Part shown: positions 1 through 64,000 of the stretch, piece by piece | Layout: the number at the start of each line of letters is the position of its first letter | How positions within the stretch are numbered: position 1 is the stretch's first letter | DNA from: a virus | DNA length: 64,000 nt | Strand: one strand, 5' to 3' | IMG/VR virus record: IMGVR_UViG_3300044530_000662 | Span: 53,286 to 117,285 of that record | The notes under the pieces: generated by a model | What the model saw: the letters and a program-made list of their open reading frames with translations, nothing else | What the model was told of the DNA's origin: nothing | Databases searched by the model: none | Position numbers and translations under genes: made by a program

Positions 1-607
1 TAGTCATAGGATCAAATCCATTAACAAAAGCATTATAGTTTACTCTATTATCTCTTAATGGTAAATTAGGTATACCACCTACATTAAAGTTATCTCTATT
101 ACCAATAAAGTTCTGAGATACTCCAGTACCTAAAGGCATACCATATTCTCCACCTGATGCATAATACTTAGCATTAGGATCAAATACTTTTCTTTTTTTA
201 TCCTTTGGTTTTTTAAATAAATTATTCTCAGTAAATAATTTATTAGTAGCATCTAAGCTTCTAGAGTATGCTTTAGATGCTAAACCTTTTTTACTAGGTT
301 TAGGCATAACAACTAATTTTTTCATATAACCTCCTCTTTTCATCTGAGGATATTCATCAACATAGTCTGCTTCAGGAAACATATATTCTTGACCTGGATA
401 CATCATCTGTGGTTGACCTACGTTAGGTTGTGCATATACAGGATATGGTACTCCTTGCATAGTTATATTACCACCAGGTATTCTTGTATTTTGTCCAGGA
501 AATTTCCATTGTCCTGCAGGATCATAGATTATGTCCTTTGATTTTTTAGGAGCTTTGGCTTTAGTCAACTCCTTAGTTGCTTTTTGTAATATTCTGCTGT
601 TACCCAT
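1..607 (-). CDS. 5' part of a virion internal/cargo-like protein (runs off the left edge)
   Basis: Read manually, not in the ORF track. ATG at 607 overlaps the stop of the 1841 aa gene: MGNSRILQKATKELTKAKAPKKSKDIIYDPAGQWKFPG...YPQMKRGG...KYYASGG..., open to position 1. Confidence 0.75.
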   Translation of the reverse strand, partial: MGNSRILQKATKELTKAKAPKKSKDIIYDPAGQWKFPGQNTRIPGGNITMQGVPYPVYAQPNVGQPQMMYPGQEYMFPEADYVDEYPQMKRGGYMKKLVVMPKPSKKGLASKAYSRSLDATNKLFTENNLFKKPKDKKRKVFDPNAKYYASGGEYGMPLGTGVSQNFIGNRDNFNVGGIPNLPLRDNRVNYNAFVNGFDPMT

Positions 608-3600
608 TACCTTGGAGAGTATTGATTTTTACTATCTACTGTTTTTAATATCATATTGACATTACCAGATATTTCTTTTCTTAAAGATAAGAAATGTGTA
701 TAGTGTCTAAACTTCTTTCTTTGAAGTTGAGCTTTATTATAGTCTATATTTACTAAGTTAAGTTCTCTTGTGTAACCATCAGGTTTACTATTCCAAATTA
801 ACTGTTGTACATAGTTACCTAATAATACAGTTGTGTTAGGTACAAGAGGTCCTTGTGGAGGATAACCGGCACCAACTGGAAACTCACCTCTATTGTTTGT
901 TACATCCCAGAATTGATTAAACCTGTATTTGTTTTCTTCTTTAGAAAATAATATATCAAATCCAGGAACACCAGTAACACTAGGTAATCCAGTAACAGGA
1001 TTAGTAAATATCATTGGTATTGAAGGATTAAACTTAGGATAGTTTAAACTCAATACTATATTGTTCTTAGGGAATATATTTAAGTTTAAGTATCCGGAAA
1101 CTTGTTCTGAATTATAAATTACAGCATTGTCAAAGTTAAAGTCTAATACATGAAACTGGTCAACACAATTACTAGCTCTTGTATAACATTCTAGTATATA
1201 CTCAAATGATTTTACAACAGTAGGAGTTTGCCCAGTAATAATAGGGAACTCAATTTCAAATGGATAATTAACACCATAGTAGTTACAGTACTGTTGACAA
1301 TTAAAATTATGTTTCCATATAGTCTCCATCTTAGTAGTTAAGAATACTGTTTTAGTTGGTATAACTAAATCTGGATGCCAGTCATGATATGATATCCAAA
1401 ATTCATTTTTTGGATCATAACTTATTGTCCATGAAGCACTGTCAAATAGTTTTGGATCTCCAATTAAATAACGTCCAGCACCATCTAATGTAAAGTAATC
1501 TCCTGTTCCTTTTTGTACAGCTGCTCCATTTGAATTAACATAACACTCTTTTACAAAAGGAATATATTCTACTCTATCAGCTAGTTCTGGTTTAACATCA
1601 TAATCTTTTTTACAGAAATACAATATAGAGTTTTCATTATCATATACTGCTTGGATGCCAATACCTGCTACTGGATTATCTTGCCATTCATAATTTGGAA
1701 AATGTTGTGTTAATTTATATTTTAAAAATAATGAGAACCACCATTTTAAACCTATCTGAGATATCTCTTTTAAACCTTCACCATAACTAAATATTTTACC
1801 TTGGTTTTGTGACACATAAAAAAGTCCAGCAGGTGTAGACACAACAGATAATCTATTTTGAGAAGAACCATACTCATATGGTTTATCTGCATTAGATACA
1901 GATTGTCCAGGTTGACTAAATAAACCTCCGTCACCTATAGTAATCTTAGTTCCAAGAGCTGTATTAAGTGTATCAACACCTTGAAACATTTGAGGCATAT
2001 CATTTTTAAACGTGATAAATAAACCACTTTTATTAATAGATTTTACACCAGAGATTTGAGACTTAAATTCTCTATAGTTATTTGCTAAATATACAAACCA
2101 ACTATCTTTAAATGATTGATCTTGTTGTGGTAATGAATAGTATATTGTGTCTGGTAAGTATGTGTAACAAAGTTTAGCTACAGCAGGATTATAATAAGGA
2201 CTCTGTAAGGCACCAGAAGAAAAGTATTCTGTAAACAGTTTACTTATACTTAATGAGTAATCATATCTGTATGTATTACCTCTAGTAATGTTTTGAGGAT
2301 CAATATCAAACATTCTTGTTAACTCTGTATAGTTATATGGGTTATAATGTTTTTCCCATTCATAATCACCAGCAATTCTAAAATCTACAAGTACATCTGA
2401 TTCTACAAAGAAATCTCTTACAGAAGAACATGCTAAATAAAAGTTAGCATTTTTTGCTCTAAACAAACCTGGGTAACCACCAATAGGAAAGTCACTTGAA
2501 TAACTATAATACCTTGATGAGTTTTTATAATAATCTAAATTATAGAAACTGGTTGGTAAATCTCCTGTTCCTGGAGTTGTATTACCATTTGCAAAATCTG
2601 GAGCTAAATCTGATACATCATAATCTTTTGAATTCATCCAGAATCTTGGTTGCGGAATCATTTGACGCAATAAGTAATTAAACTCAAATCCATCAGGTTG
2701 ACCAAATAACCAGTCATAGAAAAAGAACATACTATTCTTTTCTGTATATCTATTTACAAAAGTATCACCTCCAAAAAATACAGGTGATTGTCTTATTCTT
2801 TTGATTTTTGTATCTACATTACAAGCAGCACATTTTGTACTTGCACCTGGTGTATCTTCTAATTGTCCTAAACTAAACTTCTGTTCACATGGAGTAATTA
2901 CAATTTGTTTAACTCCTTGCAATTGACCATATTGATTTCCAAGTCTAATTTTCATACCAGCATAATGACTGGCAATAGGTGCTTGAAAAGGTGTATCAGT
3001 TTTTGTAAATGTTGGGATGTCTAAACTTGACCCAGTAATATTAGCTAAGGTGTCAGTTTTAATAATTCCATTTTGATTTAATCTACCTAGTGTTGTTAAT
3101 GATTGATCTACATAACTTACACCAGTTGGTTCAGTAATATAATTAGGACCAATAACATTATTATATAAAGGACCTGCATAGTTAGGACCAGCCTTTGTTC
3201 TTATTACAACTGTATCAGATCTATTAAGGTTGTTTATACTATAGCTTGTGAGAGCATTATTATATTTATAATATGAAGGAACTTGTTGTATGTTACCTCT
3301 AATGTAAAAGCTATCTTCTATTTTAAATCTAAATAATCCATTAGCTGCATTGTTGCGTCTCATATCATCATAGAAACCATGAGCAATCATTTGTAATGCA
3401 AATTGATCTTCAGGTATAAAAGCTTTTATTAAAGTTAATGTTGTTCTAGCACCTTCACTAAAATAAAATAATAATTGATTAGTTGCACCAAGTGCTCTAC
3501 TAAAAGGATCTAAATATGCCCAATCAGGTAATGTATAACTGTATCTACTTCCTGATGCAGCTACCCCTCCTACTGCAACAGCACCTGCCATATAACCTTC

Positions 3601-6132
3601 AAGTGTTGTATCAATTACACTTAAAACTGGAGTACTGCCTGTATAGGCCATAGAAAAAGAATCAAGTAAAGCACCGCCCGATGTAAAATATCTTGTTAAT
3701 GCATTATTGTAACCTAGAGCTGGTATAAGACTTGAAGGTAAAACGTAGGGACTTACAGTATATGCAGCATTTGCAATACTTGCACCAACAATTTGAGCAG
3801 CAAAACTGACATCTCCTCCTAAGCCGGGAGTTGTATACTCAGCAGAAGTAATATCTATTTTACCTCTCATAGATATAATAGCTTCAATAAGACCTCCTAT
3901 TGAAATTACAGCAACAACAAGATCACTTAGTAATTTATTCTGTGGATGTTTGTTTGGTTCAATATATCTTTGATTAGATTGTCCTCTCAAATAACCATAG
4001 AGTTTTAATTCTGTAGATGATAAGAAAGGAGTATTAAACATAGTATCCGGAGAATGGAAACTTACCATATCCATCGGAACTGCTTGATCTAATACATTGT
4101 TATTATTACTAGGACTTGGTATTCTAATATAAGGATCCATAAAAGGTCTATCATGATTATTTCCAGACCCTGTATTAAAAAATGAGTTAATTGTATTAAA
4201 TGGATAGTTAGCATATAAGCCTGTAGTAGGGTTTGCTTGATTAACCACTTGACCTTGTATATTATATGTTCTAAAGTTATTCAACATACCTTTAGCAATA
4301 ATAGACTTGTTCCCTTCTCGGGAACCTCTTAGTATTTCATAACCTACTATACCAGGAATATCATTACCTTCATTATCTTTTGGATAAGAAATGTTTTCAA
4401 AGTATACTCCCATTAATCTAATCTTTAAAGGATTAGGTGTATAAGGAGGATTTGGTTTAAAATGATTAGTTACAGCATTAGGTGTAGTATCCGTCATGTT
4501 GTCTGGAAACTTATGATGTCTTATGGCTTGTCCACATAAATCATATTTAGTACTTTTTTTACCAAATACTCCTGTCCAACATTGATCACTAGCATTCCAT
4601 ATGTCAGGTCTATCATCAGGATATTTTTCACTAGATTCCCAATAAGCCATACGACCAACAGCAATAACAGTACCTCCATCATCAGTTACTGAACCTACTA
4701 CAGGATTACCAATAGGATCAACACTTGCTGTATTATATACTTCAAATATTTTATCATCTGGAGTTAAAGAATTTACACCATTATCATCATCATTCTCATA
4801 TGTTGGACTAGCTGATGTTGGATATCTTTCAGCAGCTCTTCCTGGAATATGATAGGATGAAGATTTATCTCCTGTATCATATACCCATCTAATAAAATAA
4901 CAGTATACTTCATCTCTTAAATAGCTTCCTTTATTACCACCTTTTACATAATAGTCTGCTGGATATTCTACGGAAGCCCACTTAGCTTGAATAAGATTAG
5001 CAAAAGGTTGATAATTAAAATCAAATTTAGAAGTAGGACCTACTCTTAGCAAGTAACTGTTTACTTCAGCTATTTGATCACACTTTTCAAACACTGGAGT
5101 TTGTAATGGTAGAAATTGTAATGGTACAGATAATAAATCTGTTATAATTTGATCTATTGCAATTCTACTAGTCTTAGTAGAATAGGTACCAATTTGTTTT
5201 GCTACTGTTCCTTGGTTAATATTCTGAACAATGACTAATTGAAATTCATCAAAGTTTTCAAAGTCTGCTTCTACATCTATTACCAAAGATCCTTGTAAAT
5301 CATTTGGATACCAGATTGGTTGTGAATTACTTGGAGAAAAATAATCTGTAACTCTTTGACCTTTAATACTATATGCAATAGTAGCAAAGTAAGTTCCGTT
5401 TCTTAATGTTCCTCCTTGATCTCCTAATCTTACTTTAAGACATGGTGTTGACATAAGTCTTGCAAGTCTTATTTTATCACAATTTAAACTAGAGTCAAAA
5501 GTAATATAATCACATGAACCTCCAGGTTTTACAAATTCATTCCATGCAACACCAGGCCATAATATTCTATTGGTACCATCAGAATAATAATTTATAGTAG
5601 GTTGACCTAACCACACATAAGGAGCTTTTGGCCATGTCTGTGGATCTCCTACATTTAAAAATCTATCTGGATTATTTGCATCAGCCCAATATACTTGCCA
5701 AGTACAATCTTCTTTTTCTCTTGCTGAACCAGATATAAGATATCTTTTATCAAATCCTAAACAAGCATCTTGAACAATAGGTCTATATGTACAGGTATCT
5801 GTTTCAAGTAAACCAATTTCTGACATAACGCTACCACCTTTAATTCCGTGACCAGCTGTAAAGATTATCCATTTATCAGAAAATAATTGTATTGCACCTA
5901 TGATGTATTTTTTTACTACACTAATAGGCATTGTTGATCCTGCTGTAATACATAAAAAGTTTGCACTCTCATTTGATATTGTACCCAAGTCACCTTCTTC
6001 TGTATTGTTTACAACATTACGGGCATGAGTCCACATACCTTCTTGTATAAAGGTAGTGTCAGCATCTTTATTTAAACCTTTAGTAAAACTACGGTTGATA
6101 ATTTGTGTTGTGTTTTGCATTCCTTTTGCCAT
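607..6132 (-). CDS. Tail stabilisation / muzzle protein (P22 gp10-like position in crAss-like phages)
   Basis: 1841 aa and beta-rich. N-terminus FTKGLNKD...WTHARN and position after the ring proteins match the crAss-like tail module as I know it. Confidence 0.7.
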   Translation of the reverse strand: MAKGMQNTTQIINRSFTKGLNKDADTTFIQEGMWTHARNVVNNTEEGDLGTISNESANFLCITAGSTMPISVVKKYIIGAIQLFSDKWIIFTAGHGIKGGSVMSEIGLLETDTCTYRPIVQDACLGFDKRYLISGSAREKEDCTWQVYWADANNPDRFLNVGDPQTWPKAPYVWLGQPTINYYSDGTNRILWPGVAWNEFVKPGGSCDYITFDSSLNCDKIRLARLMSTPCLKVRLGDQGGTLRNGTYFATIAYSIKGQRVTDYFSPSNSQPIWYPNDLQGSLVIDVEADFENFDEFQLVIVQNINQGTVAKQIGTYSTKTSRIAIDQIITDLLSVPLQFLPLQTPVFEKCDQIAEVNSYLLRVGPTSKFDFNYQPFANLIQAKWASVEYPADYYVKGGNKGSYLRDEVYCYFIRWVYDTGDKSSSYHIPGRAAERYPTSASPTYENDDDNGVNSLTPDDKIFEVYNTASVDPIGNPVVGSVTDDGGTVIAVGRMAYWESSEKYPDDRPDIWNASDQCWTGVFGKKSTKYDLCGQAIRHHKFPDNMTDTTPNAVTNHFKPNPPYTPNPLKIRLMGVYFENISYPKDNEGNDIPGIVGYEILRGSREGNKSIIAKGMLNNFRTYNIQGQVVNQANPTTGLYANYPFNTINSFFNTGSGNNHDRPFMDPYIRIPSPSNNNNVLDQAVPMDMVSFHSPDTMFNTPFLSSTELKLYGYLRGQSNQRYIEPNKHPQNKLLSDLVVAVISIGGLIEAIISMRGKIDITSAEYTTPGLGGDVSFAAQIVGASIANAAYTVSPYVLPSSLIPALGYNNALTRYFTSGGALLDSFSMAYTGSTPVLSVIDTTLEGYMAGAVAVGGVAASGSRYSYTLPDWAYLDPFSRALGATNQLLFYFSEGARTTLTLIKAFIPEDQFALQMIAHGFYDDMRRNNAANGLFRFKIEDSFYIRGNIQQVPSYYKYNNALTSYSINNLNRSDTVVIRTKAGPNYAGPLYNNVIGPNYITEPTGVSYVDQSLTTLGRLNQNGIIKTDTLANITGSSLDIPTFTKTDTPFQAPIASHYAGMKIRLGNQYGQLQGVKQIVITPCEQKFSLGQLEDTPGASTKCAACNVDTKIKRIRQSPVFFGGDTFVNRYTEKNSMFFFYDWLFGQPDGFEFNYLLRQMIPQPRFWMNSKDYDVSDLAPDFANGNTTPGTGDLPTSFYNLDYYKNSSRYYSYSSDFPIGGYPGLFRAKNANFYLACSSVRDFFVESDVLVDFRIAGDYEWEKHYNPYNYTELTRMFDIDPQNITRGNTYRYDYSLSISKLFTEYFSSGALQSPYYNPAVAKLCYTYLPDTIYYSLPQQDQSFKDSWFVYLANNYREFKSQISGVKSINKSGLFITFKNDMPQMFQGVDTLNTALGTKITIGDGGLFSQPGQSVSNADKPYEYGSSQNRLSVVSTPAGLFYVSQNQGKIFSYGEGLKEISQIGLKWWFSLFLKYKLTQHFPNYEWQDNPVAGIGIQAVYDNENSILYFCKKDYDVKPELADRVEYIPFVKECYVNSNGAAVQKGTGDYFTLDGAGRYLIGDPKLFDSASWTISYDPKNEFWISYHDWHPDLVIPTKTVFLTTKMETIWKHNFNCQQYCNYYGVNYPFEIEFPIITGQTPTVVKSFEYILECYTRASNCVDQFHVLDFNFDNAVIYNSEQVSGYLNLNIFPKNNIVLSLNYPKFNPSIPMIFTNPVTGLPSVTGVPGFDILFSKEENKYRFNQFWDVTNNRGEFPVGAGYPPQGPLVPNTTVLLGNYVQQLIWNSKPDGYTRELNLVNIDYNKAQLQRKKFRHYTHFLSLRKEISGNVNMILKTVDSKNQYSPR

Positions 6133-7163
6133 TATCTCAAAGTTGTATTGCGTCCAAAATAACCATTATACCCTTGGTATGATTTAAACATATCATAATA
6201 CTTAGAGTATTGTGCTCTTCTGTTTGTCCACCATAGTTTCTCCATCTCTTTAAAGTTTGGAGTATTAACTAGGCTAAGTGCTTGACTTCTAGCTGCTTTT
6301 AATCTTTGTTCAAGTAATGTCATTCTTTGAGCAACATCTTCACCATTTAGAAATAGGTTTTCCATGATTCTCATTTTTAATGCATACTCATAATATTCAT
6401 TTAATAAATCATGATCAGGAACTAAAAGCTGTCCTTGCTCATTCTCCATTAAACCTTGATAGTTAAGATATACTTTACCATCTTGAAATGTAGTAAACAA
6501 ATATCCATTCTTAATCCAACCTTCATTAGGTCCATTGTAATATAAGTTAGGACATTCACATTCTATTTCTTGACTAGCTTTTAATCTTAAAGGAATTAAT
6601 CCAGTATATGTATAATAGTTTGAATTAGTTATTACTTGGATTAGTTCATACTTGTCTCCTTTACAGTTCATAAAAACTCTTGGTGGAATACATGTATCAC
6701 CATATGGATTATTTGGATCATATGATGTTGGTATTGGATCTACTATAGGGTGATTAAGATCACAACCTGCTGTATGATTACACGGATTAGCATTACATGT
6801 TCTACAGTTAACACTTATGGGAGCACAAGTATCAACAGTACTTGGAACTTCTACATAGGGTATCTCTTGTATATTAGTACCGCCCTGTGGGTATCCTGTA
6901 TGTTGTGTATATTGACCACACACCATTGCATAGTTAACTGTATAAAAATTATCAGGTAATTTTACTTTACCATGACATACATCAAGTACAGCTTCTTTTG
7001 TTTGATTAATTCTAAGACCTAAATCATAATTAAGTTTTTTTACAAGCTTAATTAATTGTTGAGGCTCAATCATATTTTCAAGAGCAAATGAATTTAGATC
7101 AACTGTTACATCTTCAAGTAACTGATCAAATGTACGGTATTTAAGTGTGTAGTTAAAATCCAT
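6132..7163 (-). CDS. Tail tubular / ring protein
   Basis: 343 aa with KVKLPDNF and LLVPDHDLLNEYYEYALK segments typical of ring/adaptor proteins, plus a Cys-rich insert. Directly upstream of the muzzle gene. Confidence 0.6.
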   Translation of the reverse strand: MDFNYTLKYRTFDQLLEDVTVDLNSFALENMIEPQQLIKLVKKLNYDLGLRINQTKEAVLDVCHGKVKLPDNFYTVNYAMVCGQYTQHTGYPQGGTNIQEIPYVEVPSTVDTCAPISVNCRTCNANPCNHTAGCDLNHPIVDPIPTSYDPNNPYGDTCIPPRVFMNCKGDKYELIQVITNSNYYTYTGLIPLRLKASQEIECECPNLYYNGPNEGWIKNGYLFTTFQDGKVYLNYQGLMENEQGQLLVPDHDLLNEYYEYALKMRIMENLFLNGEDVAQRMTLLEQRLKAARSQALSLVNTPNFKEMEKLWWTNRRAQYSKYYDMFKSYQGYNGYFGRNTTLR

Positions 7164-7825
7164 TATCTAAGAGCATTTTGGCTGTCATCAGGACCATCAC
7201 TTGGAACTGACATTGACATTGTTAATTCTTTTACTACATATTGTTCTACTTCTGCAAACAAGTATTCAGGAATATTTAATATTTCATCTTGTTGAATCAA
7301 GCATGGTTCTGTATCACATTTTACTGTATTGTTTTCAAAGATTGCTTCCATTCTTATTGCATCCCAATCAATATTAGGACAGTATACATATCCGTTAAGA
7401 TACCAGAAGTAAGGTCTTGTGTTATACTTAAATGTTGTTGTTCTAGTCATGGATACCCAAGTGCCTGGATCAGTTCTAAACATTTCAATACTACCATCAA
7501 TAGATGAAGTAGTTCTTATTATAGGACCAAACATACCATTAAGTATACTAGGTAATTTATCTTTAGATCTTTTGAAGTAACATTCTGAATAAACACCAAC
7601 ACATCCAGCTTCAACTTTATCAACATCAATTAATTCTATGTAGGGAAGTACTTGAAATATCTGACTCATCTTCATTAACCTAAATTGATTATCCTCTCTC
7701 TTAATAAGAGTCTGAGAATATTTCATTAAAGAAAAGTAAATAGTCCTGTCAGTTAAAAAGGGATCCTCTTTAACAGCTTTTAAAGTATTTCTTACTCTTG
7801 ATATTGCTTCACCTATTGTTGTCAT
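7163..7825 (-). CDS. Ring / head-tail connector protein
   Basis: 220 aa: MTTIGEAISRVR..., YFWYLNGYVY, LNIPEYL. Position in the tail-ring block. Confidence 0.55.
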   Translation of the reverse strand: MTTIGEAISRVRNTLKAVKEDPFLTDRTIYFSLMKYSQTLIKREDNQFRLMKMSQIFQVLPYIELIDVDKVEAGCVGVYSECYFKRSKDKLPSILNGMFGPIIRTTSSIDGSIEMFRTDPGTWVSMTRTTTFKYNTRPYFWYLNGYVYCPNIDWDAIRMEAIFENNTVKCDTEPCLIQQDEILNIPEYLFAEVEQYVVKELTMSMSVPSDGPDDSQNALR

Positions 7826-8403
7826 AAGTTAAATTCATTATATGTTGTCAAGGCTTCTGCCTGTTTTTTAAGGGCATAATGCTTCTTAAAGAAGTTTTGA
7901 TATGTTATTCTTATTTTAGCATTAGGTTCAACTACCACATACATATTCCAATTTTCAGGATATGTTTTTGCTACAGCTCTTTTAAATTCTCTGCATGCTA
8001 CAAATTTCCAATACTCCTTATTTTTCATTTTTATTTTAGGAGCATAATTTGTATAAAATATTTTAGCTAGTTTTCCATCAGTAGCCCAGTTATTATTTGA
8101 TACAGCCATTCCGTATGTATGAGATTTGGCAAAGTCTATATTCTTTTTCTTGCTTTGCTGACAAGTCCCTATAAATAACCAACCAATTGATTCTGGTAAT
8201 TGCACACCATCTCTTGTATTAATAACTGTTTGATATACAGTTTGATTAAATAGTTTAGCTATTTGTTTCAATGTTGCATTATCAAAGTGTTTATACTTTG
8301 GATACCTATTTCTAAAATTTTCAAAGAACTCATTATTTAGAACATTATATACATCTGGTCTAAATCTTGGAGCTTTAACATCTGGTTTTTTAATTTCCTT
8401 CAT
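7822..8403 (-). CDS. IHF/HU-like DNA-binding protein
   Basis: 193 aa basic protein. Helical N-terminus then GVQLPESIGWLFIG resembles the HU/IHF beta-arm; crAss-like phages carry an IHF-like gene at this position. Confidence 0.55.
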   Translation of the reverse strand: MKEIKKPDVKAPRFRPDVYNVLNNEFFENFRNRYPKYKHFDNATLKQIAKLFNQTVYQTVINTRDGVQLPESIGWLFIGTCQQSKKKNIDFAKSHTYGMAVSNNNWATDGKLAKIFYTNYAPKIKMKNKEYWKFVACREFKRAVAKTYPENWNMYVVVEPNAKIRITYQNFFKKHYALKKQAEALTTYNEFNL

Positions 8404-8440
8404 GCTACTATATTAATATACTAAAAATAAATGACTTTAA

Positions 8441-8448
8441 CAAATGTA
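8441..8448 (-). promoter_or_regulatory. Bacteroidota sigma-A -7 element (TACATTTG)
   Basis: Matches TAnnTTTG, about 40 nt upstream of the IHF-like gene start. Confidence 0.55.
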
Positions 8449-8451
8449 CAT

Positions 8452-8485
8452 AAAAAACAAAACCCCCACAAGTGTGAGGGCTTTG
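8452..8485 (-). terminator. Intrinsic terminator
   Basis: On the minus strand: AAAGCCCTCAC-ACTT-GTGGGGGTTTT followed by a T-rich tract. Confidence 0.6.
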
Positions 8486-8532
8486 CCGTTGTTGTTACAG
8501 AAACCAACAAACCGTAACTTCTTTTAATACAG

Positions 8533-8641
8533 AATAATGTTATGGGCACGCCTATAATCAGGTATACACCTAGGTGCGTACTTATAATCAGGCAATCTCC
8601 TTGGAGATCAATTATCATCAAGCACTACCCATAACATTATT
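8533..8641 (-). other. Structured intergenic element closed by a 16-bp stem
   Basis: AATAATGTTATGGG(TA) pairs with (TG)CCCATAACATTATT. Contains internal hairpins and two CCTGATTATA repeats. Confidence 0.6.
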
Positions 8642-8652
8642 GTGCATATTAG

Positions 8653-9603
8653 TTAATGATTAAAATGTTTAATATTAGTAGGATCATGATTTATTGCATA
8701 TGAAACATAAGAAGGACCACCAATAGTCAATCTAAACTTCACTATTTTACATTGAATACTTGCTGTTAATGGACCAAATATAATTGGATATTTTGAATTT
8801 GGATCTGGATTTTCAATACCAATTGCAAATCTAAAATACACTGATCTGTTTGGACTATCTCTTTTTCTTCCTCTTACATAATATTTTGCTAACTGATCCC
8901 ATAAAACTGTATTATTAAATGGTGCTGGTAATGAGTCAGAAATGAGTGAACAAATATAAAATTCTCCTGGATTAAAATCAGTTAGTAATTGTCTTTCATA
9001 AGGTTCAGTTATTGTTAAAGGAAACTCTGAATGTGTAGGACATAATGTAGTTCCACTATAAAAATTACCGTTTGGAAAATTTATACCTTGCATGTGAGTA
9101 GTATGTTTCCATCCACCATGGTAATACTTTTTTTGTGAATCATCATTAATATCACGCACTTTTCTATTCTTTCCATTTTTCTTTACAAAAAGATAAATCT
9201 TAGGATTATAGTCTAAGTATGCATTAGATTCAGTACCAGGTAATATTGAAGCATGCAATAACTTACCTGCTTGTGATTGTATAGTTAATTGTGGTATTTG
9301 AATACCAGAGCCTCCTGAATTATTACAAAAATAATCAACTATACTTTCTAAAGCTTCAGCTACTGTATCATTAGTATTTACAATAGGTCCTGCAGGTGCA
9401 GGATTAGGTTCAGGTGCAGCATTAAATGTTTGAGCTACTGTACATGATAAAGGTAATCCTGTATATCTTACACATTGTGCATCAAATATTTCAGAGCATG
9501 GTTGTGGAGTAGGACATCCTATTGGTGTAGGACATGGAGCAGGACTAACCATAAAGCTATCCTGACATCCGCATTTCTTACATGTATTATTTGTTGTTGT
9601 CAT
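8653..9603 (-). CDS. Fibre/appendage protein with a Cys-rich N-terminal docking region
   Basis: N-terminal CSEIFDAQCVRYTG...NDTVAEAL resembles the N-terminus of the adjacent 511 aa gene; the C-terminal half is unrelated. Confidence 0.45.
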   Translation of the reverse strand: MTTTNNTCKKCGCQDSFMVSPAPCPTPIGCPTPQPCSEIFDAQCVRYTGLPLSCTVAQTFNAAPEPNPAPAGPIVNTNDTVAEALESIVDYFCNNSGGSGIQIPQLTIQSQAGKLLHASILPGTESNAYLDYNPKIYLFVKKNGKNRKVRDINDDSQKKYYHGGWKHTTHMQGINFPNGNFYSGTTLCPTHSEFPLTITEPYERQLLTDFNPGEFYICSLISDSLPAPFNNTVLWDQLAKYYVRGRKRDSPNRSVYFRFAIGIENPDPNSKYPIIFGPLTASIQCKIVKFRLTIGGPSYVSYAINHDPTNIKHFNH

Positions 9604-9620
9604 AGTTTAATTTTTTAAAA

Positions 9621-11156
9621 TTATGGACAAACTGTAGTAGTTAAACCATCTTTTAATTTTACAATAGAAAAAGAAATACCATCGGCACCAGCATAACCTG
9701 TACCATCATAATTTCTATTTGTTGTATTTAATACCTTTACTCTAAAAGTTGCACCTGCATTAGCTACTAAAACTTGTGAAACAGATATTTCTACATTTCT
9801 ATCTATACTTGGTATTAAAGCTTGACCTTGAGCAACATAAACATCTGTATTATTATTAGGATGTATACCTAATAAAAAAGAACCTATATCTGTTGAAACA
9901 GTTCCTGACCAAAATACTGTACTACCATTATCAGGTTTTAAATGGACTCTAGCATTAATTAAGTAAGTACCTGGATCGTTTATTGTAAATAAACCATTAT
10001 CATTATCAAAGGTACCAAATGATATAGTTGGTATACAACTATTAGTTACATAGTTACCACTTCCAAGAGCAGCTGTAACAAAGTTTTTATTTACCCCAAT
10101 ACTTGTATATTTAGAAATAACTTGTCCTTTTGTTACACCATCAACACTTGAAGGTACTACTTTAGGAATAACACCTGAATCTGGAGCGTATGTATTTTTA
10201 ATAGTAAGATTTGCTACAAATGTTTCTAAATAATCATTAGTAACTGTATAAGTTGTTTCATTACCAACAGTAACTGGTGTAACAAGTATGCCTTCTCCTG
10301 CTGCTACAACACTTGTTGGAAGATCCGTTACATATTCTCTAATATCACATATAGCAATCCAAATGTTATTTATTGCATTTGATACTGATGGAGATGATCC
10401 AAGAGTAGCTGCATTAATCCAGCTTCCAGAATAGTATGCACTAAAACTATTTAGAGCAGGTAAAGCTGCTAATGCTTGATCACTATCAGCAATACATTGA
10501 GATAATACTGCATCATTTATTTCTGCAGGAGTTCCTGTAGAACTAAGCAATGCACAATAACCCAATGTATTATCATTCATAAGAGCTTCAACTATTGCAT
10601 CTAAGGGTTGATCACCTGTTAATATACAGTCTACACTAAATGAAGGTAATGTATATGTAGCAATGTTATCTATTTGAAACTGAAGATCATTTAAAGTATT
10701 ATTGATTACACCTATTTGATTATTAATTGAGTCTATTTCTAAAACTATACTACATACTCTATTAGCAATCATTTGAACATAGTCTACTAATTGCATAGTA
10801 GTTGCAGTACCTTGAATAAAACAATCTGCTACAACAACTACACAATCAGGACAACCTGATGATTTTGGTGTATCTACAACAACACCATTAGCTTCACAAA
10901 TTTTATTAATCAATAATTGTATTAAAGCTTGAAAGTCTTCTGGAGGACATGCTGTTAAGTTAAAACAAGATAAGTCATAATTAGAAACATTCAACTGTTC
11001 CATAATTGTACATAACTCTGTGCCTAATTTATATACAATATCAGATACTGTATCTCCAGTACATATTTTAATGCATGGGATATCCGGTCCTTGCCAAATA
11101 ACACAGTTACTTGATATTGGGCTACACGGTCTATTATCTAAGTTTAGTGGCTTCAT
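9621..11156 (-). CDS. Trimeric tail/head fibre with coiled coil and C1q/BclA-like tip
   Basis: Heptad segment IDSINNQIGVINNTLNDLQFQIDNI and C-terminal GLFTINDPGTYLINARVHL (C1q-like jelly-roll signature). Confidence 0.55.
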   Translation of the reverse strand: MKPLNLDNRPCSPISSNCVIWQGPDIPCIKICTGDTVSDIVYKLGTELCTIMEQLNVSNYDLSCFNLTACPPEDFQALIQLLINKICEANGVVVDTPKSSGCPDCVVVVADCFIQGTATTMQLVDYVQMIANRVCSIVLEIDSINNQIGVINNTLNDLQFQIDNIATYTLPSFSVDCILTGDQPLDAIVEALMNDNTLGYCALLSSTGTPAEINDAVLSQCIADSDQALAALPALNSFSAYYSGSWINAATLGSSPSVSNAINNIWIAICDIREYVTDLPTSVVAAGEGILVTPVTVGNETTYTVTNDYLETFVANLTIKNTYAPDSGVIPKVVPSSVDGVTKGQVISKYTSIGVNKNFVTAALGSGNYVTNSCIPTISFGTFDNDNGLFTINDPGTYLINARVHLKPDNGSTVFWSGTVSTDIGSFLLGIHPNNNTDVYVAQGQALIPSIDRNVEISVSQVLVANAGATFRVKVLNTTNRNYDGTGYAGADGISFSIVKLKDGLTTTVCP

Positions 11157-11177
11157 ATTATAATATAATAATTATTA

Positions 11178-13841
11178 TTAAGAATTACAAGTTTTAAGTG
11201 TACTATTACATCCACACCCGCAAGAAGTTATTGGTTGATTACAACAACTAGTAGTTGGTTTACATATATAATCAGGATCTCTTAAAGCATCTAAGTCTAT
11301 TAGTTCTTTTTTAATTAACCATTTTTCATCATCTTCTGGACAGCAATTAGTTAAACCATATCTTAATCTCATTACTTGTTTGTATAAGATTTCAGATGAA
11401 CGGCAAGTTATTTTTTCATACTTCTCTATGTCACATGAAGGTGTAGAGTATCCTGGTTTTACTTTTCTTTTTGGAAGTATTTCTACTGGACAAGCTCCAT
11501 TAATACAGTCTCCATATTCTTTAATATCATCTGTAGCAGAAGGAATAAAAGGTTCATATCCTACTGAGCAATCAACTGTTTGAGCTTCACAAAATCCTTT
11601 AATTTCAATGTAGAATGCAGTTGGTTCAACATTTGTGTAAACACCATTTAAACAACTACAGTCTGCTGGAAATGCTGCTACTTGTGTCCAAACAGGTTCT
11701 GGTAAGTCAGTGTTAAAATATTCTAAATACCATATACCATTGCATGACATAAAATAAAATACACGTAATCTAAATTCATAAACAGTACCATCAACTTCAA
11801 TATCTCCAGTATACAAATTTGTTGTATAATTATAAACTAATACTCCTTGTAATACTAATGTACCATTATCTAAAAAAACTGATATATCAATAGCAGGATT
11901 ACTGTCAACATCCCATTCTCCAACAGGACATGTTATACTTGGACTACCTAATGTAGCTATAGGATTGGGTGCTGTTGAATTTGTAATTTTCCAACCAATT
12001 ATTGCATCATATACAATATTGAAAGTTAATGTATTATATACAAAAGTCCAAGCTGGTTTTCCGTTTACAAGATTTGGTTGAAGTACTGCGGTAACTGATT
12101 GTCCACTAATAGTAAGTGTAATACAATTACAAAGTTTATCTCCAACAAAATTTCTTATACATTCTTTTTCACTTTCTTGATTAGAAGTTAATGTGATTGT
12201 TTGTGCAATACCATTACAGTCTATGTAAGTATAGGTATGCGGTAAAGTATCATAATTTTTAACTGTAGTACATATGCATGGTGCAATTGCTCCACAGGCT
12301 TCACAATCATCAAATGATTCTATTAATGTAACTATACCAGCATTAATAGGTAATCTTGTTTCTTCTACTGTAAAACAAGTATCACATCCTTTAATTTTTA
12401 TTACTGGTAAAGAACTACAAGGTTCTACTTCAAACGCTTCAAAGATTGTAGCACCTAAACTTGGAATATAAAAAACTCCATAAGGACAATTTATATCTTC
12501 TTCTAAATAAACATACGTTGACCAAGCACCTATAAATAATAATAAATTCCAACTATCTTCACCATTCCATTCAATTTTTGCATTTATATCTCCAATAATG
12601 AAAGTGTAAGAATTTTTTCCAAAAGCTGTTCCACTACTCTCCACCTCCACCGTAACAGGCTCTTCACCAACTAAGGTGTAAGTAACTTTTATACATTCAC
12701 AACCTATTACTGGTGGTGGTATAATTGAACTTAAGTCAGTATATGTATATGTTACATTACTAAGATTTGTACAATCAGTAAGTTTATAATAAGTTCTGTT
12801 ACATGCTGCACAATTATCAAATGTATAAAGTATAACAATAGTTTGTGTGCTTGGTGGTATGTAATCTATTTCAGATACAAACCAACATTCACCACATTCT
12901 AGTTCTACTGTTTTTCCTACATAAACTGAGTAGTCTTCAGTACTATATCTAATAAGAGCTTGATTATTACAATTAGTAAACTTATAATTTACTATTGGTA
13001 AACAAGCAGGACAACTAGCATATGCTGTTAATACAGTAACACTAACTGGACATTCACAAACTTCTGTAATATCTATACTCCAACAACCATCATAACCTTG
13101 TAAAGTAACTACTTGTTCTTGAGCATAATAAGGAATTACAGTAGGTGAATTGGATACTACTAATACTTCACCTGTTTGGCAGTTAGTAAATTCAAAACAT
13201 ATCTCAGGACATTCTTCATCTACACATAATCCTAATTCTACAACAAATCCAGAACCGGCTCCAGTAACAATAGGTGTAATGAATGAACATACTCTAGTAG
13301 CACCAATTACTGTAATGATATCATAGTCAGCATTCATGTATGTTACTGTAGCAGGATTACCTGTAACTTGATAACATTTTAATACACAAGGTGTTTTAAC
13401 ACTAACTGTATCTAACACAACATCTATAGCATCATCACAAGTTGTTTTAGTTGGATCTTCTATTACATACCATGTTTTAGGATCATCTTCAATTCTGATG
13501 TAAGTTCCTACATTAGCAGAAAGATCTGTAGTAGTATTAAATGTACTACCATCACAAGCATATAAAGTATAACATGGTGTATCACAAATACATTTGACAT
13601 CATCACAACCTGTTCTAATTGTAAAATCTACAGCAAGCACATCCGGTAACCCTATAACAAAACCAATAGTTCCTGTTTTTGTACTTATACTATAACAACC
13701 ATCATTTACTAAACCATTTTCTGATACTCCTGAATATTGATAAAAATCAGGTGCTTCATTAAATCCGCTAGGTAATTTAAAGTTTAATATAATTAAAGGA
13801 TCACAACAAGAGATTACTTCTATGTATTTAGCTGTAGCCAT
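11178..13841 (-). CDS. Cys-rich repetitive virion structural protein
   Basis: 887 aa with about 60 Cys by hand count, arranged in repeated (Y/F)xLTxC...CWxV...CxxC modules. Lies in the structural operon. Confidence 0.55.
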   Translation of the reverse strand: MATAKYIEVISCCDPLIILNFKLPSGFNEAPDFYQYSGVSENGLVNDGCYSISTKTGTIGFVIGLPDVLAVDFTIRTGCDDVKCICDTPCYTLYACDGSTFNTTTDLSANVGTYIRIEDDPKTWYVIEDPTKTTCDDAIDVVLDTVSVKTPCVLKCYQVTGNPATVTYMNADYDIITVIGATRVCSFITPIVTGAGSGFVVELGLCVDEECPEICFEFTNCQTGEVLVVSNSPTVIPYYAQEQVVTLQGYDGCWSIDITEVCECPVSVTVLTAYASCPACLPIVNYKFTNCNNQALIRYSTEDYSVYVGKTVELECGECWFVSEIDYIPPSTQTIVILYTFDNCAACNRTYYKLTDCTNLSNVTYTYTDLSSIIPPPVIGCECIKVTYTLVGEEPVTVEVESSGTAFGKNSYTFIIGDINAKIEWNGEDSWNLLLFIGAWSTYVYLEEDINCPYGVFYIPSLGATIFEAFEVEPCSSLPVIKIKGCDTCFTVEETRLPINAGIVTLIESFDDCEACGAIAPCICTTVKNYDTLPHTYTYIDCNGIAQTITLTSNQESEKECIRNFVGDKLCNCITLTISGQSVTAVLQPNLVNGKPAWTFVYNTLTFNIVYDAIIGWKITNSTAPNPIATLGSPSITCPVGEWDVDSNPAIDISVFLDNGTLVLQGVLVYNYTTNLYTGDIEVDGTVYEFRLRVFYFMSCNGIWYLEYFNTDLPEPVWTQVAAFPADCSCLNGVYTNVEPTAFYIEIKGFCEAQTVDCSVGYEPFIPSATDDIKEYGDCINGACPVEILPKRKVKPGYSTPSCDIEKYEKITCRSSEILYKQVMRLRYGLTNCCPEDDEKWLIKKELIDLDALRDPDYICKPTTSCCNQPITSCGCGCNSTLKTCNS

Positions 13842-13847
13842 TATTTT

Positions 13848-14087
13848 TTATTTTGTAAACTTATCTAAGTTTTTATATCTTTCTTTACCCCAAACATTTA
13901 ATGGAGCAGGTGCTTTTCCTTCAATTGTTACTGTAGCTCTCCTTACCGGCTTAGCTATAGGTGTTGGACCTTTTGTTGCTCCTGCTGTTTTTCCTAAGCA
14001 ACTAGTGCATCCTTGAGATCCGTTTGGTAATGTTCTCTTCTGACATGAACATGTCATTGTACTATTACAGTTTGGACATTTTGCCAT
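13848..14087 (-). CDS. Small Cys-rich basic protein (CxxC...CxC...CxxC)
   Basis: 79 aa, tightly packed in the operon. Confidence 0.6.
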   Translation of the reverse strand: MAKCPNCNSTMTCSCQKRTLPNGSQGCTSCLGKTAGATKGPTPIAKPVRRATVTIEGKAPAPLNVWGKERYKNLDKFTK

Positions 14088-14104
14088 AATTAGTTGGTTT
14101 TAAA

Positions 14105-14650
14105 TTATTTACAATTTGTACAAGTCATCTTGTTAAGAAGCTTCATAGCATAGTTATATAAACTCATACCTTTCTGAGGCTCATGACAAAATTCAACTTT
14201 TCCTTTTGCTGCTTGAAGATACATAAAAATTAATCTTAGTTCTTCAAGTCTTTGTTTAATTTTAAATGGAGGATCACATGCAGCAGCATCAACATCACAT
14301 AATACATTATAGTATTTGTTTAATGCTTGTGTAATTCTCATATGGTTATATTCTACATATACTGTTTCATTAGGAGATACACTATATTTAATAATGTATA
14401 CTCCATCAGGAATATCTACATTAATAATTCCACAGTCTACAGTTTGTAACTGTAAGTCACATGCAGTAATTGTTTCTACAAAATTTGCTGTAGTATCTAG
14501 TTGTACAGAATATCCAAAACCTGGTACAGTAATATTTAATGTAGGACAAGTTACCGGAATCAGAGCAGAATACACACTTGTATCAAATATTTTTAAGATA
14601 CAAGGATTCATTACTGTAGGTACTTCTAAACTTAGTATATGATTAGCCAT
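14105..14650 (-). CDS. Structural (tail hub/ring-like) protein
   Basis: 181 aa with DIPDGVYIIKYSV, typical of crAss-like structural proteins. Operon position. Confidence 0.45.
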   Translation of the reverse strand: MANHILSLEVPTVMNPCILKIFDTSVYSALIPVTCPTLNITVPGFGYSVQLDTTANFVETITACDLQLQTVDCGIINVDIPDGVYIIKYSVSPNETVYVEYNHMRITQALNKYYNVLCDVDAAACDPPFKIKQRLEELRLIFMYLQAAKGKVEFCHEPQKGMSLYNYAMKLLNKMTCTNCK

Positions 14651-14660
14651 AGTGATATAT

Positions 14661-14700
14661 TAAAAAAAGGGGAGGAGTATGAAACTCAGCTCCCCTTTTC
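14661..14700 (-). terminator. Intrinsic terminator
   Basis: AAAAGGGGAG...CTCCCCTTTT stem with a T-tract on the minus strand, downstream of the 551 aa gene. Confidence 0.7.
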
Positions 14701-14720
14701 TAGTTATTAATTAGAGTTAA

Positions 14721-16376
14721 TTAATCTCTATCTTTTCTTTTCAATGGAATTGGAGGAAATTGAATTGGAACATCACATGATGTTTCACAACCAAAGGTTT
14801 CAATTTCACATACTCCACATTTATCTAACCATTCATCAGTTGCCTCATTGAATGCACCAAGACCATAAGATTGTGTTGCAACAACTTGTAACAAGTATTG
14901 GTCATTATCAAATGTACTTGATGGGTTATTGAAACGTGGAACACTGTGTTGTAAACATGATTGGTAGTACAATGCATTACGGTTAATTGAAGCAATGATT
15001 TGGTTTCCTTGTGTAATCTCTCTGATACGGAGATCAGAGTGAAGGAAGTTTTGTCTGTATGCTTCTGACAATGTTAAGTCACGTACAATTGTTTCACCAA
15101 GACCATTAGCTTGAGTACCTAAACACTCATGAACTACACAGATTCCATCAAATGTACATGGATCACCATTAAAGTCTACTTCAGATGCATAAAGTTTAAC
15201 TGGTTCTTTTTCATAGAAGTCAGTTAACTGGAATGTACAGTCACCAAATTTAGTGTCAACATAAGCACCGTTGAAAATCATACCTGCACATGCACCATCA
15301 ACATGTACTGTAGATACATAGTTATCCCAAGTATCACCACCTACTGTAGCTAAATCAGAAGCAGAAGTTCCTGGAGCATACCAAAGTACACCAGCTTCAT
15401 CTTGTATAACAATTTGTAAAAATGGATTAACTACTGGGTAACGTAAGATAGCATCAGCCCACTTGATAAATACTTCAGTTGAGTCAACTGCAACTGGTGC
15501 AATTGAACCATCTGGACAACATCCTGTGTAAGCTTCAGCAATATAGTATGCATTGTGATTTAAGTAGCGTAATGCTGGAGAACCTTTAATGTCAATACGT
15601 AATGAGTAAGTCTCACCACATAAGAATTCTTTACAACAGTTAATACCACCAGAACCTGTAATTGGATCTACGTTAGCTGTAGTAACACTGTTTACAGTAA
15701 ATGCAAAACCAGAACCATCACCAGCTACTGTTAATACATTACCAGCTGTGTACCCTTTACCAATTGCTTGACCAAAAGTGTATGCGGTAACAACACCAGA
15801 ACCATTAGTTGTAATTTGAAGAGTAGCTCCTGTTCCAGTACCACCTGTTAATTCAACAATAGCATTTACTAAGTTTGGAGTTTGTCCGTCAATTGGACCA
15901 CCTGTTGCTGAGTGAGTTAAAATACCACCACCTGCAGTCCAGAATGTAGAACCAATATGAAGTACTTCATTTTGTGGTGCACATGGATTCACTGTGTAGA
16001 AACGTGATACATACTTAGGATTGATCATCTTAGACTTGTTAGTCTCAGTATAACCTCCGTGGAAAGGACCAATCTTGTCATTAGTATAAATTGCTGAACC
16101 AGCAAGATAAGCATTACAACATCCTTCAGGAGTTCCTAAAGACAAGTTAGTTTTTGGATCAAAGTATCCAACATACCCACTGTAGTAAGGACCATAAGTA
16201 TTTTCTCCTTCAACAGATAATGAGTTTAATACATAAGTTGGTAAACCTGTTGTAGTTAAGAAACCATCAGAGGTTGCTGCAGCAGCAACTGTGCCATCAA
16301 GCAAAGTTACATTTGTGCTAAGACTTCTCCCTGTTGCAAGGAAAGTCTTTTTAAACGCGTGATTAAAATAAGCCAT
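14721..16376 (-). CDS. Abundant structural protein (auxiliary capsid/tail component)
   Basis: 551 aa with highly expressed-type codon use, its own terminator and a Gly/Thr-rich inserted domain (GGTGTGATL...). Confidence 0.5.
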   Translation of the reverse strand: MAYFNHAFKKTFLATGRSLSTNVTLLDGTVAAAATSDGFLTTTGLPTYVLNSLSVEGENTYGPYYSGYVGYFDPKTNLSLGTPEGCCNAYLAGSAIYTNDKIGPFHGGYTETNKSKMINPKYVSRFYTVNPCAPQNEVLHIGSTFWTAGGGILTHSATGGPIDGQTPNLVNAIVELTGGTGTGATLQITTNGSGVVTAYTFGQAIGKGYTAGNVLTVAGDGSGFAFTVNSVTTANVDPITGSGGINCCKEFLCGETYSLRIDIKGSPALRYLNHNAYYIAEAYTGCCPDGSIAPVAVDSTEVFIKWADAILRYPVVNPFLQIVIQDEAGVLWYAPGTSASDLATVGGDTWDNYVSTVHVDGACAGMIFNGAYVDTKFGDCTFQLTDFYEKEPVKLYASEVDFNGDPCTFDGICVVHECLGTQANGLGETIVRDLTLSEAYRQNFLHSDLRIREITQGNQIIASINRNALYYQSCLQHSVPRFNNPSSTFDNDQYLLQVVATQSYGLGAFNEATDEWLDKCGVCEIETFGCETSCDVPIQFPPIPLKRKDRD

Positions 16377-16441
16377 TGTTTTTTTGTTTTAATTTATAAA
16401 TATATAATATAATATAATAAAAGTTTTTGAAATAACAAAAT

Positions 16442-16894
16442 TTATTTCAAGAAAAGTAATTTATATTTTGTAGAATTAAGTGTAGACTTGATTGTATCCA
16501 AATCATTTACTAATTCTGAGTAAGGCATTTTAGCTTGAAGATTAGATACCATAGTAGTTATCTCTCTAATATAAGCTAGTGCATCTTGCACTGTATTTAA
16601 TGTTCTTGGTGATGTTTCATTATAAGATAATAATACTTCTGCTGCTCCTTGATATCCTTCTGCTAAATCATCAGCATGTCCTGGTAAAGCATCATACAAA
16701 TCATTAAGAGCTTTGTGTGCAGCATATGATCCTGCACCAGTTACTTTTAAATGTAGTTTATGTATGCTTGTTGCAGCATTCATTAATTCTGATACACATG
16801 CAGCAGTCATAGTAGTACAGTCTCCTCCTCCTGGAGCACTTGAGTATGATGCAGTTGATGCAGTATCTCTTTTTAACATTCTAGGTTTTTCCAT
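16442..16894 (-). CDS. Dps/ferritin-like four-helix protein
   Basis: SIHKLHLKVTG-SYAAHKALNDLYDALPGHADDLAEGYQG matches the Dps-type H-W/L-x-V-x-G...H...E/D...D..AE pattern. Confidence 0.7.
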   Translation of the reverse strand: MEKPRMLKRDTASTASYSSAPGGGDCTTMTAACVSELMNAATSIHKLHLKVTGAGSYAAHKALNDLYDALPGHADDLAEGYQGAAEVLLSYNETSPRTLNTVQDALAYIREITTMVSNLQAKMPYSELVNDLDTIKSTLNSTKYKLLFLK

Positions 16895-16899
16895 TATTT

Positions 16900-17598
16900 T
16901 TAGTTATTACGTTCAGCTCCTTCAGATCCTCTAGAGAATTGGTTTCCAGACTCAATATCTCCAGCTAAGATGCTCACAGCTTCGTCAATTATTAATTCAA
17001 TTATATCATCTTTAAATTCACATTGTACATTTACTGCAGATGCTGTATTAGTATAAGGGTCAACACATCCTTGAACTTGTATCTTAACAGGTTGTCTGTA
17101 ATATATCAAGTCTAGTTTTTGAATATTAAATACACCGTCTGTGTATACATTAACATGATTACCTTTAAGTGTAGCAAATGTTTCTGCCCAATCAAAGTTA
17201 GGTTGTTTAGCTTTATCTCTGAGAAGTAAATTAAGATTTCCTTCTTCTGCTAAGTATACTGTCATTCTTCTTTTATCACAACAGTCTTTCTGAGCAAACA
17301 CATCTACTCTTTTCCACTGAAGATAATCTTCCGGAAGAAGTCCTGTGAAGTAATACTCTTTATTAACTGTAGGCAATGTCTCAGTAATAAGTAAAACTTG
17401 TAAGTCATCTTTTCTTCTAGTAGATTGCTCATCACCTTCTCTTACTTGGTTAATACCATGTAACTGTCTTCTAGCCCATTCAACTTGTGCTTTATTAAAA
17501 GCCTCAACAATAGCCCAGCATTCTATGTTATCATAGTCTTGGGAATCAAGCTTATTGATCCTTTCTTTAACTTTTATGGTAATGGTGCTATTTAGCAT
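16900..17598 (-). CDS. Head-tail connector / ring protein
   Basis: 232 aa with FNKAQ, LPEDYL and LIYYRQPVKI, typical of crAss-like ring proteins. Confidence 0.55.
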   Translation of the reverse strand: MLNSTITIKVKERINKLDSQDYDNIECWAIVEAFNKAQVEWARRQLHGINQVREGDEQSTRRKDDLQVLLITETLPTVNKEYYFTGLLPEDYLQWKRVDVFAQKDCCDKRRMTVYLAEEGNLNLLLRDKAKQPNFDWAETFATLKGNHVNVYTDGVFNIQKLDLIYYRQPVKIQVQGCVDPYTNTASAVNVQCEFKDDIIELIIDEAVSILAGDIESGNQFSRGSEGAERNN

Positions 17599-17601
17599 GT
17601 T

Positions 17602-18255
17602 TTATTTCTTTTTGGACTTTACAACTCCACCTTTTTTCTTTTCTGGCATTATGGGATATCTACCTGGTTCTGATGATGTACTCGGAGGAGAAACCCAATT
17701 TACTTTTGGTTTTTTTTCAGGTACTTCAAATGTTGGTGGTACAACAGAAAATGGACCTTTTTGAGTTTTAGCATTTTGCCAACCTGTATTTTTTATTCCT
17801 TTTCCTGATGTAAATTTATCAAATCCAGAATTACCTCCATCTTGTTTTTTAATAATACCACCTGTCTTTCTATAAGAGTCTTCAATATCTTTTTGATATT
17901 GTTGTTCTTTAGTAAGCTTTTTAGGTTTCTTTTGAACAGCTTTTTGTAAATCTTTTTTTGCTTGTATTTCTTTCATTGTCATATTACCTTTTGGACCACT
18001 CCCTCTATAAATAGGTTTACCTGCGGCTGCTCTTTGTTTTTGATATATAGACAATTCTTTTGAAATAGTTTTTGCTATTGGAGCAGGTTTAGAAACAACC
18101 TTAGAAGCAGCTGCAACAGGTTTGATATATTTAACGGCTGTTTTTACCAGCTTACCCAATTGAGCTTTAGGTAAAGACTTTTTTACTACAGCTTGTCTAG
18201 CTTCATTAGCTTTTTTAAAAAATGTAAGTGGATGTTCTTTAGTAGTCTTTTTCAT
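17602..18255 (-). CDS. Lys-rich basic protein with GG motifs
   Basis: 217 aa, very high K content; RKTGG, KQDGG, KKKGG. Confidence 0.7.
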   Translation of the reverse strand: MKKTTKEHPLTFFKKANEARQAVVKKSLPKAQLGKLVKTAVKYIKPVAAASKVVSKPAPIAKTISKELSIYQKQRAAAGKPIYRGSGPKGNMTMKEIQAKKDLQKAVQKKPKKLTKEQQYQKDIEDSYRKTGGIIKKQDGGNSGFDKFTSGKGIKNTGWQNAKTQKGPFSVVPPTFEVPEKKPKVNWVSPPSTSSEPGRYPIMPEKKKGGVVKSKKK

Positions 18256-18256
18256 T

Positions 18257-18421
18257 TTATTTCTTTTTTGCTTTTGCCATTTTCTTAAAAGTAAGAGCTA
18301 ATGTTTTAGCTTTACCTGTACAACCTGGTTTAGTTATTGGAGTACACTTACCTGCAGTACCTCTTCTTTTAATAGAAGCTGTAGCTTTTTGAATCCAGTT
18401 TTTATCCTTTTTCTCAGCCAT
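18257..18421 (-). CDS. Small basic protein (54 aa)
   Basis: Read manually: MAEKKDKNWIQKATASIKRRGTAGKCTPITKPGCTGKAKTLALTFKKMAKAKKK. Fills the gap between its neighbours exactly. Confidence 0.75.
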   Translation of the reverse strand: MAEKKDKNWIQKATASIKRRGTAGKCTPITKPGCTGKAKTLALTFKKMAKAKKK

Positions 18422-18423
18422 GA

Positions 18424-19755
18424 TTAACAGCTTTTTTTACCTTTAACCATTCCACCTTTTTTAGCTTTTTTAATAGGTTTAGGTTTTGGACCATTAGCAA
18501 TAGCTACACCACTTGCAATAGGTTTTAACATAGGTTTTGATCCTGTTGATTTCATAGCTTTAATTTTAGACTGACCTGTAGACTGACCTGTAGATTGTGG
18601 TATAGATTTTGGTCTAGGTATTTGACGAGTAGGATTATTACCTGTTGAAAAACCACCCTGTAATGGATATGATTTAGTATTTTTAACAACAGATACTTTA
18701 GGTTTAGGTTTTGAAGATATTGTACCGCCTTTTTGCATTTTAACAGCACCTCCTTTTTTCTTCTGACCAATTTGATAGTTAGGATACATTTCATTTAATG
18801 TATCTGTATTAGCTCTATTATTTCTTGTCTGATTTATCTTTGCATTATATTCTTGTGTCCCTTTGTCTCTTATTTCTTTACTGAGTATTTTCATGTTTTC
18901 AGCTTGTTGTTTTGCAAGCATTTGTTTATCATAATCTAAAGCAGCATTTTTTGATTTACTACCGCCATCTTGATATTTTTTTGCAGTATCTTTTTGAAGT
19001 TTGTTTTTAGCAGCTGCTAGTTTTAATGAAGCTTCTTTTTTTGATTGAAGCATTTTAGTAGCATTTACTTTTTTAGCTATTTCATATGGATCTTTAGAAG
19101 ATATTTTTTGCATTGCAATACTTGTATCACCACCATCTTGATATTTTTTAACAGCACCACCTTTTTTCTTACGCATGCCTACAGGTACTGTACCTACACC
19201 AGAAGAAGATCTTACTCTTCCTGGAGCTGGAGAATGTTGTACTGAAACTGATGCACCAAATTTAGCTTTAGGAGTTTCTTTAGCTTTTTTAGCAGCTTTC
19301 TTAGCTCTTACTTTATCAGCAATAGCTTTAGCACCTATACCCATCATACCAGTAAGAGCTGTACCTACACCAATTCTAGCACTTTTACCATCAAGAATTC
19401 CTGCTTTTACACACTCACCATTGATATCTCTATATCCTGGAGGGCATCCAGTAGATTTAGTTGAGCCACCTTTTTTAAGAGTTCTACCAGCATCAGTTCT
19501 TGGATCATTAGAATACTTAGGCATTCCAACAATACCCATTGCTCCACCCATTTGCATTTTAGTAGTAGTCTTACTACTGCCTTTAAGCATTTTTTGTACG
19601 GCAGCTTTTTTTTCTTCAGCTGTTTTAAATGTTTTACTTTTACCAGTAGGTACTAAATAACCAGTTTGATTAAGTTTTGATAATTTTTTTTCTCCACCTG
19701 TTTGCATTTTTTTCATTTTAGTGGAGCCTCCACATTGCATACATTTAGTTTTCAT
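18424..19755 (-). CDS. Lys-rich polyprotein-like protein with ten xxxGG motifs
   Basis: 443 aa: MQCGG, MQTGG, MQMGG, LKKGG, KKKGG, YQDGG x2, KKKGG, MQKGG, AKKGG. Confidence 0.75.
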   Translation of the reverse strand: MKTKCMQCGGSTKMKKMQTGGEKKLSKLNQTGYLVPTGKSKTFKTAEEKKAAVQKMLKGSSKTTTKMQMGGAMGIVGMPKYSNDPRTDAGRTLKKGGSTKSTGCPPGYRDINGECVKAGILDGKSARIGVGTALTGMMGIGAKAIADKVRAKKAAKKAKETPKAKFGASVSVQHSPAPGRVRSSSGVGTVPVGMRKKKGGAVKKYQDGGDTSIAMQKISSKDPYEIAKKVNATKMLQSKKEASLKLAAAKNKLQKDTAKKYQDGGSKSKNAALDYDKQMLAKQQAENMKILSKEIRDKGTQEYNAKINQTRNNRANTDTLNEMYPNYQIGQKKKGGAVKMQKGGTISSKPKPKVSVVKNTKSYPLQGGFSTGNNPTRQIPRPKSIPQSTGQSTGQSKIKAMKSTGSKPMLKPIASGVAIANGPKPKPIKKAKKGGMVKGKKSC

Positions 19756-19767
19756 TATATATAGTTT

Positions 19768-20040
19768 TTAACAGTTCCATTTTCTTAGTGAAAGAGCCTT
19801 TCTTGTAGGTCTTCCTTTTTCATCTTTCATAGGTCCAGGCATGCCTGACATTCTAGCACAAAAACTTTTTCTTCTATTTGCATCTTTACTTCCAGCTTTA
19901 AGCTTAGAAGGTTTAGTAGTTACAGCTGTCTGAAGTTTACTACCAGGATTAGCAGCTCTATAACTAGCTACTCCTTTAGCATTTAATCCTCCAGTTTTAT
20001 TCTTACCTTCAGATCTTGTCCAAGCTGGTGTTTTTGCCAT
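19768..20040 (-). CDS. Small basic protein of a family I recognise from aquatic phages (GGLNAKG...RRKSFCARM)
   Basis: 90 aa, operon-packed. Confidence 0.7.
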   Translation of the reverse strand: MAKTPAWTRSEGKNKTGGLNAKGVASYRAANPGSKLQTAVTTKPSKLKAGSKDANRRKSFCARMSGMPGPMKDEKGRPTRKALSLRKWNC

Positions 20041-20042
20041 AA

Positions 20043-20381
20043 TTATGCTTTTGTAACTTTTCTTCCCATACCTACTTTAGACTTCTCAGCTTTTTTAGCA
20101 GCTAGTTTAGAAGGAGTTAGTTCATACTTTGTTTTAGGAGTATCTTTTGATACCTTTCTTGTAGGCCGGCAGTATTCATTTTTACCACCGGCTCCACAAG
20201 CTTTTCCTGATTTTGTGTCTTGCCACTTTTCTGCTTGCCATCTTTTAAGATCACTACCAGCTTTAGTCTTTCTTACTGTGCCTGAACCTTTACGGCATTT
20301 GGCAATAGCTTGAGAAGCTCTAGCTGAAGGAAACACAGCGTACTGTGCTTTTACTTTTGTATAGCAAGCATCTTTAGGCAT
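20043..20381 (-). CDS. Small basic protein (DACY.KVK..Y.VFPSA.AS.A..KCRK family)
   Basis: 112 aa, operon-packed. Confidence 0.7.
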   Translation of the reverse strand: MPKDACYTKVKAQYAVFPSARASQAIAKCRKGSGTVRKTKAGSDLKRWQAEKWQDTKSGKACGAGGKNEYCRPTRKVSKDTPKTKYELTPSKLAAKKAEKSKVGMGRKVTKA

Positions 20382-20524
20382 TACTTTACAGCCTTAACTT
20401 TTTTAGCTTTTGCTTCTTTAACAGGTGCTTCAGTTGCTTTTTCTTGCTCCTTAGAGTAAGCTGGATTTAATTCAAATCTACCTGGAGATGTTTCTACATA
20501 AGCTGATACTTCTGTCTTTTCCAT
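20381..20524 (-). CDS. Small protein (47 aa)
   Basis: Read manually: MEKTEVSAYVETSPGRFELNPAYSKEQEKATEAPVKEAKAKKVKAVK. Its stop overlaps the next start. Confidence 0.65.
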   Translation of the reverse strand: MEKTEVSAYVETSPGRFELNPAYSKEQEKATEAPVKEAKAKKVKAVK

Positions 20525-20548
20525 GATTACTTGTTTAGTAGTTAATAA

Positions 20549-20752
20549 TTATTTCTTCTTAACGGTCATTCCATATTTAGCTTTTGGAACAGCCGTTTTA
20601 GGAGCTGCAGATGTACCACCTGAATGTCCTCTAGCTACTTTAGAAGCAGCAGCTTTTGGATTTACACCAGACTTAACACCGTTAGATCCTGCTTTTTTTT
20701 GTACAGATAAGTTACCATTTAAACCTACCTTAACACCTGATTTTGTTGCCAT
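20549..20752 (-). CDS. Small basic protein
   Basis: 67 aa, K/G/A-rich. Confidence 0.65.
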   Translation of the reverse strand: MATKSGVKVGLNGNLSVQKKAGSNGVKSGVNPKAAASKVARGHSGGTSAAPKTAVPKAKYGMTVKKK

Positions 20753-20754
20753 GA

Positions 20755-22254
20755 TTATTTCTTTTTAGATTTCTTTTTATTTGGATATAATGCTAAAGCA
20801 GTTGATCCACCAGCTATACCAATTAGAGTGCGTTGTAATTTTTTGTCAGACTCAGCAGCTTTAAATTTTTCCCAATCTTCAGATCTTTTTAAATTAGCTG
20901 TTTTTTTATTATAACTATCTACTTTAGCTTTTTTATATTTATCTGAAAGTTGTTTAACACCTATCTTAGCAGATTTAGTAGCACTTTTAGCAGCACCCAT
21001 AGCTGGTTTAATATAGTTGGCTGCTGTTTTTACAATTTTACCATATTGAGCTTTAGGTAAAACTTGTCCACCTTTTCTCATTTTTTCTTTTTTTGACTTA
21101 TCAATGTTAGCATTCATTTTTTGTTCAGCTGTCATTGCTAGTTCTTTAGGTCCAGTATACTCAATAGGTCCTGCTTTTTTAATCTCCATTTTTTCTGGAG
21201 CTGTTACAGTTTTAGCTGGAGCAGTTTTAGGTTTTGAACTAGCCATTTGTTTATTAATGATAGCTTGAACTTTATCATAGTCTGCACCTAATGCTTTTTT
21301 TCTATCAGCACCTGAACCATATTTACCACTCATTACATCTTTTGCTTTTTGTTCAATTGATGTATTGTTAACTTTAGGAGTATCTTTTTTCAAGTTAGTT
21401 TCTATCTTAGTAGTATTCTTACCTGTTACTGTAGCTTTAACAGCACCGATAACTTTAGAACTTGTTACTGGTTTTTTAGCAGCTGGTTTTTTAGCACCTG
21501 GTCTTTCTAAACCTTCAATATAACCTTTTACAAATTTTGGATTACTTGTTTTAGTAGAACTTTTAGGAGCTTTCTTAGCAGCATTAACAGCAGCAGAACT
21601 AATACCTGTTGCTTTTTTAGGACCGGCTAAACTTTCTTTAACATTTTTTAAAGTGTTAGCATTTCTTTCAGCAGGTGTCATGTTTTTATAACGTGAATCA
21701 CTTGCTGGTATAGCTTTCTTAGAATCTGTTTTTGGTTTTGTAGATTGTTTAGTTTCAGCTTTTGTAGTATCAGGTTTTTTAGTAAGAGTTTTAGCTCCAG
21801 CTTTTATTGCTGTTCCTTTTTTCTTATCAAAAGCTCCAGATGAAGTGGCAGCTGCAAGAGCTGCTGCTGTACCATAAACAGCAAGCATTGCTTTACCTTT
21901 TATATCTTTTCCTTTACTAGCTTTTTTACCTACTTCAACAAAATCTGTATATTTTGGTGCTTGTTGTGCAATCTTACCAGCTTTAGCTAAAGCAGTACTT
22001 TTACCAGAACTTATTAATTTAGCTTTACTTACCGTACTTGCATTTTTTGTTTGAGTAGCAGGATAATTATTTCCAGGTTTAGCTACAGCTGTAGATGTAG
22101 ATTTTGATTTAGAAACATTTTCTGCAGCTTTTTGACCATATGATTTTGTTTTTTCTGTAGCTTTTTTAAATGCATCTCTAGATGTATTTTTTGTTTTAGC
22201 TGGTAAATTAAAACTCATTTGGAGTTGTTTAGCTGTTGTTTTTTTCTTTGCCAT
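20755..22254 (-). CDS. Lys/Ala-rich histone-H1-like protein
   Basis: 499 aa with AKKPAAKKP-type low complexity and two Gly/Ala hydrophobic stretches. Confidence 0.7.
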   Translation of the reverse strand: MAKKKTTAKQLQMSFNLPAKTKNTSRDAFKKATEKTKSYGQKAAENVSKSKSTSTAVAKPGNNYPATQTKNASTVSKAKLISSGKSTALAKAGKIAQQAPKYTDFVEVGKKASKGKDIKGKAMLAVYGTAAALAAATSSGAFDKKKGTAIKAGAKTLTKKPDTTKAETKQSTKPKTDSKKAIPASDSRYKNMTPAERNANTLKNVKESLAGPKKATGISSAAVNAAKKAPKSSTKTSNPKFVKGYIEGLERPGAKKPAAKKPVTSSKVIGAVKATVTGKNTTKIETNLKKDTPKVNNTSIEQKAKDVMSGKYGSGADRKKALGADYDKVQAIINKQMASSKPKTAPAKTVTAPEKMEIKKAGPIEYTGPKELAMTAEQKMNANIDKSKKEKMRKGGQVLPKAQYGKIVKTAANYIKPAMGAAKSATKSAKIGVKQLSDKYKKAKVDSYNKKTANLKRSEDWEKFKAAESDKKLQRTLIGIAGGSTALALYPNKKKSKKK

Positions 22255-22266
22255 TTTATTTTGTTT

Positions 22267-23283
22267 TTATGAATTCCAATACTTCTCACAAGCAGTATTA
22301 AGATCTTTTAAAACATCCTCATTTAAAGGGTTCTTCAAGAACTCAACAACATCAGAAACATTTCTTCCAAGTAAGCTATTTGACTTAGAATGATAAATGA
22401 ATCCATCTGCCTTATTAATAATATACTTAAAAAATACGGAATCTCTAACAATTGATTTAATTTTTAATGCTTCCATATCCATATTTGCTGTTTCCATGAA
22501 GGATTTAGCAGCTCTTTCTTTATTAGTCTCTCCACCTTCACCGTTAATATATCTATCCATGTTCTCATAGATAATATCTGTTGGTGTTGCTTTTCTATAT
22601 TGTGTACTATTAATATCTACAACTTTTGCAATGTAGAATAATTTAGTACTGTTTTTGTCAAATAATTTTTGTAGTTCAGACAATGCTCTATTTCTAAGTT
22701 TTTTGTACTCAGTTCTAACCATTACTGTTTCTTCTTCTTTGTCTAAGTAAAACTTAGGTGGAACAGCTTTTGATCTAGCATCATCAAAACTTTTTGCTAC
22801 AATAGAAAACCCTCCGGCCTCAATAGCATATAGCTTAACTCTATCAAAAGGATCTTTAGGATCCAAGTATAATGGGTCATTACCACAAGAGATTTGTATT
22901 TTATTCCAAAACTCTGCATTATCTGGTTTAAGTAATTTTACTTTATTCCAGAATTGTAAATCATCAATATCAATATAATTAGCAGCAAGTTCTTTTTCTA
23001 ATTCTATTACCGCAGTTCTAATCTGAAATATTCTTGCTTCTTTTTCTTCTTTTGGTAAATGATTAATCTCTGGAGAAAATTCATTTAATCCTGTAATGTA
23101 TCTAACAACACCGTTTATTTCTAAACAAGATAATTGTTCATTGTGTGTAACTCCATCAAATAGAGTCATACCATATTCTTCTAATCCCATGTTAGAAGAT
23201 CTGCTGTCAAAGAAAGGTCTGATAGCAATTGCTGTTTTTCTTACTGAGCCCTTACCGGTCTCAACCATTGTGAAATTTTCCAT
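22267..23283 (-). CDS. Conserved structural-module protein immediately downstream of MCP
   Basis: 338 aa in the post-MCP position typical of crAss-like phages. Confidence 0.55.
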   Translation of the reverse strand: MENFTMVETGKGSVRKTAIAIRPFFDSRSSNMGLEEYGMTLFDGVTHNEQLSCLEINGVVRYITGLNEFSPEINHLPKEEKEARIFQIRTAVIELEKELAANYIDIDDLQFWNKVKLLKPDNAEFWNKIQISCGNDPLYLDPKDPFDRVKLYAIEAGGFSIVAKSFDDARSKAVPPKFYLDKEEETVMVRTEYKKLRNRALSELQKLFDKNSTKLFYIAKVVDINSTQYRKATPTDIIYENMDRYINGEGGETNKERAAKSFMETANMDMEALKIKSIVRDSVFFKYIINKADGFIYHSKSNSLLGRNVSDVVEFLKNPLNEDVLKDLNTACEKYWNS

Positions 23284-23319
23284 TTTGTTGTTGGTTTGTT
23301 TATTGGTTTGTTTTTATTT

Positions 23320-23356
23320 AAAAAAAGCACAGAGCATCATTAGTGACACTCTGTGC
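23320..23356 (-). terminator. Intrinsic terminator after MCP
   Basis: GCACAGAG...CTCTGTGC stem plus a T-tract on the minus strand. Confidence 0.75.
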
Positions 23357-23371
23357 AATTATTTTGTTTAA

Positions 23372-24991
23372 TTAGAATGATCCACCAGTGATTGGGTTTC
23401 TCATAACAATTTTCAACACTTTAGTTGGGTCTTTTACCCAGATAGCTGGCATTGTTTGAGACATCATAACACGGTAACCATTGAATTGTCCTGAAGACTG
23501 GAACCCTTGTGTACGTCCCATGTAGTCCATAGTACCATTTTGATACCACCATTTCAATTGATTATCCCAAGATAATTTCAACAAGAAGATGTTGTCATTA
23601 GTATTATCTGTGATATCAAAGATAATGAATGAGTAAGATGATAATGGGAAACCATCAATGATTGGGTTCTCAATATCATTAGTATGAACATTGTCAAATG
23701 CTGGGTTCAATACAAACTTAACATTTGCCAAGAAAGGAATCACATAAGAAGTGTAAGCAAATCCAAAATTCAAGTCCATACCTTTACCAGTGATTGCACC
23801 AATATCAGCAGCTTGAATTAATAAACCTGAAGATACTGCTTCACGTTTGATAGCTTCATTTACCATTCTCATTCCACCCATACCAGTTTGTACAACTAAT
23901 GAGCGTTTTGGATCTGGACCTTGGAACTCAACTTTACCATTGAAGAAGTTGTAGATCTCTCCACGGAACAAATCAAGTGTAAAGTTATTTTTGTTGTATA
24001 CTCTTTTGAAAGAGTTATCCAACTGTTTCCAAAGACCTACAGACAATCTAACATCATCTGGTCCATCTTGACGTACTCTACCACCATGACCCCACATTAA
24101 GTAAGTCTCAATGTCAGTTGCAATTTTAGATAAATGTGCAGATTCCATTGTAGTTAAGAAAGTTCTTGACAAGTCTCCATTGTCAAATGCTTTTTTAACT
24201 TTATCCTTACCTAATTTAGTTACCATATCTTCTAAAGATGTGATAGATGGATCAATGTTTTTGTCAAATGTTCTCCAGATCTCAGTTACAGGAACTGTAC
24301 CATCTGCATTCATTCCACCTTTGATCATCAAGTCAGCACGGCTAGAGATAGAATAATGTACGTGAGCTTCAGCACCACCAACATAGTTGTAGAATTCACG
24401 GAATCCAGCTCTTGTTGTAATGTCAGAGAATCTCTCACCATATTCACCACGTGCAGAACCTTTACGGAATACTTTAGTTCCATTGTTCAAATACTTGTTA
24501 TCCAAATATTTGTAGTTGTCATTATCTACTAATTGTACTGTATAGATGAATCCATCTCCAATAGGAAGGATATCTTCTGAAGGTACAATGTACATCTCAG
24601 CACCATTGTATTTGTCATAAGTGATGATATCACCATGTCCAAACTCACGTCTGCTTAATTTGATACGGAATGTTGTTCCATCAACACCTTTGAAAGTATT
24701 GTCTGGTTCAATATCCTCAATAATGTAAGGTAAGTCTGTAGACACAGGTGTCTGCCATTTGTACTCACCACGCGCGTTATCAACCATGATAACATTTTTA
24801 CCACCAAATGATGACATTTGATAAAGTGGCATTTCAACTTTCTGAGCCATAGCCCATAAGTCAACTGGGCCTAAGTCCATAGGCTCAGCATCTTTTAGCA
24901 TGTTCACCAAGTGGTAAGAATCCACATGGGAAGTAGCTTGATACGCGGTATCTCTAAGGAATATACCATTGTTTAAAACTGGAGTTGCCAT
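23372..24991 (-). CDS. Major capsid protein (crAss-like HK97 fold)
   Basis: 539 aa with strongly biased codons, its own terminator and a position after portal and scaffold. Motifs (IETYLMWG, VQTGMGG) fit crAss-like MCPs. Confidence 0.8.
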   Translation of the reverse strand: MATPVLNNGIFLRDTAYQATSHVDSYHLVNMLKDAEPMDLGPVDLWAMAQKVEMPLYQMSSFGGKNVIMVDNARGEYKWQTPVSTDLPYIIEDIEPDNTFKGVDGTTFRIKLSRREFGHGDIITYDKYNGAEMYIVPSEDILPIGDGFIYTVQLVDNDNYKYLDNKYLNNGTKVFRKGSARGEYGERFSDITTRAGFREFYNYVGGAEAHVHYSISSRADLMIKGGMNADGTVPVTEIWRTFDKNIDPSITSLEDMVTKLGKDKVKKAFDNGDLSRTFLTTMESAHLSKIATDIETYLMWGHGGRVRQDGPDDVRLSVGLWKQLDNSFKRVYNKNNFTLDLFRGEIYNFFNGKVEFQGPDPKRSLVVQTGMGGMRMVNEAIKREAVSSGLLIQAADIGAITGKGMDLNFGFAYTSYVIPFLANVKFVLNPAFDNVHTNDIENPIIDGFPLSSYSFIIFDITDNTNDNIFLLKLSWDNQLKWWYQNGTMDYMGRTQGFQSSGQFNGYRVMMSQTMPAIWVKDPTKVLKIVMRNPITGGSF

Positions 24992-25018
24992 TTTTATTAT
25001 TTATTTAATTGTTACTAA

Positions 25019-26275
25019 TTAAAATCTCTTGAACATATTTGCTCTTGGGATTGTTCTTTGTTGAGGTTTTGCGGTCCCTCTTTTTTGTTCTTCAAAAGCA
25101 TCTGTTGATGATGAAGAAGCAAGTTTCCTAGACTCCTCTGTCTTTAATTGTCTTACTGTTTTTTCTACAGCTTGTTTACTACCTTGCTCTCTGATCTTTG
25201 CTTCAAATCCATCTGGATCTGCAAGTAACCAAAGTGCTTTAGCAATTAATCCATGATTAGGTTCTACAAACTGATACTTTTCAAGTAAGTGTCCTAACAT
25301 GTTTGTTTGTTTACCAGAAATTGATGGGTAGTTAGGTTGAACTAATCCTGAGTATAACATACTCTGAATTTTTTTGTCAAGCTTAACACCACTTAGTTCA
25401 CCAGTTACAAGAGTATTATATACACTATCAGTATATGCTTTAGCTTGTTTTTGTTGTTGATCTTTTCTATGCTCTTGTTCTGCTAATTGACTTGCAACAA
25501 TTTCTTCTTGCATTCTGTCTAACTTAGGTTTAAACTGATTAGCTTTTTGTTCTAGTTTACCAACATCAGACCAATCTTCAATTTCAGATTCAATCTCTTC
25601 AGGTGTACCAAAGTTTGTTGCATAAAGATATTGTCTTGCAATTTCAGCTTGATCATTTTCATCTGATGGATTTAAAGATCTCATTTCTTCTACATGAGCA
25701 AGAGTTCTGAATAAGCTTTTAAGGTCTTGACCACCATCAGCTACATACTTTGCTGCTATTTGAAGTTCTTCTGGAAGAGAGTTAAAGAATTCTTTTGGTG
25801 TATCTTCTCTAACTTTATTTTCTCTTTCTTGGAAGTTTGCTTCAAATAATTCTCTGAAGTCTTTAGTAGTATATTCATCTAATGATTTATCATCATCAAA
25901 TGGAACAAGTGTACCTTCTTCAATCATTTTACTAGCTAATTCAGCAAGACCTGATTTATCAACCTTTGGTCTTCCTTTATTACCAGCATCTTCTTCTTGA
26001 AAAATTAAGTCTTCTAGCTCAGCAATTGTTTCATCAACTTCTGTTTTCTTTTCTTTGGCTTCTTGCTTTTCAGCATAAGTAGCCGTAGAGTTGTCAAGGA
26101 ACGTGGTATCAACATTCTCCTTTGAGAATACTGATTTAGGTTTTTCAGACTTATCATCTGGTAACATGATGTTTGCTGCACCAGGGTTACCAAAGATCTC
26201 ATCAATATTTACATCTACTTGTTCTACCGTTGTAGAATTTAGGACCTCAGCAAGGTCTTTTGTTTCTTCACTCAT
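25019..26275 (-). CDS. Acidic scaffolding-like protein
   Basis: 418 aa, D/E-rich and helical, between portal and MCP. Confidence 0.6.
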   Translation of the reverse strand: MSEETKDLAEVLNSTTVEQVDVNIDEIFGNPGAANIMLPDDKSEKPKSVFSKENVDTTFLDNSTATYAEKQEAKEKKTEVDETIAELEDLIFQEEDAGNKGRPKVDKSGLAELASKMIEEGTLVPFDDDKSLDEYTTKDFRELFEANFQERENKVREDTPKEFFNSLPEELQIAAKYVADGGQDLKSLFRTLAHVEEMRSLNPSDENDQAEIARQYLYATNFGTPEEIESEIEDWSDVGKLEQKANQFKPKLDRMQEEIVASQLAEQEHRKDQQQKQAKAYTDSVYNTLVTGELSGVKLDKKIQSMLYSGLVQPNYPSISGKQTNMLGHLLEKYQFVEPNHGLIAKALWLLADPDGFEAKIREQGSKQAVEKTVRQLKTEESRKLASSSSTDAFEEQKRGTAKPQQRTIPRANMFKRF

Positions 26276-26347
26276 TGTTGTTGGTTTTTGTTTATACTTT
26301 AATATACAAAATAAACTTGATAAATTTAAAAGAGATTATATAATTTT

Positions 26348-26364
26348 TTGCACTATATAGCTAA
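26348..26364 (-). promoter_or_regulatory. 17-bp motif TTAGCTATATAGTGCAA upstream of the scaffold/MCP genes
   Basis: An identical 17-mer occurs in sense orientation at 52130-52146. Confidence 0.5.
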
Positions 26365-26366
26365 GT

Positions 26367-29117
26367 CTACTTTTTCTTAGCATCTTTATTTGGTTTATCA
26401 AACTTATTTTTGTTTTCTCTAGCAATTTGTAATTGTTTATCAGCTATTTCTTTTTGAGTTTGAAGCTTCTGTCTGTCAAGATCAATCTTTTGACTTTCTC
26501 TGTAGTTCTCATTACTTTGCTTTTCTCTTTGTAATTGCATTTGAGACTGATACTGTTCAGTAGATCTTATTTCTTTCATAGCATCTTCATAGTCAGATAT
26601 CTCATTTTTGTTTACATCCTGCATAGCACCGTATCCTGCTGATCTTATCTCAGCTACAGTAATATCTTTCTGTATAAGTTTATCTTGTTTTTCAGCTTCT
26701 GCTTGAATCTCCATTTGTTTTTGTTTCTCTTGAGAAGCAATTTGTTCTTGTTGCATTTGTTGTGCTGACTGTTGTTCTTGTTGTTTCATCTGAGTTTGTT
26801 TTTCTTCAGATGATTTAAGAGCTGTATTTACTTCAGCAATTGAATCTGCTTGTACAATTTTACCAAGATCATAGATTGATGCTCCACTTGTATTATTAGT
26901 CAAGGCCATAGATTTTAACTGTTCTAATACTGCCCTATGATTTGCTGTTGTTGTACAGAAAATATTAAGGTCTCTCAGAAGTAAATCTGTTCCATTTACT
27001 TGAAAATTAACTTTATCATCAGCACCCGTGATATAACTAAGTCTAGCAGATGGTTTTGTAGAATGATAATATTGAGCTAAGTCAGTTCTCATCTGATGAA
27101 CTCTTGGCATTAAGTAGTCACAATGTTGAATAAAGAATACTTCTGTTTGAGCATAAGATGATGCAGTAGCTTGTTCCACACCTGTTGCAGTCATTTGTGA
27201 TAACTGTGCACCCATACGTTGTGGATTTATTCCTATCACTTCATATGCTTGTTGTTTAAAATGTTCAGCAAGTTTAATCCTTGACATTAATCTTTCTGTC
27301 TGAGATAGATCTAGTTTCTGGAAATGTTGGAAGTTAAGAGCATTCTCTGTATTTGTAATAGAGGTATCAAGAGGAAGCATCTGGAAGTTCTTCATAGCTA
27401 CATAAGCTTTAGCTAAATTTCCTTTCCCCCAGTCTTCTCCTAATGAATGTCTTGGTAAAGCATTTTGATCAAGTAAGATAATAGTACCTAACTCATCTAC
27501 TAAGATGTCTGCAATCTGATTATTTACAATATTGTATCCAATCTGATATGGCTTCATTAAGTCAAGTAAAGCAGTTGACTTGGTGTTTCTATCTGAGAAT
27601 ACTGCTCCCTCCACAGGCAACTTACAACCATATAGAGTATTATCTCCTTTAAATTGAAACTTAAGTGGTCCTATATGGTTTCTGTCTACCCCTAAATATA
27701 TTGGTGAAAATCCTCCTGGATTATTCATACCCCAGAATGATGGAATGTTTGGACCTATTTTAATACCACCCCAAACTTCATTGATCCATATCCAGTCAAT
27801 ATGTTCACCAAATACAAGATTGTCTTTTGTTTTGTTTTTAAAAAGTCTTGTATCATAAATAGGCTTGTCTTCAACTTTGTAATCTTCAGTAATTACTTCA
27901 TTAATAATTTCACCATTATCTGATATCTTGGTTAAGTGCCCTACTTTACGTTGAGACTTCCAGTATCCTGTAGTTACTCTTAATAAGTATGCTGTACCTT
28001 GGTCAAAGTAATCTTCTCCCTCAGACATAATTGAAGCAATAATATCACCACCATCTAATACAGAACCTGCTCTCATAGTAGTATACTGTCTGTATGCTAA
28101 TGAAGGCATGTTAACATTCCACTCATGAGATTTAGTACCGTCATAATAAGTACCATCATTTTGATATCCTCCAGTGATGTAACCAGCAGAACGGATAGGA
28201 TATACATTTTCTAGAGCTTCTAACTGATCTTGGGTCATCATATAACCAAATCTATCAATTACATCTGATACAGTCATCATATCAATTTTACCTACCCAGT
28301 TAGCTTGAGAGATATATCTAGCATCTGGAGATTTATGATAGAATGTAATTGGGGGATTCCATAGCTCAATTTCATAGTCATCTTCCATCATGCGGAAATG
28401 CCAGAACTCTCTATCTGTAATAAGCATGTCTCTGAAACCTCTTTCTTCAAGCTCATCCATTTTAAATCTTTCTACATCTACATGATGCTGATGAACTGCC
28501 CATTGTTCTGCCATTGATCTGTAATCTTTTTTAAAGAAAGATTCTATCTCAGGTAAGCTTTTTATTTTATCAGGAGATAATTCTTCTTGTGCTTCTGGAG
28601 AGTTTGGATCAAGACCTTGTTCTAATAATGCTGCAGTAATTTTAATCTGTGCATTTGCCATTAATACTTCTTCTACAGCAGTTCTTTTTTGTTCTAGTAA
28701 TTCATTATATGAATACTCATCAACAGCTCTATATGTAAGTTTAGTTGATCTCTTAGCAAATTCAGCTACTAGAACATTAATAACATTTGGAATGATTGGG
28801 TAAAACTTAAGCTCTAATGCTGAAGCATCTTCTCTAGTTAATACTTCTACTATGTCTCTATAGTCATTATCTTCTTCTACAATATAATCAGACTTATCTA
28901 TTACACCTTTTGCTAACTTATAGTTTTTCATAAGTCTGCGAGCATTTCTGCGGATCTGTTTTAATCCATTCCATTCTAACCAGTCTAAGTTCCAAGCTGC
29001 CCACTCATCATCTTTATCTTTTTTATTTAAAAATTGAAGCGGTTGAGTAATACTACCCATTCTATTATGAGATGTCTTAGCACCTTTTTTGGCTTGTAAC
29101 GCGTTGATAATTTGCAT
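26367..29117 (-). CDS. Portal protein
   Basis: 916 aa with a long Q/E-rich coiled-coil C-terminus (barrel), directly downstream of terminase. Confidence 0.8.
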   Translation of the reverse strand: MQIINALQAKKGAKTSHNRMGSITQPLQFLNKKDKDDEWAAWNLDWLEWNGLKQIRRNARRLMKNYKLAKGVIDKSDYIVEEDNDYRDIVEVLTREDASALELKFYPIIPNVINVLVAEFAKRSTKLTYRAVDEYSYNELLEQKRTAVEEVLMANAQIKITAALLEQGLDPNSPEAQEELSPDKIKSLPEIESFFKKDYRSMAEQWAVHQHHVDVERFKMDELEERGFRDMLITDREFWHFRMMEDDYEIELWNPPITFYHKSPDARYISQANWVGKIDMMTVSDVIDRFGYMMTQDQLEALENVYPIRSAGYITGGYQNDGTYYDGTKSHEWNVNMPSLAYRQYTTMRAGSVLDGGDIIASIMSEGEDYFDQGTAYLLRVTTGYWKSQRKVGHLTKISDNGEIINEVITEDYKVEDKPIYDTRLFKNKTKDNLVFGEHIDWIWINEVWGGIKIGPNIPSFWGMNNPGGFSPIYLGVDRNHIGPLKFQFKGDNTLYGCKLPVEGAVFSDRNTKSTALLDLMKPYQIGYNIVNNQIADILVDELGTIILLDQNALPRHSLGEDWGKGNLAKAYVAMKNFQMLPLDTSITNTENALNFQHFQKLDLSQTERLMSRIKLAEHFKQQAYEVIGINPQRMGAQLSQMTATGVEQATASSYAQTEVFFIQHCDYLMPRVHQMRTDLAQYYHSTKPSARLSYITGADDKVNFQVNGTDLLLRDLNIFCTTTANHRAVLEQLKSMALTNNTSGASIYDLGKIVQADSIAEVNTALKSSEEKQTQMKQQEQQSAQQMQQEQIASQEKQKQMEIQAEAEKQDKLIQKDITVAEIRSAGYGAMQDVNKNEISDYEDAMKEIRSTEQYQSQMQLQREKQSNENYRESQKIDLDRQKLQTQKEIADKQLQIARENKNKFDKPNKDAKKK

Positions 29118-29122
29118 ATCTG

Positions 29123-31327
29123 TTATTTAAGGTTTTTAAATGGGGATTTTTTAAACCCCGTTCCATTAGAATAATAGGACTTACCCATATGTCTAAAGGG
29201 ACTATTATTTAATTTAAACAAATTTTCTGACTTTTGCAAGTTTTTAGCTGCATCATCCATGATAACTCTTTTACTATATCCCCTATTTGCTTGCTGTATT
29301 CTCATAAAAGCTACAAGTGCACAGAAAGCTACCATCCTATCCACGTTGAGCCCATCAGCATAAGCTTGCATCTCTTTAAGCAACATTGGATCAGGTATTC
29401 TTTCTATACCGTATTTAGTTCTTACAATAGTACCATCTGTTTTAGTTTCAATATCTAACTCTTCTTTAGTATATTCTATAGCATAACTAAGAAGGTGATT
29501 TTTAAATAGTACTCCTGTATTTTTCCAACCATACTCCTGGAATACATTAGCATTAGCACCTAAGTCTTTTAAGAACATAATCTGACTTTTAGGTACTAGA
29601 TATTTTTGTTTCTTTCTGGATATCATGTATTGAATAAATAGAGAGATGTTATTCTCTATAACAGCCCATGCATTATACCATTCTATAATTAACTCTAGTC
29701 TTTGGTGTGTTTTGTTAAGGTCATCAAACCTTCCACACCAAGCTGCTACAATTTTATCTGGTTCTATATAAGTCTCTGTTTCTGTACCTGTAACCTTGGT
29801 AACTTCTATTGGAGCTTTCATTATATAGATAGAACATAGTGATTCTGAGGTAGTTGTCTTACCCTCCGACACCGGGTCAATAGAAGCATAATAATGTTTA
29901 GCAAACTCTGGATTAGGTATAGGTCTTTCCCATACTACAAGTACTCCTGTTTTATCTTCTGTATTTTTAGTAACTGGAAATTCTCTAATAGGCATTTTAT
30001 TAGAAATTTTAACTGCAGGTTTTCCATTCTCATCTGCATAGATATCTAAAAATTCATATGCATATTCTTTTTCTTCTATTCTTCTTTGTTGTGCAGCAAT
30101 TAAGTGTGTTGGAAATTTAGATACAGTTCTGTTTGCAAAAGCTTCTTCAATATTTCTAGGATGCTGTGAAATCCTTAACTGATAAGTTTCTGGATCCAAT
30201 TCTTTTTTCCAAACTTCAAACTGTCTATCTAATGCTTCTAATGCTTGTTCTACAAGTGAATTACCATAAGCATCAATGTGTGGTGGCATAGACCATTGTT
30301 CAGGTATAAATAAACCTGATAAACCTATAGTACCTTTATTATCTATTAGATCTGTTTCTACAGCATATACATCACTATCTTTTGGTTTAAGAATCATTTT
30401 TCTCAAAGGTTCACATTGAGATAAGTCACCCACAGATCCTGCAGCAATAAACATCCCTGTAGTAATTAAACCAGATCTCATGGCTGGACGCATGTACTCA
30501 TATGTAGTATCCATCTTAGGAGCAATCCCAGCCTCCTCATGAAAGAAGTATTTAACTGGACCCCCTACACCATTTGTTGGATCTTTTTCAAAAGACATAC
30601 CTTGCATAGTACCTTTTAGACCCACTTCTGTTTTTCTGTCTCCTTTTCTTACTTCAATCTTCTGCTGCCACATTAAGACCTTGTCTGGAGACATTGGACG
30701 GTACCATGCAGTATGTTCATTAAGGAAGGCAGCATATTCCGATAAAAACTTCCAAGAACCTTTCTCATTAATATAATCTTTAAGACTGGCTCCCATTTTT
30801 AATGTTACCCCTGACTCAAACCATAACTGATTAAGTAACTTAGATATATGAAAATAAGAAGATGCTATCTGACGTTTCTTTAAGATAGCAACATGTTTGT
30901 AATTTAATTCTGCAAGTAACTCATACAGAGCCATGTGATACTGAGCATCACGGATTTTAGCAAAGTCAAACTTCTGTTGTTCTTTATCAAAGATTGGTAA
31001 GAAGTTTAACCACATGTAATAGTCTCTAGTTATAAACCATTTCTTATTACCATTTATATAAAAGACTCCTTTTCTACATTTGTTTTTTTGATCATCCCAG
31101 TAATTAATAAAATCTTTAGATTTAAAGGGAGCTAAGCAATATACATTGTTAGCCCTAAATAAAGTAGATTGTTCATTAAATAAATAACTGGTTTCATCAA
31201 AGTTATATTTACCTGGTTCAGCAAATATCTCTTCTATAGATTTAGAAAATTCTTCTCTAGACTCAAATGATATTGTAGTCCAAGTACCATTATCCCAACA
31301 GGGTATATCTTGATAGATTTCACTCAT
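29123..31327 (-). CDS. terL: Terminase large subunit
   Basis: Walker A-like LKKRQIASS, Walker B FFHEEAG, coupling motif GSVG, RNase H-like nuclease YASIDP...IENN...DRMVA. Confidence 0.9.
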   Translation of the reverse strand: MSEIYQDIPCWDNGTWTTISFESREEFSKSIEEIFAEPGKYNFDETSYLFNEQSTLFRANNVYCLAPFKSKDFINYWDDQKNKCRKGVFYINGNKKWFITRDYYMWLNFLPIFDKEQQKFDFAKIRDAQYHMALYELLAELNYKHVAILKKRQIASSYFHISKLLNQLWFESGVTLKMGASLKDYINEKGSWKFLSEYAAFLNEHTAWYRPMSPDKVLMWQQKIEVRKGDRKTEVGLKGTMQGMSFEKDPTNGVGGPVKYFFHEEAGIAPKMDTTYEYMRPAMRSGLITTGMFIAAGSVGDLSQCEPLRKMILKPKDSDVYAVETDLIDNKGTIGLSGLFIPEQWSMPPHIDAYGNSLVEQALEALDRQFEVWKKELDPETYQLRISQHPRNIEEAFANRTVSKFPTHLIAAQQRRIEEKEYAYEFLDIYADENGKPAVKISNKMPIREFPVTKNTEDKTGVLVVWERPIPNPEFAKHYYASIDPVSEGKTTTSESLCSIYIMKAPIEVTKVTGTETETYIEPDKIVAAWCGRFDDLNKTHQRLELIIEWYNAWAVIENNISLFIQYMISRKKQKYLVPKSQIMFLKDLGANANVFQEYGWKNTGVLFKNHLLSYAIEYTKEELDIETKTDGTIVRTKYGIERIPDPMLLKEMQAYADGLNVDRMVAFCALVAFMRIQQANRGYSKRVIMDDAAKNLQKSENLFKLNNSPFRHMGKSYYSNGTGFKKSPFKNLK

Positions 31328-31329
31328 AA

Positions 31330-31845
31330 TTAAGAATCATAAGATAACCCAATTCCTCCTCTAACTTTACTAGACTGTTCATCTTGTAGGTCTTTGTACA
31401 CACCCTTAAATGATTGTCTAATGCCATCAAAGTCTTTTGCTAATGCTCTTATCTGAGCTATGTTACCATCTTTACCATCTGTGATTTGTGCAGTAGACAA
31501 GTAATTAGATATCCTATCAAGTGCTTTTTGCATACCCCCATATGCTCTGGATGTTGGAGTTTCATATAATTTTTCACAGAACTTAAGAGCATTAAATATA
31601 TCCTCATCTTCTGTTGAGAATTCTCCATCTATTTCTCTTATAATCAATGATTCTTTTTCTATCTGTGGTGTATGAAAGAAAGGATTCAAATCTGGATCAG
31701 GACATGTCATATAAAACAAGTACTGGTATATTTTTAGATAATCATCTGGATAATTATCCATGATATCTTTTAGAGATTTAAGTGTATAGCAATGTTCAGT
31801 TGGAACTACTGTTCTGTTCTGTACATCAAATAGTTTAATCAGCAT
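31330..31845 (-). CDS. Possible terminase small subunit
   Basis: 171 aa helical protein immediately upstream of terL; assignment is positional only. Confidence 0.4.
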   Translation of the reverse strand: MLIKLFDVQNRTVVPTEHCYTLKSLKDIMDNYPDDYLKIYQYLFYMTCPDPDLNPFFHTPQIEKESLIIREIDGEFSTEDEDIFNALKFCEKLYETPTSRAYGGMQKALDRISNYLSTAQITDGKDGNIAQIRALAKDFDGIRQSFKGVYKDLQDEQSSKVRGGIGLSYDS

Positions 31846-31847
31846 CT

Positions 31848-32681
31848 TTATTTCTTTTTAATATTTTGTTTGTTCTCATGAAGGTAATGAATAAGTGCAT
31901 GCACTTCTTCTACTAGATAAGGTATTGCCATAGGTATTACCTCTTTTACTATAGGATCTCCATTATCATCTAGTTTTGCAATTGGATAACCCCACTGATC
32001 TTCTCTATCTACTTCAAATGTTATATGATGAATATAAATGCTTCCTGGTTTTAATTTAGGATTATGCTTTAATATAATATACATATAAATGCTAAGTTGT
32101 AAAGCATAATGATAAAAGTTACAGTCATCTAAATTATTGACAGGGTGAGCCATCTTTTCAGATATTCCTTCCCAGTTAACATAAGATTCTTTCTTTATCT
32201 CCTTGTTAGTTTTGTAGTCAATAATATTTACTTTACCATTCACTACTTCTACTAAATCTGATTGGCCACAAAGACCAACTGATCTTAAATAGACCATATG
32301 TTCTGGATACACACCTGGTTCTAATTTTTGTAATGGAGCCACCTTAACTCCTTCTTTAACTTCTGATGGTTTAAATACAGGTACTGTTACACCTTCTCTT
32401 TCCATAGAAGCTAGTGCACATAAGTCATCTTCTCTTTGGTTGTGATACCATGAACCAAGAGTAGTAGACCTAGTAGATTCATTATTCCAAATATCTTGAA
32501 TAGTCTGAGGATCTACTCCGGCCCATTTAGATTTTTTATTTTTGCTTACTTTCTGAGCTACAGCTTTGGCATCAAAAGATTTTTTAAAATGGGATACAAG
32601 TGTAGTTACACTTATCCATTCAATACCTGTATCTTCTATACTTCTATAGCTGTGATCAGATGCGTTAAATATTATGCTCAT
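31848..32681 (-). CDS. PD-(D/E)XK nuclease
   Basis: LCGQSDLV...IIDYKT...YALQLSIY motifs. Confidence 0.8.
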   Translation of the reverse strand: MSIIFNASDHSYRSIEDTGIEWISVTTLVSHFKKSFDAKAVAQKVSKNKKSKWAGVDPQTIQDIWNNESTRSTTLGSWYHNQREDDLCALASMEREGVTVPVFKPSEVKEGVKVAPLQKLEPGVYPEHMVYLRSVGLCGQSDLVEVVNGKVNIIDYKTNKEIKKESYVNWEGISEKMAHPVNNLDDCNFYHYALQLSIYMYIILKHNPKLKPGSIYIHHITFEVDREDQWGYPIAKLDDNGDPIVKEVIPMAIPYLVEEVHALIHYLHENKQNIKKK

Positions 32682-32683
32682 AA

Positions 32684-33004
32684 TTATGCATTTTCAATTA
32701 TTGATTCTGCTAATGTTCTTGATGATTCATCTTCAGCCATTAACATCTTACGGATATTAGTTACTTCTTCTTGTGTAAACTTACCCTCCATAGAAAGAAT
32801 CTTTAGTCTTAAGAACTTATTATCTGTTTCTAACTTCTTTACTCTTTCTAGTAGATCTTGTATAGGATTCCCCCATGGATCATTATTAATAGCACTAAAT
32901 AAACCATTAGCATTACCAGGAATGGTATTAATTACTGTAGTAGGATCATTAACATATACACCTTGTATACTTTGTGTTTGTAATCTATCTGTAAACTTTG
33001 ACAT
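32684..33004 (-). CDS. Hypothetical protein
   Basis: 106 aa, operon-packed, coiled-coil. Confidence 0.6.
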   Translation of the reverse strand: MSKFTDRLQTQSIQGVYVNDPTTVINTIPGNANGLFSAINNDPWGNPIQDLLERVKKLETDNKFLRLKILSMEGKFTQEEVTNIRKMLMAEDESSRTLAESIIENA

Positions 33005-33008
33005 AATA

Positions 33009-33308
33009 TTAATCTTTAAGGTTATCTAAATCATCTTCTTCATCTTCAGTACAAACAGCTTTCCATTTACCTAGTGGGCAATCTGCAGACAGAGCTCTAG
33101 TTTTAAATGTTAATGAGCAACCACACTCATTACAACAGGGAGCTGTACCTGGTACTGCACAATCATCACCTTTTGAAGTACAGTCATCACAAACTTCTTT
33201 TCTAAATTTTGCTACATCTTCAATAAATTCATCTCTGATAATAGAATTTTTAATTCCTTCAACAATCCCTTTTCTATTCTCCCAGATTGTTTTTAATACT
33301 GCTTTCAT
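33009..33308 (-). CDS. Zn-binding protein (CxxC...CCxxCGC...CPxGKW)
   Basis: Cys pattern in the sequence. Confidence 0.65.
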   Translation of the reverse strand: MKAVLKTIWENRKGIVEGIKNSIIRDEFIEDVAKFRKEVCDDCTSKGDDCAVPGTAPCCNECGCSLTFKTRALSADCPLGKWKAVCTEDEEDDLDNLKD

Positions 33309-33663
33309 TTTTGGTTTTTTTAAAATTATCTTTTCTGGTTTCCTCTACTAGCATTTTCTTTTCTAATTCTAGTAATTGTTCAAGTTTAACTTCTAAACCT
33401 TTTTTATTAAAATAAGCTCCAAAAGTTGATGTGTCATGTTCTTGTAATTTTTTTGTTATCTTAGGTATATCATTTTTAACTAGCATAGGTTTAGCAACAA
33501 AATGACCAAGTCCTTCTAAGTTTACTCTAGGATACTCTAAGTTAGATAGCACACTTCTCAGTTCTTTATAACAAAATTCAATATAAGTTTCTAGCATAGT
33601 TTCATCAAGATTGTTATCTTCTGCTAACTGCTTATATATGCTATTTGCTTTCTTGGGTATCAT
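33274..33663 (-). CDS. Second IHF/HU-like protein
   Basis: Two helices then RVNLEGLGHF, equivalent to the HU V.L.GFG.F motif. Confidence 0.55.
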   Translation of the reverse strand: MIPKKANSIYKQLAEDNNLDETMLETYIEFCYKELRSVLSNLEYPRVNLEGLGHFVAKPMLVKNDIPKITKKLQEHDTSTFGAYFNKKGLEVKLEQLLELEKKMLVEETRKDNFKKTKNESSIKNNLGE

Positions 33664-34021
33664 TTCCTAAAAATTTATAATCTAGTAAAAGTGTTCCCTT
33701 TGTTTGTATTTTAATATCTGGATTAATCATAATCAATTTCTTATTGTTAGGATCTTTAATAACCAGATTATTCTTTTCTGCTTTATTAATACAATTCCTT
33801 ACAGTTTGAGGTGATTTAAATATCCAGTCTTCATCTGCAGAGGCATCATAACAAAAATGGGTAAGTTCTATAGGTTCATTAAAACTAAGTAAAGTTAAAC
33901 AGTTTAAATCAGACTCACTCACTGTTATACGGCTAATATAACAATGAGTAAGAATCTGAAACTTAACAACATCCCATTTTGGCATCTTGACACGCTTCTG
34001 TACCTGATTTACAAGTGCCAT
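33641..34021 (-). CDS. Hypothetical, possibly winged-helix DNA-binding protein
   Basis: 126 aa; SPQTVRNCINKAEKNNLV is helix-turn-helix-like. Confidence 0.45.
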   Translation of the reverse strand: MALVNQVQKRVKMPKWDVVKFQILTHCYISRITVSESDLNCLTLLSFNEPIELTHFCYDASADEDWIFKSPQTVRNCINKAEKNNLVIKDPNNKKLIMINPDIKIQTKGTLLLDYKFLGNDTQESK

Positions 34022-34023
34022 GA

Positions 34024-34329
34024 TTAATTCTTTTTAAGCTTTCTTTTTGCTGTTTCCGGATTAATTCTACCATCTAACTCTAAACCTTCTTCTTCTAGAT
34101 CTTCATCTAAAGGTGTAGGATTATTTATTTGATACATAGTTACAGCATACTGATGTTCATACTGTAGTCTCTTAAGTTTATTTTCTGAGATCTCAGCTAA
34201 TAACTTTTCATATTCAGCTTGAGCTTTTAAATAAGGTAAAGCTTCTTCAAAGAATTGTTTCATCTCTTCTTTTCTAGCTGTTAACTGTTCTGGAGATAAA
34301 TTCTCCATTTGTTCTTGTTGGTTTTCCAT
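34024..34329 (-). CDS. Acidic helical hypothetical protein
   Basis: 101 aa with its own upstream promoter. Confidence 0.6.
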   Translation of the reverse strand: MENQQEQMENLSPEQLTARKEEMKQFFEEALPYLKAQAEYEKLLAEISENKLKRLQYEHQYAVTMYQINNPTPLDEDLEEEGLELDGRINPETAKRKLKKN

Positions 34330-34352
34330 TACTTTTTAATTTTAAGTTTAGA

Positions 34353-34360
34353 CAAATATA
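34353..34360 (-). promoter_or_regulatory. Bacteroidota -7 element TATATTTG
   Basis: Perfect TAnnTTTG. The TATATTTGTCTA context is shared with 42684-42691. Confidence 0.7.
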
Positions 34361-34391
34361 CAAGAAAAGTTTAAATTAAAATAGTTTAAAT

Positions 34392-34422
34392 AAAAAAATC
34401 CAGGCATAGTATATACCTGGAT
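34392..34422 (-). terminator. Intrinsic terminator
   Basis: ATCCAGG...CCTGGAT plus T7 on the minus strand. Confidence 0.7.
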
Positions 34423-34441
34423 CTCTATAATTTGTATGTAA

Positions 34442-34750
34442 TTATTTTTTCTTAGTCATTGTTTTGGCTTTAACAATACCACCTTTTTTATTTTTATCTA
34501 GCATCTTTTTAACACCTAGTCCTGCGGCACCTGCGGCACCTATCCCTAGAATAGCACCTAATGCACCACCGCCTCCTCCACCACTTCTAGAAGATGATCT
34601 AAACTTAGTTGTTTTACCACAACCACTTTTTCTTCTTCTTCTTTTTTTACCATCAGCTGCTACATATTCTTCCATACAACTATCTTCTGTACTTCCGCCC
34701 TCAGCATAACTCTTCATAGATCTAATGATCTGGTTTTTACTATCTATCAT
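34442..34750 (-). CDS. Basic Gly-rich protein with a hydrophobic segment and GG motifs
   Basis: YAEGG, RRRRK, GALGAILGIGAAGAAGLGV, NKKGG. Confidence 0.65.
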   Translation of the reverse strand: MIDSKNQIIRSMKSYAEGGSTEDSCMEEYVAADGKKRRRRKSGCGKTTKFRSSSRSGGGGGGALGAILGIGAAGAAGLGVKKMLDKNKKGGIVKAKTMTKKK

Positions 34751-34752
34751 GA

Positions 34753-34914
34753 TTATCTATTTTTAAGTGTAAAGTTTAATACAGTAATCATATAAAATGA
34801 TCTTGGTACATCTATTTCTAGAGTAAATACATCAATAGAAGATACTCTTAAACTTAATCTTAATTGTTTTAAGTTTTTCTTCCAGTTTTTCCAATTATTT
34901 CTAGACTTTATCAT
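34753..34914 (-). CDS. Small hypothetical protein (53 aa)
   Basis: Read manually: MIKSRNNWKNWKKNLKQLRL...; its start overlaps the endolysin stop. Confidence 0.5.
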   Translation of the reverse strand: MIKSRNNWKNWKKNLKQLRLSLRVSSIDVFTLEIDVPRSFYMITVLNFTLKNR

Positions 34915-35429
34915 GCTTCATTTGTACTTATGGTTCCTTTTGCTTCAAGATAAACTTTTCTAACACTTGCTGGTTGTGCTACTTTCCAAGCAGTTCTTCT
35001 AGCTTGTGTTAGTCTAGACTTAGCAAGTCTCATCACATTTACCTGGTTAGATTGGTTACCACCAAGAACATGATAGTGAGTTTTATCCTCACCTACATAA
35101 AATCCAACATGGCCACCGCCATTTCTTTTGAATGTAAGTATATCACCTAACATAGGTTCAGTTACTTGAGTTCCGTACTTATTCCAGTTAAGAGCCCATA
35201 AAGGTCTTTCAACTACTTGTACTCCTGCCTTGTGTGCACAGTAAGCTACAAATAAACCGCACCAAGGAATTTCATCATTGGTATAAATAGTACTTAGACT
35301 AAGTTCTTTAGCCCAATTGAGTATTACAGGATTATGTGCTTTACCTACTATCTCTTTAGTACCTATCAGCTTTATAGCTTCTACTAATATTTTAGGAGCT
35401 GTTTCTTGAGTTAAATAGCCGTAACTCAT
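34911..35429 (-). CDS. NlpC/P60-CHAP-like peptidoglycan hydrolase (TIGR02594-like), probable endolysin
   Basis: PWCGLFV (catalytic Cys), GDILTFKR-GGGHVGFYVG (His), VLGGNQ. Confidence 0.8.
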   Translation of the reverse strand: MSYGYLTQETAPKILVEAIKLIGTKEIVGKAHNPVILNWAKELSLSTIYTNDEIPWCGLFVAYCAHKAGVQVVERPLWALNWNKYGTQVTEPMLGDILTFKRNGGGHVGFYVGEDKTHYHVLGGNQSNQVNVMRLAKSRLTQARRTAWKVAQPASVRKVYLEAKGTISTNEA

Positions 35430-35737
35430 TGCTTAGGTTTTTTATTTAATTTTTTACTAATTAGTTTTGCTATCCATGATCCTACTTTTTTAAGAACATT
35501 AGATTCAGCATCTACATTCACTGTTGTTCTTTCTCCAGTTTTTTCTACAGTGATATCTAATTTTTTAGTATCTACTTTAACAGATTTACTATCTGCATCC
35601 GCGTGAACTTCTACATCAACTTTTTTTGTATCTACTACAACATCCAAAGTTTCTGGAGTCTTATCAATGCTTACTGTAGTTTCTCCTACTTTTACTTCAG
35701 CATCAATACTTACTGGTTTTTTTGGTTTCTTACTCAT
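35426..35737 (-). CDS. Hypothetical protein with VDTKK repeats
   Basis: 103 aa beta-repeat protein within the lysis block. Confidence 0.55.
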   Translation of the reverse strand: MSKKPKKPVSIDAEVKVGETTVSIDKTPETLDVVVDTKKVDVEVHADADSKSVKVDTKKLDITVEKTGERTTVNVDAESNVLKKVGSWIAKLISKKLNKKPKQ

Positions 35738-35740
35738 GGT

Positions 35741-35977
35741 TTATTCATTTATTAATTCTTCTTCTACTTTAGAATCATCAACTGTTAATTGTGATAATGT
35801 TGCTGCTACTGTTCCTGCTGTAGCTAAATAACCTGCTGCTGTAATTACTGCTGCTGGTAATGATATTGGAGCTGTTAGAATTACTCCTGCTACTGCACCT
35901 AATGTAATTGCAATGTTTCTTACTTTCTTCCAAAACTTTGGAGTTTTACCACTCCATCTTCTTTTTAACTCTTTCAT
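35741..35977 (-). CDS. Holin-like membrane protein
   Basis: TPKFWKKV followed by two hydrophobic helices, next to the endolysin. Confidence 0.55.
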   Translation of the reverse strand: MKELKRRWSGKTPKFWKKVRNIAITLGAVAGVILTAPISLPAAVITAAGYLATAGTVAATLSQLTVDDSKVEEELINE

Positions 35978-36246
35978 TTGTCTTTATTTAATACAAACAT
36001 CTTAACTGCATCTGATAATTCACCTACATTCTTAGCTAGATTCTTTATCTCAAGTTGAGTAAGTTCTTGCAATGCTTGATATTTTATCTGTGTCTCTTGT
36101 TGTACAAGTTCTATTTTACCTTTCAGTCTTCCTTGCTCTTCAGTATTTTTTCTAACATCTCCGTGAATCATTTTTAAAAAGTATCCAAATATAGCAAAAA
36201 CAATACTTGTAATAAAAAGTCCTACGGTTAGTGTTTGTGTATCCAT
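35974..36246 (-). CDS. Membrane-anchored coiled-coil lysis-associated protein
   Basis: N-terminal transmembrane segment plus coiled coil. Confidence 0.5.
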   Translation of the reverse strand: MDTQTLTVGLFITSIVFAIFGYFLKMIHGDVRKNTEEQGRLKGKIELVQQETQIKYQALQELTQLEIKNLAKNVGELSDAVKMFVLNKDK

Positions 36247-36303
36247 TGTTATAAGTTATAAATATATATAATAATATAGTAAAAATATTTGAATCTACAG
36301 TGA

Positions 36304-37704
36304 TTATACCAAACTATATTCTATATACCATGTATCTGTATCTGTTTTTGTAAGTGTTGCTACACTGTATTGTCCTGGTAAAGGTCCAGGAATACTTGTA
36401 TATAAGGTTACTCCAATTACTCCTAATATGGTTACAGTTCCGGTTCCTTGTTGTGATACTTTTATTACAGCACCTGTAGGAATTGGAAAATTACTATTTA
36501 ATTGAATAGTCATAGTCTGCGGAGATGCCGAATCAACCATTAAAAATTTACCAGCATCTATATTCAATAAAATTCTACCAGCAATATTTAACTCTGGTGT
36601 TACATAAGCATTTATAGAGTTAGCTGCTACATTTATTCTATTATTAATAGCATCATTTACAATAGCCCAATCTACTCCAGCACCTGAAATAAAATTTATT
36701 TTTGATGTACTTCCTACAGCATTTGCATTTTCTGTAAGATCAATAGTTGCTACATTTGCTTGAGGTCCAAATCCTGATTGAAACTTAACATCATCTAAAG
36801 CATATCTATCAAAATTGGTAGCAAATGTATTAGCTGTTGTACCAGTCATAAATATTCTTACCATTGACATAGTACTGATAGCAAGATTGCCAAATGCATT
36901 TGTAGGAATAGAAACTAATTGCCAGTTTCCTATACTATTCATATTCATACCCCAGTTTGTAGCAAGGACAGAACCAATCAAAGTTGTACCGTTATAAAGG
37001 AAAATTTGAATATTTCTAGCAGGAAGAGCTACTGGTAAGTAAACTCTAAATGTAAGAAAAGCAAATGTTGTCCTAGAGATATTTCCTGTTGGTTTTGTAT
37101 ATTGTATATACTTACCACTACTATAGGTAGGAGCAGTAACTAAAGTGCACTGGCTTCCTTGAAAAACTGGAGCTGGAGTTGTACTTGAAAAATTAACTGA
37201 CAAAGCCGGAGCTGCACCTGCTACAGAAGAGGGATTCCAATCTGGAGTTAATCCTTCTCTGTAGACAAATTCGTTTGTTACTGTAGGAGTAGTTGAACCA
37301 GCTCCTACTAACACATACTGGATAAGTACATAGTTCTCATCTACTGCAGGAGTAAGAGGATTTGTAGCAGGAGTTCCAGAGATTACTGAAACTACTCCAA
37401 TATCATTTACAACTATAGCATCAAATCTTGGTAATGTTGGATTACTTGCAGGTAATGTTACATTCTGAGCATTTGCTGAAAGTTGTATTCCTGCAATTTG
37501 ATATACCAAAGCTGATACATTAAACACCATACCTGTATCAGACCAAGAAGCTCCTCCAGATATTAATAAGTTGGCTCTACCAGGGTTATTAATATTTGCA
37601 AGATCTAACTGAGTTGCATATGGATTAGTTACTGATGGAGTATTTGCACCTACGGCTGCATCATATGCATTACCAGGTAAATTTCTATTTATATTGATAC
37701 TCAT
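36304..37704 (-). CDS. Fibre/spike protein with a carbohydrate-binding-like domain
   Basis: TLPASNPTLPRFDAIVV (common phage fibre segment) and a central jelly-roll-like region (WQLVSIP...YALDDVKF). Confidence 0.5.
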   Translation of the reverse strand: MSININRNLPGNAYDAAVGANTPSVTNPYATQLDLANINNPGRANLLISGGASWSDTGMVFNVSALVYQIAGIQLSANAQNVTLPASNPTLPRFDAIVVNDIGVVSVISGTPATNPLTPAVDENYVLIQYVLVGAGSTTPTVTNEFVYREGLTPDWNPSSVAGAAPALSVNFSSTTPAPVFQGSQCTLVTAPTYSSGKYIQYTKPTGNISRTTFAFLTFRVYLPVALPARNIQIFLYNGTTLIGSVLATNWGMNMNSIGNWQLVSIPTNAFGNLAISTMSMVRIFMTGTTANTFATNFDRYALDDVKFQSGFGPQANVATIDLTENANAVGSTSKINFISGAGVDWAIVNDAINNRINVAANSINAYVTPELNIAGRILLNIDAGKFLMVDSASPQTMTIQLNSNFPIPTGAVIKVSQQGTGTVTILGVIGVTLYTSIPGPLPGQYSVATLTKTDTDTWYIEYSLV

Positions 37705-38267
37705 TAGTATGTTTTGTTTAAAATAAATATATCACTATAGATATTGTTTCCTGTAGAAGCGACTTGCCATTGAACTGTTACATCCAATACATTAGGAATG
37801 GTTGTATCAAATGTTGTGTTATTTACCTCATTAAATCCAAATCCTTGAACAGAAGCATTGTTAGTTTTTGTATAATGAAATGAACCTAATGCTACAATAG
37901 ATGCTACACCAGCAATCCCAATTTGTCTAATTGTAAAATCAACATTTAAAGACCATACATCATCTATAACACTGCTGCCCAAATTTTGTAGATTACTATT
38001 TAAAAGAACAATAGATCCTGCTTTAACTCTAATTGTAATATTTTGATTATTATTAGCATTCATTACACCACCAAAAACAGCTCTAAAACTATCTCCTACC
38101 TTGAAGCCATTAGGAGGAACCGTTAATGTACCTACACCACCATTAATAAGACTAAGTTCTACATTAGTATTAGTGATTATAGTACTATTGCCTGTTTGAG
38201 CAAATAGACCTCCTGTTTTACTGTAGGGGCTAAAAAAATCACTATCTGTATAAACCTGAATACCCAT
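37704..38267 (-). CDS. Structural beta-rich protein
   Basis: 187 aa, in the fibre block. Confidence 0.5.
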   Translation of the reverse strand: MGIQVYTDSDFFSPYSKTGGLFAQTGNSTIITNTNVELSLINGGVGTLTVPPNGFKVGDSFRAVFGGVMNANNNQNITIRVKAGSIVLLNSNLQNLGSSVIDDVWSLNVDFTIRQIGIAGVASIVALGSFHYTKTNNASVQGFGFNEVNNTTFDTTIPNVLDVTVQWQVASTGNNIYSDIFILNKTY

Positions 38268-39106
38268 TAGATATAACTATAGATAATTATTAATGATGAT
38301 CCTACATTAGTTGTAGTATCCCAAAAGAAAGAAGTTCCTACATAAGCATTTGAAGGACTATTTGCATCAAGATTTATAGTTGTTCCAGGTACTAAATTTA
38401 CATATGAGGCACCTCCATTAACTGATACTAATGCATTAGCTGTCCCATTAGAGAAGAATGATATTGAAGTAATATTAGGACCAAAAGAAGATAGATTCCC
38501 ATCTGCTGCAGAAACTTCAAGATTTTCAAGACTTACTATAATATATCTAGGTAATACATTAACATCTAATGCTTGTTCAGTTGGACTAAATGCAGTACTA
38601 GTAAGAGGAGTTCCCCCAGCACAAATTGATACTGAATCAGTTGCACAGTCTAAATCTCTTATATCTAAATCAAGAGCATCAACAGTAATACCTCCTTGAA
38701 GTTCAGTATATATATTATCTAAAGTTACTTCAGTAGCTAAACCTGTAGTGTTACTTACAATTTGAGCTAAGTAAGTATTAGGATTGATATATGTAATTGG
38801 AGCAACTGGAGTACCAGGTACAGTATCTCCAGCTTCAAAATATATAGGTGGATCAAATGTAGTTCCATTCCAAATTCTTATTTCTAACCATGTAACATCA
38901 TTAGCATCTACAACTAAGGCTGCTTCATAATCAGTACCATTTTGAATAGCTGCAAGTATTTGAGTTAGTAATGGTTCTACAGTATCTGTGTTATCTACAA
39001 TTTCTTGTAAAGCATCACAAGCACATTGTTGACCCATCAACATTTTCAATTGCCAAGGAAAGTTATTTCCTTTGTTTCCATAGTCTTTTAAATTTCCTAT
39101 TGACAT
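38267..39106 (-). CDS. Structural/fibre-associated protein
   Basis: 279 aa, in the fibre block. Confidence 0.5.
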   Translation of the reverse strand: MSIGNLKDYGNKGNNFPWQLKMLMGQQCACDALQEIVDNTDTVEPLLTQILAAIQNGTDYEAALVVDANDVTWLEIRIWNGTTFDPPIYFEAGDTVPGTPVAPITYINPNTYLAQIVSNTTGLATEVTLDNIYTELQGGITVDALDLDIRDLDCATDSVSICAGGTPLTSTAFSPTEQALDVNVLPRYIIVSLENLEVSAADGNLSSFGPNITSISFFSNGTANALVSVNGGASYVNLVPGTTINLDANSPSNAYVGTSFFWDTTTNVGSSLIIIYSYI

Positions 39107-39132
39107 TGTTTCTTATTTTTAATTTTTAAAAC

Positions 39133-39294
39133 TTAATCTTCTTTTGTTAACTCCACTACATCTTGTGGTTGCGGTGGAAATAGTACTGCTAATGCTTGTA
39201 CTAAAAAAGCTGCATCCTGTAATGAGTAAGCACCTTTCTTAAACCCTTGATCTAATGCCTGGTTTAAAATTTGAATTGCTTGTTCTTGATTCAT
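39133..39294 (-). CDS. Small fibre-chaperone-like protein (probable start 39294)
   Basis: MNQEQAIQILNQALD...; ATGA overlap with the upstream gene. Confidence 0.55.
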   Translation of the reverse strand: MNQEQAIQILNQALDQGFKKGAYSLQDAAFLVQALAVLFPPQPQDVVELTKED

Positions 39295-39515
39295 ATTGCT
39301 TGTAATTCTGTTATTTGTAAAGGTGTAAGACCTGCAACAAACCATTCTTTACCCATCATAATTCTGATGTGTTCTACATTACGGTCAAATGTTGCTAATT
39401 CTTCTTCAGTGATATCTAGTTTACCGTTCAATTGATTATAGATAGCTACACTATCATAAGCAGCAGATACTGATTGTGCTACTTCTTCTGGGGTATAAGT
39501 AATTATATTTTCCAT
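39291..39515 (-). CDS. Small fibre-associated protein
   Basis: 74 aa, directly downstream of the repeat fibre. Confidence 0.55.
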   Translation of the reverse strand: MENIITYTPEEVAQSVSAAYDSVAIYNQLNGKLDITEEELATFDRNVEHIRIMMGKEWFVAGLTPLQITELQAI

Positions 39516-39534
39516 GATTCAAATGTATTAAAAA

Positions 39535-40527
39535 TTATGCTAATAGAATTCTTTGTGCTACTCCATTAATAATAACATTCCAGTATTTAGTTTGAGTTTG
39601 TGCTGCTGTAACTACTGAACCTGCATTAGTTCCAACTGATCCAACTACAAATTGATTACTTGCTGTAGCTTGAGCATTTCTACCCAGAATAATACAACTA
39701 TTAAAATTACCTGAAAAAATATTGCTACCAACTATTGTATTATTAAAACCTGATACAAGATCTTGTGCAGATCCATATCCAATTACTGTATTTTCACTAC
39801 CAACAGTATTATATTGAGCAGTTTGATTTCCTAAAAATATATTACCGCTTCCTGTAGTAGTTCTAGTTCCAGCATAATATCCAATTGTTGTATTTTGACT
39901 TCCTGTAGTTGTATTCGTTGATGCTAAATAACCTATTGCAACATTTTGATCTGAATTTGAATTTAATAATGCTGCATTTCCTACAGCTGTATTATAACTA
40001 CCTGTAGTATTACTAAATAATGCTCCTCTTCCGATAACAGTATTATAGTTACCAGTAGCATTATTATACATAGCATTACAACCTATTCCTGTATTTTGAA
40101 TACCTCCCGTATTACTACGTAATGTATTCCAACCTATTGCTACATTTTGTTCACCTGATGTATTTAATCTTAAAGCAAACTCACCATATGATGTATTAGT
40201 TTGCTGATTACCTTTACCATTGTTCCAAATAGTTAAGTCAGTAGCATCATACTCTAACCATGCTGGTAATGAGCTAGTTGAATAGTTAGGAATGTTTAAA
40301 GTTGAACCTACTAAAGTAGACGCTCCACTAGTACCAAATGTAGTTAAGCTTAAGCCACCGCCACCAAGTTGAGCAGCTAGATCAGCATAAGTTATAACAG
40401 TAGGTTGATAACCACCGCCAAATCTTGCATCTGGTGTACCAATTGCTAATAGATCTTTATTGTCTAAGGTTGTCTTAACCTTACGCGTTGTGATAAGGTT
40501 AAAGAAGTTTGTAAGATTATTTAACAT
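39535..40527 (-). CDS. Fibre with 14-residue N(T/V)A(I/V)G beta-roll repeats (YadA-head-like)
   Basis: NTSYG, NVAIG, NTGIG, NTVIG, NTAVG, NVAIG, NTTIG, NIFLG, NTVIG, NTIVG. Confidence 0.7.
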   Translation of the reverse strand: MLNNLTNFFNLITTRKVKTTLDNKDLLAIGTPDARFGGGYQPTVITYADLAAQLGGGGLSLTTFGTSGASTLVGSTLNIPNYSTSSLPAWLEYDATDLTIWNNGKGNQQTNTSYGEFALRLNTSGEQNVAIGWNTLRSNTGGIQNTGIGCNAMYNNATGNYNTVIGRGALFSNTTGSYNTAVGNAALLNSNSDQNVAIGYLASTNTTTGSQNTTIGYYAGTRTTTGSGNIFLGNQTAQYNTVGSENTVIGYGSAQDLVSGFNNTIVGSNIFSGNFNSCIILGRNAQATASNQFVVGSVGTNAGSVVTAAQTQTKYWNVIINGVAQRILLA

Positions 40528-40529
40528 AA

Positions 40530-41081
40530 TCAGTTAATTGTATAAAGTTCATAGTAAACATACAAATCACCATCCCAGTTATTAAGACCAGCTATTGCAG
40601 GATTAGCATTATAAAGATTAAACTCTAATCCATTTGCAATACCTGTAGATATCAAATATGGAATAGTATTATCAACTATAGTGTTTTTATAATATACAGA
40701 GTATTGTAAATATATATTATCTCTATTAGCTACAGTAAGATCTAGATCTGGATTATTAATCTTAAAAGATACAGTGCTAGCATAACCAGGAGCAGGTCTC
40801 AATGGTGCACTTATTCCCATACCAGTAATATCAATAATACCACGGGTAGTATCTACTGTTACAACATCAGTAGCTGCTCTATTTAATTCATAATGCTTAG
40901 TATTAGCTTTACAACCTGATTGTACAGCATCTTTAAGAGTCATTGCATAATCTTGATATCCATCATCTCTTTTAGTAAATGGTACCTCAGCACCTAATAC
41001 TATTAAGTCTGTGTCAGCATTATTAGCTTCTGTTTTGATAAGTTGCTGTTTTTTCCAGTACAGCCAGTTTAATATTGTCAT
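40530..41081 (-). CDS. Structural protein sharing an N-terminal motif with the 330 aa fibre
   Basis: DLIVLG...RDDGYQDYAMTLKD versus DLLAIG...RFGGGYQPTVITYAD. Confidence 0.5.
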   Translation of the reverse strand: MTILNWLYWKKQQLIKTEANNADTDLIVLGAEVPFTKRDDGYQDYAMTLKDAVQSGCKANTKHYELNRAATDVVTVDTTRGIIDITGMGISAPLRPAPGYASTVSFKINNPDLDLTVANRDNIYLQYSVYYKNTIVDNTIPYLISTGIANGLEFNLYNANPAIAGLNNWDGDLYVYYELYTIN

Positions 41082-41128
41082 GATATAAAAAATTAGATTA
41101 CAATATAATATACTAAAAATAATTGAAT

Positions 41129-41159
41129 AAAAAAAATCCTTAGCTAAAAAACTAAGGAT
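41129..41159 (-). terminator. Intrinsic terminator
   Basis: ATCCTTAG...CTAAGGAT plus a T-tract on the minus strand. Confidence 0.7.
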
Positions 41160-41186
41160 CTTCTATATGGAGAGAAACAGGGGATA

Positions 41187-41381
41187 CTATAATCGGGTAC
41201 CTAAATAAAAAGCTACAGCCAACATAACACAAAGTAATAAGTTAGCATATTGCCTACCTGTAGGATCATCCTCATAGACATTAGACATCTTATTATATAT
41301 AGGTTTAGTTAATGCATTATGCAATAAAAAACTAAATCCTATAACAAGGGTACCTATAAAAGCAATTATAAAATCTATCAT
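41187..41381 (-). CDS. Small two-TM membrane protein
   Basis: 64 aa with two hydrophobic helices. Confidence 0.55.
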   Translation of the reverse strand: MIDFIIAFIGTLVIGFSFLLHNALTKPIYNKMSNVYEDDPTGRQYANLLLCVMLAVAFYLGTRL

Positions 41382-41435
41382 AGTGTATCAATTCTTTTTT
41401 GTAAATATACTAAAGCTTTTTGTAAATCCTATTTT

Positions 41436-41729
41436 TTACCAAATAATAATTACATCTCCTTCATTAAGAACAAGTTTTGTCTCACCGTCAATATCAATAC
41501 GCTCAACTACTTCCATGTTTAAAGAACTTGTGCGGATGTAAACTTGATCTCCTACAGATACTTCTTCTACTTTATCACCTACTGCAAATACAGTAAGTTT
41601 GTTCCACATCTTTACAGCTTCAGCCATGATTGCTTCTTCATCCTTTGAGCTTAACTCAATAACTGATTTCTTTCTTTCAGGAATGCTTAACAAGATTGTT
41701 CTTCCTCTTAATTTTTTAAATGGTGTCAT
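41436..41729 (-). CDS. groES: GroES/Cpn10-like co-chaperonin
   Basis: KLRGRTILL...SVIEL (mobile loop region), VFAVGDKVEEVSVGDQVY, LVLNEGDVI. Confidence 0.7.
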   Translation of the reverse strand: MTPFKKLRGRTILLSIPERKKSVIELSSKDEEAIMAEAVKMWNKLTVFAVGDKVEEVSVGDQVYIRTSSLNMEVVERIDIDGETKLVLNEGDVIIIW

Positions 41730-41732
41730 GGT

Positions 41733-42017
41733 TTATGATTTAAATGTAATTACTTTTACTACTGCCATTTGAGCGTTCACCAGTTCTCCTACTGCATGAT
41801 CAAATAACAAACTTTTAATTGGAGATTTCTGCTCTGTATTATACTGATCTTTCATAAGGTTAGCAATTTCAGCCATCATAGACTTTACTTTAGCTACCTT
41901 GTCATCATTAGAAGGATTAAATTCTATCCCTACTAGTAATTCTCCAAAAGAGAGAATCTTAGTTTCAGTAATTGTTGTTCCTTCTGGAACAGTCACTGTT
42001 GGTTTGTTTGTTTCCAT
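41733..42017 (-). CDS. Acb2/Vs.4-like helical hairpin protein (candidate cyclic-nucleotide sponge)
   Basis: GELLVGIEFNPS...VAKVK...A.GELVNAQMAVVKVITF resembles the Acb2/T4 Vs.4 C-terminal helix pattern (MM/MW-A-x-R/K-A). Confidence 0.45.
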   Translation of the reverse strand: METNKPTVTVPEGTTITETKILSFGELLVGIEFNPSNDDKVAKVKSMMAEIANLMKDQYNTEQKSPIKSLLFDHAVGELVNAQMAVVKVITFKS

Positions 42018-42018
42018 T

Positions 42019-42228
42019 TTATTTATTTTCTGGTTTATGGTTTGGTCCTCCTGGTTGTTGTGCTAACCATTGAACATATAACTTATCTAATGTGGTCTCG
42101 CGTGATCCAGGATATATTTCTAAAATATGAATAGGTTCCATGTAGCATTTAAAATCACTATTCTCTCTGGAGTAGCATGCAACCTCACGGCCCTGGTGTT
42201 GTACTATTTCTTTTGTATACTTACTCAT
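42019..42228 (-). CDS. Hypothetical protein
   Basis: 69 aa, operon-packed. Confidence 0.55.
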   Translation of the reverse strand: MSKYTKEIVQHQGREVACYSRENSDFKCYMEPIHILEIYPGSRETTLDKLYVQWLAQQPGGPNHKPENK

Positions 42229-42484
42229 TTACTTTATCATATGTAAGAACAAAGATATCCGGCTTACATGGATAGAACTCACCCTTAACTCCCATAATAA
42301 TATAATCTCCTACAGTAGCAGTCATTAATCCTTCTAAGGTCTGAATCTTTAACTCAGGTTCTAACTTAGCATTAGAGTAAGTTAAATAGCCTTTAGTACA
42401 AAACTTAAGAATCTCTTCTTTGTTTTTCCCAGTCCATTGAAGAGCATCAATGACAACTGGTCTTTTTACATACTTAGGCATCAT
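42221..42484 (-). CDS. Widespread phage small beta protein (KxPV..I.A.QW...TLEG...GDYII.G..GEFYPCKPDIF..TY); probable start 42484
   Basis: The family signature is complete in the sequence; function not assigned. Confidence 0.7.
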   Translation of the reverse strand: MMPKYVKRPVVIDALQWTGKNKEEILKFCTKGYLTYSNAKLEPELKIQTLEGLMTATVGDYIIMGVKGEFYPCKPDIFVLTYDKVNE

Positions 42485-42686
42485 ACTTAGTTTTAGCTGG
42501 TTTACTTTTTTTAGGATCAGTAGGAAGAGCTTCATCCAAAAGACTAATCTTAATCTTTTCTAATAAACCTACTATGGCAAGATTACCATAAGCTTCTTCT
42601 CCTACTCTGACCTCAATACCATTTTCAGTATTTGAGATACTAATTATTAACTTATTATCCATTATATATAATTGTTGGTTAGACAA
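42474..42686 (-). CDS. Hypothetical protein (probable start 42662)
   Basis: MDNKLIISISNTENGIEVRV..., downstream of the -7 promoter at 42684-42691. Confidence 0.55.
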   Translation of the reverse strand: MSNQQLYIMDNKLIISISNTENGIEVRVGEEAYGNLAIVGLLEKIKISLLDEALPTDPKKSKPAKTKYDA

Positions 42687-42691
42687 ATATA
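42684..42691 (-). promoter_or_regulatory. Bacteroidota -7 element TATATTTG
   Basis: Perfect TAnnTTTG. Confidence 0.7.
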
Positions 42692-42700
42692 GTAATATTT

Positions 42701-42910
42701 TTATTTATCAGCTACTCTACCAAATGTAATATTATTCTTTACTCTGATATCCTTGTGTGTAAACTGCCACATCTCTCCAGTGTCATTTAATATCACAGTA
42801 TATATAGTATCTGTCTCATGACCATAGTCTGTAACTAACCAAATAATCCCGGATCCTTTAGGTGTATTAACTTCTAGTCTATTATGTGGTTCATATATCA
42901 TAGTTCTCAA
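42701..42910 (-). CDS. Conserved small phage protein (TPKG.G...DYG.ETD)
   Basis: 69 aa. Confidence 0.6.
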   Translation of the reverse strand: MRTMIYEPHNRLEVNTPKGSGIIWLVTDYGHETDTIYTVILNDTGEMWQFTHKDIRVKNNITFGRVADK

Positions 42911-43565
42911 TTTTTATATCTTCATCTCTTGCAACTAAACTCTTATATAAATCTATATCAGTAGACCATTCTTTACCTGTCCAAAACTCAAACCCGGAAT
43001 AGTTACTCTTATACTCACAACACTTCTCATACCCACCAAGTAAATACACATACTCACATTCTAGAACTTTAGCAGTATTGCACTCTACCATCTGTGCTAT
43101 GGTACCCAGAGAAAGTTTTGGATCTTTATAATCCCATATAAACTGATATGCCACAAACTGATTCTCAAACTGTTTATAAAAACTAACTCCAATCAATTCA
43201 CCATTCCAATATTCTATAACATTACAATCAGCAAAATTATCTAAATCAATATCTCTTTTAAACCCATGATACTTACAGTACTCTTCATGCAATACTTCAT
43301 ACTTCTCTTTATTACTGATTACATTACCAGCTTGTACATATATCTTTTGACTTAACTTCTTAGTAGTCTTACTAGGTTTATACTCAGCTAGATTTATCCG
43401 GGTACTCCTTTCATTATACCATCTATCCTTCCAAGGAATCCATCCTTCCTTTAATGCATCTATAGAAGATTCATCAGAGTCAAGAATACCATAAGCACAA
43501 TTAACAATTATCTCCAAGTCACTTACTTTGCCAAAGCCTTGGATATGATCAAAGAATACTTTCAT
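42891..43565 (-). CDS. Bpt/ATE1-like aminoacyl-tRNA-protein transferase
   Basis: STRINLAEYKPSKT (ATE_N end), EKYEVLHEEY, IEYWNGELIGVS, YQFIWDYKDPKLSLGT, YVYLLGGY, CEYKSNY. These parallel Bpt F.PSRSQ, EKY.LY..Y, VEY..DG.LIAV, YTFYDP....SLGT, YLYLGYW, KM.YK. Confidence 0.75.
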   Translation of the reverse strand: MKVFFDHIQGFGKVSDLEIIVNCAYGILDSDESSIDALKEGWIPWKDRWYNERSTRINLAEYKPSKTTKKLSQKIYVQAGNVISNKEKYEVLHEEYCKYHGFKRDIDLDNFADCNVIEYWNGELIGVSFYKQFENQFVAYQFIWDYKDPKLSLGTIAQMVECNTAKVLECEYVYLLGGYEKCCEYKSNYSGFEFWTGKEWSTDIDLYKSLVARDEDIKIENYDI

Positions 43566-43569
43566 ATTG

Positions 43570-43997
43570 TAAAGATATAAAAAAACCCACTCTGTAAGTG
43601 GGTGCTCAACTTTAGGTAATGAGATTGCAAGGACTTGCCTCTGACCATATCACTCACAATTTTTGCAAGGATAAAAAACCCATGCAGTTTATATTCGTCA
43701 ATATTCTTACATGGGGGTTTGTCATAAGTTATACTTTTCAGCTTTCCTTTACACAGAAAAAGACCAGAGATGGAGCTGTGGCAGAACAGTCTCAGGTACT
43801 GTAGTACAAAGATATAAAAAAACCCAGACAGTAATTCTTGATCAATGACACTTATCTGGGTGTGTTACCAGTTATACACTTATAGATATCATGCTTTCCC
43901 GGTAACAAGAAGTCCAAGAAAAGTGAGCAGAGCTTACGGTATGCTTCCCTGGATCTGATCCTATGTTTACTCAACACAGGTGCACCTTACAAAGATA
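43570..43997 (-). ncRNA. Three tandem promoter-sRNA-terminator units (candidate small RNAs)
   Basis: -7 elements at 43990-43997, 43807-43814, 43666-43673 and 43570-43577. Each of the last three sits directly after a hairpin plus T-tract. The only ORF noticed is a 23-codon one crossing a terminator. Confidence 0.5.
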
Positions 43998-44331
43998 TAA
44001 AATTTTATAGAATTTTTAAAAGTTGTATATAAGACATGGTAGTGGGTCCTTATAAAACTTACCCCGGGGGTGCAAAACAAAGTGGTATACCCCCTACAAA
44101 TTCTACAGAGGAAGCCATACTCTAGAAAATATTTGTAAAACATTTATTTCTAGAAAAGTATTTCTATTCTACTACAAGAAGTAAGTAGTACATACTATAT
44201 TATATCTTATGTACTAATTATTAATACAAGAAGAAAGAGAGAAGGTGCTCTTGCTCACACACAAGCCAACACAAGAGAACACAGAAGACAAGCCATATAT
44301 ACAACTTCTATTGTAATATAAATTATATACT

Positions 44332-44532
44332 ATGAAAATATATTATGCAGAGATTACTGACTTTGCAGGCAAAGCAGTAATGAATTTAGAATACACAGCA
44401 TCAGCTAAACATAGTGCTAAGCTTGCTGAAATATTCATAAAGAATTGCCCACCTGCTCAAGGATTCAACATAAGGCTTGCCTTTATTGAAGCTAAGCATA
44501 TTGCAAGTATGATGAATAACTATAGAGGATAA
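44332..44532 (+). CDS. Early cassette gene 1
   Basis: 66 aa with motif upstream and hairpin terminator over the stop codon. Confidence 0.7.
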   Translation: MKIYYAEITDFAGKAVMNLEYTASAKHSAKLAEIFIKNCPPAQGFNIRLAFIEAKHIASMMNNYRG

Positions 44533-44585
44533 ACCTCTATAGTTTTTTTATTAGCAACTTCTATTGTATTATAAAACTATATGCT

Positions 44586-44753
44586 ATGAAATACAAGATT
44601 CAATTCCACATAGTTTCTGTTGATGAGATTAAATCTATACAACAGAAACTAAATACTTGGCTTACTACAGGCCATATGAAAAAGTTTGAAACATTTGTTC
44701 TACCTGATGGAAGACTTCTGTTTCAATGCTTAGTGTTAAAATCAGAGGAGTAA
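44586..44753 (+). CDS. Early cassette gene 2 (55 aa)
   Basis: Read manually: MKYKIQFHIVSVDEIKSIQQKLNTWL...KSEE. Confidence 0.7.
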   Translation: MKYKIQFHIVSVDEIKSIQQKLNTWLTTGHMKKFETFVLPDGRLLFQCLVLKSEE

Positions 44754-44805
44754 TCCTCTGTTTTTTTTCTGCATAACAACTTTTATTATATAAGAAATAT
44801 ATACT

Positions 44806-44988
44806 ATGACTGCAAACCAACTATTTGATTTAGCTGAAACGCTAGATAAAGCAATTGCTACCTTAGAAACAGAAGGTAAGACATTTAAAGAAAGATGTGA
44901 ACTAGCTGATTTAAAAGCATATAGAGCCTATGTTCAAGAAGGTATTGAAGCTGTTATATCAGCAATGGAGAGTAATACAGGGGAATAA
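44806..44988 (+). CDS. Early cassette gene 3 (helical hairpin)
   Basis: 60 aa with cassette architecture. Confidence 0.7.
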   Translation: MTANQLFDLAETLDKAIATLETEGKTFKERCELADLKAYRAYVQEGIEAVISAMESNTGE

Positions 44989-45038
44989 CCTGTATTACTT
45001 TTTTATTAGCAACTTTTATTATATAAGAAATATATACT

Positions 45039-45257
45039 ATGATAAAACTAATGTTTGTATGGTTGGTATTAACTGGACAAGTTAAGTATCAACAAAGTGG
45101 TGAAGATGGTAGAAAGCAATATGCTTTGTTCTTTGAAGATGGTAAAGTAATAGATTATGCTTATAAGCAAGAAATCTATGAATACATTCAAACTGGCACA
45201 TTTGAGTATGATGATACTTTGGATGACAAAGTAACAAAAGAACATAAGGGGGAGTAA
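45039..45257 (+). CDS. Early cassette gene 4
   Basis: 72 aa with a hydrophobic N-terminus and cassette architecture. Confidence 0.7.
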   Translation: MIKLMFVWLVLTGQVKYQQSGEDGRKQYALFFEDGKVIDYAYKQEIYEYIQTGTFEYDDTLDDKVTKEHKGE

Positions 45258-45307
45258 TCTCCCTTTTTTTCTTAAGCAACTTTTATTGCAATAAAAATAT
45301 ATACACT

Positions 45308-45499
45308 ATGATAACAACATTTATTATTGAGCAAATAGAACAGATTGAAGGAATTCTGATTCTATTAGGAAAACAAACTGACGCAGTTGTGTTAAAAGCA
45401 TTTGAGCAATTACCTGAAAAGGAAATAATAGCTTACAGAGATTCATTAGTTCAAGAATTTGAAGTTATGAATCCGGGGAAAACTTTGTTAGTTGTATAG
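45308..45499 (+). CDS. Early cassette gene 5
   Basis: 63 aa with cassette architecture. Confidence 0.7.
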   Translation: MITTFIIEQIEQIEGILILLGKQTDAVVLKAFEQLPEKEIIAYRDSLVQEFEVMNPGKTLLVV

Positions 45500-45580
45500 T
45501 TTATGGGGGAAGCAATTCCCCTTTTTTTCTTCTATACAAAAGCAACTTTTATTGAAATAAAAATCTTAAAACCATACAAT

Positions 45581-45967
45581 ATGAAAAAGTTAGATGCTTA
45601 CAAACAAGCAAAATTAGATTACAACTTTGCTAAAGAAACAGTTAACAAACTACACGAAGTCCTTAGATTTTATGGAACAGTTGCTGTTGGTAATAGTATT
45701 ACCATTAATTCTTCAAGTTCTGATAAACAATTTGTCTACTCAGTAGGTATATTGAATAATCAAATCAATGCTTGTAAAGAATTAGGTTTAGATCCTCAAG
45801 AGTATGAAGAATCTAAAGCTACTGTTATTCAGCTTAGAGCTACAAGCAAAGATTTAGTAGCCTGGAGTGATTACGCAAATGACTTGTACACTTATATGAG
45901 TAAGGTACACAATCTTTTAGATAAAGATGAGTTGTTCAAGTTAATTGAGATTCCTGTTAGACCGTAA
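45581..45967 (+). CDS. Early cassette gene 6 (start 45581, 128 aa)
   Basis: The ORF-track start at 45503 lies inside the previous terminator; the ATG after the motif is at 45581. Confidence 0.7.
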   Translation: MKKLDAYKQAKLDYNFAKETVNKLHEVLRFYGTVAVGNSITINSSSSDKQFVYSVGILNNQINACKELGLDPQEYEESKATVIQLRATSKDLVAWSDYANDLYTYMSKVHNLLDKDELFKLIEIPVRP

Positions 45968-46045
45968 TAATATAAGGGTGTGTAGAAATACATACCCTTT
46001 ATTATTTTACACAAGCAACTTTTATTTAATCTTAAATTATATACT

Positions 46046-46195
46046 ATGGACAAAGTAACAATTGTGATCAGTTGGGAAGAGTATGAAACTATGATCAGTG
46101 CTATTAAAGCAATGAAGAATATGGTAGACAGTGACAAGTTAGATCAACTCTATGTAAAGTTATACATTGAAAGAAAAGTAGAGAAAGGGAAGTAA
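46046..46195 (+). CDS. Early cassette gene 7 (49 aa)
   Basis: Read manually: MDKVTIVISWEEYETMISAIKAMK...EKGK. Confidence 0.7.
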   Translation: MDKVTIVISWEEYETMISAIKAMKNMVDSDKLDQLYVKLYIERKVEKGK

Positions 46196-46263
46196 TTCCC
46201 TTTTTTTAAGCCTTCGGCTAGCCTATAGCAACTTCTATTTTACTAGAATTAAAACTATATATT

Positions 46264-46689
46264 ATGAACAAAATTATTGAAGTAGCCTTAAAAGGCAGAT
46301 TTAGTACTGATGATGTAACAAGCTTAATGGACGTAGTAACTGCTACACCTAATCCTGAAATGGCAACAGAGATTCTGTTAGGTGTCTATGTAAAACCTGA
46401 TCTTCCTAATGTTGTTGTTACAGATCAAGGATTAGAAAAGACTGTGGTTAGTGTTGACTATTGGACTAATTATGTTACTTATTCTTATCAAGAAGAAGTA
46501 AGAAAACAGTTCTATATTGACAAAGACACTGACACAAGTTTAATTACTCTTGACAATTACAAGGATTATGAAAGAAGATATGATGATGATAATATCAGAT
46601 CCTTTTATCTTCCAACAGGAGAAATTAAAACTAGAAAATCAAATTGTAGTTTTGGTGATTGGTTATCACAAGAAGCATTAGCAGTTTAA
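46264..46689 (+). CDS. Early cassette gene 8
   Basis: 141 aa; N-terminal region loosely similar to 51629-52057 (PNPEMATEIL / PNGEEIAKLL). Confidence 0.7.
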   Translation: MNKIIEVALKGRFSTDDVTSLMDVVTATPNPEMATEILLGVYVKPDLPNVVVTDQGLEKTVVSVDYWTNYVTYSYQEEVRKQFYIDKDTDTSLITLDNYKDYERRYDDDNIRSFYLPTGEIKTRKSNCSFGDWLSQEALAV

Positions 46690-46865
46690 AGATAAGGGGG
46701 AGAAATCCCCTTTTCTTTTTTGTCTCCACCGTGTGGAACAAGTTGACTTTGCCACTGAAAATGAGACAGTTACAAAATGAGAGTTTTTGACTGTTAGAAG
46801 CCTACGGCTTAGCCTTTAGCAACTTTTATTGTAAGAAAATATTATTAACCCAAAAACAAAAAGTT

Positions 46866-47270
46866 ATGATTGCAAAAACAAAGATTGCGTTGTTGTTCAA
46901 AGAAGAAACAACACCTAGTGGTAATGTGCAAAAAGTTGCCAACATTAAGGCTACTCTTGTTAGGTTAAGTGATAAAGAATTCTCATATGCTAATGCAGAC
47001 GGGGAAACTCTAACTTACAAGTTGGCTACTATTAAATTCTCTGATGCGAATGATAATAGCCACACCAAAGCTGATGTAGTAGTGTATAACACTAGTTATG
47101 AGCAAGGTATGGAAGTAGGGGAAACATACTTAGGTAAAGTTTCTAGAAGCAAAAATGCTGATGGAACTGCACGTAAACCTTGGTATACTTTATCTAGCCT
47201 TGTAGTTGCTTCTGAGAATTCTGATGAGGACTTTGAAGAGGTTGAGGTATCACAAGAGATTGGGATATAA
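46866..47270 (+). CDS. Early cassette gene 9, possible OB-fold ssDNA-binding protein
   Basis: Beta-rich core with an acidic tail (SDEDFEEVEVSQEIGI). Confidence 0.45.
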   Translation: MIAKTKIALLFKEETTPSGNVQKVANIKATLVRLSDKEFSYANADGETLTYKLATIKFSDANDNSHTKADVVVYNTSYEQGMEVGETYLGKVSRSKNADGTARKPWYTLSSLVVASENSDEDFEEVEVSQEIGI

Positions 47271-48047
47271 CAGGGATTGTAATAGGGGTGTAGAAATACA
47301 CCCTTATTATTTTAGTAAAGCTATACTAAGTATAGTGTATATAGTATGTTTAATTGTCTTTCAGACAATAGCCTTTTGCAACTTTAATTGTAAGAGAAAG
47401 AGTTTGACTGCTTGTGCGGTCAAGCAACGGTCATTCACCGGTCAATGAGTGGCACATTACTAGTATGTGGAGTGTTGGGTACAGATATAAGAATGTCTGT
47501 ATTATAGGTATGAATAGTTGTTATAGTTAACACTAAATAATTACTGAAAGCTAGTGTCAGTGAGGGATTGGGTGTAATACCCTCAGTCATTCTTTACTAG
47601 TGATGATAACACTACTTTTACCATACAGGCTTAGCTCTACACATTATATGGCTAACACAGTGTCTATATTACCTACTCTTACTCTTATTACTATTAGTGT
47701 TACTATCTCTTATAGTATTATATAAAGTATCACAGTATAAGCTTCCGGGATTACAGTAATTTCCGGTCATAAAGTCCTATTGTAGCATAGTTAACACAGC
47801 AGATAGGCATTACCTGTATTCCTGAGTATGAATCAAAACTACTCTTATTTACTAATCAGTATCCTTGAACAAATGATAGGAACAGATTAAACTATGTATT
47901 TCAATAGATATGGAGAGGCAGTAATCCTCTCTGCAACTTGTACAGCTAACCAATAATGCTGTACCACAAATCTTGTAGGTTGTTAGAAACCTTCCCTTAT
48001 AAGGCTCAAGAATAACACGCTTGAGATAGGTACGTGCAGTGTGTTAT

Positions 48048-48177
48048 TACTCTCATCCAAGCAGGTAAACACAATCAGTTATGCTGAGCGTGTGGATATT
48101 ATACCAAGATAGTAGCATATGAAGCATAGTAATATGTAGAGGCTATCAAATTCAAGGATTGCAACCTTGTGAGAGTA
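48048..48177 (+). ncRNA. Structured RNA motif, copy A
   Basis: TACTCTCA/TGAGAGTA closing stem, TCCAAGCAGG, internal stems, CAAGG-ATTGCAA-CCTTG hairpin. Confidence 0.6.
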
Positions 48178-48865
48178 CACGGTCTGTCTATAATAGCAGA
48201 TAAGTCTTGCGGTTCACAACAAGATACTAACAGGTGGAAGTCCTGTTATTTATTAAACACAATTATAGTTCTTAGTGTTGAAAAAGGGATTTGAACTACC
48301 CAATTATGTACTATTTATTTAAGTTAACAGGGCATCAGTACGTGGAGTTCCTTAAGTCCAGCCAAGGTGTAATCAGGAATGATTACTAGGGTAAGACTCC
48401 ACCAGTTATTCTCAAATACTGCCACAATTTTAAAGTCTTTACATAACCTAATAAGAGAATAGGGTAAAGATTAAAAACAGTTTATTAGTTTACTATAGTG
48501 TTCTAGCACTAAAAATAACTGATGGTGTGTTATACCTAATAACAATGCTCTTGAACTTCCCGGACTCATAGAGATTAAGCATGTAAGAATCCGGGTTTCT
48601 GTTGAGCATTCAGATTCAGCTCACAGAGTGATGATTTATTATCACTAGAAAGGTAGATAAGTGTTACTTTGTAACTGCCATAGTTGGGAGATTTGTCTGG
48701 GTAGCAATACCAGATCGGACAAGTCAATGAAAGACTATGGAATGTTATAACAATATTTGTTATTGTTATTATTATTATTATAGTACCTAATGAATCTGAT
48801 TTGACCACAAGGTTTCAGGCTTAAACTCTCATCCTGTAAAGCAGAGTTTGACTTGTGGTTTTTTA

Positions 48866-48975
48866 TACTCTCATCCAAGCAGGATAGAGACTATTGCAAA
48901 ACTAAGTTGGGTGAGGCTAACCTGTAAAACTGCACTTATGAGTAATAGTCCAAGGGTTGCAACCTTGTGAGAGTA
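48866..48975 (+). ncRNA. Structured RNA motif, copy B
   Basis: Same 5' TACTCTCATCCAAGCAGG and 3' CAAGG-GTTGCAA-CCTTGTGAGAGTA; different interior with a GACTATTGC/GTAATAGTC stem. Confidence 0.6.
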
Positions 48976-49063
48976 CTAATAAGTAGGTTTGTGTTGCAAA
49001 TGCAGCAATTTAAGGAAATGTAATTGTAAAGGATCGCAACCTTTTTACAGAGTACTACTACTT

Positions 49064-49165
49064 ATTTTTAATGCACCACAACTCACTTCCCAAGGGTGAG
49101 CAGTTGTAGTATGGGTGTGCCCTACTAACAAAAACAAGGACTACAACTGAGTGCAGAGGGATTAT
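49064..49165 (+). ncRNA. Twister-like self-cleaving ribozyme (P5 present, P1 weak)
   Basis: U^AA-UGCA-CC, P4 CUCAC/GUGAG around (U)UCCCAAGG, P5 CAGUUGUAGU/ACUACAACUG, UGCA-GA-GGGA. T1 UCCC/GGGA; T2 CC/GG. Confidence 0.55.
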
Positions 49166-49202
49166 TAATTTGTAACTTATTAATTAACTTAAAACTATAC
49201 TT

Positions 49203-49409
49203 ATGATTAAAGTAACTAAACAAGAAGCAATTGATATGCTATTAGCTAACAATTACAGAGCAATTGAAATTCTTGAAACATGTGACCATGATGGTGAAGA
49301 TGAAGATGTATTTGTTACAATGGCTTATGTAGATAAATCACATAAACATGTACCATTAAAAGTGTTAAAACAAAACATGGATATGTATGATTTCATATAT
49401 ATAATATAA
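49203..49409 (+). CDS. Hypothetical protein
   Basis: 68 aa with an A-rich TIR (AAAACTATACTTATG). Confidence 0.6.
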   Translation: MIKVTKQEAIDMLLANNYRAIEILETCDHDGEDEDVFVTMAYVDKSHKHVPLKVLKQNMDMYDFIYII

Positions 49410-49410
49410 T

Positions 49411-49528
49411 TAATACACCATTCTAACTTAGGTTAGACAGTTGTAATACCTTCGGACTGCTGTGTATACGCAAGGTCTTGTAGAAGTAATCAAGCAGGGA
49501 ATGCTTCTATTACAACTGTGGTGTATTA
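49411..49528 (+). ncRNA. Three-way-junction element related in outline to the twister-like RNA
   Basis: TAATACACCA/TGGTGTATTA, TCTAAC/GTTAGA, CAGTTGTAAT/ATTACAACTG. Confidence 0.45.
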
Positions 49529-49736
49529 ATTTATACTGGGAGCATGTGACCATGAAAGAGGCATGCATATTTACTCTAATTAGGCACAAGTATGACTCTA
49601 AGTGCCGAGCTACCTAGGGAGTTGAGTTACCCGATTTATTATGAGAACTGAAAAAGATTGTCCGTTTATAGTGCGGGGCTGAGAAGATCTGTAAGCCAAC
49701 ACTATTTCTTTTGATTATTAACTCTGATTAAAAATT

Positions 49737-49940
49737 ATGAAAATGAAGAAAATGAGTCAACACACCTGGGAAATATGGTTCCTGGGATCAATATTTGGTT
49801 GCATAGTGCCTATGTTGGCAGTTATGTGTGAATCAAGAGATCCACAAGTTATGAAATATGCTACTATAGCGTTAGTAATTTCTTTTATCTCTTTTATTTT
49901 ATGTGTTATTGTTGGTAATAAAACTGAAAACAAATTATGA
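49737..49940 (+). CDS. Two-TM membrane protein
   Basis: 67 aa, hydrophobic. Confidence 0.6.
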   Translation: MKMKKMSQHTWEIWFLGSIFGCIVPMLAVMCESRDPQVMKYATIALVISFISFILCVIVGNKTENKL

Positions 49941-50122
49941 AAAAACAAACCATTTACCTTAGTCTAAGTTTCCTGTCATTAGTTATGGCAGGAATTTCTA
50001 TGTTAGCTATGTATACTATAGCAGACAATCAAACCTTAATAGGAGCCATTATTGCTTTTACTTTATCAGTAATGATTGGTACTTTATCTATGTCATCTTA
50101 CTTACATTATAAAACACAGTAA
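49937..50122 (+). CDS. Two-TM membrane protein
   Basis: 61 aa, hydrophobic. Confidence 0.6.
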   Translation: MKKQTIYLSLSFLSLVMAGISMLAMYTIADNQTLIGAIIAFTLSVMIGTLSMSSYLHYKTQ

Positions 50123-50206
50123 GATGGATATATTAATTGTTACAGTATTATCAATGCTGTTAGTTTACTCTCAAAGTTATCTTAATAGAAATTAAAAACT
50201 ATAATT

Positions 50207-50470
50207 ATGGAAACTGTTTACTGGACTATGAAGAATGGTCAAAAGATTGATGTTGATACTATGGACATTCAACATCTCCGGAATACTCTTAAAATGCTTA
50301 TCAAAGCTAAGAGAGCTGTAACTACATCTAAACCTAAGTTTGAGGTACACGGTGAAATTGCTAGTGAGTTTGCTGATATGGCAAGACTATATGCAATTAG
50401 TCCTGAATTAACTTGTACTTGTGATGAAGTACATGTATGTCAACAATGTTTTGAACTATCTATAAATTAA
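50207..50470 (+). CDS. Conserved phage protein (WTMKNG.KI.VD.M...HL.N) with a C-terminal CxC..CxxC
   Basis: 87 aa. Confidence 0.65.
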   Translation: METVYWTMKNGQKIDVDTMDIQHLRNTLKMLIKAKRAVTTSKPKFEVHGEIASEFADMARLYAISPELTCTCDEVHVCQQCFELSIN

Positions 50471-50474
50471 AGCA

Positions 50475-50702
50475 ATGAAAAAACTACAAAGAAAATTAGA
50501 AGCTCTACAAGATGAGCTTTATGATTTGCATTTTATAGCTTCTTCTGAAGTATATCAACAAAAAAGAGCTGATATAGAATTTCAGATTGTTCTTATAGAA
50601 GAAGCAATTGAATTGGAAAAGAAAATGCTACCTTTTAAAATTACTTTTGCAGCAGCTTGTGCTGTTATAGTAGGATTACTTATTTATTCATTATTAAAAT
50701 AA
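50475..50702 (+). CDS. Coiled-coil protein with a C-terminal TM
   Basis: 75 aa. Confidence 0.6.
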   Translation: MKKLQRKLEALQDELYDLHFIASSEVYQQKRADIEFQIVLIEEAIELEKKMLPFKITFAAACAVIVGLLIYSLLK

Positions 50703-50708
50703 ACCAAA

Positions 50709-51020
50709 ATGGCAAAAAAAAAAACGATTGACTTTTGTTTTGATGATACAGATATTAACTTAATGAAAGAAGAATTATTGAAAAAACTTAATGATGAGAT
50801 AATTGCTGATCTAGAAGCTAAATTAGACATAGCTTATAGAGAGCAAGAACAAATGCTAAAAGAACTGAAAAGATGGACAGATGCTTTTCCTTATGCATTT
50901 AGAGAACTTGAAGAACATGCTGGAAAAATTACTTCAGAAGATGTTACTTATCATGCAAAGCTTCTCTTAAAGATTATGGAGAATAAGTTTGGTTATAAAC
51001 CAAAAATGACAGAGCTTTAA
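50709..51020 (+). CDS. Hypothetical coiled-coil protein
   Basis: 103 aa. Confidence 0.6.
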   Translation: MAKKKTIDFCFDDTDINLMKEELLKKLNDEIIADLEAKLDIAYREQEQMLKELKRWTDAFPYAFRELEEHAGKITSEDVTYHAKLLLKIMENKFGYKPKMTEL

Positions 51021-51210
51021 AGAAAATGTGTTGTTCCCTTGAGAAAGGAATTATAGTATAGAAAGGTGATTAAAGATACATATCACCACAACACAGAGGC
51101 TCTCAACCTCAAGACACATAAACTTCAGTTCCCACACAGCGGTGAGATGGGCTAAGTTATATACAATTCCTCGGAGCTGGGAGTAGAAAGCTGAAGAGTG
51201 TGTCTTTTAT

Positions 51211-51295
51211 AGCAAGGTGGTGTAATTGGTAACACGGTCCTAATTTAATATGGTGAATACCAGGTCTAGTATCTGTTCAAATCAGATCCTTGCTA
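51211..51295 (+). tRNA. tRNA-like element with an aberrant, expanded anticodon arm (isotype not assignable)
   Basis: Acceptor AGCAAGG/CCTTGCT, D-arm GTGT-AATTGGTA-ACAC, T-arm ATCTG-TTCAAAT-CAGAT. The 34 nt between these arms do not form a canonical 7-nt anticodon loop; no CCA. Confidence 0.55.
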
Positions 51296-51411
51296 CAGTT
51301 GCAACAGTGCAACTTTGCCTTACCCTGACAGGAACAAAAACCTAGAGGCTTAAAAGTGGGTGACAGCTGGAAAGACAGCATTTTTTATTTATAAACTGTA
51401 ATATCAAAGCA

Positions 51412-51627
51412 ATGGAAGTAACACTTATTCACTCTGTCTTAGGTTTTAATAGGAATATTGAGATTAAAGACCAAAATGGGGAAACTATCAAAACTGGTGC
51501 TAGGACTATATATCCTACAGTTATGTTAGAACAACTACAATATAAGATTCTTGATAAAAGTGTTTTTACACATTATAATCAAGCATTACTAGACAAAATC
51601 AGAGACTGCAGAAGAAATATAGACTAA
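51412..51627 (+). CDS. Hypothetical protein
   Basis: 71 aa. Confidence 0.6.
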   Translation: MEVTLIHSVLGFNRNIEIKDQNGETIKTGARTIYPTVMLEQLQYKILDKSVFTHYNQALLDKIRDCRRNID

Positions 51628-51628
51628 T

Positions 51629-52057
51629 ATGAGCAATAAGATTCACTTAGAACTTGAAGAGACTGATTTATATAATGCTCTCAAAACAATAATTAACCAT
51701 CCAAATGGAGAAGAGATAGCAAAACTACTAACTCCTTATATTGGTGGTAGTCCAGATTGTTCAAAATGGTTTTTTAAACTATTGTATGGTAAGACTTTAC
51801 CTGATAAGATACCTGTAGGTACTATATGTTTGACACATGTTAACAATCTTACTTATGAAGTTGATAAAATACTAACTAAAGCATCTGATCTTTGTGATAA
51901 TGAAGGTATGATAGCTTGTACAATAGTTGAGTTTAGAGGTTATCATGACTGGAGACACTTTGAAGTTACATCACAAGGTATTGATTCATCTGGTAATCAA
52001 AAAGTATTTAAGAGTTATCTTATGGGAGATCAGTTAGAGCTATTAGAGGAATTTTAA
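51629..52057 (+). CDS. Hypothetical protein
   Basis: 142 aa. Confidence 0.65.
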   Translation: MSNKIHLELEETDLYNALKTIINHPNGEEIAKLLTPYIGGSPDCSKWFFKLLYGKTLPDKIPVGTICLTHVNNLTYEVDKILTKASDLCDNEGMIACTIVEFRGYHDWRHFEVTSQGIDSSGNQKVFKSYLMGDQLELLEEF

Positions 52058-52062
52058 GATAG

Positions 52063-52070
52063 TATATTTG
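52063..52070 (+). promoter_or_regulatory. Bacteroidota -7 element TATATTTG
   Basis: Perfect match in the intergenic region. Confidence 0.45.
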
Positions 52071-52129
52071 TGGATATGCTTTTCCAAACAAAATAATACA
52101 GGGAGTTGTAATATACTCCCTTTATTATG

Positions 52130-52146
52130 TTAGCTATATAGTGCAA
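52130..52146 (+). promoter_or_regulatory. Second copy of TTAGCTATATAGTGCAA
   Basis: Follows a terminator hairpin and precedes the 52216 gene. Confidence 0.5.
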
Positions 52147-52215
52147 CAATTTATAATGCAGGATAACTTATAATGCTTGAGAATATCATATATTTACTCA
52201 ACTTTATAAATCAGT

Positions 52216-52485
52216 ATGCTTTATCAATTGCCTAACGGCAAAGTTATCTACTTAACTATAGATCAATACCTAGATCTCACTGATAATGACATACAATATC
52301 TTATGTCAGTAAATGCTGGCGACCACGCACAAAATCCTTTCACAGACTCTGCTGTTCATGAGAACACAAGAGAGAAATATTATGACTTTGATTATCTATC
52401 AGATGATGAAAGTTCTGATGATATTATATCAGATGATGAACCATTTGATGATATAATAGACCTTACGGGCCCACTGGATATATAA
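52216..52485 (+). CDS. Conserved small acidic protein (LPNGKVIYLTIDQYL)
   Basis: 89 aa with an acidic tail. Confidence 0.65.
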   Translation: MLYQLPNGKVIYLTIDQYLDLTDNDIQYLMSVNAGDHAQNPFTDSAVHENTREKYYDFDYLSDDESSDDIISDDEPFDDIIDLTGPLDI

Positions 52486-52594
52486 TACCTGAATTGCAAT
52501 AATGGTATTTACAACTTATTACTAGCTTGAGTAGCTAGTATTATAGTATTCTACTCACACATCTATTTATTTATTTATTTTAAAACTTAAAGTT

Positions 52595-53059
52595 ATGAGT
52601 TCAAAAGCAATTATTGTAGCAGATGCTACTACAGGTTCAGTTATTAACATGTCTAGTAATCCAGATTTTGGTTATGTACGTGTTGAACAAGCAGTAAATC
52701 AATATGATGATAATGGTTTCTTAAGAAGAAAGAAATTATCAGCAATTATTTCTGCACCAATTGGTGATTTACAAGAAGCTGGTTATTATGCAGGTCAAAT
52801 GTTAGATGGTAGAGTTATTATTCAAGAGTCTACATCACCATGGAATGAAAAAAATCCTGAACGTGACCTTAAAGTAGCTGGTTCTACAGGTATTGTATGC
52901 CGTTTAGATGGTGCTCCTATTTACAGACGCACATTATACACTGAGAAAGAGAATGTTAAAGATACTCTTATTGCTCATGATAATGTTGAAGAGTTAAGAG
53001 CAGCATATGAAACAAACAAAGTCAGTGCTATTAAACCAAATGAAGAGTTTGGTATTTAA
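52595..53059 (+). CDS. Highly expressed hypothetical protein, possible SSB-like
   Basis: 154 aa, biased codons, own terminator, tail ...EEFGI. Confidence 0.5.
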   Translation: MSSKAIIVADATTGSVINMSSNPDFGYVRVEQAVNQYDDNGFLRRKKLSAIISAPIGDLQEAGYYAGQMLDGRVIIQESTSPWNEKNPERDLKVAGSTGIVCRLDGAPIYRRTLYTEKENVKDTLIAHDNVEELRAAYETNKVSAIKPNEEFGI

Positions 53060-53126
53060 TTAACACTTAATGTATTATGAGAGGGAATGGGTAACTGTTC
53101 CCTCTTTTTATTTATGATTAAAGAAA

Positions 53127-53615
53127 ATGTATAAAATGGAAAAGTTAAAACAACAGATTAAAGATTATCAGTTAAATGCAGGCAAAACCTACATGAGTTA
53201 TGAAACTGATGGGTACTCACAATACCAAACATACCTTTACAAAAGAGCACTATATGGTTTAGATGCTCTAACACAACAAGAACTAGCTACTATGTGTAGC
53301 AAAAAGAAACAAAGAATAATTAATGTTTATAAAAGAGCACAAGTTGCACTTAATAAGTTTAAGCAAGAAGTTACTATACAATATAGTAATTTTATATTCA
53401 AAACTTTGTTTCCAAATAGTCCTATTACAGAATTCTTAATGGCTGATACTGAGACTGATGAGAAGTTCAAGAATACTTTAACTTTTAAAGATTTAGGCAT
53501 CAACAAAGAACAAATTATTACTATCTTTATTAATGAAGGTATCCTTCCTAAAAACTTTTTAAGTTTAGATAAGGATCCAAACAGTTTACCAAGATTAAAA
53601 ACCACTAAAAACTAA
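53127..53615 (+). CDS. Hypothetical protein
   Basis: 162 aa. Confidence 0.65.
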   Translation: MYKMEKLKQQIKDYQLNAGKTYMSYETDGYSQYQTYLYKRALYGLDALTQQELATMCSKKKQRIINVYKRAQVALNKFKQEVTIQYSNFIFKTLFPNSPITEFLMADTETDEKFKNTLTFKDLGINKEQIITIFINEGILPKNFLSLDKDPNSLPRLKTTKN

Positions 53616-53619
53616 AATT

Positions 53620-53820
53620 ATGACAAGAAAAGAATTTTTAAACAAGTTTGAAGACTTAACTAGACAGTTAGAAGATCTAGTACGTCAATTACCTTCTATA
53701 CCTGAATTAGAAGAAGATATTTATAAAGAAGATGAAAGCAAAATTGCTGTATCTGCAGACATAATGAGCTTAGACATGAGTGTGGATAATTTATCAGACT
53801 TATACTTTGATCAAGACTAA
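53620..53820 (+). CDS. Small acidic helical protein
   Basis: 66 aa. Confidence 0.6.
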   Translation: MTRKEFLNKFEDLTRQLEDLVRQLPSIPELEEDIYKEDESKIAVSADIMSLDMSVDNLSDLYFDQD

Positions 53821-54220
53821 AATCTGTGATGGATGTGGTTTAGAAAAACCTATCTGGAAAAGTAGTGGAACCGGGGGATTTAAGTATTGCAAATATTGTT
53901 GGAGTTGCCAGAATCCCAAGAATAAAGATAATATACAGAAACCAACTGATTATAAGATCCCCCAGGTTTCTGCTAAAAGAAAGAAAAAAGATGCTGAGTA
54001 TCTTAAATTAAGACAAAGATTTCTTACTGAGAATCCATTATGTGTAGTGAAGGTGAACGGATGTGGCCATAGTGCCACTGATGTTCATCATTCATTTGCT
54101 GGAGCTAACAGAGATGCTTTTTACTTAGTTCAGAGTACCTGGTTTGCAACATGTAGAAACTGCCATGATTGGATCCATGCTCATCCGGAAGAAGCAAGAG
54201 TAATGGGTTGGTTAAAATAA
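53780..54220 (+). CDS. HNH-type (beta-beta-alpha-Me) endonuclease with an N-terminal Zn ribbon
   Basis: CDGC...CKYC, then C....C...ATDVHH...CRNCHDWIH. True start is probably slightly downstream. Confidence 0.7.
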   Translation: MWIIYQTYTLIKTKICDGCGLEKPIWKSSGTGGFKYCKYCWSCQNPKNKDNIQKPTDYKIPQVSAKRKKKDAEYLKLRQRFLTENPLCVVKVNGCGHSATDVHHSFAGANRDAFYLVQSTWFATCRNCHDWIHAHPEEARVMGWLK

Positions 54221-54224
54221 AACT

Positions 54225-55130
54225 ATGACAGAAGAAGAACAATTAAAAATAATTCAGGCTAAGCTAAACATTACTGACAAAAGAACAGTAAAGCAAATCT
54301 TAGCACATAAAGAGCTTTGTGAAGATATTATAAACAGAGATGTGATATCTGAACAAGAGCTGGTGGAGGAATATCAAATTCCTCAGAGCCATTTAAAAAG
54401 TTTAAAACAACAGAATAAACTATCTTTCTTTGCAAGTACAGGTGAAGTAAATAAAATTAGCCGTGGATCTAAAGTATATTATTTTGTAGATGAAGTAAAA
54501 GACTTGTTTGGATATAACATCCGTTACAATAAATCTCATTCTTTTAAGAAAAGTATATTTAACAAGCTAGTGGTTGATATGTCAACAGAACTATGTACAA
54601 GTACAGAAGCTGGAGCATTAAAAATGTTTCTTATAAATAATTTATCAGTTGAAGAAATTGGTGAACATTACATTATAACCAATGAAAGAACAAATCAATT
54701 AATATCTAAGGCTTATAGAAGAATTGTTAGTAAAGTGTTTCAGCTTAATAAAATGTTTAAAAGCTATAGAACAAATCTTGAGTATCAAACTGAAAATGAG
54801 TTATTAAAAAAACAAAATACAGAATTATACAATAAGTTTTTAAGAGTTAAAGAAAATGATGTTCTTAAAGATCTTAAGTCTAATACAAATGTTGAACACT
54901 TTGTTAAACATGGTTATGATGTTAAAGACTTAGTTAAAGGCTTACATGAATTTAAAGAATATTTGTCTGTAAGAGCACTTACATGTTTAAAAAATGCATA
55001 TATTGAAAATCTTGATGAGCTACTATCTTATCCTAAACGTGATCTTATAAGATTAAGAAATATGGGTGAGAAGACTGTAAGTGAGATTTGTGATTGGTTA
55101 GAAGATAAGTACAATTGGGAATTAAAATAA
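54225..55130 (+). CDS. HTH protein fused to an RNA polymerase alpha-CTD-like domain
   Basis: C-terminal LSVRALTCLKNAYIENLDELL...LIRLRNMGEKTVSEI is the alpha-CTD signature; central sigma-4-like LSVEEIGEHY...ERTNQLISKA. Confidence 0.75.
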   Translation: MTEEEQLKIIQAKLNITDKRTVKQILAHKELCEDIINRDVISEQELVEEYQIPQSHLKSLKQQNKLSFFASTGEVNKISRGSKVYYFVDEVKDLFGYNIRYNKSHSFKKSIFNKLVVDMSTELCTSTEAGALKMFLINNLSVEEIGEHYIITNERTNQLISKAYRRIVSKVFQLNKMFKSYRTNLEYQTENELLKKQNTELYNKFLRVKENDVLKDLKSNTNVEHFVKHGYDVKDLVKGLHEFKEYLSVRALTCLKNAYIENLDELLSYPKRDLIRLRNMGEKTVSEICDWLEDKYNWELK

Positions 55131-55135
55131 GAAGT

Positions 55136-55411
55136 ATGCCAGAAGTTCAAGTTACAACTACAGTAGATATTGATCAATATGTTGATGTAGATATTGAAGA
55201 TATTCTAGATGAGTGTAGTGAAAAAGAATTAGAAGCAGTTGTTGACTATCTTGTAGATAATGAAATAATTAAAGCAAATAGAATTTTGCCTAAGTATATT
55301 TCTCTATCTGAAGAAGAGTTTAACAAAAATGTAGAAAAGCTATCAGAGCTTTATTTAGTACTATCTAATGAAGAGAGTGCTATAATAGATAGTATATTAA
55401 AAAGATACTAA
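55136..55411 (+). CDS. Acidic hypothetical protein (probable start 55136)
   Basis: MPEVQVTTTVDIDQYVDVDIEDILDE... Confidence 0.6.
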   Translation: MPEVQVTTTVDIDQYVDVDIEDILDECSEKELEAVVDYLVDNEIIKANRILPKYISLSEEEFNKNVEKLSELYLVLSNEESAIIDSILKRY

Positions 55412-55430
55412 AATCATTAATTAAAAAACT

Positions 55431-56531
55431 ATGACAAAAGATAGACAAGACATACAAATGGAAGCTCTAGCTGCTACTGATGGTAAGCAAAAAGTATCCG
55501 TAGTTTTGGGAACCGGAGTTGGTAAAACCTTAGTAGGTTTAACTCATATGGATAGAAATACTACACCTTTGATGAAATGTCTTGTTGTGGCACCTAAAAA
55601 AGCTATATTTCAATCCTGGAAAGATGATGCTGTCAAGTTTGATATGCATCATCTACTAGGTAGAATAGTATTTACAACTTATCTCAGCTTAAATAAGCAT
55701 GATCCTAAAGATTATGATGTAGTATATCTAGATGAGATGCATAGCTTAAAAGATAGCCACAGAGGATTTTTACAGTTATACAAAGGTAAAGTACTTGGTC
55801 TTACTGGTACACCTCCTAAAAGAGATTATTCAGAGAAAGGTAAATTAGTACAAGAGTTCTGTCCTGTAGCATACACATTTCAAGCAGATGATGCTATTGA
55901 AAATGGTATCCTAAATAATTACCAAATTATTGTACATAAGTTATATCTATCAAAAGATAAAAACTATGAGACAATTGCAGGTGGTAGATCATACATGACT
56001 TCTGAAGAAGCTAATTATATCTACTGGTCAAGAAGAATTGATGCTGGTGGTGGTAATATGCATATGATCAGAGTTATGAGAATGAAAGCTCTTAAAGAGT
56101 ATCCTACAAAAGAAAAGTATGCTAAGCTATTATTTAATAGTATAGATACTAAATGTCTTTTGTTTGCAAATACTCAAGATCAGGCTGATAAATTATGCTC
56201 TCACAGCTACCATAGCAAGAACAAGAGTTCTGAAGAGAATCTTCAGTTGTTCAAGGACGGCAAGATTACTAAACTTTCAGCAGTAGACCAGTTGAGTGAA
56301 GGTATTAATATACCTAATCTTAGACAAGCTATTGTTATGCATAGTTATGGTAATGAAAGAAAGTTTAATCAGAAACTAGGTAGACTATTAAGACTTAATC
56401 CAGATGACACAGCTATTATCCACATACTATGTTATATGGATACAGTAGATGAAGTCTGGGTAAGAGAAGCAGTAGAAAACTTGGATCAAGAGAAAATTAT
56501 TTGGAAAGATTTTAATATTTCAGTATCTTAG
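55431..56531 (+). CDS. Superfamily 2 helicase (UvsW/DEXH-like)
   Basis: LGTGVGKT, DEMH, GLTGTP, LSEGINIP, QKLGRLLR. Confidence 0.9.
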   Translation: MTKDRQDIQMEALAATDGKQKVSVVLGTGVGKTLVGLTHMDRNTTPLMKCLVVAPKKAIFQSWKDDAVKFDMHHLLGRIVFTTYLSLNKHDPKDYDVVYLDEMHSLKDSHRGFLQLYKGKVLGLTGTPPKRDYSEKGKLVQEFCPVAYTFQADDAIENGILNNYQIIVHKLYLSKDKNYETIAGGRSYMTSEEANYIYWSRRIDAGGGNMHMIRVMRMKALKEYPTKEKYAKLLFNSIDTKCLLFANTQDQADKLCSHSYHSKNKSSEENLQLFKDGKITKLSAVDQLSEGINIPNLRQAIVMHSYGNERKFNQKLGRLLRLNPDDTAIIHILCYMDTVDEVWVREAVENLDQEKIIWKDFNISVS

Positions 56532-56535
56532 AAGT

Positions 56536-56793
56536 ATGGAAGATATCAAAACACACAAGATTAGTATCTATAATGATGCTATTAATGAATTTGGTTATAT
56601 CATAGCTTGTTTAATTAGGTTTTGTAATCATGAACCTTTGCAGGCAGAACAATGTGCTATTATAGCAGATAATGCTGGTAAATGTCATGTAAAATCAGGA
56701 TCCTATGAAGAAATGCTTAATATTAAAACTACTTTTAAGAGATTAGATATCAAAACTAAAATTGAAGAATATGAAAATAGTAGTTTGCATTAA
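56536..56793 (+). CDS. clpS: ClpS-like N-degron adaptor (Bacteroidota type)
   Basis: HKISIYNDAINEFGYIIACLIRFCNHEPLQAEQCAIIADNAGKCHVKSGSYEE parallels Bacteroidota ClpS L.L.NDDVNTFDHVI..L...C.H...QAEQC...VH..GKC.VK.G. Confidence 0.8.
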   Translation: MEDIKTHKISIYNDAINEFGYIIACLIRFCNHEPLQAEQCAIIADNAGKCHVKSGSYEEMLNIKTTFKRLDIKTKIEEYENSSLH

Positions 56794-57034
56794 CAACAAG
56801 AACAAGCCAAAACAAGTATCTTCTGCTGAATGGTTAACTGAAGGCAAAGAGTATTCTGTTATTGGTGAAAAAGCAATGAACCTACAAAATGGTAAGATTG
56901 GTTATTTATTAAAAGAAGTTCAATTATCAGAGTTATCATTTCCATATGAGCTTTATGACTCTGAAAGATTTATTTCTGCTGAAGAATATGCATTACAAAA
57001 TGTAAATTTTGAGGAATTAGAATTATCTATCTAA
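56771..57034 (+). CDS. Hypothetical SH3-like beta protein (probable start 56771)
   Basis: MKIVVCINNK...WLTEGKEYSV. Confidence 0.55.
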   Translation: MKIVVCINNKNKPKQVSSAEWLTEGKEYSVIGEKAMNLQNGKIGYLLKEVQLSELSFPYELYDSERFISAEEYALQNVNFEELELSI

Positions 57035-57076
57035 GCTGAAAAGCTGTATTTACAAACTTTTAATTTATTTATTGTC

Positions 57077-57511
57077 ATGGAGTATATCAAAGAAGATGTA
57101 ATAAATGCTTTATTGGCTTTAAATTTAAAAACAAATGCTAGAGTTACTGTTGATCAAAAAAGCTATTTAATAGGTATTCTTGCATATAAATTTATGATGA
57201 CAGAACACGGTATTGCTAAAGAACTTGATATTAATAGATTTACTGTTAATTATAGTAAAAAATTAGCATTACAGTTTTACAATGACAAGTTATATAAGCA
57301 AAATGTTTATGTACATTCTCAGTTATTTCCTTTTGACTTTAGTGTTATAAAAAAGTTTTCTGATACTAAGAGAAATAAACAAGTTGAACTAATATTAGAT
57401 AAAAAGTTTTACAATAAATTGAAAAAAGTAGGAGATGTTTTAGGTCATAAAGATATTAGAACTACTATTCAAATGCTTTTAGAAAAAAGTTTAAAGTTAT
57501 GGGAAGAATGA
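57077..57511 (+). CDS. HTH DNA-binding protein (DnaA domain IV-like)
   Basis: QKSYLIGIL...TEHGIAKELDINRFTVNYSKK resembles the DnaA C-terminal HTH. Confidence 0.45.
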   Translation: MEYIKEDVINALLALNLKTNARVTVDQKSYLIGILAYKFMMTEHGIAKELDINRFTVNYSKKLALQFYNDKLYKQNVYVHSQLFPFDFSVIKKFSDTKRNKQVELILDKKFYNKLKKVGDVLGHKDIRTTIQMLLEKSLKLWEE

Positions 57512-57762
57512 AAGATTTATACATGGATTTATTACATGCAAATAATGGTCACATACCACAAGAAGCTACTATAGCTGATTTGCAAAGAATGAAAGATTTA
57601 GAAATTTTTGAATGGAAGGAGTATGAGCGACAACAAGAGAAAACAAGATTACAGTTCTTTGAATCAGAAGATTCAGCTGAGACTGCAAAGATTGAGCAAG
57701 TCAATAAAAAGTTCTCAGCTTACTATGGAGAAGCCCGAGAAGAAAAAAAAAGTAAACAATGA
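57499..57762 (+). CDS. Hypothetical protein (MGRMKDLY family)
   Basis: 87 aa. Confidence 0.6.
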   Translation: MGRMKDLYMDLLHANNGHIPQEATIADLQRMKDLEIFEWKEYERQQEKTRLQFFESEDSAETAKIEQVNKKFSAYYGEAREEKKSKQ

Positions 57763-57977
57763 AGAAGGGGACTAGAACTTGGAAACTAAAGGCTATGGTA
57801 ATAGTCTATTGTTTCAGTATTATTGGTGTAGTTGGGGTTTATTATAACTGCTTTTTTAATGTAAAAATGAATGAAATAATTCTATTTTTAGCTACTATAA
57901 CTACTATGTGTTTAGTAGCTGTATTTATGTTTCAATTAGTAAATTTATTAACCAGACTTTTAAAAAGAAAAAAATGA
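57759..57977 (+). CDS. Two-TM membrane protein
   Basis: 72 aa. Confidence 0.55.
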   Translation: MKKGTRTWKLKAMVIVYCFSIIGVVGVYYNCFFNVKMNEIILFLATITTMCLVAVFMFQLVNLLTRLLKRKK

Positions 57978-58228
57978 AAAAATTAATTTATTTAACAGCT
58001 TTAACAATTACTCTTTTAAGCTGTAAAAAGTATGAGCCTGAACAAGACTGTACTTGTGGAACAATAGCAAATGATGGTGTAGATTATAATAATGGAAATT
58101 CTTGTTATTGGTTAGAGATAAGAAATAGTTGTTCAAACAACAAGAAAAAATTCTGCTTTGACCAAGATGTATGGATTAGTGCATATGTTGGTAGTAATTT
58201 CTGTGTTTCAGGTGTACAACCTTGGTAA
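57974..58228 (+). CDS. Lipoprotein (signal peptide II, start 57974)
   Basis: MKKLIYLTALTITLLS-C lipobox with a Cys-rich mature part. Confidence 0.7.
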   Translation: MKKLIYLTALTITLLSCKKYEPEQDCTCGTIANDGVDYNNGNSCYWLEIRNSCSNNKKKFCFDQDVWISAYVGSNFCVSGVQPW

Positions 58229-58402
58229 ATATCTATTGGTATGGATAAGTCAAAACTTATCTGTACCATTTTGGATGGTAGGACATGTTCACCTGTCTGT
58301 TAATGTATATGAAGATATTCATGAAATAATAGCATCCTGTGGTATGAACTTAATTGTTGCTGCAGGATTTATTATTGATTACTTAGAACAAAAAAAGAAA
58401 TT

Positions 58403-58900
58403 ATGAAAGCAAAACTAATTAAAAGAGACACTGATTATTGTCTTTACAATGAATTAGGAGAAACTATTGCAGCATCTTGGGCTAATGTAACTGGTAAAAA
58501 ATTATTACAATCAAATTGTGATGAGATATTTGGAGTTGTTGATGCTGGGAAGTTAGCAGAAGAAGAAATTCCATATTCATCAAGTACAACAATAAATGTA
58601 CAAAGAATGAGGTTTATACACGGCTTCAACAAAGCAATGGAGTTGAATAAAGACAAAGTATTTACTTTGGAGGATATGGAAAAGGCTATTGATGTGTGTA
58701 TTGAGCTTATGAATAATAAAGGTTCAGAGTTTAGAACACATAAGCAGACAATAATCCAATCGCTCCAACAACCAACAGAAATAGATGTTGAGATAGGGAT
58801 GGAAGACATTATTCAGTTAAAGAAAAGAGCAGGTGGTCTTACCAATATGGGTAAACCAAAACTAGACTCAAACGGAAATTTAATACTTAGAAAATTATGA
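58403..58900 (+). CDS. Hypothetical mosaic protein
   Basis: 165 aa; shares AEE...F..G.N...FT.E.. segments with neighbouring mini-genes. Confidence 0.6.
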   Translation: MKAKLIKRDTDYCLYNELGETIAASWANVTGKKLLQSNCDEIFGVVDAGKLAEEEIPYSSSTTINVQRMRFIHGFNKAMELNKDKVFTLEDMEKAIDVCIELMNNKGSEFRTHKQTIIQSLQQPTEIDVEIGMEDIIQLKKRAGGLTNMGKPKLDSNGNLILRKL

Positions 58901-59178
58901 AAACAGAATTAGAAGAAGCAGCTAAGAAAAGATATATTGAAGGAGTTTATGTTATAAATGGTATTGATATATGTGACGTATCAAGAAAATGTTTTATTGA
59001 AGGTGCTAATTACCAAGCTGAAAGAATGTATAGTGAGGAAGAGGTAATAGAATTATTAACAGCAAGATGTAAACATTTTGGTACTACTATGACACCTTTT
59101 AGGGAATTACTTCTTAAACAAGATTTAGAATGGTTTGAAGAAAATAAAAAAAAAATAATATGGAACAAACAGCAGTAG
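58897..59178 (+). CDS. Mini-gene family member (ELEEAA...QAERMYSEEEV)
   Basis: 93 aa. Confidence 0.65.
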   Translation: MKTELEEAAKKRYIEGVYVINGIDICDVSRKCFIEGANYQAERMYSEEEVIELLTARCKHFGTTMTPFRELLLKQDLEWFEENKKKIIWNKQQ

Positions 59179-59435
59179 AATGGTTAGCAAATGAAATACA
59201 AGAACAATTAAAAATATTTTTTCCTGGTGCGACATTATATCAGCCAACAATTCAAAAAGCCAAAGAAATGGAGAAAGAATGGCAAACTGAAAGAATGTAT
59301 AGTGAGGAAGAAGTCAAAAGATTAGCATTTGACTTTTATTATGATATGTCCCGTCAAATGGGTGTTGCTGAAAATTTAATTTCAGAAAATGCAACAAATG
59401 TAGATGTGTGGTTTGAACAATTTAAAAAAAAATAG
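59160..59435 (+). CDS. Mini-gene family member (QTAVEWL...AKEMEK...ERMYSEEEV)
   Basis: 91 aa. Confidence 0.65.
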   Translation: MEQTAVEWLANEIQEQLKIFFPGATLYQPTIQKAKEMEKEWQTERMYSEEEVKRLAFDFYYDMSRQMGVAENLISENATNVDVWFEQFKKK

Positions 59436-59436
59436 T

Positions 59437-59643
59437 ATGAAAGACACAGCAGTAAAATTTTTGATAGATGAAATCTCATGCAGATTTGTAATATCTGAGG
59501 AGCTAAGAATAGCAATGTATAAGGCTATTGAAATGGAGAAACAACAGATTATTGATGCTTATATAGAATCTAGCCCAAGATTAGAAGATATTACAAAAGA
59601 ATCAGCAGAACAATATTACAACGAAACCTTTAAATCAGAATAA
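59437..59643 (+). CDS. Mini-gene family member (TAV..L...EMEKQQII.AY...QYYNETFKSE)
   Basis: Start 59437, 68 aa. Confidence 0.65.
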   Translation: MKDTAVKFLIDEISCRFVISEELRIAMYKAIEMEKQQIIDAYIESSPRLEDITKESAEQYYNETFKSE

Positions 59644-59644
59644 A

Positions 59645-59794
59645 ATGGAAAAAATACTTTGTTGGTTAGGATGGCACAAGTATACTTGTACTATTCAAGA
59701 TTTAATAAATGAGTTTGGATATATACCATTAGACAACAGAATGTCATCTAACTCAAAATGTGAAAGATGTGGTAAAACCTTTAAATCAGAATAA
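59645..59794 (+). CDS. Small Zn-binding protein (CWLGWH...CERCG), ends FKSE
   Basis: Read manually, 49 aa. Confidence 0.65.
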   Translation: MEKILCWLGWHKYTCTIQDLINEFGYIPLDNRMSSNSKCERCGKTFKSE

Positions 59795-59795
59795 G

Positions 59796-60041
59796 ATGGG
59801 AAAAGTAACAATAGAATTTGATACCGTAGAAGAAGCACAAGATATAAGAGATGCTTTGGATGGATATAAGTGGAAACTTGCTGTATGGGATTTAGACCAA
59901 AAACTAAGAGATACTACTAAGTATGGAGCTAGTTTAATTGGTACAAAACCAGGTGCTAGTGCAGAAGAACAAGATGTTGCAGAAAAAGTAAGAGATTTGA
60001 TAAGAGAATATTTATCAGATTATAACCTTGAAATGGAATAG
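59796..60041 (+). CDS. Conserved small phage protein (MGKVTIEFD...WDLDQKLR)
   Basis: True start 59796, after the TAAGATG junction. Confidence 0.65.
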   Translation: MGKVTIEFDTVEEAQDIRDALDGYKWKLAVWDLDQKLRDTTKYGASLIGTKPGASAEEQDVAEKVRDLIREYLSDYNLEME

Positions 60042-60303
60042 TATGAGCACAACCTTTGGAATACCAAAAAAACCTATCAATATAGAGTTAGGTGATGAAA
60101 ATGGAGTATATGAACATATTAATTCAGAAATATTTAAAAAAGTATGGTTCAGAACTATGAAAAATAGTAGGTGGCTAAGTGATTCAGCTAAATTATTACC
60201 TGATGATACTAGAGTGTATGCTTTGGATAATAGTCAACAAGGTATTTTTACAATTGGAGATATTAAAAAATCAATGGAAGAAGACTTATGGAAACAGCAG
60301 TAG
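60028..60303 (+). CDS. Hypothetical protein
   Basis: 91 aa. Confidence 0.6.
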   Translation: MKWNSMSTTFGIPKKPINIELGDENGVYEHINSEIFKKVWFRTMKNSRWLSDSAKLLPDDTRVYALDNSQQGIFTIGDIKKSMEEDLWKQQ

Positions 60304-60512
60304 AATGGATTGAAGGTTATTTAAAAAAATTCAACCACATACAAGAATCATTATCTTTAAGAAAAGCATTTGAACAAGCCAAAGAAATGGAGAAGCAACA
60401 GATAATAAATACTTATAGAGATGGTAGGAGCGACCAACAATCTGAAAAACCAAGTAGATTTTATAATAGAATGGCGGAACAATACTATAACGAAACTTTT
60501 AAAAAAGAATAA
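60288..60512 (+). CDS. Mini-gene family member (TAVEWI...AKEMEKQQII...QYYNETFKKE)
   Basis: 74 aa. Confidence 0.65.
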   Translation: METAVEWIEGYLKKFNHIQESLSLRKAFEQAKEMEKQQIINTYRDGRSDQQSEKPSRFYNRMAEQYYNETFKKE

Positions 60513-60513
60513 G

Positions 60514-60594
60514 ATGGCTTGGGTATTAATTATATCACATATAGGGTTTGCTCTATGGTTTTATGCAGGATATAAAATTGGTAAAAGAAAATAA
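60514..60594 (+). CDS. 26-aa membrane peptide
   Basis: Read manually: MAWVLIISHIGFALWFYAGYKIGKRK. Confidence 0.5.
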   Translation: MAWVLIISHIGFALWFYAGYKIGKRK

Positions 60595-60595
60595 T

Positions 60596-60751
60596 ATGGA
60601 AGAAGAAATCAAAGAAGCTGCTGCTAATTTAGCTGATCCAAATGTAGACAAGACAGACAATTGGATTGCAGGTGCTAAATGGATGTTAGAAAAGTTACAA
60701 GACTTTGACACCTGGAAAGAGTGGAAAGATATAAACTTTAAATCAGAATAA
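60596..60751 (+). CDS. Mini-gene family member, ends FKSE
   Basis: Start 60596: EEEIKEAA...WIAGAKWM...INFKSE. Confidence 0.6.
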   Translation: MEEEIKEAAANLADPNVDKTDNWIAGAKWMLEKLQDFDTWKEWKDINFKSE

Positions 60752-60752
60752 G

Positions 60753-60893
60753 ATGAAAGAAGAAGAATGTTGCCCTAATTGTGGTGAATGTGAAAACATT
60801 CATACTAATTATGATTGGAGTAAACCTGACAGACCAGTAGAAGAGTATCTGTGTAATGAGTGTGGAGCTTATTTTCCACCTAAATCAAACTAA
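60753..60893 (+). CDS. Zn-ribbon mini-protein
   Basis: Read manually: CPNCG...CNECG, 46 aa. Confidence 0.65.
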   Translation: MKEEECCPNCGECENIHTNYDWSKPDRPVEEYLCNECGAYFPPKSN

Positions 60894-60894
60894 G

Positions 60895-61071
60895 ATGGAA
60901 TGTGTAAAATGTGGAGCTAAAGCTACCAAAAGGTATAGTCCAGACCTTGATATTAAAGGTATAGGAATGTGTGATGAACATGAAGAGGAAATAAAACTTG
61001 ATTTGTTGATTACACAATTTGATCCTAAAGGTTGGAAAAAGTTTGAGAAAAAGTACTCAAAGAAAAACTAG
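60895..61071 (+). CDS. Zn-binding mini-protein (CVKC...CDEH)
   Basis: Start 60895, after TAAGATG. Confidence 0.6.
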   Translation: MECVKCGAKATKRYSPDLDIKGIGMCDEHEEEIKLDLLITQFDPKGWKKFEKKYSKKN

Positions 61072-61081
61072 AATAAGATAT

Positions 61082-61372
61082 ATGACACTTAGAGATACAG
61101 AACTAATAGGTAAGAAGCTTGTAAAGCATGGGTTTTATAGATCTGATACTGATCACCAAAATTATAGGTCCTACAGTATAAATACTAAAGGTAGAATATC
61201 TATACAGTTTAGACTATCAGAAAGTGGTTGGTGTGCATTAATAGTTCATGATATAGATTCAGATTCACATACCCTAGTTAAATGTGATGGTTATGAAACT
61301 GTATTTACTCCAGAATGGGTAATAGAAGAACATGAGAAATTACAAGCAATGTTTAAATTTGCAAGATTATGA
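61082..61372 (+). CDS. Hypothetical protein (probable start 61082)
   Basis: ORF track; internal ATG. Confidence 0.6.
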   Translation: MTLRDTELIGKKLVKHGFYRSDTDHQNYRSYSINTKGRISIQFRLSESGWCALIVHDIDSDSHTLVKCDGYETVFTPEWVIEEHEKLQAMFKFARL

Positions 61373-61659
61373 CAACTGAAGAAAAAGAAATTTCTATAAA
61401 AAGATTAGAAGCTTTTGGTTTTACAGCATGCCGTGTTAATTCTGATTCTTATTTGTATTATTATAAGGGTATTGAGATTAACTGTAATTATGTAAAGAAT
61501 ATTAAGCCTCATAAGTGGCATGTAGATATAATACTTTCATTTGAAAGTAATTTACAAATGATGTTTACAGATATTTTTTTTGAAGATGACATTGATCCAG
61601 AAGCTATTTTAAATGCTGTAAAGAAACTTGCAGCAGCTGTAGAATTTATTGAGCTATGA
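61369..61659 (+). CDS. Hypothetical protein
   Basis: 96 aa. Confidence 0.6.
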   Translation: MTTEEKEISIKRLEAFGFTACRVNSDSYLYYYKGIEINCNYVKNIKPHKWHVDIILSFESNLQMMFTDIFFEDDIDPEAILNAVKKLAAAVEFIEL

Positions 61660-62066
61660 CAAAGAAAGAGAAAAATGATTTAGGTAAATTTTGTAAACAA
61701 ATCTGTAATGATCATTATGAACTTTTAAAAGATACTAATAGCAATATGAGTTATACTTTTAACTTATATGCTAATGGTTCTTATAATGGTCAATATAAGA
61801 AATTTATGTTTTATGCTGAGTTAAAACTTAATAAAGTATTAGGTTTAATTACTGCTGAAGAAGTAGAAAATGCATATAATATGATTATGTCTTCAGATGA
61901 AGATAACTTTTATATAGCTTATCAAATTATAAAACACTTTCTTAAAGAAAGGCATAAAAAGTTTGGAGCTATCATGGATTATAAAGGTTATGACTATGCT
62001 AGAAATAATTACACAGAAGAAATCTTAAATCCAGAAGACTTCTTAACTAAATTACTAAACCGATGA
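61656..62066 (+). CDS. Hypothetical protein
   Basis: 136 aa. Confidence 0.6.
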   Translation: MTKKEKNDLGKFCKQICNDHYELLKDTNSNMSYTFNLYANGSYNGQYKKFMFYAELKLNKVLGLITAEEVENAYNMIMSSDEDNFYIAYQIIKHFLKERHKKFGAIMDYKGYDYARNNYTEEILNPEDFLTKLLNR

Positions 62067-62314
62067 CAGAACAAGAATTAATTGAATTAGGCTTTGAAAA
62101 AGTATCTGTTACAGATGATGAAAGCCAAAATGGATATGATTACCATTACTATCATAAAGAAGTTTGTGATAATATAGTTTTACATAGTGTAGATAGTGCA
62201 GAAGTTAAAGATGATGACTGGTATTTAAGATGTTGGGAGATTCCGGCAATAAGAATACACAGTAAATTACATTATACTGAGTTTCTTGAAGTATTAAGTA
62301 ATATAACTTGTTAA
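62063..62314 (+). CDS. Hypothetical protein (TEQELIELGFEK family)
   Basis: 83 aa. Confidence 0.6.
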   Translation: MTEQELIELGFEKVSVTDDESQNGYDYHYYHKEVCDNIVLHSVDSAEVKDDDWYLRCWEIPAIRIHSKLHYTEFLEVLSNITC

Positions 62315-62315
62315 T

Positions 62316-62693
62316 ATGCTATCAGTTAAACTAATAAAGAAAGATGGTATTCTTACATATCTAAATGAAAAATCTAGATTAGATTACCAAATCTTTTTGG
62401 ATAAAATTCAAGAAGGACAAAAATTAGAAATGTATATTGGTCTAGCAGATGCTGATCATAGTATTGCACAATTAGCAAAAGTGCATGCATGTATCCGAGA
62501 ACTTGCAAAAGAATCAGGATACAGTTTTGAAGAAATGAAAATGCTTATTAAAGAAAAATCTGGATTATGCTATGATGCAGGTGGTGCAATAATGTGCAAA
62601 TCATTTGCAGACTGTGACAAAACAGAAATTGCACTTGCTATTGAAGCTTGTATAGAAATAGGTAGAGAAAACTATAATCTTAACCTAGCTTAG
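62316..62693 (+). CDS. NinB/YbcN-like recombination-associated protein
   Basis: QLAKVHACIRELAKESGYSFEEMK...KSFADCDKTE...IE resembles the NinB pattern. Confidence 0.45.
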   Translation: MLSVKLIKKDGILTYLNEKSRLDYQIFLDKIQEGQKLEMYIGLADADHSIAQLAKVHACIRELAKESGYSFEEMKMLIKEKSGLCYDAGGAIMCKSFADCDKTEIALAIEACIEIGRENYNLNLA

Positions 62694-63009
62694 GCTCTAC
62701 ATAACCTTCATCTCCAGGTTGAAGAATTTCTTTTTCTTGGAATAGGTTATTATCTTTAGCTACTTTTTCAATTTCAGCTAATAAAAGACCTGTAGTATAA
62801 AAAGATCTTTGAGTTTCATCTAAGTCTTTGTACTCTTTAGTCATTGATTCTTTGATGTAGGTATCTTTATCTTCTACAGTAATATTATTTATTAAGTTTA
62901 ATAATATTGCTTTTACCATAAGATAAAATGCTTTATTGACTTTTATTTCAATAATAGCATCATCTTTTAATTCTTTAACTTTTATGGGCATTGTGTTAGT
63001 TTTAAACAA
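62680..63009 (-). CDS. Lone inverted hypothetical protein
   Basis: 109 aa with normal protein composition; fills the gap on the opposite strand. Confidence 0.6.
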   Translation of the reverse strand: MFKTNTMPIKVKELKDDAIIEIKVNKAFYLMVKAILLNLINNITVEDKDTYIKESMTKEYKDLDETQRSFYTTGLLLAEIEKVAKDNNLFQEKEILQPGDEGYVEPKLG

Positions 63010-63022
63010 AAATAAATAAAAT

Positions 63023-63736
63023 ATGAATCAAAAACTAGATTTAGAAGAAATTAAAGATAAATTATCAGCTAAACTTGAACCATCAGGTTGGGCATTAAAA
63101 CTTAGAAGTTTTATTTATAGTATTGAATTTGACAAAATTATTACTCAACTTGCTAAGTCAGCTAGTGAAGGTAAAAGATTTACTCCTACACTTAAACAAA
63201 TGTTTAGAGCGTTTGAAGAATGTCCTGTAAATGAACTTAAAGTAATCATGATGGGACAGGATCCTTATCCTGCTGTTGGAGTTGCTGATGGACTAGCATT
63301 TAGTTGTAGTAATACTAAAGAATTACAACCAAGTTTACGGTATATGCTAGATGAAGTGAATAGAACAGTGTACAATGGTCACCCAGGAAGCTTAGATCCA
63401 GATTTAACTAGATGGTCAAATCAAGGTATACTATTAATTAATACAGCTCTTACAACTGAAGTAGGAAAAATAGGTCAGCATTATGATATTTGGAAGCCAT
63501 TTTTTGCATATTTATTTGATTATCTTACTTGGAATGAAACAGGTCTGATATATATTTATATGGGTAAAGAAGCTAAAGCATGGTCTGAAGCTGTTAATGA
63601 TAACAATTACAAATTCTTTGTAACTCATCCTGCTAGTGCATTTTATGCTAAAAATGAAAGATGGGACTCAAATAATGTATTTGTTATAACTAATGAGATT
63701 GTAGAAAAACAGTTTAATGCAAAAATTACTTGGTAA
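63023..63736 (+). CDS. ung: Uracil-DNA glycosylase (family 1)
   Basis: GQDPYP, GLAFS, LLINTALT, HPAS motifs. Confidence 0.92.
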   Translation: MNQKLDLEEIKDKLSAKLEPSGWALKLRSFIYSIEFDKIITQLAKSASEGKRFTPTLKQMFRAFEECPVNELKVIMMGQDPYPAVGVADGLAFSCSNTKELQPSLRYMLDEVNRTVYNGHPGSLDPDLTRWSNQGILLINTALTTEVGKIGQHYDIWKPFFAYLFDYLTWNETGLIYIYMGKEAKAWSEAVNDNNYKFFVTHPASAFYAKNERWDSNNVFVITNEIVEKQFNAKITW

Positions 63737-64000
63737 TGACAGAGATATTCAACAGGTTAATAAATGAAAATTTAACCCCCAATACTTACTATGTTTTACA
63801 TTGTATAAAAGAAAAAATTGTACCTAATAATTTTGTCAATAAAGAATTAGAATGCAAAAGACTGCAAAAGGATCAATGGCTTACAGAAGACTTGCATTTA
63901 ACAAGCAAAAGTCTTATCTTTATGGAAGAAATTAACGGGTTCTTTAAAAGAACTAAGAAGAAAACTTCAACAGATTTAATGGGTTCAAGCTTTTTGCAAA
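63736..64000 (+). CDS. 5' part of a hypothetical protein (runs off the right edge)
   Basis: Read manually: MTEIFNRLINENLTPNTYYVLHCIKEK...; ATG overlaps the ung stop. Confidence 0.65.
   Translation, partial: MTEIFNRLINENLTPNTYYVLHCIKEKIVPNNFVNKELECKRLQKDQWLTEDLHLTSKSLIFMEEINGFFKRTKKKTSTDLMGSSFLQ

Follow-up and report, generated by a model that had tools for sequence, protein, structure and literature searches.

A virus-type ATE/Bpt-like transferase cassette and a ClpS-like core occur as two separate accessory modules in a phage of Bacteroidota

The closest described counterparts of the two genes reported here include cellular proteins. Bacterial Bpt, an Asp/Glu leucyltransferase, and eukaryotic ATE1 (structures 7WG1/7WFX, 7TIF, 8E3S and 8TZV) have the GNAT-type ATE_C domain and overall fold that we find in the phage transferase. 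The adaptor ClpS is represented by the E. coli structures 1MBX, 2W9R and 3O2B and by its Bacteroidota relatives. In E. coli, delivery by ClpS requires that its N-terminal extension enter the channel of ClpA (PMC9663308), and a D35/D36/H66 triple alanine mutant binds substrate poorly (PMC9810338). One phage protein is known to act at this level: SPO1 Gp53, which is small and early and is adaptor-like for B. subtilis ClpCP, to which experiments showed binding (PMC6873191). In the papers that we searched, neither a Bpt/ATE-type transferase nor a crAss-type ClpS is described from a phage, a silence that contrasts with the at least 526 IMG/VR contigs carrying the wider virus-type transferase family and the at least 320 viral contigs carrying this type of ClpS. 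To our knowledge, the N-degron pathway has hardly been studied in Bacteroidota.

The window, by which we mean the whole stretch of 64,000 nucleotides analysed here, belongs to an IMG/VR record of 117,285 bp (~117 kb) that is 99% complete and is identified as a phage by its major head protein, portal and large terminase genes. A megablast search with 20 kb of it against 50,697 phage records gave no match. The phage is predicted to infect Bacteroidota, and its host is probably a member of the Chitinophagaceae, an assignment based on the binning of a phage contig in a Chitinophagaceae MAG, on the type of promoter box and on the type of ClpS. This likely host family owns a clpS-aat pathway: among the sampled genomes ClpS was found in 57/61 and Aat in 48/61, and the two genes often adjoin, so that coupling of a writer to a reader exists in the host lineage. 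The candidate host MAG also encodes a ClpC-like Hsp100. Neither ClpP nor a ClpA-type or other Hsp100 gene was found in the phage genome; any degradation would thus need host parts, and the phage ClpS must act on host components.

The features under study are listed in Table 1. For both proteins, profile (Pfam) and fold agree on the family to which the earlier note had assigned them. That note went further and proposed that the phage carries the writer and the reader of an N-degron pathway as one unit. The distribution of the genes does not bear this out, and we see them instead as two independent accessory modules, a transferase/66-aa cassette and a host-derived ClpS core acting as a decoy, an explanation to which we give about an even chance of being correct.

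Table 1. Features of the two regions of the phage genome, in window coordinates
Feature	Position	Strand	Basis or remark
66-aa partner protein	42701..42901	-	ATG overlaps transferase stop (ATGATATATGA)
Virus-type ATE_C/Bpt-like aminoacyl-tRNA transferase (P0001), 224 aa	42891..43565	-	Pfam ATE_C, ATE1 fold
Terminator hairpin and promoter-like box	43570..43603	-	Hairpin 43603-43585, then TTATATCTTTA 43580-43570
SF2 helicase-like gene	55431..56531	+	Pfam ResIII and Helicase_C; ends 4 nt upstream of ClpS start; context
ClpS-like core (P0002), 85 aa, Bacteroidota type, without N-terminal extension	56536..56793	+	Pfam ClpS, fold

The Bacteroidota affinity of the ClpS gene is clear. Its product scores 41.8 bits against Pfam ClpS (PF02617, cut-off 23), and its model (pLDDT 90) matches solved ClpS structures with a TM-score of 0.84 and an rmsd of about 1 Å (1.2 Å to 9b1p). 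More than 527 genomes, nearly all from Bacteroidota, encode a ClpS that is 40-58% identical and shares the QAEQCA and ACLIxxC motifs, and the phage sequences group in a single clade (SH-aLRT 98.5) among the Bacteroidota proteins, with which they share the QAEQCA helix, invariant in the phage ClpS, and the Cys/Gly positions. No aat or clpA-type gene adjoins the phage ClpS. The NCBIfam equivalogs gave only 15 bits (cut-offs 86-160), and the best score of the transferase against the arginyltransferase/Bpt equivalogs was 30 bits (cut-offs 170-358, not reached); with both scores so far under these cut-offs, both proteins are divergent. Neither had a meaningful match in PHROGs or PADLOC.

Like cellular ClpS, the phage protein retains the near-invariant Asn-Asp of the pocket loop (N13 and D14, corresponding to E. 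coli N34 and D35). It departs from cellular ClpS at two other pocket positions, where A15 replaces D36 and D45 replaces H66. The pocket-loop and His66 positions are more than 80% conserved in cellular ClpS and relaxed in the phage proteins: Asp or Glu stands at D36 in 40/65 phage-family sequences versus 84/98 cellular Bacteroidota sequences, and His at H66 in 38/65 versus 93/98. The termini differ as well. Ahead of the N34 equivalent the phage protein has only 12 residues, whereas cellular Bacteroidota ClpS has a median of 27 there and the E. coli protein 33, and no upstream in-frame start was found for the phage gene; at the other end, the phage proteins alone have a conserved acidic/aromatic tail (EEYExS.H).

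These features could be read as those of a working adaptor with altered N-terminal specificity, which would retarget the host ClpC/ClpA-ClpP without any help from the transferase. The retained Asn-Asp, the intact fold and the high model confidence agree with this, and SPO1 Gp53 offers a precedent for a phage adaptor-like protein that retargets ClpCP (PMC6873191). Since the N-domain of UBR1, itself an N-degron reader, also has Asp at the His66 position (PMC8346999), the phage pocket may still bind. However, the first strand of the model begins at residue 7, and the roughly five residues ahead of it leave nothing to reach into the channel of an unfoldase, a requirement whose evidence comes from E. 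coli ClpS and ClpA, not from a Bacteroidota pair of ClpS and ClpC-like unfoldase. As the pocket positions are also relaxed relative to those of cells, we consider a delivering adaptor unlikely.

In the explanation that we favour, the ClpS core would have been captured once from a Bacteroidota host lineage; without an N-terminal extension, under relaxed constraint on its N-degron pocket and with a newly gained C-terminal tail, it would most likely serve as a delivery-incompetent competitor or decoy against host ClpS-dependent degradation. If so, N-degron proteolysis in Bacteroidota would have a natural inhibitor in this protein. The proposed effect resembles the one suggested for Gp53, in which a phage protein acts on the host Clp unfoldase and alters what is degraded (PMC6873191). 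Gp53 is not a ClpS homologue, though, and the phage ClpS is known here from its sequence and model. That it shields the phage's own proteins, with no part for the transferase, is still a live idea.

The second gene encodes a transferase that the earlier note had credited with the Bpt/ATE motif set. This stands for the ATE_C half of the protein and for its ATE1 fold, and fails for the N-terminal half, where there is no ATE_N match at E<=1 (Pfam) and no set of conserved cysteines. Residues 109-194 match Pfam ATE_C at 36.1 bits (cut-off 25). In a Foldseek search, the AlphaFold model (pLDDT 85) retrieved ATE1 first (8tzv, 7tif, 7wg1; TMq ~0.6; E 4e-9 to 1e-6), and MprF, FemX and LFTR ranked behind it. 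By HMM alignment to 7WFX, Y185/K186 correspond to Y303/K304 of klAte1 and W144 to the tRNA-contacting W260, while E161 aligns to E277 and is kept (residue roles from PMC9351520). The basic helix of ATE1 and Bpt is also retained (SKTTKKLSQK). K186, the catalytic lysine, is present in 103 of 104 diverse family members, among which Y185, W144, R53, R56 and E161 are conserved too. Decay of the genes was considered and rejected on the strength of residue conservation in both the transferase and the ClpS families.

Other parts of the protein depart from Bpt and ATE1. The Cys4 metal site (klAte1 C23, C26, C95, C96) has no counterpart, as no conserved Cys occurs in the N-terminal 60 residues of the 104 family members, and, judged by motif register, the Cys-bearing loop is short by about 8 residues. 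Where Bpt and ATE1 have GxRRSG, including klAte1 R80, this transferase has GWIPW and its family G-W-[IL]-P (I43, P44 here), a placement made by motif register and not by structural alignment; the Arg that selects acidic N-termini thus appears to be lost. The donor pocket reads Ala/Ala/Glu/Val. Three of its four positions (Ala, Ala, Val) are as in Bpt, and the other is the Glu of ATE1 in place of the Gln of Bpt. Taken together, the loss of the Cys4 site, the apparent loss of the acidic-N-terminus Arg and the composition of the pocket suggest that the acceptor is probably something other than the canonical Asp/Glu N-terminus.

The usual neighbour of the transferase is not ClpS. It is a 66-aa protein, whose gene lies immediately downstream in 52/55 close loci (71-90% identity). 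This small protein is more conserved than the enzyme: in a more divergent locus (L055) it is 52% identical to ours, the transferase only 34%. An upstream copy occurs in four loci (L203, L209, L212 and L226), and one relative (G129) has it without any transferase, which indicates that it is not merely an enzyme subunit. We detected no relative of it in Pfam or the PDB, and only unnamed viral clusters in the Atlas. In 69 of 78 distant loci, the transferase is operon-coupled to another protein, phrog_3704, for which the Atlas returned nothing; profile-profile comparison showed no relation between this protein and the 66-aa one. The transferase family as a whole is virus-borne and comprises 419 clusters at 50% identity. 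A tblastn search of the 50,697 phage records with our transferase gave no match, and the sole viral look-alike in BFVD is an unnamed fragment.

Upstream of the cassette, the TTATATCTTTA box is a near match to the Bacteroidota -7 box TAnnTTTG and ends 4 nt ahead of the transferase ATG. The motif is present three times in the window, where chance would give 0.54; all three are minus-strand and fall inside a 430-bp stretch. The box may act as a promoter.

We propose that this first module is a two-gene cassette in which a virus-type ATE/Bpt-like enzyme is coupled translationally to the 66-aa protein. Most likely, the enzyme still moves an amino acid from host aminoacyl-tRNA to an amine acceptor, probably one other than the canonical N-terminus, and the 66-aa protein may be this acceptor or a specificity subunit. 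If the enzyme is active, phages would be drawing on host aminoacyl-tRNA to modify proteins outside translation, with a partner protein that is new and tiny. Aminoacylation of a cell-wall precursor, lipid or small molecule in the manner of FemX or MprF, or the building of a peptide on the 66-aa protein, is a doubtful alternative. It would agree with the presence of MprF, FemX and LFTR in the same fold search as ATE1, with the apparent lack of the acidic-N-terminus Arg and the lack of the Cys4 site, and with the frequent coupling to the unexplained phrog_3704. Yet the sequence profiles match only ATE_C and arginyltransferase models and none of the Fem or MprF families, and the conserved residues are precisely those aligned to the Tyr-Lys, Trp and pocket Glu of ATE1.

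What separates the two modules is their distribution. The earlier note had set, beforehand, independent occurrence across relatives as one of the observations that would refute a joint writer and reader, and independent occurrence is what we found. Among the eight ClpS-bearing relatives that are at least 90% complete, there are three (completeness 99%, 98% and 94%) in which neither Pfam nor a family profile finds the transferase; the two genes co-occur in the window's own subclade (five of the eight near-complete genomes). Conversely, no ClpS over the cut-off was detected in any of the 46 viral contigs with more distant members of the transferase family, a complete 158-kb genome included, and the huge phages that have a ClpS showed no ATE_C. 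In the window 13 kb separate the two genes, which lie on opposite strands. Across relatives each occurs independently of the other, and we read them as separate add-ons and not as one pathway. An unrelated 45-kb phage-like contig (L147) does carry a transferase of 34% identity, with a different ClpS-like gene 3.5 kb away, and this pair, together with the co-occurrence in the subclade, makes a functional link possible in some lineages.

Such a link could take the form of cooperation within the subclade against the host ClpS-Aat system. The 66-aa partner would guide the transferase, which would use host aminoacyl-tRNA to re-tag chosen N-termini, while the tail-less ClpS would block or divert the host reader; the phage would in this way decide which neo-N-termini survive, for example those of processed, injected phage proteins. 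We think this rather improbable. Were it true, the virus would have seized bacterial N-degron proteolysis at two points, where the mark is written and where it is read.

Least credible, and improbable in our view, is the pathway of the earlier note, in which the transferase tags proteins of the host or the phage, which the phage ClpS then delivers to the host Clp protease: the parts are real (both folds, with the catalytic residues of the transferase intact), both genes occur in the subclade, the L147 pair lies close together and the host family retains clpS beside aat, but the two genes are not a conserved pair, lie far apart on opposite strands and occur independently, the ClpS has no delivery tail and has lost two pocket residues, and the constant partner of the transferase is another protein. 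This negative result matters too, as it shows that a 'writer' and a 'reader' gene sharing one phage genome are no evidence of a pathway.

Two minor observations concern the genome. A tRNA-like call by ARAGORN is unconfirmed, with no Rfam match of any kind in the 43.4-52 kb region. A tblastn search with the phage ClpS against the 50,697 phage records matched only three unannotated huge phages, matches that led us to consider an alternative genetic code; this was rejected, as under table 11 coding sequence takes up 94% of the genome, with each of the three stop codons in use.

The window forms the final 64 kb of an IMG/VR virus record that is 117,285 bp long (CheckV completeness 99%), with a coding density of 94% under table 11 and each of the three stop codons in use. 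Its minus-strand block carries genes for a major head protein, a portal, a large terminase and an amidase. The Bpt/ATE-like transferase and the ClpS noted earlier both stand, with their coordinates: each exceeds the curated Pfam threshold, and AlphaFold models built from the family alignments adopt ATE1-type and ClpS folds, respectively. These models are confident (pLDDT 85 for the transferase and 90 for ClpS). The top structural matches of the transferase are ATE1 structures, then MprF, FemX and LFTR, and the ClpS model superposes on experimental ClpS structures with a TM of 0.84 and an rmsd of ~1 Å. Neither protein reaches its NCBIfam equivalog threshold, both scoring far below. We conclude that they are two real, conserved and separately mobile modules.

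Features of the phage genome, in window coordinates
Feature	Position	Strand	Description
66-aa protein	42701-42901	-	
Transferase	42891-43565	-	224 aa; Pfam ATE_C 36.1 bits (threshold 25 bits)
TTATATCTTT[GA] copies	43570, 43807, 43990	-	region 43566-44200; 0.54 copies expected by chance
tRNA-like gene	51211-51296	+	ARAGORN; long variable arm, anticodon loop unreadable (Lys or stop)
301-aa protein	54225-55130	+	bacterial RNA polymerase alpha C-terminal domain, 50.6 bits; two genes upstream of ClpS
Phage ClpS	56536-56793	+	85 aa; Pfam ClpS 41.8 bits (threshold 23 bits)

The earlier note had joined the two genes into one phage N-degron pathway, a proposal that their distribution does not support. 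Within the window's own ~115-123-kb phage family, both are found in G000, G003, G005, G135 and G138, and ClpS is found without the transferase in three near-complete genomes (G129, 99%; G134, 98%; G133, 94%), where Pfam and the transferase family profile were both negative. None of the 46 contigs bearing more distant transferases has a ClpS over the cut-off, among them one complete genome (158 kb) and one at 90% completeness (121 kb). ClpS is likewise missing from a 187-kb contig whose transferase is 59% identical, and three huge phages with a Bacteroidota-type ClpS have no transferase. The sole counter-example is a 45-kb phage-like metagenome contig, L147, in which 3.5 kb separate a transferase (34% identical) from a ClpS-like gene; a SpoU-type methylase, this ClpS-like gene, a UvsW-like helicase and the ATE_C-like gene fall within 5 kb (L147:3453-8783). 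The ClpS-like protein, with its DNN pocket loop and ~20-residue N-terminal tail, has no detectable similarity to that of our phage. The transferase and ClpS genes are thus distributed independently overall, an outcome that the earlier note had itself named as one that would refute its proposal, and a single pathway acting as one unit is not supported; the two proteins might still cooperate within this phage subclade.

The real partner of the transferase is a 66-aa protein, whose ATG shares ATGATATATGA with the transferase stop codon so that the two ORFs overlap. It occupies the same position beside the transferase in 52 of 55 close loci (71-90% identity), and lies directly upstream of it in four distant loci. 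At locus L055 it is 52% identical, against only 34% for the transferase, and it is kept (E 1e-35; C1:21238-21432) in G129, the 99% complete relative with no detectable transferase. No Pfam or PDB relative of this protein was found. In distant marine viral loci from IMG/VR (L154-L233), phrog_3704 is the direct neighbour of the ATE_C-like gene (69 of 78), often overlapping it by 1-4 nt (e.g., L162:9360-10765). In T4-like cyanophages and pelagiphages, this protein of ~200 aa carries the annotation "PurM" or "ferredoxin"; it has no relative in Pfam or the PDB and is not encoded in this phage genome.

We aligned the transferase family profile to K. lactis Ate1 (klAte1), taking residue roles from a published mutational map (PMC9351520). 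The active-site residues Y303/K304 (Y185/K186 in the transferase) and the tRNA-contacting W260 (W144) are conserved. In the donor pocket, klAte1 S255, S273, E277 and Y289 correspond to A139, A157, E161 and V173, where Bpt has Ala, Ala, Gln and Leu; three positions (A139, A157, V173) are therefore Bpt-like, and the charged E161 is like ATE1 and unlike Bpt. Among 104 diverse family members, K186 is present in 103, R53, R56, Y174, G197 and W200 are near-invariant, and no cysteine is conserved; the transferase is under selection. A Pfam search found no ATE_N match. By sequence register only, G-W-[IL]-P stands at the place of the Bpt/ATE1 motif GxRRSG, one Arg of which recognises an acidic N-terminus. 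The family is large and virus-borne: it falls into 419 clusters at the 50% identity level, and one motif scan recovered it from at least 526 IMG/VR contigs. It has no PHROG, GenBank phage records hold no match, and its sole look-alike in BFVD is an unnamed fragment. The cassette is predicted to carry out active aminoacyl-tRNA-dependent transfer.

The description of the phage ClpS as Bacteroidota-type was confirmed by a one-genome-per-species scan, which returned more than 527 ClpS genes, almost all from Bacteroidota, with QAEQCA and ACLIxxC in common (40-58% identity). The phage sequences form a single clade (SH-aLRT 98.5), and the phage type occurs in at least 320 viral contigs. Compared with 98 cellular Bacteroidota sequences, which have a median of 27 residues ahead of the N34 equivalent, the phage ClpS has 12 and no N-terminal extension; the first strand of its model begins at residue 7, and its reading frame offers no alternative start further upstream. 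In E. coli, the ClpS extension goes into the ClpA channel, and delivery stops if it is blocked (PMC9663308). The binding pocket is relaxed as well: the positions of the pocket-loop residues T38, M40, E41 and V43 and of H66 are 82-100% conserved in cellular ClpS but 24-73% in phage ClpS, which does keep N34, D35 and the QAEQCA helix. Our phage has Ala at D36 and Asp at H66. Substrate binding is poor in a ClpS mutated at D35, D36 and H66 together (PMC9810338), but the UBR1 N-domain, an N-degron reader, also has Asp at the H66 position (PMC8346999). A C-terminal tail, EEYExS.H, is conserved in the phage family and absent from cellular ClpS. The phage genome itself encodes neither ClpP nor a ClpA-type protein.

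Phage ClpS would be a host-derived core stripped of the features needed for delivery, so that interference with the host system, by competing with it or diverting it, is its more likely role. Among 61 Chitinophagaceae genomes, 57 encode ClpS, 48 Aat and 7 an ATE_C protein; the host lineage therefore owns a writer-reader pair open to phage interference. The aat gene, which encodes the Leu/Phe transferase, often adjoins clpS on the same strand (e.g., G105:C5:116191-117056), in what looks like a reader-writer operon of the Bacteroidota N-degron pathway. A weak hint of a Chitinophagaceae host comes from L065 (JBIPNK010000148.1), a whole phage genome, near-identical and 117,852 bp long, that was binned in a Lake Mendota Chitinophagaceae MAG, and the ClpS type and the three minus-strand TTATATCTTT[GA] copies are consistent with such a host. 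Both L065 and L066 (JBIKJV010000380.1), a 2.7-kb contig with a phage-type ClpS inside a Phycisphaerales MAG, look like phage DNA brought along by binning. The Lake Mendota MAG encodes ClpB and a ClpC-like Hsp100 of 862 aa, and no protein over the cut-off for ClpA. A transferase cassette and a delivery-deficient ClpS core, as two modules, are the best-supported reading. Our literature search returned no paper describing a phage transferase or phage ClpS of these types; the published case that comes closest is phage SPO1, whose Gp53 is an adaptor-like protein for ClpCP (PMC6873191).

The tRNA-like call is unconfirmed because Rfam finds no tRNA there at E<=0.1. Ahead of the transferase, the motif TTATATCTTT[GA] fits the Bacteroidota -7 promoter box, TAnnTTTG, and one copy stops 4 nt before the transferase ATG. 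A minus-strand terminator hairpin lies upstream of the copy at 43570, and a possible one, seen by eye only, upstream of that at 43807. The stretches of ~200 nt between copies hold no convincing ORF and may therefore represent two small RNAs in front of the transferase cassette. Besides its alpha C-terminal domain, the 301-aa protein has a stretch resembling sigma-70 region 4 that scores slightly below the cut-off (21.7 bits), and it is a candidate transcription factor of the phage.

Follow-up and report, generated by a model that had tools for sequence, protein, structure and literature searches.

The open reading frame at positions 42,891..43,565 on the minus strand of the window (the whole stretch of 64,000 nucleotides that was analysed) encodes a Cys-less homologue of the ATE/Bpt aminoacyl-tRNA transferases, and it is rather probable that this protein is an active phage aminoacyl-tRNA-dependent transferase of the ATE1/Bpt superfamily, from a clade that is dominated by viruses and has a rebuilt acceptor pocket. 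Such an enzyme would move the amino acid of a host aminoacyl-tRNA onto an amine, most probably at the N-terminus of a protein and not at the Asp/Glu termini read by Bpt and ATE1. A small SH3-like protein encoded next to it may be its target, its docking subunit or its specificity factor. Because the pocket appears rebuilt and the gene always lies beside this tiny and highly conserved phage protein, the transferase probably tags a different target from that of its cellular cousins.

The window is part of a virus record of 117,285 bp from IMG/VR, which is about 99% complete according to CheckV and whose source is an uncultured crAss-like lake phage. Its large terminase is about 24% identical to the terminases of crAss-like, Flavobacterium, Bacteroides and Cellulophaga phages, and the portal, terminase, capsid and tail genes are located on the minus-strand arm. 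A whole-phage contig of 117,852 bp, near-identical to the record, was binned in a Chitinophagaceae MAG from Lake Mendota, and the ClpS protein of the phage closely resembles ClpS from the phylum of this MAG. A host among the Bacteroidota is likely, not proven. The whole 117 kb genome contains no standard tRNA, only one odd tRNA-like call being returned, and gives no hint of the amino acid donor; at gathering thresholds, Rfam had no match in the window.

The reading frame starts with ATG and codes for 224 amino acids, as reported in the first-pass annotation, and the motifs quoted there were found at residues 152-155 (SLGT), 172-179 (YVYLLGGY) and 184-186 (EYK). When the protein was compared with Pfam, ATE_C (PF04377) matched residues 109-194 with a score of 36.1 bits (gathering cut-off 25, E 1.1e-8), and with 37.7 bits in the genome-wide search. 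No match of the transferase to ATE_N was returned by Pfam up to an E value of 10. The NCBIfam Bpt/arginyltransferase equivalogs scored 19-30 bits against cut-offs of 170-358, so that the equivalog threshold was not reached. Furthermore, a profile of 76 family members matched ATE1 chains with an E value of 1.6e-8, and the HHalign comparison of the family with 11 canonical Bpt gave a probability of 98.65% (E 5e-16) over 177 columns, corresponding to residues 31-202. Taken from the sequence, these scores indicate that the similarity to ATE/Bpt is genuine and far beyond chance, yet that Bpt and the phage protein are not orthologues.

The AlphaFold2 model calculated from the 76-sequence alignment has a pLDDT of 95.9 and a pTM of 0.90. 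In a Foldseek search of the PDB, ATE1 was ranked at the top (human 8tzv, E 3.8e-10, then the yeast and K. lactis enzymes), and the next matches were the MprF C-domain, FemX and the L/F-transferase. By VIA-align, ATE1 gave Z values of 14.9 over 210 residues (8tzv) and 14.1 over 211 residues (7wg1). FemX (6snr), with a Z of 16.0 over 147 residues, and MprF, with a Z of about 15, were tied with ATE1; in the FemABX/MprF comparison, 7f47 (Z 15.4) covered the GNAT core only. The fact that the Z values of FemX and MprF are equal or higher on this core is a point against the preferred reading. Full-length alignment, over residues 1-217, was obtained with ATE1 alone, the other structures covering the GNAT core from about residue 38 to 197, and it is through the ATE1 alignment that the two-lobed fold of the model, with an N-terminal substrate lobe and a GNAT core, is seen. 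A best structural match to another GNAT family, for example a FemAB-like one, which the first-pass annotation had named as the outcome that would speak against an ATE/Bpt assignment, was therefore not borne out: Foldseek ranks ATE1 first, and only ATE1 spans residues 1-217.

FemX, MprF and the Sba18/Sbb17 peptide synthases catalyse tRNA-dependent transfer to non-protein amines. An enzyme of this kind in the phage would modify a cell-wall precursor, a lipid or a small molecule and so alter the envelope or a metabolite. This is an explanation which the Z values of FemX (16.0) and MprF (15) on the GNAT core, not lower than the 14.9 of ATE1, would favour, as would the matches to tRNA-dependent peptide synthases at a Z of 13 and the loss of the residues that recognise a protein N-terminus, which leaves the acceptor open. 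We consider it improbable, since sequence homology was found to ATE_C/Bpt only, no Pfam match of the transferase to the FemAB or MprF families was obtained even at an E value of 10, where ATE_C alone was returned, and the N-terminal lobe aligns to ATE1 alone. In addition, the transferase has no membrane segment and no envelope-related genes among its neighbours, and its close association with a small folded protein suits a protein partner better.

For the analysis of the metal site, three comparison sets were taken from whole genomes, namely 15 canonical proteobacterial Bpt (ATE_C 120-155 bits), 7 cellular ATE_C proteins of the phylum to which the Chitinophagaceae MAG belongs (55-72 bits) and 10 more distant proteins that carry an 'SSENRR' helix, of which two can be traced to CPR/Patescibacteria records. 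C.YL and CxxCxxC were present in 15/15 of the canonical proteobacterial Bpt, and CxxCxxC in 0/150 of the family representatives. In the MAFFT alignment, the three CxxCxxC cysteines of Bpt correspond to phage positions 46, 49 and 52, which are K, W and E here, and position 49 is W in 72 of the 76 family members. HHalign proposed an alternative, with an 8-residue deletion opposite Bpt 'RP.C..C.'. Under either alignment, all four Cys ligand positions of Bpt are lost. The replacement of the N-terminal Cys segment described in the first-pass annotation was thereby recovered, W49 standing in place of a Cys in MAFFT. Similarly, there is no Cys at the phage positions equivalent to the C4 zinc finger (CX2C...CC) of ATE1, a structural element that lends stability to that enzyme and holds the substrate cleft open (PMC9351520, PMC10115844). 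In the phage family, aromatic packing and a shorter loop probably stand in for this structural Zn/Cys site. The Cys cluster is also absent from the cellular ATE_C proteins of the likely host phylum (GWRHFG.YFFRY or GWYRM types) and from the CPR group, and its loss is therefore not phage-specific. Homology, fold and absent ligands thus agree on an ATE/Bpt-type transferase without the Cys metal site, as had been suggested. The adjective 'minimal' given to the protein was an overstatement, because the Cys-less ATE_C proteins of the host phylum have 218-264 residues and canonical Bpt 232-274, compared with 224 here.

Residue equivalences to klAte1 were obtained by way of a canonical Bpt and read together with the published mutagenesis (PMC9351520). 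Eight residues, G41, R56, G154, Y174, Y185, K186, E193 and W200, are common to the phage family, Bpt, the host-phylum proteins and the CPR proteins. K186, which corresponds to klAte1 K304, was observed in 75/76 members and Y185 (Y303) in 66/76, both being invariant in Bpt; the klAte1 K304A mutant is inactive (PMC9351520). Five residues (G41, R53, R56, G197 and W200) do not vary within the phage family, and positions 66-70 still carry a basic helix patch. With the metal site and the acceptor Arg both lost, functional decay is also conceivable, towards a catalytically dead structural or decoy protein that only binds tRNA or the small partner. This is very unlikely in view of K186 in 75 of the 76 members, of the five invariant residues and of the very confident model: the kept active-site residues and this model point to strong purifying selection on the active-site positions.

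The recognition of acidic N-termini by klAte1 depends on the triad R80, Y25 and Y87, and the positive charge of R80 is essential for reading N-terminal Asp/Glu (PMC9351520). R80 is the first Arg of GFRRSG and is R in 15/15 canonical Bpt. Its equivalent in the phage protein is I43, an assignment on which MAFFT and HHalign are concordant; the commonest residues of the family at this position are Leu (38 members), Ile (15), Ala (7), Thr (4) and Cys (3), and a basic residue occurs in 0/76. The equivalent of Y25 is F11 and that of Y87 is W45 or Y50, depending on the alignment. This mapping of the triad, with position 43 never basic in the 76 members, supports the earlier suggestion of a 'respecified' transferase. 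Another Arg, R53, which Bpt does not have, occurs in every member of the phage family and in nearly all proteins of the CPR group.

The aminoacyl pocket is formed by S255, S273, E277 and Y289 in klAte1 and by A168, A185, Q189 and L201 in V. vulnificus Bpt (PMC9351520). It consists here of A139, A157, E161 and V173, the family majority being S, S, E and L/V. E161, at the position of klAte1 E277, is Glu in 68/76 members and is the only Arg-pocket residue of ATE1 that is conserved. A Glu at this position is also present in 3/15 canonical Bpt, and the rest of the phage pocket (A, A, V) is Bpt-like. From the residue mapping we infer that the acceptor site has been rebuilt, and the conserved Glu161 lends weak plausibility to a basic donor, for instance Arg or Lys.

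The phage also encodes a ClpS homologue of 85 amino acids (56,536..56,793, plus strand), which is a loosely associated accessory gene and scores 41.8 bits against the Pfam ClpS cut-off of 23. Its presence in the same genome, and in 8/12 of the transferase-carrying phage records, is what a classical N-degron writer would call for, which, as Bpt does, would put a destabilising residue onto N-terminal Asp/Glu of host or phage proteins, the phage ClpS then delivering the product to host ClpAP. The family-invariant R53, absent from Bpt, might replace the lost Arg in such an enzyme, and the JGI auto-annotation labels the homologues Asp/Glu arginyltransferases. Nevertheless, the Arg that is essential in klAte1 is I43 here and basic in none of the 76 members, and the Y25 equivalent is a Phe. 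Moreover, the transferase occurs without ClpS in three records that are at least 90% complete (G003, G112 and G114), and in the window the two genes are 13 kb apart, on opposite arms. The ClpS of this phage has NDA...D where other copies have NDD...H, and 7/7 aligned phage ClpS proteins are without the host-type N-terminal extension, a segment described as engaging the ClpA pore in E. coli (PMC9663308). A classical writer is thus unlikely. ClpS was likewise found in 0/5 of the further records inspected, which were four marine-lineage fragments and the 99%-complete crAss-like G119.

Given the 8/12 co-occurrence and the absence from near-complete records, ClpS as an obligate partner of the transferase was rejected. 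This patchy co-occurrence, together with the sequence differences of ClpS, makes the two look like separate accessory genes, and a coupled transferase-ClpS pathway of marking and destruction is a minority reading. Of 61 sampled genomes of the likely host phylum, 60 have ClpS, 57 have Aat and just 7 have ATE_C; a host so equipped could recognise N-degrons and extend them with no reader from the phage. Where the host has Aat and ClpS, the tag added by the phage enzyme could feed the Leu/N-degron route, a link that is optional and unproven.

A much closer association was observed with the gene at 42,701..42,901 (minus strand), which encodes an SH3-like small beta-barrel protein of 66 amino acids and whose start overlaps the transferase stop by 11 nt. 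A homologue of this neighbour adjoins the transferase in 81/81 loci of the viral clade. It lies immediately downstream in 78 of them, with a spacing that ranges from a 10-nt overlap to a 23-nt gap and usually overlapping the stop codon; in the other 3, the adjoining homologue is divergent and lies on the opposite strand. The neighbour is more conserved (72-90% identity, with 28 invariant columns) than the transferase (54-81%). Its AlphaFold2 model (pLDDT 74.5) is a five-stranded SH3/KOW/Tudor-like barrel, with generic SH3/KOW/Tudor matches (best Z 6.3, others 4-5) that are unspecific. The neighbour belongs to no Pfam or PHROG family and falls in virus-only clusters; its longer forms add just a variable Cys-containing tail.

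The converse association does not hold. Among the best 80 neighbour loci, the transferase was absent nearby in 21, and the neighbour was present with no transferase anywhere in five phage records of 88-100% completeness (at least 91% in four); the same profile search detected the transferase gene in 5/5 positive controls. The neighbour is thus a phage gene conserved independently of the transferase, which is itself an accessory gene always placed beside it. A role of the neighbour as target, docking subunit or specificity factor would fit this arrangement. The adjacency could also be due in part to a favoured insertion site, because the neighbour lacks the transferase in 21/80 loci and in four genomes at least 91% complete. 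The N-terminus of the neighbour varies in residue and length (MI, MM, MV, MT, MR, MK, MS), and its alpha-amine was accordingly rejected as a simple fixed N-terminal acceptor.

A small and tightly coupled neighbour recalls a toxin-antitoxin layout, and the fold binds the 3' end of aminoacyl-tRNA. Both features would suit host shut-off, in which the enzyme would deplete or block aminoacyl-tRNA through hydrolysis or futile transfer, with the neighbour as an antitoxin-like regulator. But conservation extends to the Lys that stabilises transfer and to the lobe on the acceptor side, phages that lack the enzyme may still carry the neighbour, and sequence searches found no similarity of the transferase to acetyl-CoA GNAT toxins. 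Shut-off is in our opinion highly improbable, and the tRNA draining evoked in the first-pass annotation found no support, the residues of catalytic transfer being conserved. No fused form of the transferase was encountered, in that no relative of at least 393 residues was found, which is weak evidence.

Upstream of the transferase, a conserved box, TATATCTTTAC (43,569..43,579, minus strand), ends 3 nt before the ATG and is the sole exact copy in the window. It includes the sequence TATCTTTA (43,577-43,570, minus strand), previously described as a host-type -7 element. This sequence agrees with TAnnTTTG at 7/8 positions and ends 4 nt before the ATG; the match is imperfect, and weak as a promoter. 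A terminator-like hairpin with a T-run (43,580..43,603, minus strand) lies directly upstream of the box. All three elements are conserved among seven related phages, in which the consensus stem has 8 pairs and 3 of these show compensatory changes; the box itself is conserved in the window and in L002, L003, L004, L041, L045 and L056, and is degenerate in L050. In other relatives, the transferase gene simply follows another ORF. TAnnTTTG was not enriched in the window (84 found, 105 expected), sigma-70-like matches were near the shuffle level (15 versus 10.9), and no TTTG was present at the -33 spacing upstream of the transferase. The host-type promoter reading was rejected on these counts, and no support was obtained for the early expression that had been deduced from it, in view of the imperfect -7 sequence, the missing -33 TTTG, the lack of enrichment and the terminator-like hairpin directly upstream.

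The family comprises 193 clusters at 90% identity, most members having 224 residues, on contigs of up to 127 kb, and 158 clusters at 50% identity with an E value of 1e-3 or better. In IMG/VR, at least 537 loci hold a family member. Among 185,579 species genomes only 7 matches were obtained, all of them in MAGs, the best being the whole-phage contig. The family is essentially viral, and retention of the gene across diverse phages, in 193 clusters, speaks for the preferred reading of an active transferase. Among deposited phages (INPHARED), neither megablast of the region nor tblastn with the window protein, P0190 and P0142 returned a match, and PHROGs gave no meaningful match to the transferase (E 0.22). 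A lineage 30% identical occurs in marine phage fragments of 87-139 kb; as these are estimated to be 24-39% complete, they would come from very large (jumbo) phages. The SH3-like neighbour was not found in this marine jumbo-phage lineage. In an IQ-TREE phylogeny of 108 sequences, the phage family and the CPR group were split from canonical Bpt and the host-phylum proteins with an SH-aLRT of 99; monophyly of the phage family with respect to the CPR group received a low support of 31.

In its most specific form, which we put forward tentatively as a possible but doubtful extension, the protein would be a first viral N-terminal 'writer', transferring the residue of a host aminoacyl-tRNA, possibly Arg- or Lys-tRNA, onto a non-acidic N-terminus. 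Its target would be the SH3-like protein or host proteins that the latter docks, and the product would be re-routed into or away from the host Aat-ClpS-ClpAP pathway. If this were true, it would add a new acceptor specificity to the ATE/Bpt superfamily and a new phage control of host proteolysis. To our knowledge, Aat, Bpt and ATE1 are the only enzymes known to make N-degrons by residue addition. No study of a viral aminoacyl-tRNA-protein transferase was found, the published work that we could find being restricted to cells, and the literature searched contained no paper on this family, on phage-encoded Bpt/ATE or on phage ClpS.

What is new here is the mapping of residues, the phylogeny and the comparison with Cys-less proteins of cells for a virus-type ATE/Bpt variant. 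They define a large virus-dominated clade in which the catalytic core is kept while the Zn/Fe-S site and the Arg of Asp/Glu specificity are absent. Such a clade is a natural experiment on the purpose of the metal site, which is thought to keep the substrate cleft open, and offers a compact 224-residue scaffold for N-terminal tagging. It may represent a new route by which phages reprogramme host protein turnover, and the asymmetric link to the conserved 66-residue protein provides a concrete first candidate for a substrate or partner.

Among known systems, FemX, the MprF C-domain and the L/F-transferase are dupli-GNAT aminoacyl-tRNA transferases whose acceptors are peptidoglycan precursors, lipids or Arg/Lys N-termini. 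They share with the phage protein the GNAT core (Z 14-16 on about 147 residues) and the catalytic Lys logic (PMC9351520), whereas there is no sequence-family match and the N-terminal lobe is unaligned.

The eukaryotic ATE1 enzymes (K. lactis 7WFX/7WG1, S. cerevisiae 7TIF/8E3S, human 8TZV) resemble the phage protein over the full-length fold, with Z values of 14-15 on about 210 residues, and the equivalents of K304/Y303 and E277 are kept. In contrast, the phage protein has less than half their length, no variable C-terminal domain and 13-18% identity, and it has neither the C4 Zn finger (C23, C26, C95, C96) nor R80.

Canonical Bpt, the bacterial aspartate/glutamate leucyl-tRNA-protein transferase with the Pfam domains ATE_N and ATE_C, is close in size (232-274 versus 224 residues) and has in common with the phage protein the 8 shared residues and a basic 'PSK..KK' helix; the pocket of the phage protein (A, A, -, V) bears some resemblance to that of Bpt (A, A, Q, L). 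However, the phage protein has no ATE_N match and none of the four Cys, GFRRSG is changed to GW[LI]P, R53 is newly invariant, Glu161 occurs where Bpt mostly has Gln, and the phage proteins stand in a clade of their own (SH-aLRT 99). Cellular ATE_C proteins of Bacteroidota, the likely host phylum (L092, L099-L104), are similar to the phage family in the absence of the Cys cluster and in weak ATE_N scores, but they group with canonical Bpt, have an R80-type Arg in 5/7 and an ATE1-like pocket (S/T/E/Y).

The nearest cellular relatives of the phage family are the Cys-less ATE_C proteins of CPR/Patescibacteria (for example P0260 = EKD58109.1/OGM22525.1, and L089 from a Magasanikiibacteriota MAG). 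These are cellular proteins of 236-273 residues, with a Bpt-like 'SSENRR' helix and A/T/V at the position of Glu161, and an SH3-like partner was not detected beside L089; yet they share with the phage family the G[FW]LP motif, the R53-type Arg and the absence of Cys.

The two arms of the window diverge at a 0.77-kb non-coding stretch (43566-44331), where the GC skew also switches sign. This stretch carries three copies of the box TATATCTTT on the minus strand (43569-79, 43806-16 and 43989-99), together with at least two modules on the same strand in which a hairpin is followed by a T-run. These box and hairpin modules could give rise to small transcripts or act as promoter-terminator units.

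Downstream (3') of the transferase cassette, a single small-gene block contains a minus-strand ORF (41436-41729) matching the GroES-like co-chaperonin family phrog_3188 (E 4e-6), for which no Pfam match was obtained, and a phrog_419/MazG-like small protein (42221-42535, minus strand). In a complete 61-kb phage devoid of the transferase, a GroEL-like chaperonin gene directly follows that of the SH3-like small protein, the second member of the cassette (L219:1486-3199). This adjacency hints at a role of the small protein in proteostasis. Longer forms of the SH3-like protein (P0289-P0295, 127-148 aa) differ by a variable tail, at the end of which a C...C..C...QHP-like motif is found.

The phage ClpS (56536-56793, plus strand) was compared with the copies of the host phylum and of other phages. 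It lacks the N-terminal extension of about 25 aa present in the host-phylum ClpS and possesses a conserved C-terminal tail. The window ClpS has NDA...D at the position where NDD...H is found in the copies of other phages and of hosts. Its specificity may be changed; alternatively, it may be a non-delivering form that blocks ClpAP instead of feeding it.

A 301-aa protein (54225-55130, plus strand) matches the RNA polymerase alpha C-terminal domain above the cut-off (50.6 bits) and, weakly, sigma-70 region 4, and may serve the phage as a transcription factor mimicking parts of RNAP. The sole tRNA-like gene called by ARAGORN in the entire 117-kb genome is located at 51211-51296 (plus strand); its two-base anticodon is given as undetermined.

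Members of the marine lineage of large phages (L131-L197) carry the transferase as a solitary plus-strand gene whose 3' end is overlapped by a conserved convergent ORF of 170-184 aa (~3720-4240, minus strand) carrying a 'PPCPFA' motif.

Cellular ATE_C proteins were found in just 7 of the 61 sampled genomes of the Chitinophagaceae-MAG phylum, the likely host phylum. These proteins (L092, L099-L104) are also devoid of the Cys residues and are of the GWRHFG.YFFRY or GWYRM types. Their aminoacyl pocket is ATE1-like (S/T/E/Y), unlike that of Bpt (A/A/Q/L), and they might therefore be arginyl instead of leucyl transferases.

Follow-up and report, generated by a model that had tools for sequence, protein, structure and literature searches.

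The region between 47.3 and 49.7 kb of the window is probably an array of non-coding cassettes among the early genes of a lake phage, uncultured and ~117 kb in size. (The window is the whole stretch of DNA analyzed here, 64,000 nucleotides at positions 53,286 to 117,285 of IMG/VR virus record IMGVR_UViG_3300044530_000662.) This region, called the island below, consists of several small modular non-coding RNAs; it is neither one large RNA nor a GOLLD or ROOL RNA. It is gene-free over nearly all of its length, and its motif families keep their base pairing through covariation, lie on one strand, and are shuffled as modules among related phages. Most likely, judging from these sequence comparisons, the island would supply fast-evolving RNAs that target the host early in infection and are processed from an array by a ribozyme. 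The host is probably a member of the Bacteroidota and perhaps of the Chitinophagaceae.

The features are given below in order. R1 is the model of the recurrent motif called the frame and A1 its alignment of 24 rows; R2 is the model of the twister-like element and A2 its alignment of 19 rows. L-numbers such as L119 denote loci in related phage contigs (IMG/VR).

47284..47313, + strand: terminator hairpin GGGGTGT/ACACCC plus T-run, belonging to the upstream 134-aa gene (46866-47270)
47378..47390, + strand: promoter-like cassette motif GCAACTTTAATTG, not followed by an ORF
47391..47932, + strand: leader modules forming a hairpin chain, with CGGTCA three times at 47417-47445
47933..48047, + strand: variant motif GCAACTTGTACAG, then hairpin GTACAGC/GCTGTAC and two more hairpins
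48048..48178, + strand: frame element 1 (R1 60.8 bits), with an 85-nt variable arm
48179..48258, + strand: three hairpins (z -2.3), the last (48228-48248) terminator-like with a T-rich tail
48259..48803, + strand: hairpin chain, including CCCGGA/UCCGGG, CUGUUGAGC/GCUCACAG, and CCAUAGU/ACUAUGG
48804..48865, + strand: long hairpin ACCACAAG/CUUGUGGU with inner stem AAACUCU/AGAGUUU, then U6; terminator-like, abutting frame element 2
48866..48976, + strand: frame element 2 (R1 73.9 bits; included in A1), with a 65-nt arm unrelated to that of element 1
48977..49068, + strand: module closed by AAUAAGUAG/CUACUUAUU, containing the frame-type hairpin AAAGG-AUCGCAA-CCUUU
49069..49160, + strand: twister-like ribozyme candidate (R2 97.1 bits)
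49172..49202, + strand: promoter-like variant GTAACTTATTAAT and leader of the 68-aa gene, read from sequence
49203..49409, + strand: 68-aa ORF of no known family, common to only one locus
49407..49531, + strand: diverged relative of the twister-like element (R2 24.5 bits, E 4.5e-5), with inverted repeats I2 and I5
49534..49736, + strand: conserved non-coding leader or module before a 67-aa membrane-like ORF (49737), from sequence comparison

Credible ORFs are absent from 47271-49202 and 49410-49736 under code 11, TAG=Q, and TGA=W, and the only plus-strand ORF of at least 60 aa within 47271-49736 is the 68-aa one at 49203. With TAG or TGA read as sense, the longest frame in the ORF-free stretches is 62 aa (97 aa on the minus strand). 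Reading TAA as Q gives minus-strand frames only, of up to 164 aa, each requiring 4-5 reassigned stops. All three alternative codes were rejected, as none opened a gene in the island. A 77-aa ORF on the minus strand (48575-48808) loses its frame in the relative L119, which is 90% identical and carries two 1-nt indels there. The initial annotation had described a gene-poor island with one credible gene (49203) in an otherwise tightly packed genome, and the ORF scans bear this out: minus-strand ORFs of at least 100 aa cover most of the window up to ~43.5 kb, and numerous shorter ORFs occupy the plus strand beyond that point. A PHROGs search with the small ORFs returned nothing, and blastn against 50,697 GenBank phage records gave no match.

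The motif GCAACTTyTATT lies 29-46 nt upstream of seven small plus-strand genes (44554, 45009, 45276, 45542, 46015, 46228, and 46819), where it could act as a promoter. The upstream cassettes are all laid out alike, a gene followed by a terminator hairpin as around 47284..47313, and terminator-like hairpins in the neighboring cassettes number 22 against 3.1 expected. A copy of the motif without an ORF behind it had been noted at 47379, with a variant near 47934; both are present, the first as GCAACTT at 47378 after the terminator of the 134-aa gene and the second at 47933. In many loci, AACTTAT-like motifs come after the twister-like element. At the far end of the island, 49534-49736 occurs in 4-8 loci, with 86.6% identity in L125, and has an ordinary folding energy (z +1.0). 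The phage was found in lake-water and freshwater DNA sequencing runs. Two RNA-library runs also yielded Logan contigs of relatives over parts of the island, but such libraries can contain DNA, so these contigs show neither transcription nor RNA ends, and gaps in their coverage carry no meaning.

The frame is a previously undescribed RNA family. A helix of 7 bp closes it; inside lie the invariant junction U-CCAAGCAGG, an arm that is hypervariable, and a hairpin with the loop RUUGCAA. In element 1, the parts run U(-1), P1 ACUCUCA/UGAGAGU, junction, arm, P3 CAAGG-AUUGCAA-CCUUG, and tail AC. The family occurs in more than 100 related IMG/VR contigs: an 18-mer of the frame was found in 115 viral contigs, the pattern with the closing helix ignored in 96, and R1 gave 105 matches from 99 sources. 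Among 185,579 cellular species genomes it was found in only one, on a 117.8-kb contig as large as the genome of this phage. In A1, P1 is 100% paired, with both-sided changes in 6 of its 7 pairs; none of 500 shuffles reached this covariation, and sliding the partners lowers pairing to 35-57%. Intermediates with G-U pairs, such as ACUCUUG/UGAGAGU (L137) and UAAGG/CCUUG (12 loci), pair on the gene strand only.

The junction pairs with the hairpin loop UUGCAA as a pseudoknot of 4-6 bp, for which two lineages show compensation. A C:G pair becomes U:A in L021 and L026; in L125, L126, and L059, a UU inserted into the junction finds its partner in the loop's AA; and all pseudoknot cells are paired. 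A kissing-loop dimer through the palindromic loop was set aside, since the junction variants show pairing within the molecule. The frame keeps ~27 invariant nucleotides. Its arms, by contrast, are hypervariable, with 79 unique elements in ~38 insert clusters. Compensatory changes occur within the clusters; for example, the insert family of element 1 has 10 covarying variants in other contigs.

One could instead regard the frame as a tRNA-shaped processing handle, mimicking the acceptor/T-arm minihelix, from which host RNase P and the 3' tRNA-processing enzymes would cut the framed RNAs out, much as happens with the tRNA clusters of phages. The helix of 7 bp, stem of 5 bp, and loop of 7 nt are kept in 24 of 24 A1 rows, U8 never changes, N(-1) is a U in most cases, and a conserved AC tail follows the helix. 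Also, the junction touches the loop as the D loop touches the T loop, true tRNA genes occur in the same early regions of relatives, ribozymes that trim the 3' ends of phage tRNAs are known (PMC10879173), and a predicted twister-like cut site lies 1-6 nt past the frame in four loci. This reading is nevertheless unlikely. The loop RUUGCAA is no T-loop, as it is without U54-A58 and C56, and a T-loop (UUCRANY) was ruled out on sequence for the frame hairpin. The frame has neither a D arm nor an anticodon arm, its 4-6 Watson-Crick pairs between loop and junction are unlike any tRNA, and it is recognized neither by ARAGORN nor by the tRNA and tmRNA models of Rfam. CCA is unencoded in a phage that is without a CCA-adding enzyme.

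It is rather unlikely, too, that the frame itself is a new self-cleaving or otherwise catalytic RNA, with the pseudoknot core as its active site and the arm as a dispensable peripheral stem. The core is pseudoknotted, the invariant nucleotides cluster in the junction and loop while the helices covary, and the peripheral stem varies in length, as do P3 and P5 of twister (PMC11662667). The frame also lies near a twister-type element, the context that revealed pistol, hatchet, and twister-sister (PMC6154101, PMC5737381), and its loop core UGCAA resembles twister-sister SL4 GUGCAAGUC. However, other conserved motifs found next to ribozymes failed to cleave in tests (PMC5737381), no known ribozyme model in Rfam matches, and the strand order P1, PK, arm, P3, PK', P3', P1' is unlike the known classes as far as their descriptions allow comparison. 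The invariance may merely reflect a narrow phage lineage. The arms, moreover, covary in their own right and keep conserved loops, and because they do, it is suggested that they matter.

The second family is the twister-like element, with 84 R2 matches and minimal copies of 66-74 nt, among them a 66-nt one at L139:6361-6426(-). It is laid out as UAA, a 4-bp P2, the loop L4 UUCCCAAGG, the tertiary contacts T1 and T2, GAGGG, and a variable P5. The copy at 49069-49160 has P2 UGCA/UGCA, P4 CUCAC/GUGAG, P5 AGUUGUAGU/ACUACAACU with a variable tip, and a 3' GAGGG; its predicted cut would fall between U49069 and A49070. UAA is invariant in 19 of 19 A2 rows, and UCU stands in its place in some other copies (L113, L075, L053). 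Over 78 distinct copies, P2 is 98.6% paired, with C:G changed to U:A in 8. P4 is 95.8% paired with 5 of 5 pairs covarying, and P5 is 96.5% paired with 9 of 9 covarying, a level of covariation reached by none of 500 shuffles. P1 is weaker (69% of cells paired over 4 positions, its inner two pairs 72-83%), with double changes at 4 of 4. L4 is a near-invariant 9 nt with a variable closing pair. Its CCC is complementary to the GGG of GAGGG (T1) in 98% of cells and never varies, hence the absence of covariation, and the CC after P2 is complementary to GG in L4 (T2) in 18 of 18 rows, again without variation in the family. A diverged relative at 49407-49531 shares UAAUACACCAUUCUAAC and the P5 stem; it is without the CCCAAGG loop and GAGGG, and has a 13-bp closing helix.

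These parts can be set beside those of the twister self-cleaving ribozyme, reportedly described by Roth et al. in 2014. Twister is cut at a U-A step that adjoins P1 and has a conserved A. It also has a P2 of four Watson-Crick pairs and a loop on P4 that bears UCCCAAG and is extended by an invariant G-C and a U-A pair; in T1, L4 forms three pairs with the 3' L1 strand, and T2 joins the conserved GC of L2 to two bulged L4 nucleotides (PMC5408937). P3 and P5 are without consensus (PMC11662667). The element resembles a type P1 twister with optional P5 in the U-A-A step at its 5' edge, the four-pair P2, the P4 capped by a loop holding UCCCAAG, the complementarity of its CCC to the GGG of the 3' GAGGG, the two loop nucleotides complementary to two after P2, the variable P5 between P4 and the 3' P2 strand, the short P1, and a phage context beside other structured RNAs. 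It differs in that T2 is CC/GG here and a conserved GC/GC in twister, though CC/GG could be a compensated variant of that consensus. L4 is closed by CG, AU, or UA here and by an invariant G-C in twister, a pair for which the 9-nt loop offers no fixed position, P5 inserts reach ~170 nt, P1 is weak, and no Rfam twister model scores the element: twister-P1, -P3, and -P5 gave no gathering-score match in the window or 11 loci, and none at E<=10 (126 nt).

The twister-like element mostly ends 40-60 nt before the next ORF, which would suit a long cis-acting leader of the genes at 49203 and 49737, with attenuators or insulators and a twister that trims the leader and sets the mRNA 5' end. The conserved 49534-49736 ahead of 49737 and the terminator-like hairpins within the island would also fit. 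This explanation is quite unlikely, however: the downstream gene changes between loci, a promoter-like motif (49172) separates the twister-like element from the gene, some loci have the order [twister][frame], and 1.8 kb of leader for a 68-aa gene is implausible.

Between the main elements lie further hairpins. The segment 47385-47452 is conserved at ~85% in L119-L123 with two compensated pairs, and 47690-47960 is found in 3-11 loci; 47450-47690 has no homologue among the related loci. In L013, the same variant motif and hairpin as at 47933 stand 38 nt ahead of a frame element, and a module boundary at 48258 is visible in a relative's contig. The long hairpin at 48804-48865 occurs directly upstream of frame elements in ~20 loci, and its inner stem has two compensations in L119. 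The module at 48977-49068 also follows frame elements in L006, L080, and L096; it is a partial third copy of the frame, with a partial R1 match (19.8 bits) at 48982-49044. The segment 48477-48862 is 90% identical in L119/L120, and all 12 substitution events at its predicted pairs leave them paired (3 two-sided, 9 one-sided via G-U), weak evidence in that the test compares two sequences only and the structure was picked by RNAalifold. Homologues are few or none for ~1.3 kb (47450-47690, 47960-48047, and 48180-48800), where the two-sequence comparison hints at RNA. The rest of the island may be a hairpin chain.

Across more than 40 loci, the elements follow one another on one strand as genes, frame, hairpin modules, twister-like element, and next gene. 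The frame directly abuts the twister-like element in L021, L040, L056, and L063, and the two come in reverse order in L020, L032, and L137-L139. Phages that share an 88%-identical upstream gene differ in island content. The initial annotation had left open one large or several non-coding RNAs; the varied order and combination of modules in relatives, with islands of 0.7-2.4 kb, speak against the first, and three covarying modules, which share the strand of the genes around them and follow the cassette promoter motif, favor the second.

Such shuffling might also be expected if the elements act as DNA, whether as MITE- or PATE-like miniature mobile elements, as recombination sites, or as one component of a replication origin. 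Mobile DNA of the MITE or PATE kind is marked by terminal inverted repeats or hairpins, by target-site features, and by several near-identical copies in a genome, in either orientation. The element's ends, TACTCTCA...TGAGAGTA, are inverted repeats of one another, the same element stands in many different flanks with inserts swapped exactly at the frames, and contigs of relatives are joined at 48047/48866, 48883/48951, and 49108/49142. Against this, pairing is maintained through G-U on one strand only, the pseudoknot is compensated, every copy shares its strand with the genes beside it, and each genome has just two copies with unrelated inserts; no target duplications are apparent in the flanks inspected, and no transposase gene came to attention in passing. 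An origin, named earlier as an alternative to RNA, finds no iterons and no AT-rich unwinding element here (tandem repeats are trivial), and the GC skew turns at ~43-44 kb, 3.5 kb away. An action as DNA is highly improbable.

The initial annotation had also called the island dense with stems. All the stems it named exist and appear in MFE folds, but the mean folding z in 120-nt sliding windows is no lower in the island (-0.88) than in the flanks (-1.18; Mann-Whitney p=0.17), so stem density alone is not evidence of RNA structure. A few pieces have a notable z (47390-47500, -3.1; 48555-48650, -3.0; 48675-48745, -4.5; 49408-49531, -5.9). The evidence for RNA structure is comparative, namely the clear covariation of three modules (~330 nt) in 80-100 related phage contigs. 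That the island is decayed genes or neutral spacer, as its gene poverty, variable content in relatives, and flank-like folding energy might suggest, is scarcely credible given invariant cores with compensatory changes in more than 100 contigs and no frame that opens under any genetic code, and is already contradicted for ~450 nt of it.

Known families were not found. The window, the island, the twister-like piece, and the tRNA-like piece at 51 kb were scanned with Rfam at gathering score and by E-value, without a match, and 11 related loci gave ordinary tRNAs only. At E<=10, no family matched over 47000-50000, including pistol, hatchet, twister-sister, hammerhead, and HDV-like ribozymes. A text search of the literature for the core motifs returned chance primer matches only.

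The preferred reading, an early array of small RNAs processed by a ribozyme, would work as follows. The plus strand would be transcribed from the phage-specific promoter motif that would also drive the neighboring one-gene cassettes, and the transcript would be a string of independently folding small RNAs. Two of these would be built on the frame, with the 7-bp helix and 3' hairpin locked by the junction-loop pseudoknot and the hypervariable arm projecting from the three-way junction. The twister-type ribozyme near the 3' end of the array probably cuts at U49069/A49070, so that the RNAs upstream would be released and the RNA downstream would begin with a 5'-OH. The island contains two terminator-like hairpins (48228-48248, and 48804-48865 plus U6), which speak against a single read-through precursor. 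The phage encodes no RtcB, Rnl-type RNA ligase, or CCA-adding enzyme, and the joining or circularization of ribozyme-flanked RNA by an RtcB of its own was rejected; a host enzyme might still do this. Recombination at the conserved frames would let related phages swap arms and entire modules, and the arms may be the working parts, acting on host factors early in infection for takeover or counter-defense.

A bolder proposal, tentative and on balance doubtful, is that the CCAAGCAGG/UUGCAA pseudoknot frame is a new functional RNA class, either a self-cleaving or self-processing ribozyme or an RNA "display scaffold" for a library of hypervariable arms (at least 38 families) swapped by recombination at the frame. 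If it is a display scaffold, the arms would be decoys, sponges, or aptamers against host defenses or other host factors, an RNA counterpart of the hypervariable protein anti-defense loci of phages. Early phage regions are usually read as sets of small proteins; here, a whole cassette slot would be filled with RNA. The profile of the frame (covarying helix, compensated pseudoknot, ~27 invariant nucleotides, twister-type neighbor, absence from Rfam and, one phage-sized contig apart, from 185,579 cellular species genomes) is the one behind pistol, hatchet, and twister-sister. With the frame fixed and the arm different in almost all related phages, the pattern suggests an RNA-based arms race. The twister-like family suggests that curated models miss real variants (T2 CC/GG, large P5 inserts) and can be added to ribozyme searches. 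Both families offer short, directly testable constructs.

Among known systems, the tRNA cluster of phage T4, with its small stable RNAs C and D, is gene-free, early/middle, and transcribed as polycistronic precursors. The island resembles it as an early, gene-free group of small RNAs (here predicted); the T4 cluster differs in relying on genuine tRNAs and host RNase P, without a ribozyme, hypervariable arms, or a shared frame. The tRNA-like domains include the TLD of tmRNA, viral tRNA-like structures, and the MHV68 tRNA-miRNA chimeras. Like them, the frame is closed by a 7-bp helix between its ends, stacks this helix on a 5-bp hairpin whose loop has 7 nt, carries a foreign domain in place of the anticodon arm, and has a junction that touches the hairpin loop; unlike them, it has no T-loop sequence and no CCA, its contact is a Watson-Crick pseudoknot of 4-6 bp, and tRNA and tmRNA models are silent on it.

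GOLLD and ROOL each form one large, conserved multi-domain fold, 580-800 nt long (Weinberg et al. 2009, 2017; PMC5737381). The comparison with them drawn in the initial annotation holds for the setting, which is phage- or prophage-associated and near tRNA or tRNA-like genes, and fails for the RNA, which here consists of many reshuffling modules of 65-250 nt without a match in Rfam. The theta ribozymes, minimal HDV-like ribozymes that adjoin phage tRNAs (Kienbeck et al. 2024, PMC10879173), belong to a different class from the twister-like element, and their partners are real tRNAs, often suppressors, in gut phages, whereas the partner here is a non-tRNA frame in lake phages in which no recoding was seen. 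Their proposed role is to stand in for protein enzymes in RNA end maturation (PMC10879173). What the two systems have in common is a small ribozyme, here a candidate, whose cut site directly adjoins small structured RNAs encoded by phages.

The window takes up the right-hand 64 kb of an IMG/VR record that is 117,285 bp long and has a completeness rating of 99%. The GC content is ~32%, and the sequence is present in lake-water and freshwater metagenomes. The minus strand carries the portal, large terminase and major head genes, and small plus-strand genes stand in series from ~44 kb onward, each between an upstream motif GCAACTTyTATT and a downstream GNRA-type hairpin with a T-run. Between 44500 and 46720, the plus strand has 22 terminator-like sites compared to 3.1 expected, a seven-fold enrichment; the terminator-like hairpins alternate there with the motif, so that each cassette has one gene. 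Genes for RtcB, an RNA ligase or a CCA-adding enzyme are absent from the phage.

The initial annotation had placed an ORF-poor island of structured RNA behind a copy of this motif, and its description of the coding capacity holds. The GCAACTT at 47378, 3' of the terminator of a 134-aa gene (46866-47270), has nothing coding downstream, a variant copy is present at 47933, and one credible gene is the only plus-strand ORF of at least 60 aa within 47271-49736. Reading TAG or TGA as sense adds no credible ORF to the island, and reading TAA as Q opens minus-strand frames only, each with 4-5 reassigned stops. In a 90%-identical relative, a minus-strand 77-aa ORF (48575-48808) carries two single-base indels. 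The main features are as follows.

48048-48178, gene strand: element 1 of a recurrent predicted RNA motif, the frame
48866-48976, gene strand: frame element 2
48982-49044: partial third frame copy
49069-49160, gene strand: putative twister variant
49203-49409, plus strand: the single credible gene (68-aa ORF)
49407-49531: second, diverged twister-like copy

The island had also been described as dense with stems. The listed stems do occur in the sequence and in minimum-free-energy folds, but the island folds no better than its flanks (sliding-window z-score -0.88 vs -1.18, p=0.17), so stem density is no evidence. An Rfam scan, one of the checks that the annotation had proposed, gave no match in the window.

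Repeat finding brought out the frame as a pair of boxes, TACTCTCATCCAAGCAGG on the 5' side and CAAGGRTTGCAACCTTGTGAGAGTAC on the 3' side, present in the island in two copies. The exact 5' box occurs in 115 IMG/VR contigs, the 3' box nearly always following after 65-250 nt of very different sequence, which gives 79 unique elements in ~38 insert clusters. A pattern without the closing helix (TCCAAGCAGG, 45-75 nt, AAGGRTTGCAACCTT) was found in 96 contigs, 16 of them with different closing helices. A covariance model of the frame recovers 105 copies from 99 related stretches; applied to the complete phage genome, it picks up just the two island copies and the partial third. A search of 185,579 prokaryote species genomes gave a single match to the pattern, in a contig (L146, JBIPNK010000148.1, 117,852 bp) that is binned with a Lake Mendota Chitinophagaceae MAG and is as large as the phage genome. 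Either this contig is a phage caught up in the bin, or it points to the host.

The closing helix of the frame (P1, 7 bp) is paired in every cell of a 24-sequence alignment, and both partners vary in six of the seven pairs (ACUCUCA/UGAGAGU, GUUCUCU/AGAGAAC, ACUCUUG/CAAGAGU, ACUCCUA/UAGGAGU, UCUCUCA/UGAGAGA). This covariation was reached in 0 of 500 shuffles, and sliding the partner lowers pairing to 35-57%. The pairing works only on the gene strand because the intermediates use G-U. Invariant parts are the junction U-CCAAGCAGG, the four inner pairs of the 3' hairpin (P3), the P3 loop RUUGCAA and the tail AC. Rare variants show the role of these parts. In the related loci L125, L126 and L059, the junction is CCAAUUGCAGG, to which the whole six-base loop stretch UUGCAA can pair, and L021 and L026 combine CCAAUUGUAGG with loop AUUACAG and CCAAUAGG with loop AUUAGAA, respectively. 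In the last two, a junction-loop C:G has become U:A, and the insert is the same as in a canonical sister copy. A formal count of the 4-6-bp junction-loop helix finds all cells paired. As judged from the junction variants and this full pairing, the frame is a three-way junction of P1, a junction strand pseudoknotted with the P3 loop, and a variable arm. Within insert families, pairs of the arms change on both sides, and by this pattern the arms are not junk. Although the helix lengths recall the acceptor and T-arm of tRNA, the frame has no T-loop and goes unrecognised by tRNA and tmRNA models.

Seven loci (L008, L012, L019, L023, L042, L047, L112; e.g., L019:1193-1308, minus strand) have a variant 3' end, in which the P3 hairpin is followed by an extra hairpin (CUUAUA..UAUAAG) and then UUGGAUGAGAGU and U5. 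The UUGGAUGAGAGU pairs with ACUCUCAUCCAA of the 5' end in a 12-bp closure that takes in part of the pseudoknot strand and is terminator-like in appearance.

Apart from the frame, the piece commonest to other loci is 49064-49166. Relatives have in common its 5' part (UAAUGCACC-N4-P4, loop UUCCCAAGG), a stem AGUUGUAAU/AUUACAACU enclosing 10-170 variable nt, and its 3' part (GAGUGCAGAGGG). A model of the element (R2) finds 84 copies, the smallest of 66-74 nt. Pairing in the model-fitted alignment is 98.6% for P2, 95.8% for P4 (5/5 pairs covary) and 96.5% for P5 (9/9 covary), a result reached in 0 of 500 shuffles; for P1 it is only 69%. A second, independent alignment was made with MAFFT. The published twister description (PMC5408937) likewise has the U-A-A step, a P2 of four pairs (here UGCA/UGCA), the UCCCAAG loop on P4, a variable stem in the P5 position and, as pseudoknot T1, a loop CCC complementary to the GGG of GAGGG. 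For T2, the consensus is GC/GC, whereas the element has CC (the two bases after P2) and GG (the last two loop bases). The element is filed as a probable, not a proven, twister variant because Rfam twister models give it no score at all, cleavage is putative, T1 and T2 are invariant across copies, and the loop is one base longer than the consensus. The diverged copy (24.5 bits with R2) retains the 5' part and P5; the catalytic loop and GAGGG are gone, and a plain 13-bp helix closes it. Some P5 inserts (L032:12074-12210 and L106:1424-1554, both minus strand) hold a hairpin with a frame-type loop (CAAAG-AUUGCAA-G..CUUUG; AAGGGUUUCCAACCU); thus, pieces of the frame also travel as payload.

More than 40 related loci have the same one-strand order: genes, frame element, hairpin modules of 100-300 nt, twister-like element and, 40-60 nt further 3', the next ORF. 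The two elements can also be in direct contact, with the frame first (L021, L040, L056, L063) or the twister-like element first (L020, L032, L137-L139). Among phages with a common 88%-identical upstream gene, the island ranges from 0.7 to 2.4 kb with different modules, and relatives' contigs join window sequence exactly at the borders of frames and variable arms. Arms and modules have therefore been swapped at conserved frames. Modules ending in CCGGTCAWW stand directly 5' of frame elements in L022, L028, L115 and L118; in the window, CGGTCA has three copies in 29 nt (47417-47445) just 3' of the promoter motif, and another at 47762-47768 ends the module 47745-47770.

Homologues are few for about 1.3 kb of the island. 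Within 48477-48865, all 12 substitution events in predicted pairs relative to the locus L119 keep pairing; three are double changes, two of them in hairpin 48804-48859, a pattern only suggestive of RNA structure. With terminator-like hairpins at 48228-48248 and at 48804-48865 (with U6), the island may comprise two or three transcription units. A 23-nt direct repeat (49269-49291 and 49533-49555, 83% identical, core CATGTGACCATGA) has one copy within the 68-aa ORF and the other in the downstream non-coding leader module. Decayed genes, as another account of the island, are ruled out for its covarying parts; a replication origin is unlikely, since iterons are absent and the GC-skew turn is at 43-44 kb.

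A second ORF-free stretch of ~390 nt (51021-51411) holds a TTGCAACAG x2.8 repeat, a GCAACTT at 51309 and the only ARAGORN hit in the window, an odd tRNA-like gene (51211-51296, 86 nt) with acceptor AGCAAGG/CCUUGCU, a good T arm with loop UUCAAAU and an oversized middle. ARAGORN gives it no anticodon, and the Rfam tRNA model does not match it at E<=1. In the related locus L022 (10332-10489), an Rfam tRNA match spans 158 nt for 71 model positions and is therefore a tRNA gene with a ~85-nt insert. Small RNAs with inserts seem to be a theme of this phage group.

The island is a strand-specific array of structured RNA modules, free of genes, and it evolves via module exchange. The cassette promoter would drive its early transcription, the twister-like element would cut the transcript, and the variable arms might serve in dealing with the host. 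For the frame, three roles are conceivable: processing handle, new ribozyme and binding scaffold. The closest published logic is that of theta ribozymes adjoining phage tRNAs, for which a role in tRNA maturation has been proposed (PMC10879173).

Follow-up and report, generated by a model that had tools for sequence, protein, structure and literature searches.

A structured RNA family with a constant scaffold and exchangeable arms in crAss-like phages from lakes

We describe a new, phage-restricted, accessory and low-copy family of structured RNAs, in which conserved 5′ and 3′ ends form a scaffold around an interior that differs from one element to the next. Two copies, A and B, lie in the window analyzed here, which makes up the final 64 kb of a viral record of 117,285 bp (99% complete). 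Comparison of more than 120 distinct elements, found in closely related ∼115–123 kb crAss-like phage contigs from lakes, shows through covariation the predicted secondary structure and strand of the scaffold, and comparison of flanking sequences shows that the structured arm is exchanged in a cassette-like manner at the scaffold borders. A first-pass annotation had suspected a conserved, phage-borne scaffold with a variable cargo interior from three apparent copies, and this part of its proposal is borne out by comparative data well beyond those three.

The window has a GC content of ∼32% and a switch of the transcription strand near 44 kb, and the elements are located in an ORF-free stretch of 1.75 kb (∼47450–49200) on the + strand arm. 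Copies A and B share an identical 18-nt 5′ block (TACTCTCATCCAAGCAGG, at 48048 and 48866) and a 26-nt 3′ block (CAAGG-RTTGCAA-CCTTG-TGAGAGTAC, at 48153 and 48951) that is 96% identical, and comparison of the two sequences confirmed that these shared ends, first noticed from the window itself, enclose unrelated interiors. The hairpin word AAGGRTYGCAACCTT is found at three places in the window (expectation, 0.32), a count reached in 0 of 100 shuffles, and these three are also the total for the entire 117-kb genome. Both copies adopt a closed multi-branch fold on the + strand, and the − strand folds are poorer. The features of the two copies are as follows.

48048–48178, + strand: copy A, full element (sequence, fold and covariance model)
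48048–48055, + strand: copy A, P1 5′ strand, UACUCUCA
48056, + strand: copy A, linker U
48057–48065, + strand: copy A, P2 mini-hairpin, CC-AAGCA-GG
48066–48152, + strand: copy A, cargo arm of interior type 3, two to three hairpins
48153–48169, + strand: copy A, P4, CAAGG-AUUGCAA-CCUUG
48170–48177, + strand: copy A, P1 3′ strand, UGAGAGUA
48178, + strand: copy A, conserved unpaired C
48866–48976, + strand: copy B, full element (sequence, fold and covariance model)
48866–48873, + strand: copy B, P1 5′ strand
48874, + strand: copy B, linker U
48875–48883, + strand: copy B, P2
48884–48950, + strand: copy B, cargo arm, a single long arm
48951–48967, + strand: copy B, P4, CAAGG-GUUGCAA-CCUUG
48968–48975, + strand: copy B, P1 3′ strand
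48976, + strand: copy B, conserved C
47840–47848, + strand: orphan word resembling the 5′ strand, UACUCUUAU (structural scan)

Copy A has a folding energy of −33.1 kcal/mol (z −2.3) and scores 70.2 bits against covariance model R1 (E = 1.8e-13); for copy B, whose minimum-energy fold is cloverleaf-like, the corresponding values are −34.3 kcal/mol (z −3.0) and 82.6 bits (E = 2.7e-16). The interior type of copy A is also present in seven orthologues (L034, L049, L125, L136, L138, L141 and L179), and that of copy B was found in this genome only. The orphan word UACUCUUAU could pair with the 3′ strand of copy A and may, on weak indications, be a recombination scar. A contig from an RNA library has CCAAG in place of 47856–48257.

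Pattern scans of IMG/VR with the hairpin word and with the 5′ word each returned at least 119 loci. About 70 of the 119 listed hairpin-word matches continue with TGAGAGTAC / TGAGAG, and among the matches listed for the 5′ word, 81 of 89 distinct elements end in the standard hairpin followed by TGAGAG. Elements are 51–202 nt long, commonly 83–139 nt, and the smallest member, at 51 nt (L021, 5507–5564, − strand), is nearly devoid of an interior. Matches in which AAGGTTTAGAACCTTG was followed by GTAAGAAAG were rejected as members; they have no scaffold 5′ motif and seemingly represent the antisense strand of a coding region. A scan of one prokaryotic genome for each of 185,579 species gave only four matches, every one of them in a metagenome bin, including a 117,852-bp phage-sized contig that had been binned with a Chitinophagaceae genome. 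The major capsid protein is 93–96% identical between the carrier contigs and this phage, and the terminase, a distant (∼24%) relative of those from crAss-like phages of Bacteroides, Flavobacterium and Cellulophaga, places the carriers by sequence with the crAss-like phages of Bacteroidota; Chitinophagaceae are among the candidate hosts. Complete genomes with the element have one to three copies each, and five complete phage genomes of similar size that encode a Ro60-like protein (56–88% identical) have none; the element is thus accessory.

The first-pass annotation could not assign the element to a known family, and database and literature searches agree. Rfam 15 gave nothing relevant for the whole window at the gathering threshold, nor for 3.2 kb and 131 nt at E values up to 10, and ARAGORN called no tRNA or tmRNA at 48048–49055. 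A blastn search with the 1.85-kb island had no match among 50,697 phage records. The conserved words, in DNA and RNA spelling, were absent from a full-text literature search, and the element is not described in the literature searched.

The conserved ends fold into three short helices. The closing stem, P1, has 8 bp (UACUCUCA/UGAGAGUA) and is separated by one base (U) from P2, which consists of 2 bp closing a loop (L2) of 5–8 nt, either AAGCA or AAUUGCA. After the interior, P4 is formed by 5 bp (CAAGG/CCUUG) with a 7-nt loop (L4, RUUGCAA) and is followed at once by the P1 3′ strand and then by the conserved unpaired C. P4 is invariably a 5-bp stem with a 7-nt loop, and it abuts P1 in 151 of 161 elements. 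The minimal core is ∼47–51 nt.

Two alignments support this fold. In A3, which is model-based and was fitted to the model (88–89 distinct elements), pairing holds in 99% of cells and double changes occur in 10 of 15 pairs, values that were matched in 0 of 500 shuffles; slid controls were 36–53% paired. In A1, a MAFFT alignment of 40 elements with different interiors that is independent of the structure model, double changes occur in 6 of 15 pairs. Pairing is kept even in divergent members in which most of P1 has been replaced (UGUUCUCU/AGAGAACA, UUCUCCUA/UAGGAGAA and UGUUCUUG/CAAGAACA). Several U-G and G-U pairs in A3 occur on this strand only, and the neighboring genes are predominantly co-oriented with the element (upstream, 130 of 142 ORFs; downstream, 123 of 137); together, these observations indicate an RNA read from the transcribed strand. 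All carriers come from a single group of close phage relatives, so the ends may owe some of their invariance to recent spread and gene conversion and not to function.

The loops of P2 and P4 change in matched sets, as follows.

L2 ...GCA with L4 UUGCAA (GCA with UGC): more than 80 members
L2 AAUUGUA with L4 AUUACAG (GUA with UAC): L046, C-G replaced by U-A, five pairs kept
L2 AAUAG... with L4 WUUAGAA (AAUAG with UUAGAA): nine distinct elements

These sets make a kissing (loop–loop) contact between L2 and L4 probable; we grade it as probable rather than proven because it rests on one clean base-pair compensation plus co-variation at the level of classes. Homodimerization of two L4 loops through the palindrome UUGCAA was also considered and is unlikely, since the variant loops UUACAG and UUAGAA are not palindromes and L2 changes with them.

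The first-pass annotation had gone further, proposing that a third pair of halves brackets copy B as one unit, so that one copy is nested in another, and that the hairpin 3′ arm has two alternative partners, its local one and the 5′ CAAG, in a two-state switch. The third 5′ half (ACTCTCATCC, at 48825), the third 3′ half (49025–49055) and the TGTAAAG repeat in both are present as written. Structurally, they belong to the following features.

48804–48864, + strand: hairpin H, terminator-like here (recurrence and compensatory changes in relatives); outer stem ACCACAAG/CUUGUGGU, inner stem AAACUCU/AGAGUUU, loop CAUCCUGUAAAGC, then U5
48983–49058, + strand: weak degenerate tandem copy (R1, 18.2 bits, E = 0.12)
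49025–49049, + strand: hairpin UGUAAAGG-AUCGCAA-CCUUUUUACA, followed by GAGUAC at 49050–49055

Hairpin H houses the supposed third 5′ half (48825–48844) as its loop. It recurs in ∼19 phage loci, mostly with no third 3′ half downstream, and in 12 of these a standard element begins 21–25 nt downstream of it. Both of its stems show local compensation in relatives; in the inner stem an A-to-C change is compensated within the hairpin and not in the distant 3′ half, converting AAACUCU/AGAGUUU to AACCUCU/AGGGGUU, and AUCACAAG/CUUGUGAU is a further example. Hairpin H and the third 3′ half occur together only in this genome, in L018 and in L169, a near-identical relative of L018. L152 carries the 3′ half (130 nt identical) behind a different upstream hairpin and has no 48825 hairpin. 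Positions 48825 and 49025 therefore lie in separate local hairpins that occur independently of each other, and R1 aligns 48983–49058 as a unit downstream of copy B and not around it; on these grounds we reject the nesting. By sequence, the loop of hairpin H (CUCUCAUCC-UGUA-AAGCAG) is clearly related to the 5′ strand of the scaffold, which accounts for its having been taken for a half; the likeness probably arose by old recombination. The third 3′ half, in turn, is better read as a weak tandem copy, with a possible short closing stem between GUACU (48972–76) and AGUAC (49051–55) and a possible loop contact between UUGC (∼48996) and GCAA (49036–39). The 48983–49058 stretch is 100% identical in L018, L152 and L169.

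The proposed switch fares no better. An alternative 4-bp helix between the 5′ CAAG and the CUUG of the 3′ arm is possible in most A1 members (98% of cells), and a repetition of the 5′ arm word after CAUCC is seen in the standard type as well as in the 48825/49025 pair. However, no compensatory change in A1 supports this helix, and the claimed joint change of 5′ segment and hairpin arm rested on the 48825/49025 pair, which is not a unit; the true family has no such co-variation. When the hairpin 3′ arm mutates, compensation is local: both natural variants, in L088 (CCUUA) and L011 (CCCUG), are rescued in the 5′ arm of the same hairpin, and the 5′ CAAG is unchanged and now mismatched, leaving the switch without covariation support. 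In addition, insertions of UU or UUU in L2 (AAUUGCA for AAGCA; also AAUUUGCA) break the alternative helix in about one-quarter of members. We therefore consider it extremely improbable that the element works as a switch with one copy nested in another.

The interiors comprise at least 54 unrelated types among 127 distinct elements, are 6–203 nt long and contain one to four hairpins. Within a single type, pairing in the arm is preserved by compensatory changes and the tip is sometimes replaced wholesale, and the scaffold is invariant even where orthologous arms have visibly diverged in sequence. Three independent pairs of loci (L034/L074, L076/L142 and L127/L138) differ in interior type and length although both flanks are at least 95% identical, and flank identity in these pairs reaches ...GCAGG and UCAAGG..., the borders of the scaffold. 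Overall, six pairs of loci have both flanks in common and different interiors, 133 have the downstream flank in common but a different interior and upstream flank, and 18 show the reverse; one arm type, such as that of copy A, is also found in different flanks. Moreover, contigs of relatives diverge from this genome at 48045 and 48863, the 5′ borders of copies A and B. Given the interior swaps between retained flanks and the divergence just before A and B, we conclude that the constant ends mark recombination junctions. A search of the phage's own genome for antisense targets of the copy A and copy B arms found only chance 12–14-mers.

This mosaicism raises the question of whether the element acts mainly as DNA, that is, as punctuation resembling the PeSL intergenic linkers, with its RNA fold secondary; such a linker would provide short homology for shuffling early genes and perhaps insulate or terminate transcripts. 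The junctions at the element (133, 18 and 6 pairs of loci) and the divergence of relatives right at the borders of A and B speak for this explanation. However, homology patches need neither an 8-bp long-range stem with six compensating pairs, nor loop–loop co-variation, nor strand-specific G-U pairs, and the swapped interiors are themselves structured with covariation. Nor was a promoter, terminator or U-tract found at a fixed distance from the elements, which have just an A/U-rich leader of 5–8 nt and an A-C-N-A tail. An element acting mainly as DNA is thus an unlikely explanation.

The neighborhood of the elements is intergenic, with a median position 206 nt past one ORF and 274 nt ahead of the next. 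Elements in the relatives show no linkage to the early motif CAACTTYTATT, and the commonest neighboring proteins, taken as the largest clusters, have no Pfam or PHROG matches and are absent from this genome. Related contigs cover the whole 9.5 kb in two metatranscriptome runs, as assembled contigs that may include DNA. In phi14:2, the one crAss-like phage studied well as a model, long early intergenic RNAs rank with the most abundant transcripts, outnumber most mRNAs, persist through infection and are without known function (bioRxiv 10.1101/2020.03.07.982082); a structural scan of these long early intergenic regions found no homologous scaffold. A further structured feature lies next to the tandem copy.

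49064–49165, + strand: recurrent downstream module, putatively twister-like, a UUCCCAAGG-loop hairpin plus alternative pairings

This module is present within 150 nt 3′ of 33 of 118 distinct elements and may set the 3′ end of the element RNA; in L046 it directly follows the conserved UAC, and in L094 UAU and three further bases precede it. Rfam gave no twister match for 49064–49165. In L128, Rfam identified a Hatchet ribozyme 600 nt upstream of the element, which also demonstrates that the Rfam search works on such DNA.

The shared neighborhoods allow a second explanation, in which the constant core represents a small ribozyme of a new class, self-cleaving (or self-ligating), with the variable arm (P3) as an optional peripheral stem, and works beside the hatchet and putative twister-like elements to cut the early transcript. 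Small ribozymes usually have a compact pseudoknotted core with an optional variable stem, and the element matches this anatomy, having a core of ∼47–51 nt that is probably pseudoknotted, near-invariant letters in loops and junctions, and tolerance for an optional variable stem. The Hatchet and the putative twister-like module are found in the same kind of intergenic neighborhood, and Weinberg et al. (2015) reportedly discovered hatchet, pistol and twister-sister through such neighborhoods. On the other hand, no Rfam ribozyme model matched the 131 nt even at E values up to 10, with twister, twister-sister, hatchet, pistol, hammerhead and HDV-like models all negative at the gathering threshold or at E up to 10. 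The invariant letters are mostly in helices and not in junctions, and no candidate cleavage site or catalytic motif could be named. A ribozyme core is, in our assessment, about as improbable as an element acting mainly as DNA.

A protein partner offers a third explanation. Y RNAs are closed by a stem between their 5′ and 3′ ends, vary in the interior and have their genes on the same strand as Ro60, no more than 4 kb away (PMC4201824). By analogy, the closing stem of the element could bind the ring of a phage Ro60-like protein and the interior could tether other factors. A candidate protein exists: for a DUF2828+DUF7788 protein model, Ro60/TROVE proteins account for each of the 12 best PDB matches, with full-length coverage (E = 9e-7 to 2e-3), and in 8 of 15 loci of the closest DUF2828+DUF7788 relatives (81–90% identity) the element lies 0.4–1.5 kb upstream on the same strand. 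But the protein is absent from this genome and, as noted above, is carried by five complete genomes that lack the element; moreover, no element was found in five close loci with a full 4-kb upstream flank, or in any of 65 more distant loci. The 5′ strand of the element (UACUCUCAUCCAAGCAGG) contains neither of the Ro60-binding motifs, GGUCCGA and GNCGAA(N)G (PMC4201824), and Rfam found no YrlA in the loci searched. We therefore rejected a Ro60-like partner as a general rule, the protein fold being confirmed and the linkage not general, and consider a Y-RNA-like function very unlikely.

The reading we prefer, with roughly an even chance of being correct, is that the constant ends serve as a handle for processing, stability or a common partner and that the arms are the variable working parts. 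Copies A and B would then be two genes for a new phage non-coding RNA, or two domains within a single early transcript. The 5′ and 3′ ends of each would fold into a constant, compact, tRNA-shaped handle, in which P1 runs without a linker into P4 and the P2 loop pairs with the P4 loop, as the D-loop does with the T-loop in tRNA. The P3 arm, at the position of the anticodon arm, would be free to vary, each version being itself a conserved structure that differs between phages. A constant factor, whether RNase P or another processing enzyme, a neighboring self-cleaving ribozyme, a nuclease-resistance fold or a protein partner, would act on the handle and allow each arm to be excised from an abundant early non-coding transcript and kept stable; the ribozyme-type modules and the terminator-like hairpin around the element may carve out units from that transcript. 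The arms themselves would do the work, for example as decoys or as regulators under diversifying selection, and the invariant ends of 18 nt and 26 nt could double as homology patches for arm swaps between co-infecting phages.

More tentatively, the family might constitute a natural "RNA display", with one handle through which a phage population expresses, processes and stabilizes dozens of structured arms, trades them between co-infecting phages by recombination at the handle, and directs each at a different host or rival target, or the handle might itself be a self-processing ribozyme of a new class; we regard this extension as possible but doubtful. Arms of such a display could, for example, serve as decoys or inhibit defence systems.

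crAss-like phages count among the most abundant Bacteroidota viruses. Within a non-coding island of such genomes, the family delineates a concrete, compact domain that has a core of 47–51 nt, a predicted tRNA-like elbow and at least 54 natural arms. Should the handle act in processing or stability, it would be the natural equivalent of engineered tRNA scaffolds; should the arms be effectors, their fast exchange would point to an arms race at the level of RNA; and should the core self-cleave, it would define a new ribozyme class. In addition, interior swaps exactly at the scaffold borders are a clean example of how short conserved ends of RNA genes shape phage mosaicism.

Several known systems share parts of this architecture. 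Like the small ribozymes of phage-rich metagenomes (twister, hatchet, pistol and twister-sister), the element combines a small, conserved, probably pseudoknotted core with an optional variable stem and occupies the same genomic neighborhoods, but it matches none of them in sequence or structure. Like Y RNA and YrlA, it has a stem formed from both ends, a variable interior and a similar size range, and it adjoins a Ro60-fold gene in a subset of phages, but it has neither a Ro60-binding motif nor a consistent linkage to a Ro60-like protein. Integron attC sites (RYYYAAC ... GTTRRRY) were considered and rejected: R boxes are missing from the ends UACUCUCA/UGAGAGUA, and the variable part does not constitute an ORF.

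At the level of DNA, the element can be compared with the PeSL cassettes of T4-type phages, which Arbiol et al. (2010) are said to have described as mobile regulatory cassettes of the hyperplastic early region. Both are short conserved intergenic modules of the early region that lie at recombination junctions. The conserved module described here, however, folds as an RNA over a long range and shows covariation, and what is exchanged is its interior, not the genes that separate one module from the next.

The element also resembles tRNA, although the resemblance is one of geometry and not of membership. The order and connectivity of the helices are those of tRNA: a terminal stem of 7–8 bp continues without a linker into a hairpin of 5 bp with a 7-nt loop, and the small 5′ hairpin, set off by a short linker, makes contact through its loop with the loop of the 3′ hairpin, as in the D-loop/T-loop elbow. 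Among tRNA-like structures, bacterial YrlA was a further likeness compared. The details differ. The element loop is RUUGCAA (variants AUUACAG and WUUAGAA) and not UUCRANY closed by G53-C61; L2 (AAGCA or AAUUGCA) lacks the D-loop GG (G18 G19); P1 has 8 bp instead of 7 and begins with U-A; the loop contact is Watson–Crick; and no CCA is encoded or implied, the tail being A-C-N-A. The Rfam tRNA model (RF00005) had no match in the 131 nt at E up to 10, and tmRNA likewise had no ARAGORN call and no Rfam match, the interiors having no common frame. Recognition by tRNA enzymes is accordingly conjectural, since the element has no T-loop consensus and is unseen by the tRNA model and ARAGORN. What the element shares with tmRNA and with engineered tRNA scaffolds is a foreign arm at the anticodon position, and by this analogy the scaffold may work most like a tRNA-like scaffold that carries foreign arms.

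Recurrent structures lie on both sides of copy B (48866-48976, + strand) of the tRNA-shaped phage element. These and other features near the element, in the window and in one relative, are as follows.

Window 48804-48864: conserved two-tier hairpin of ~60 nt, of the form ACCACAAG...AACCUCU-CAUCCUGUAAAGC-AGGGGUU...CUUGUGGU
Window 49064-49165: recurrent module, UAAUGCACC...UUCCCAAGG-loop hairpin...GUGCAGAGGGA
Window 49408-49531: long near-perfect hairpin with exact inverted repeats of 13 nt and 12 nt
Window 51211-51296: 86-nt ARAGORN 'tRNA-???'
Window 54225-55130: 301-aa ORF with a sigma-70 region-4-like segment and the C-terminal domain of RNA polymerase alpha (Pfam E 1.6e-13)
L128:10327-10463 (locus in a 122.8-kb relative): Hatchet ribozyme, 82 bits vs a gathering score of 51

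The two-tier hairpin upstream of copy B is present again in about 19 phage loci (those listed with it are the window, L018, L042, L044, L070, L120, L146, L150, L158, L162 and L293-L299), across which compensatory changes were seen. Its loop is nearly the same as the scaffold 5′ strand with a 4-nt insertion, and at 12 loci a standard element begins 21-25 nt 3′ of the hairpin. A U-run follows it in some loci and is absent from others.

The module downstream of copy B was found after 33 of 118 distinct elements and was not detected by Rfam. Within it, CAGUUGUAGU can pair with either the upstream ACAACU or the downstream ACUACAACUG, the two pairings being mutually exclusive; window positions 49109-49141, inside the module, are missing from the relatives' contigs. 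The long near-perfect hairpin occupies the next ORF-free gap, past a 68-aa ORF.

Ten exact copies of CAACTTYTATT, all on the + strand, precede small early ORFs at 44302-46830, and allowing ≤1 mismatch gave 25 matches vs 9.5 expected. The last copy, with one mismatch, stands at 47379, the entrance of the ORF-free island. Exact copies are rare near the elements of relatives.

The element itself varies. Because one subtype (L026, L033, L044, L053, L099 and L112) carries two additional small hairpins (such as UACUCAUGAAUUUGAGUA and UCCAAUAUUUGGA) between the P4 hairpin and the 3′ strand of the P1 closing stem, the P1-P4 stack is not obligatory. The variable cargo arm at L004:9029-9157 holds a canonical-looking T arm, AGUGG-UUCAAAU-CCACU, and, judged by its sequence, looks as if it were a captured tRNA fragment. 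One RNA-library contig of 452 nt, about 98-99% identical to the window on both sides, has CCAAG in place of 47856-48257 (402 nt, including copy A); it derives from a relative or variant without copy A.

In the window's 'tRNA-???' the T arm is canonical (AUCUG-UUCAAAU-CAGAU), and there are also a D arm, a long variable arm and an aberrant anticodon loop with an 'anticodon' of two bases; its acceptor stem, AGCAAGG/CCUUGCU, includes CAAGG/CCUUG, words shared with P4. L009 and L109 also carry a 'tRNA-???', 158 nt upstream of an element. In the 122.8-kb relative, one small ORF separates the Hatchet ribozyme, upstream, from that genome's element.

A large DUF2828+DUF7788 phage protein family (L134:9145-10605; relatives L304-L383) counts >6,000 relatives at a threshold of E≤1e-10, every one of which bears the name hypothetical. 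Over the loci searched, Rfam detected no YrlA beside this gene. Often the gene is followed, at a distance of 1.4-3 kb, by a tRNA gene, and one such tRNA gene is 110 nt long (L308:6790-6899). The family is predicted to have a Ro60/TROVE plus vWA fold.
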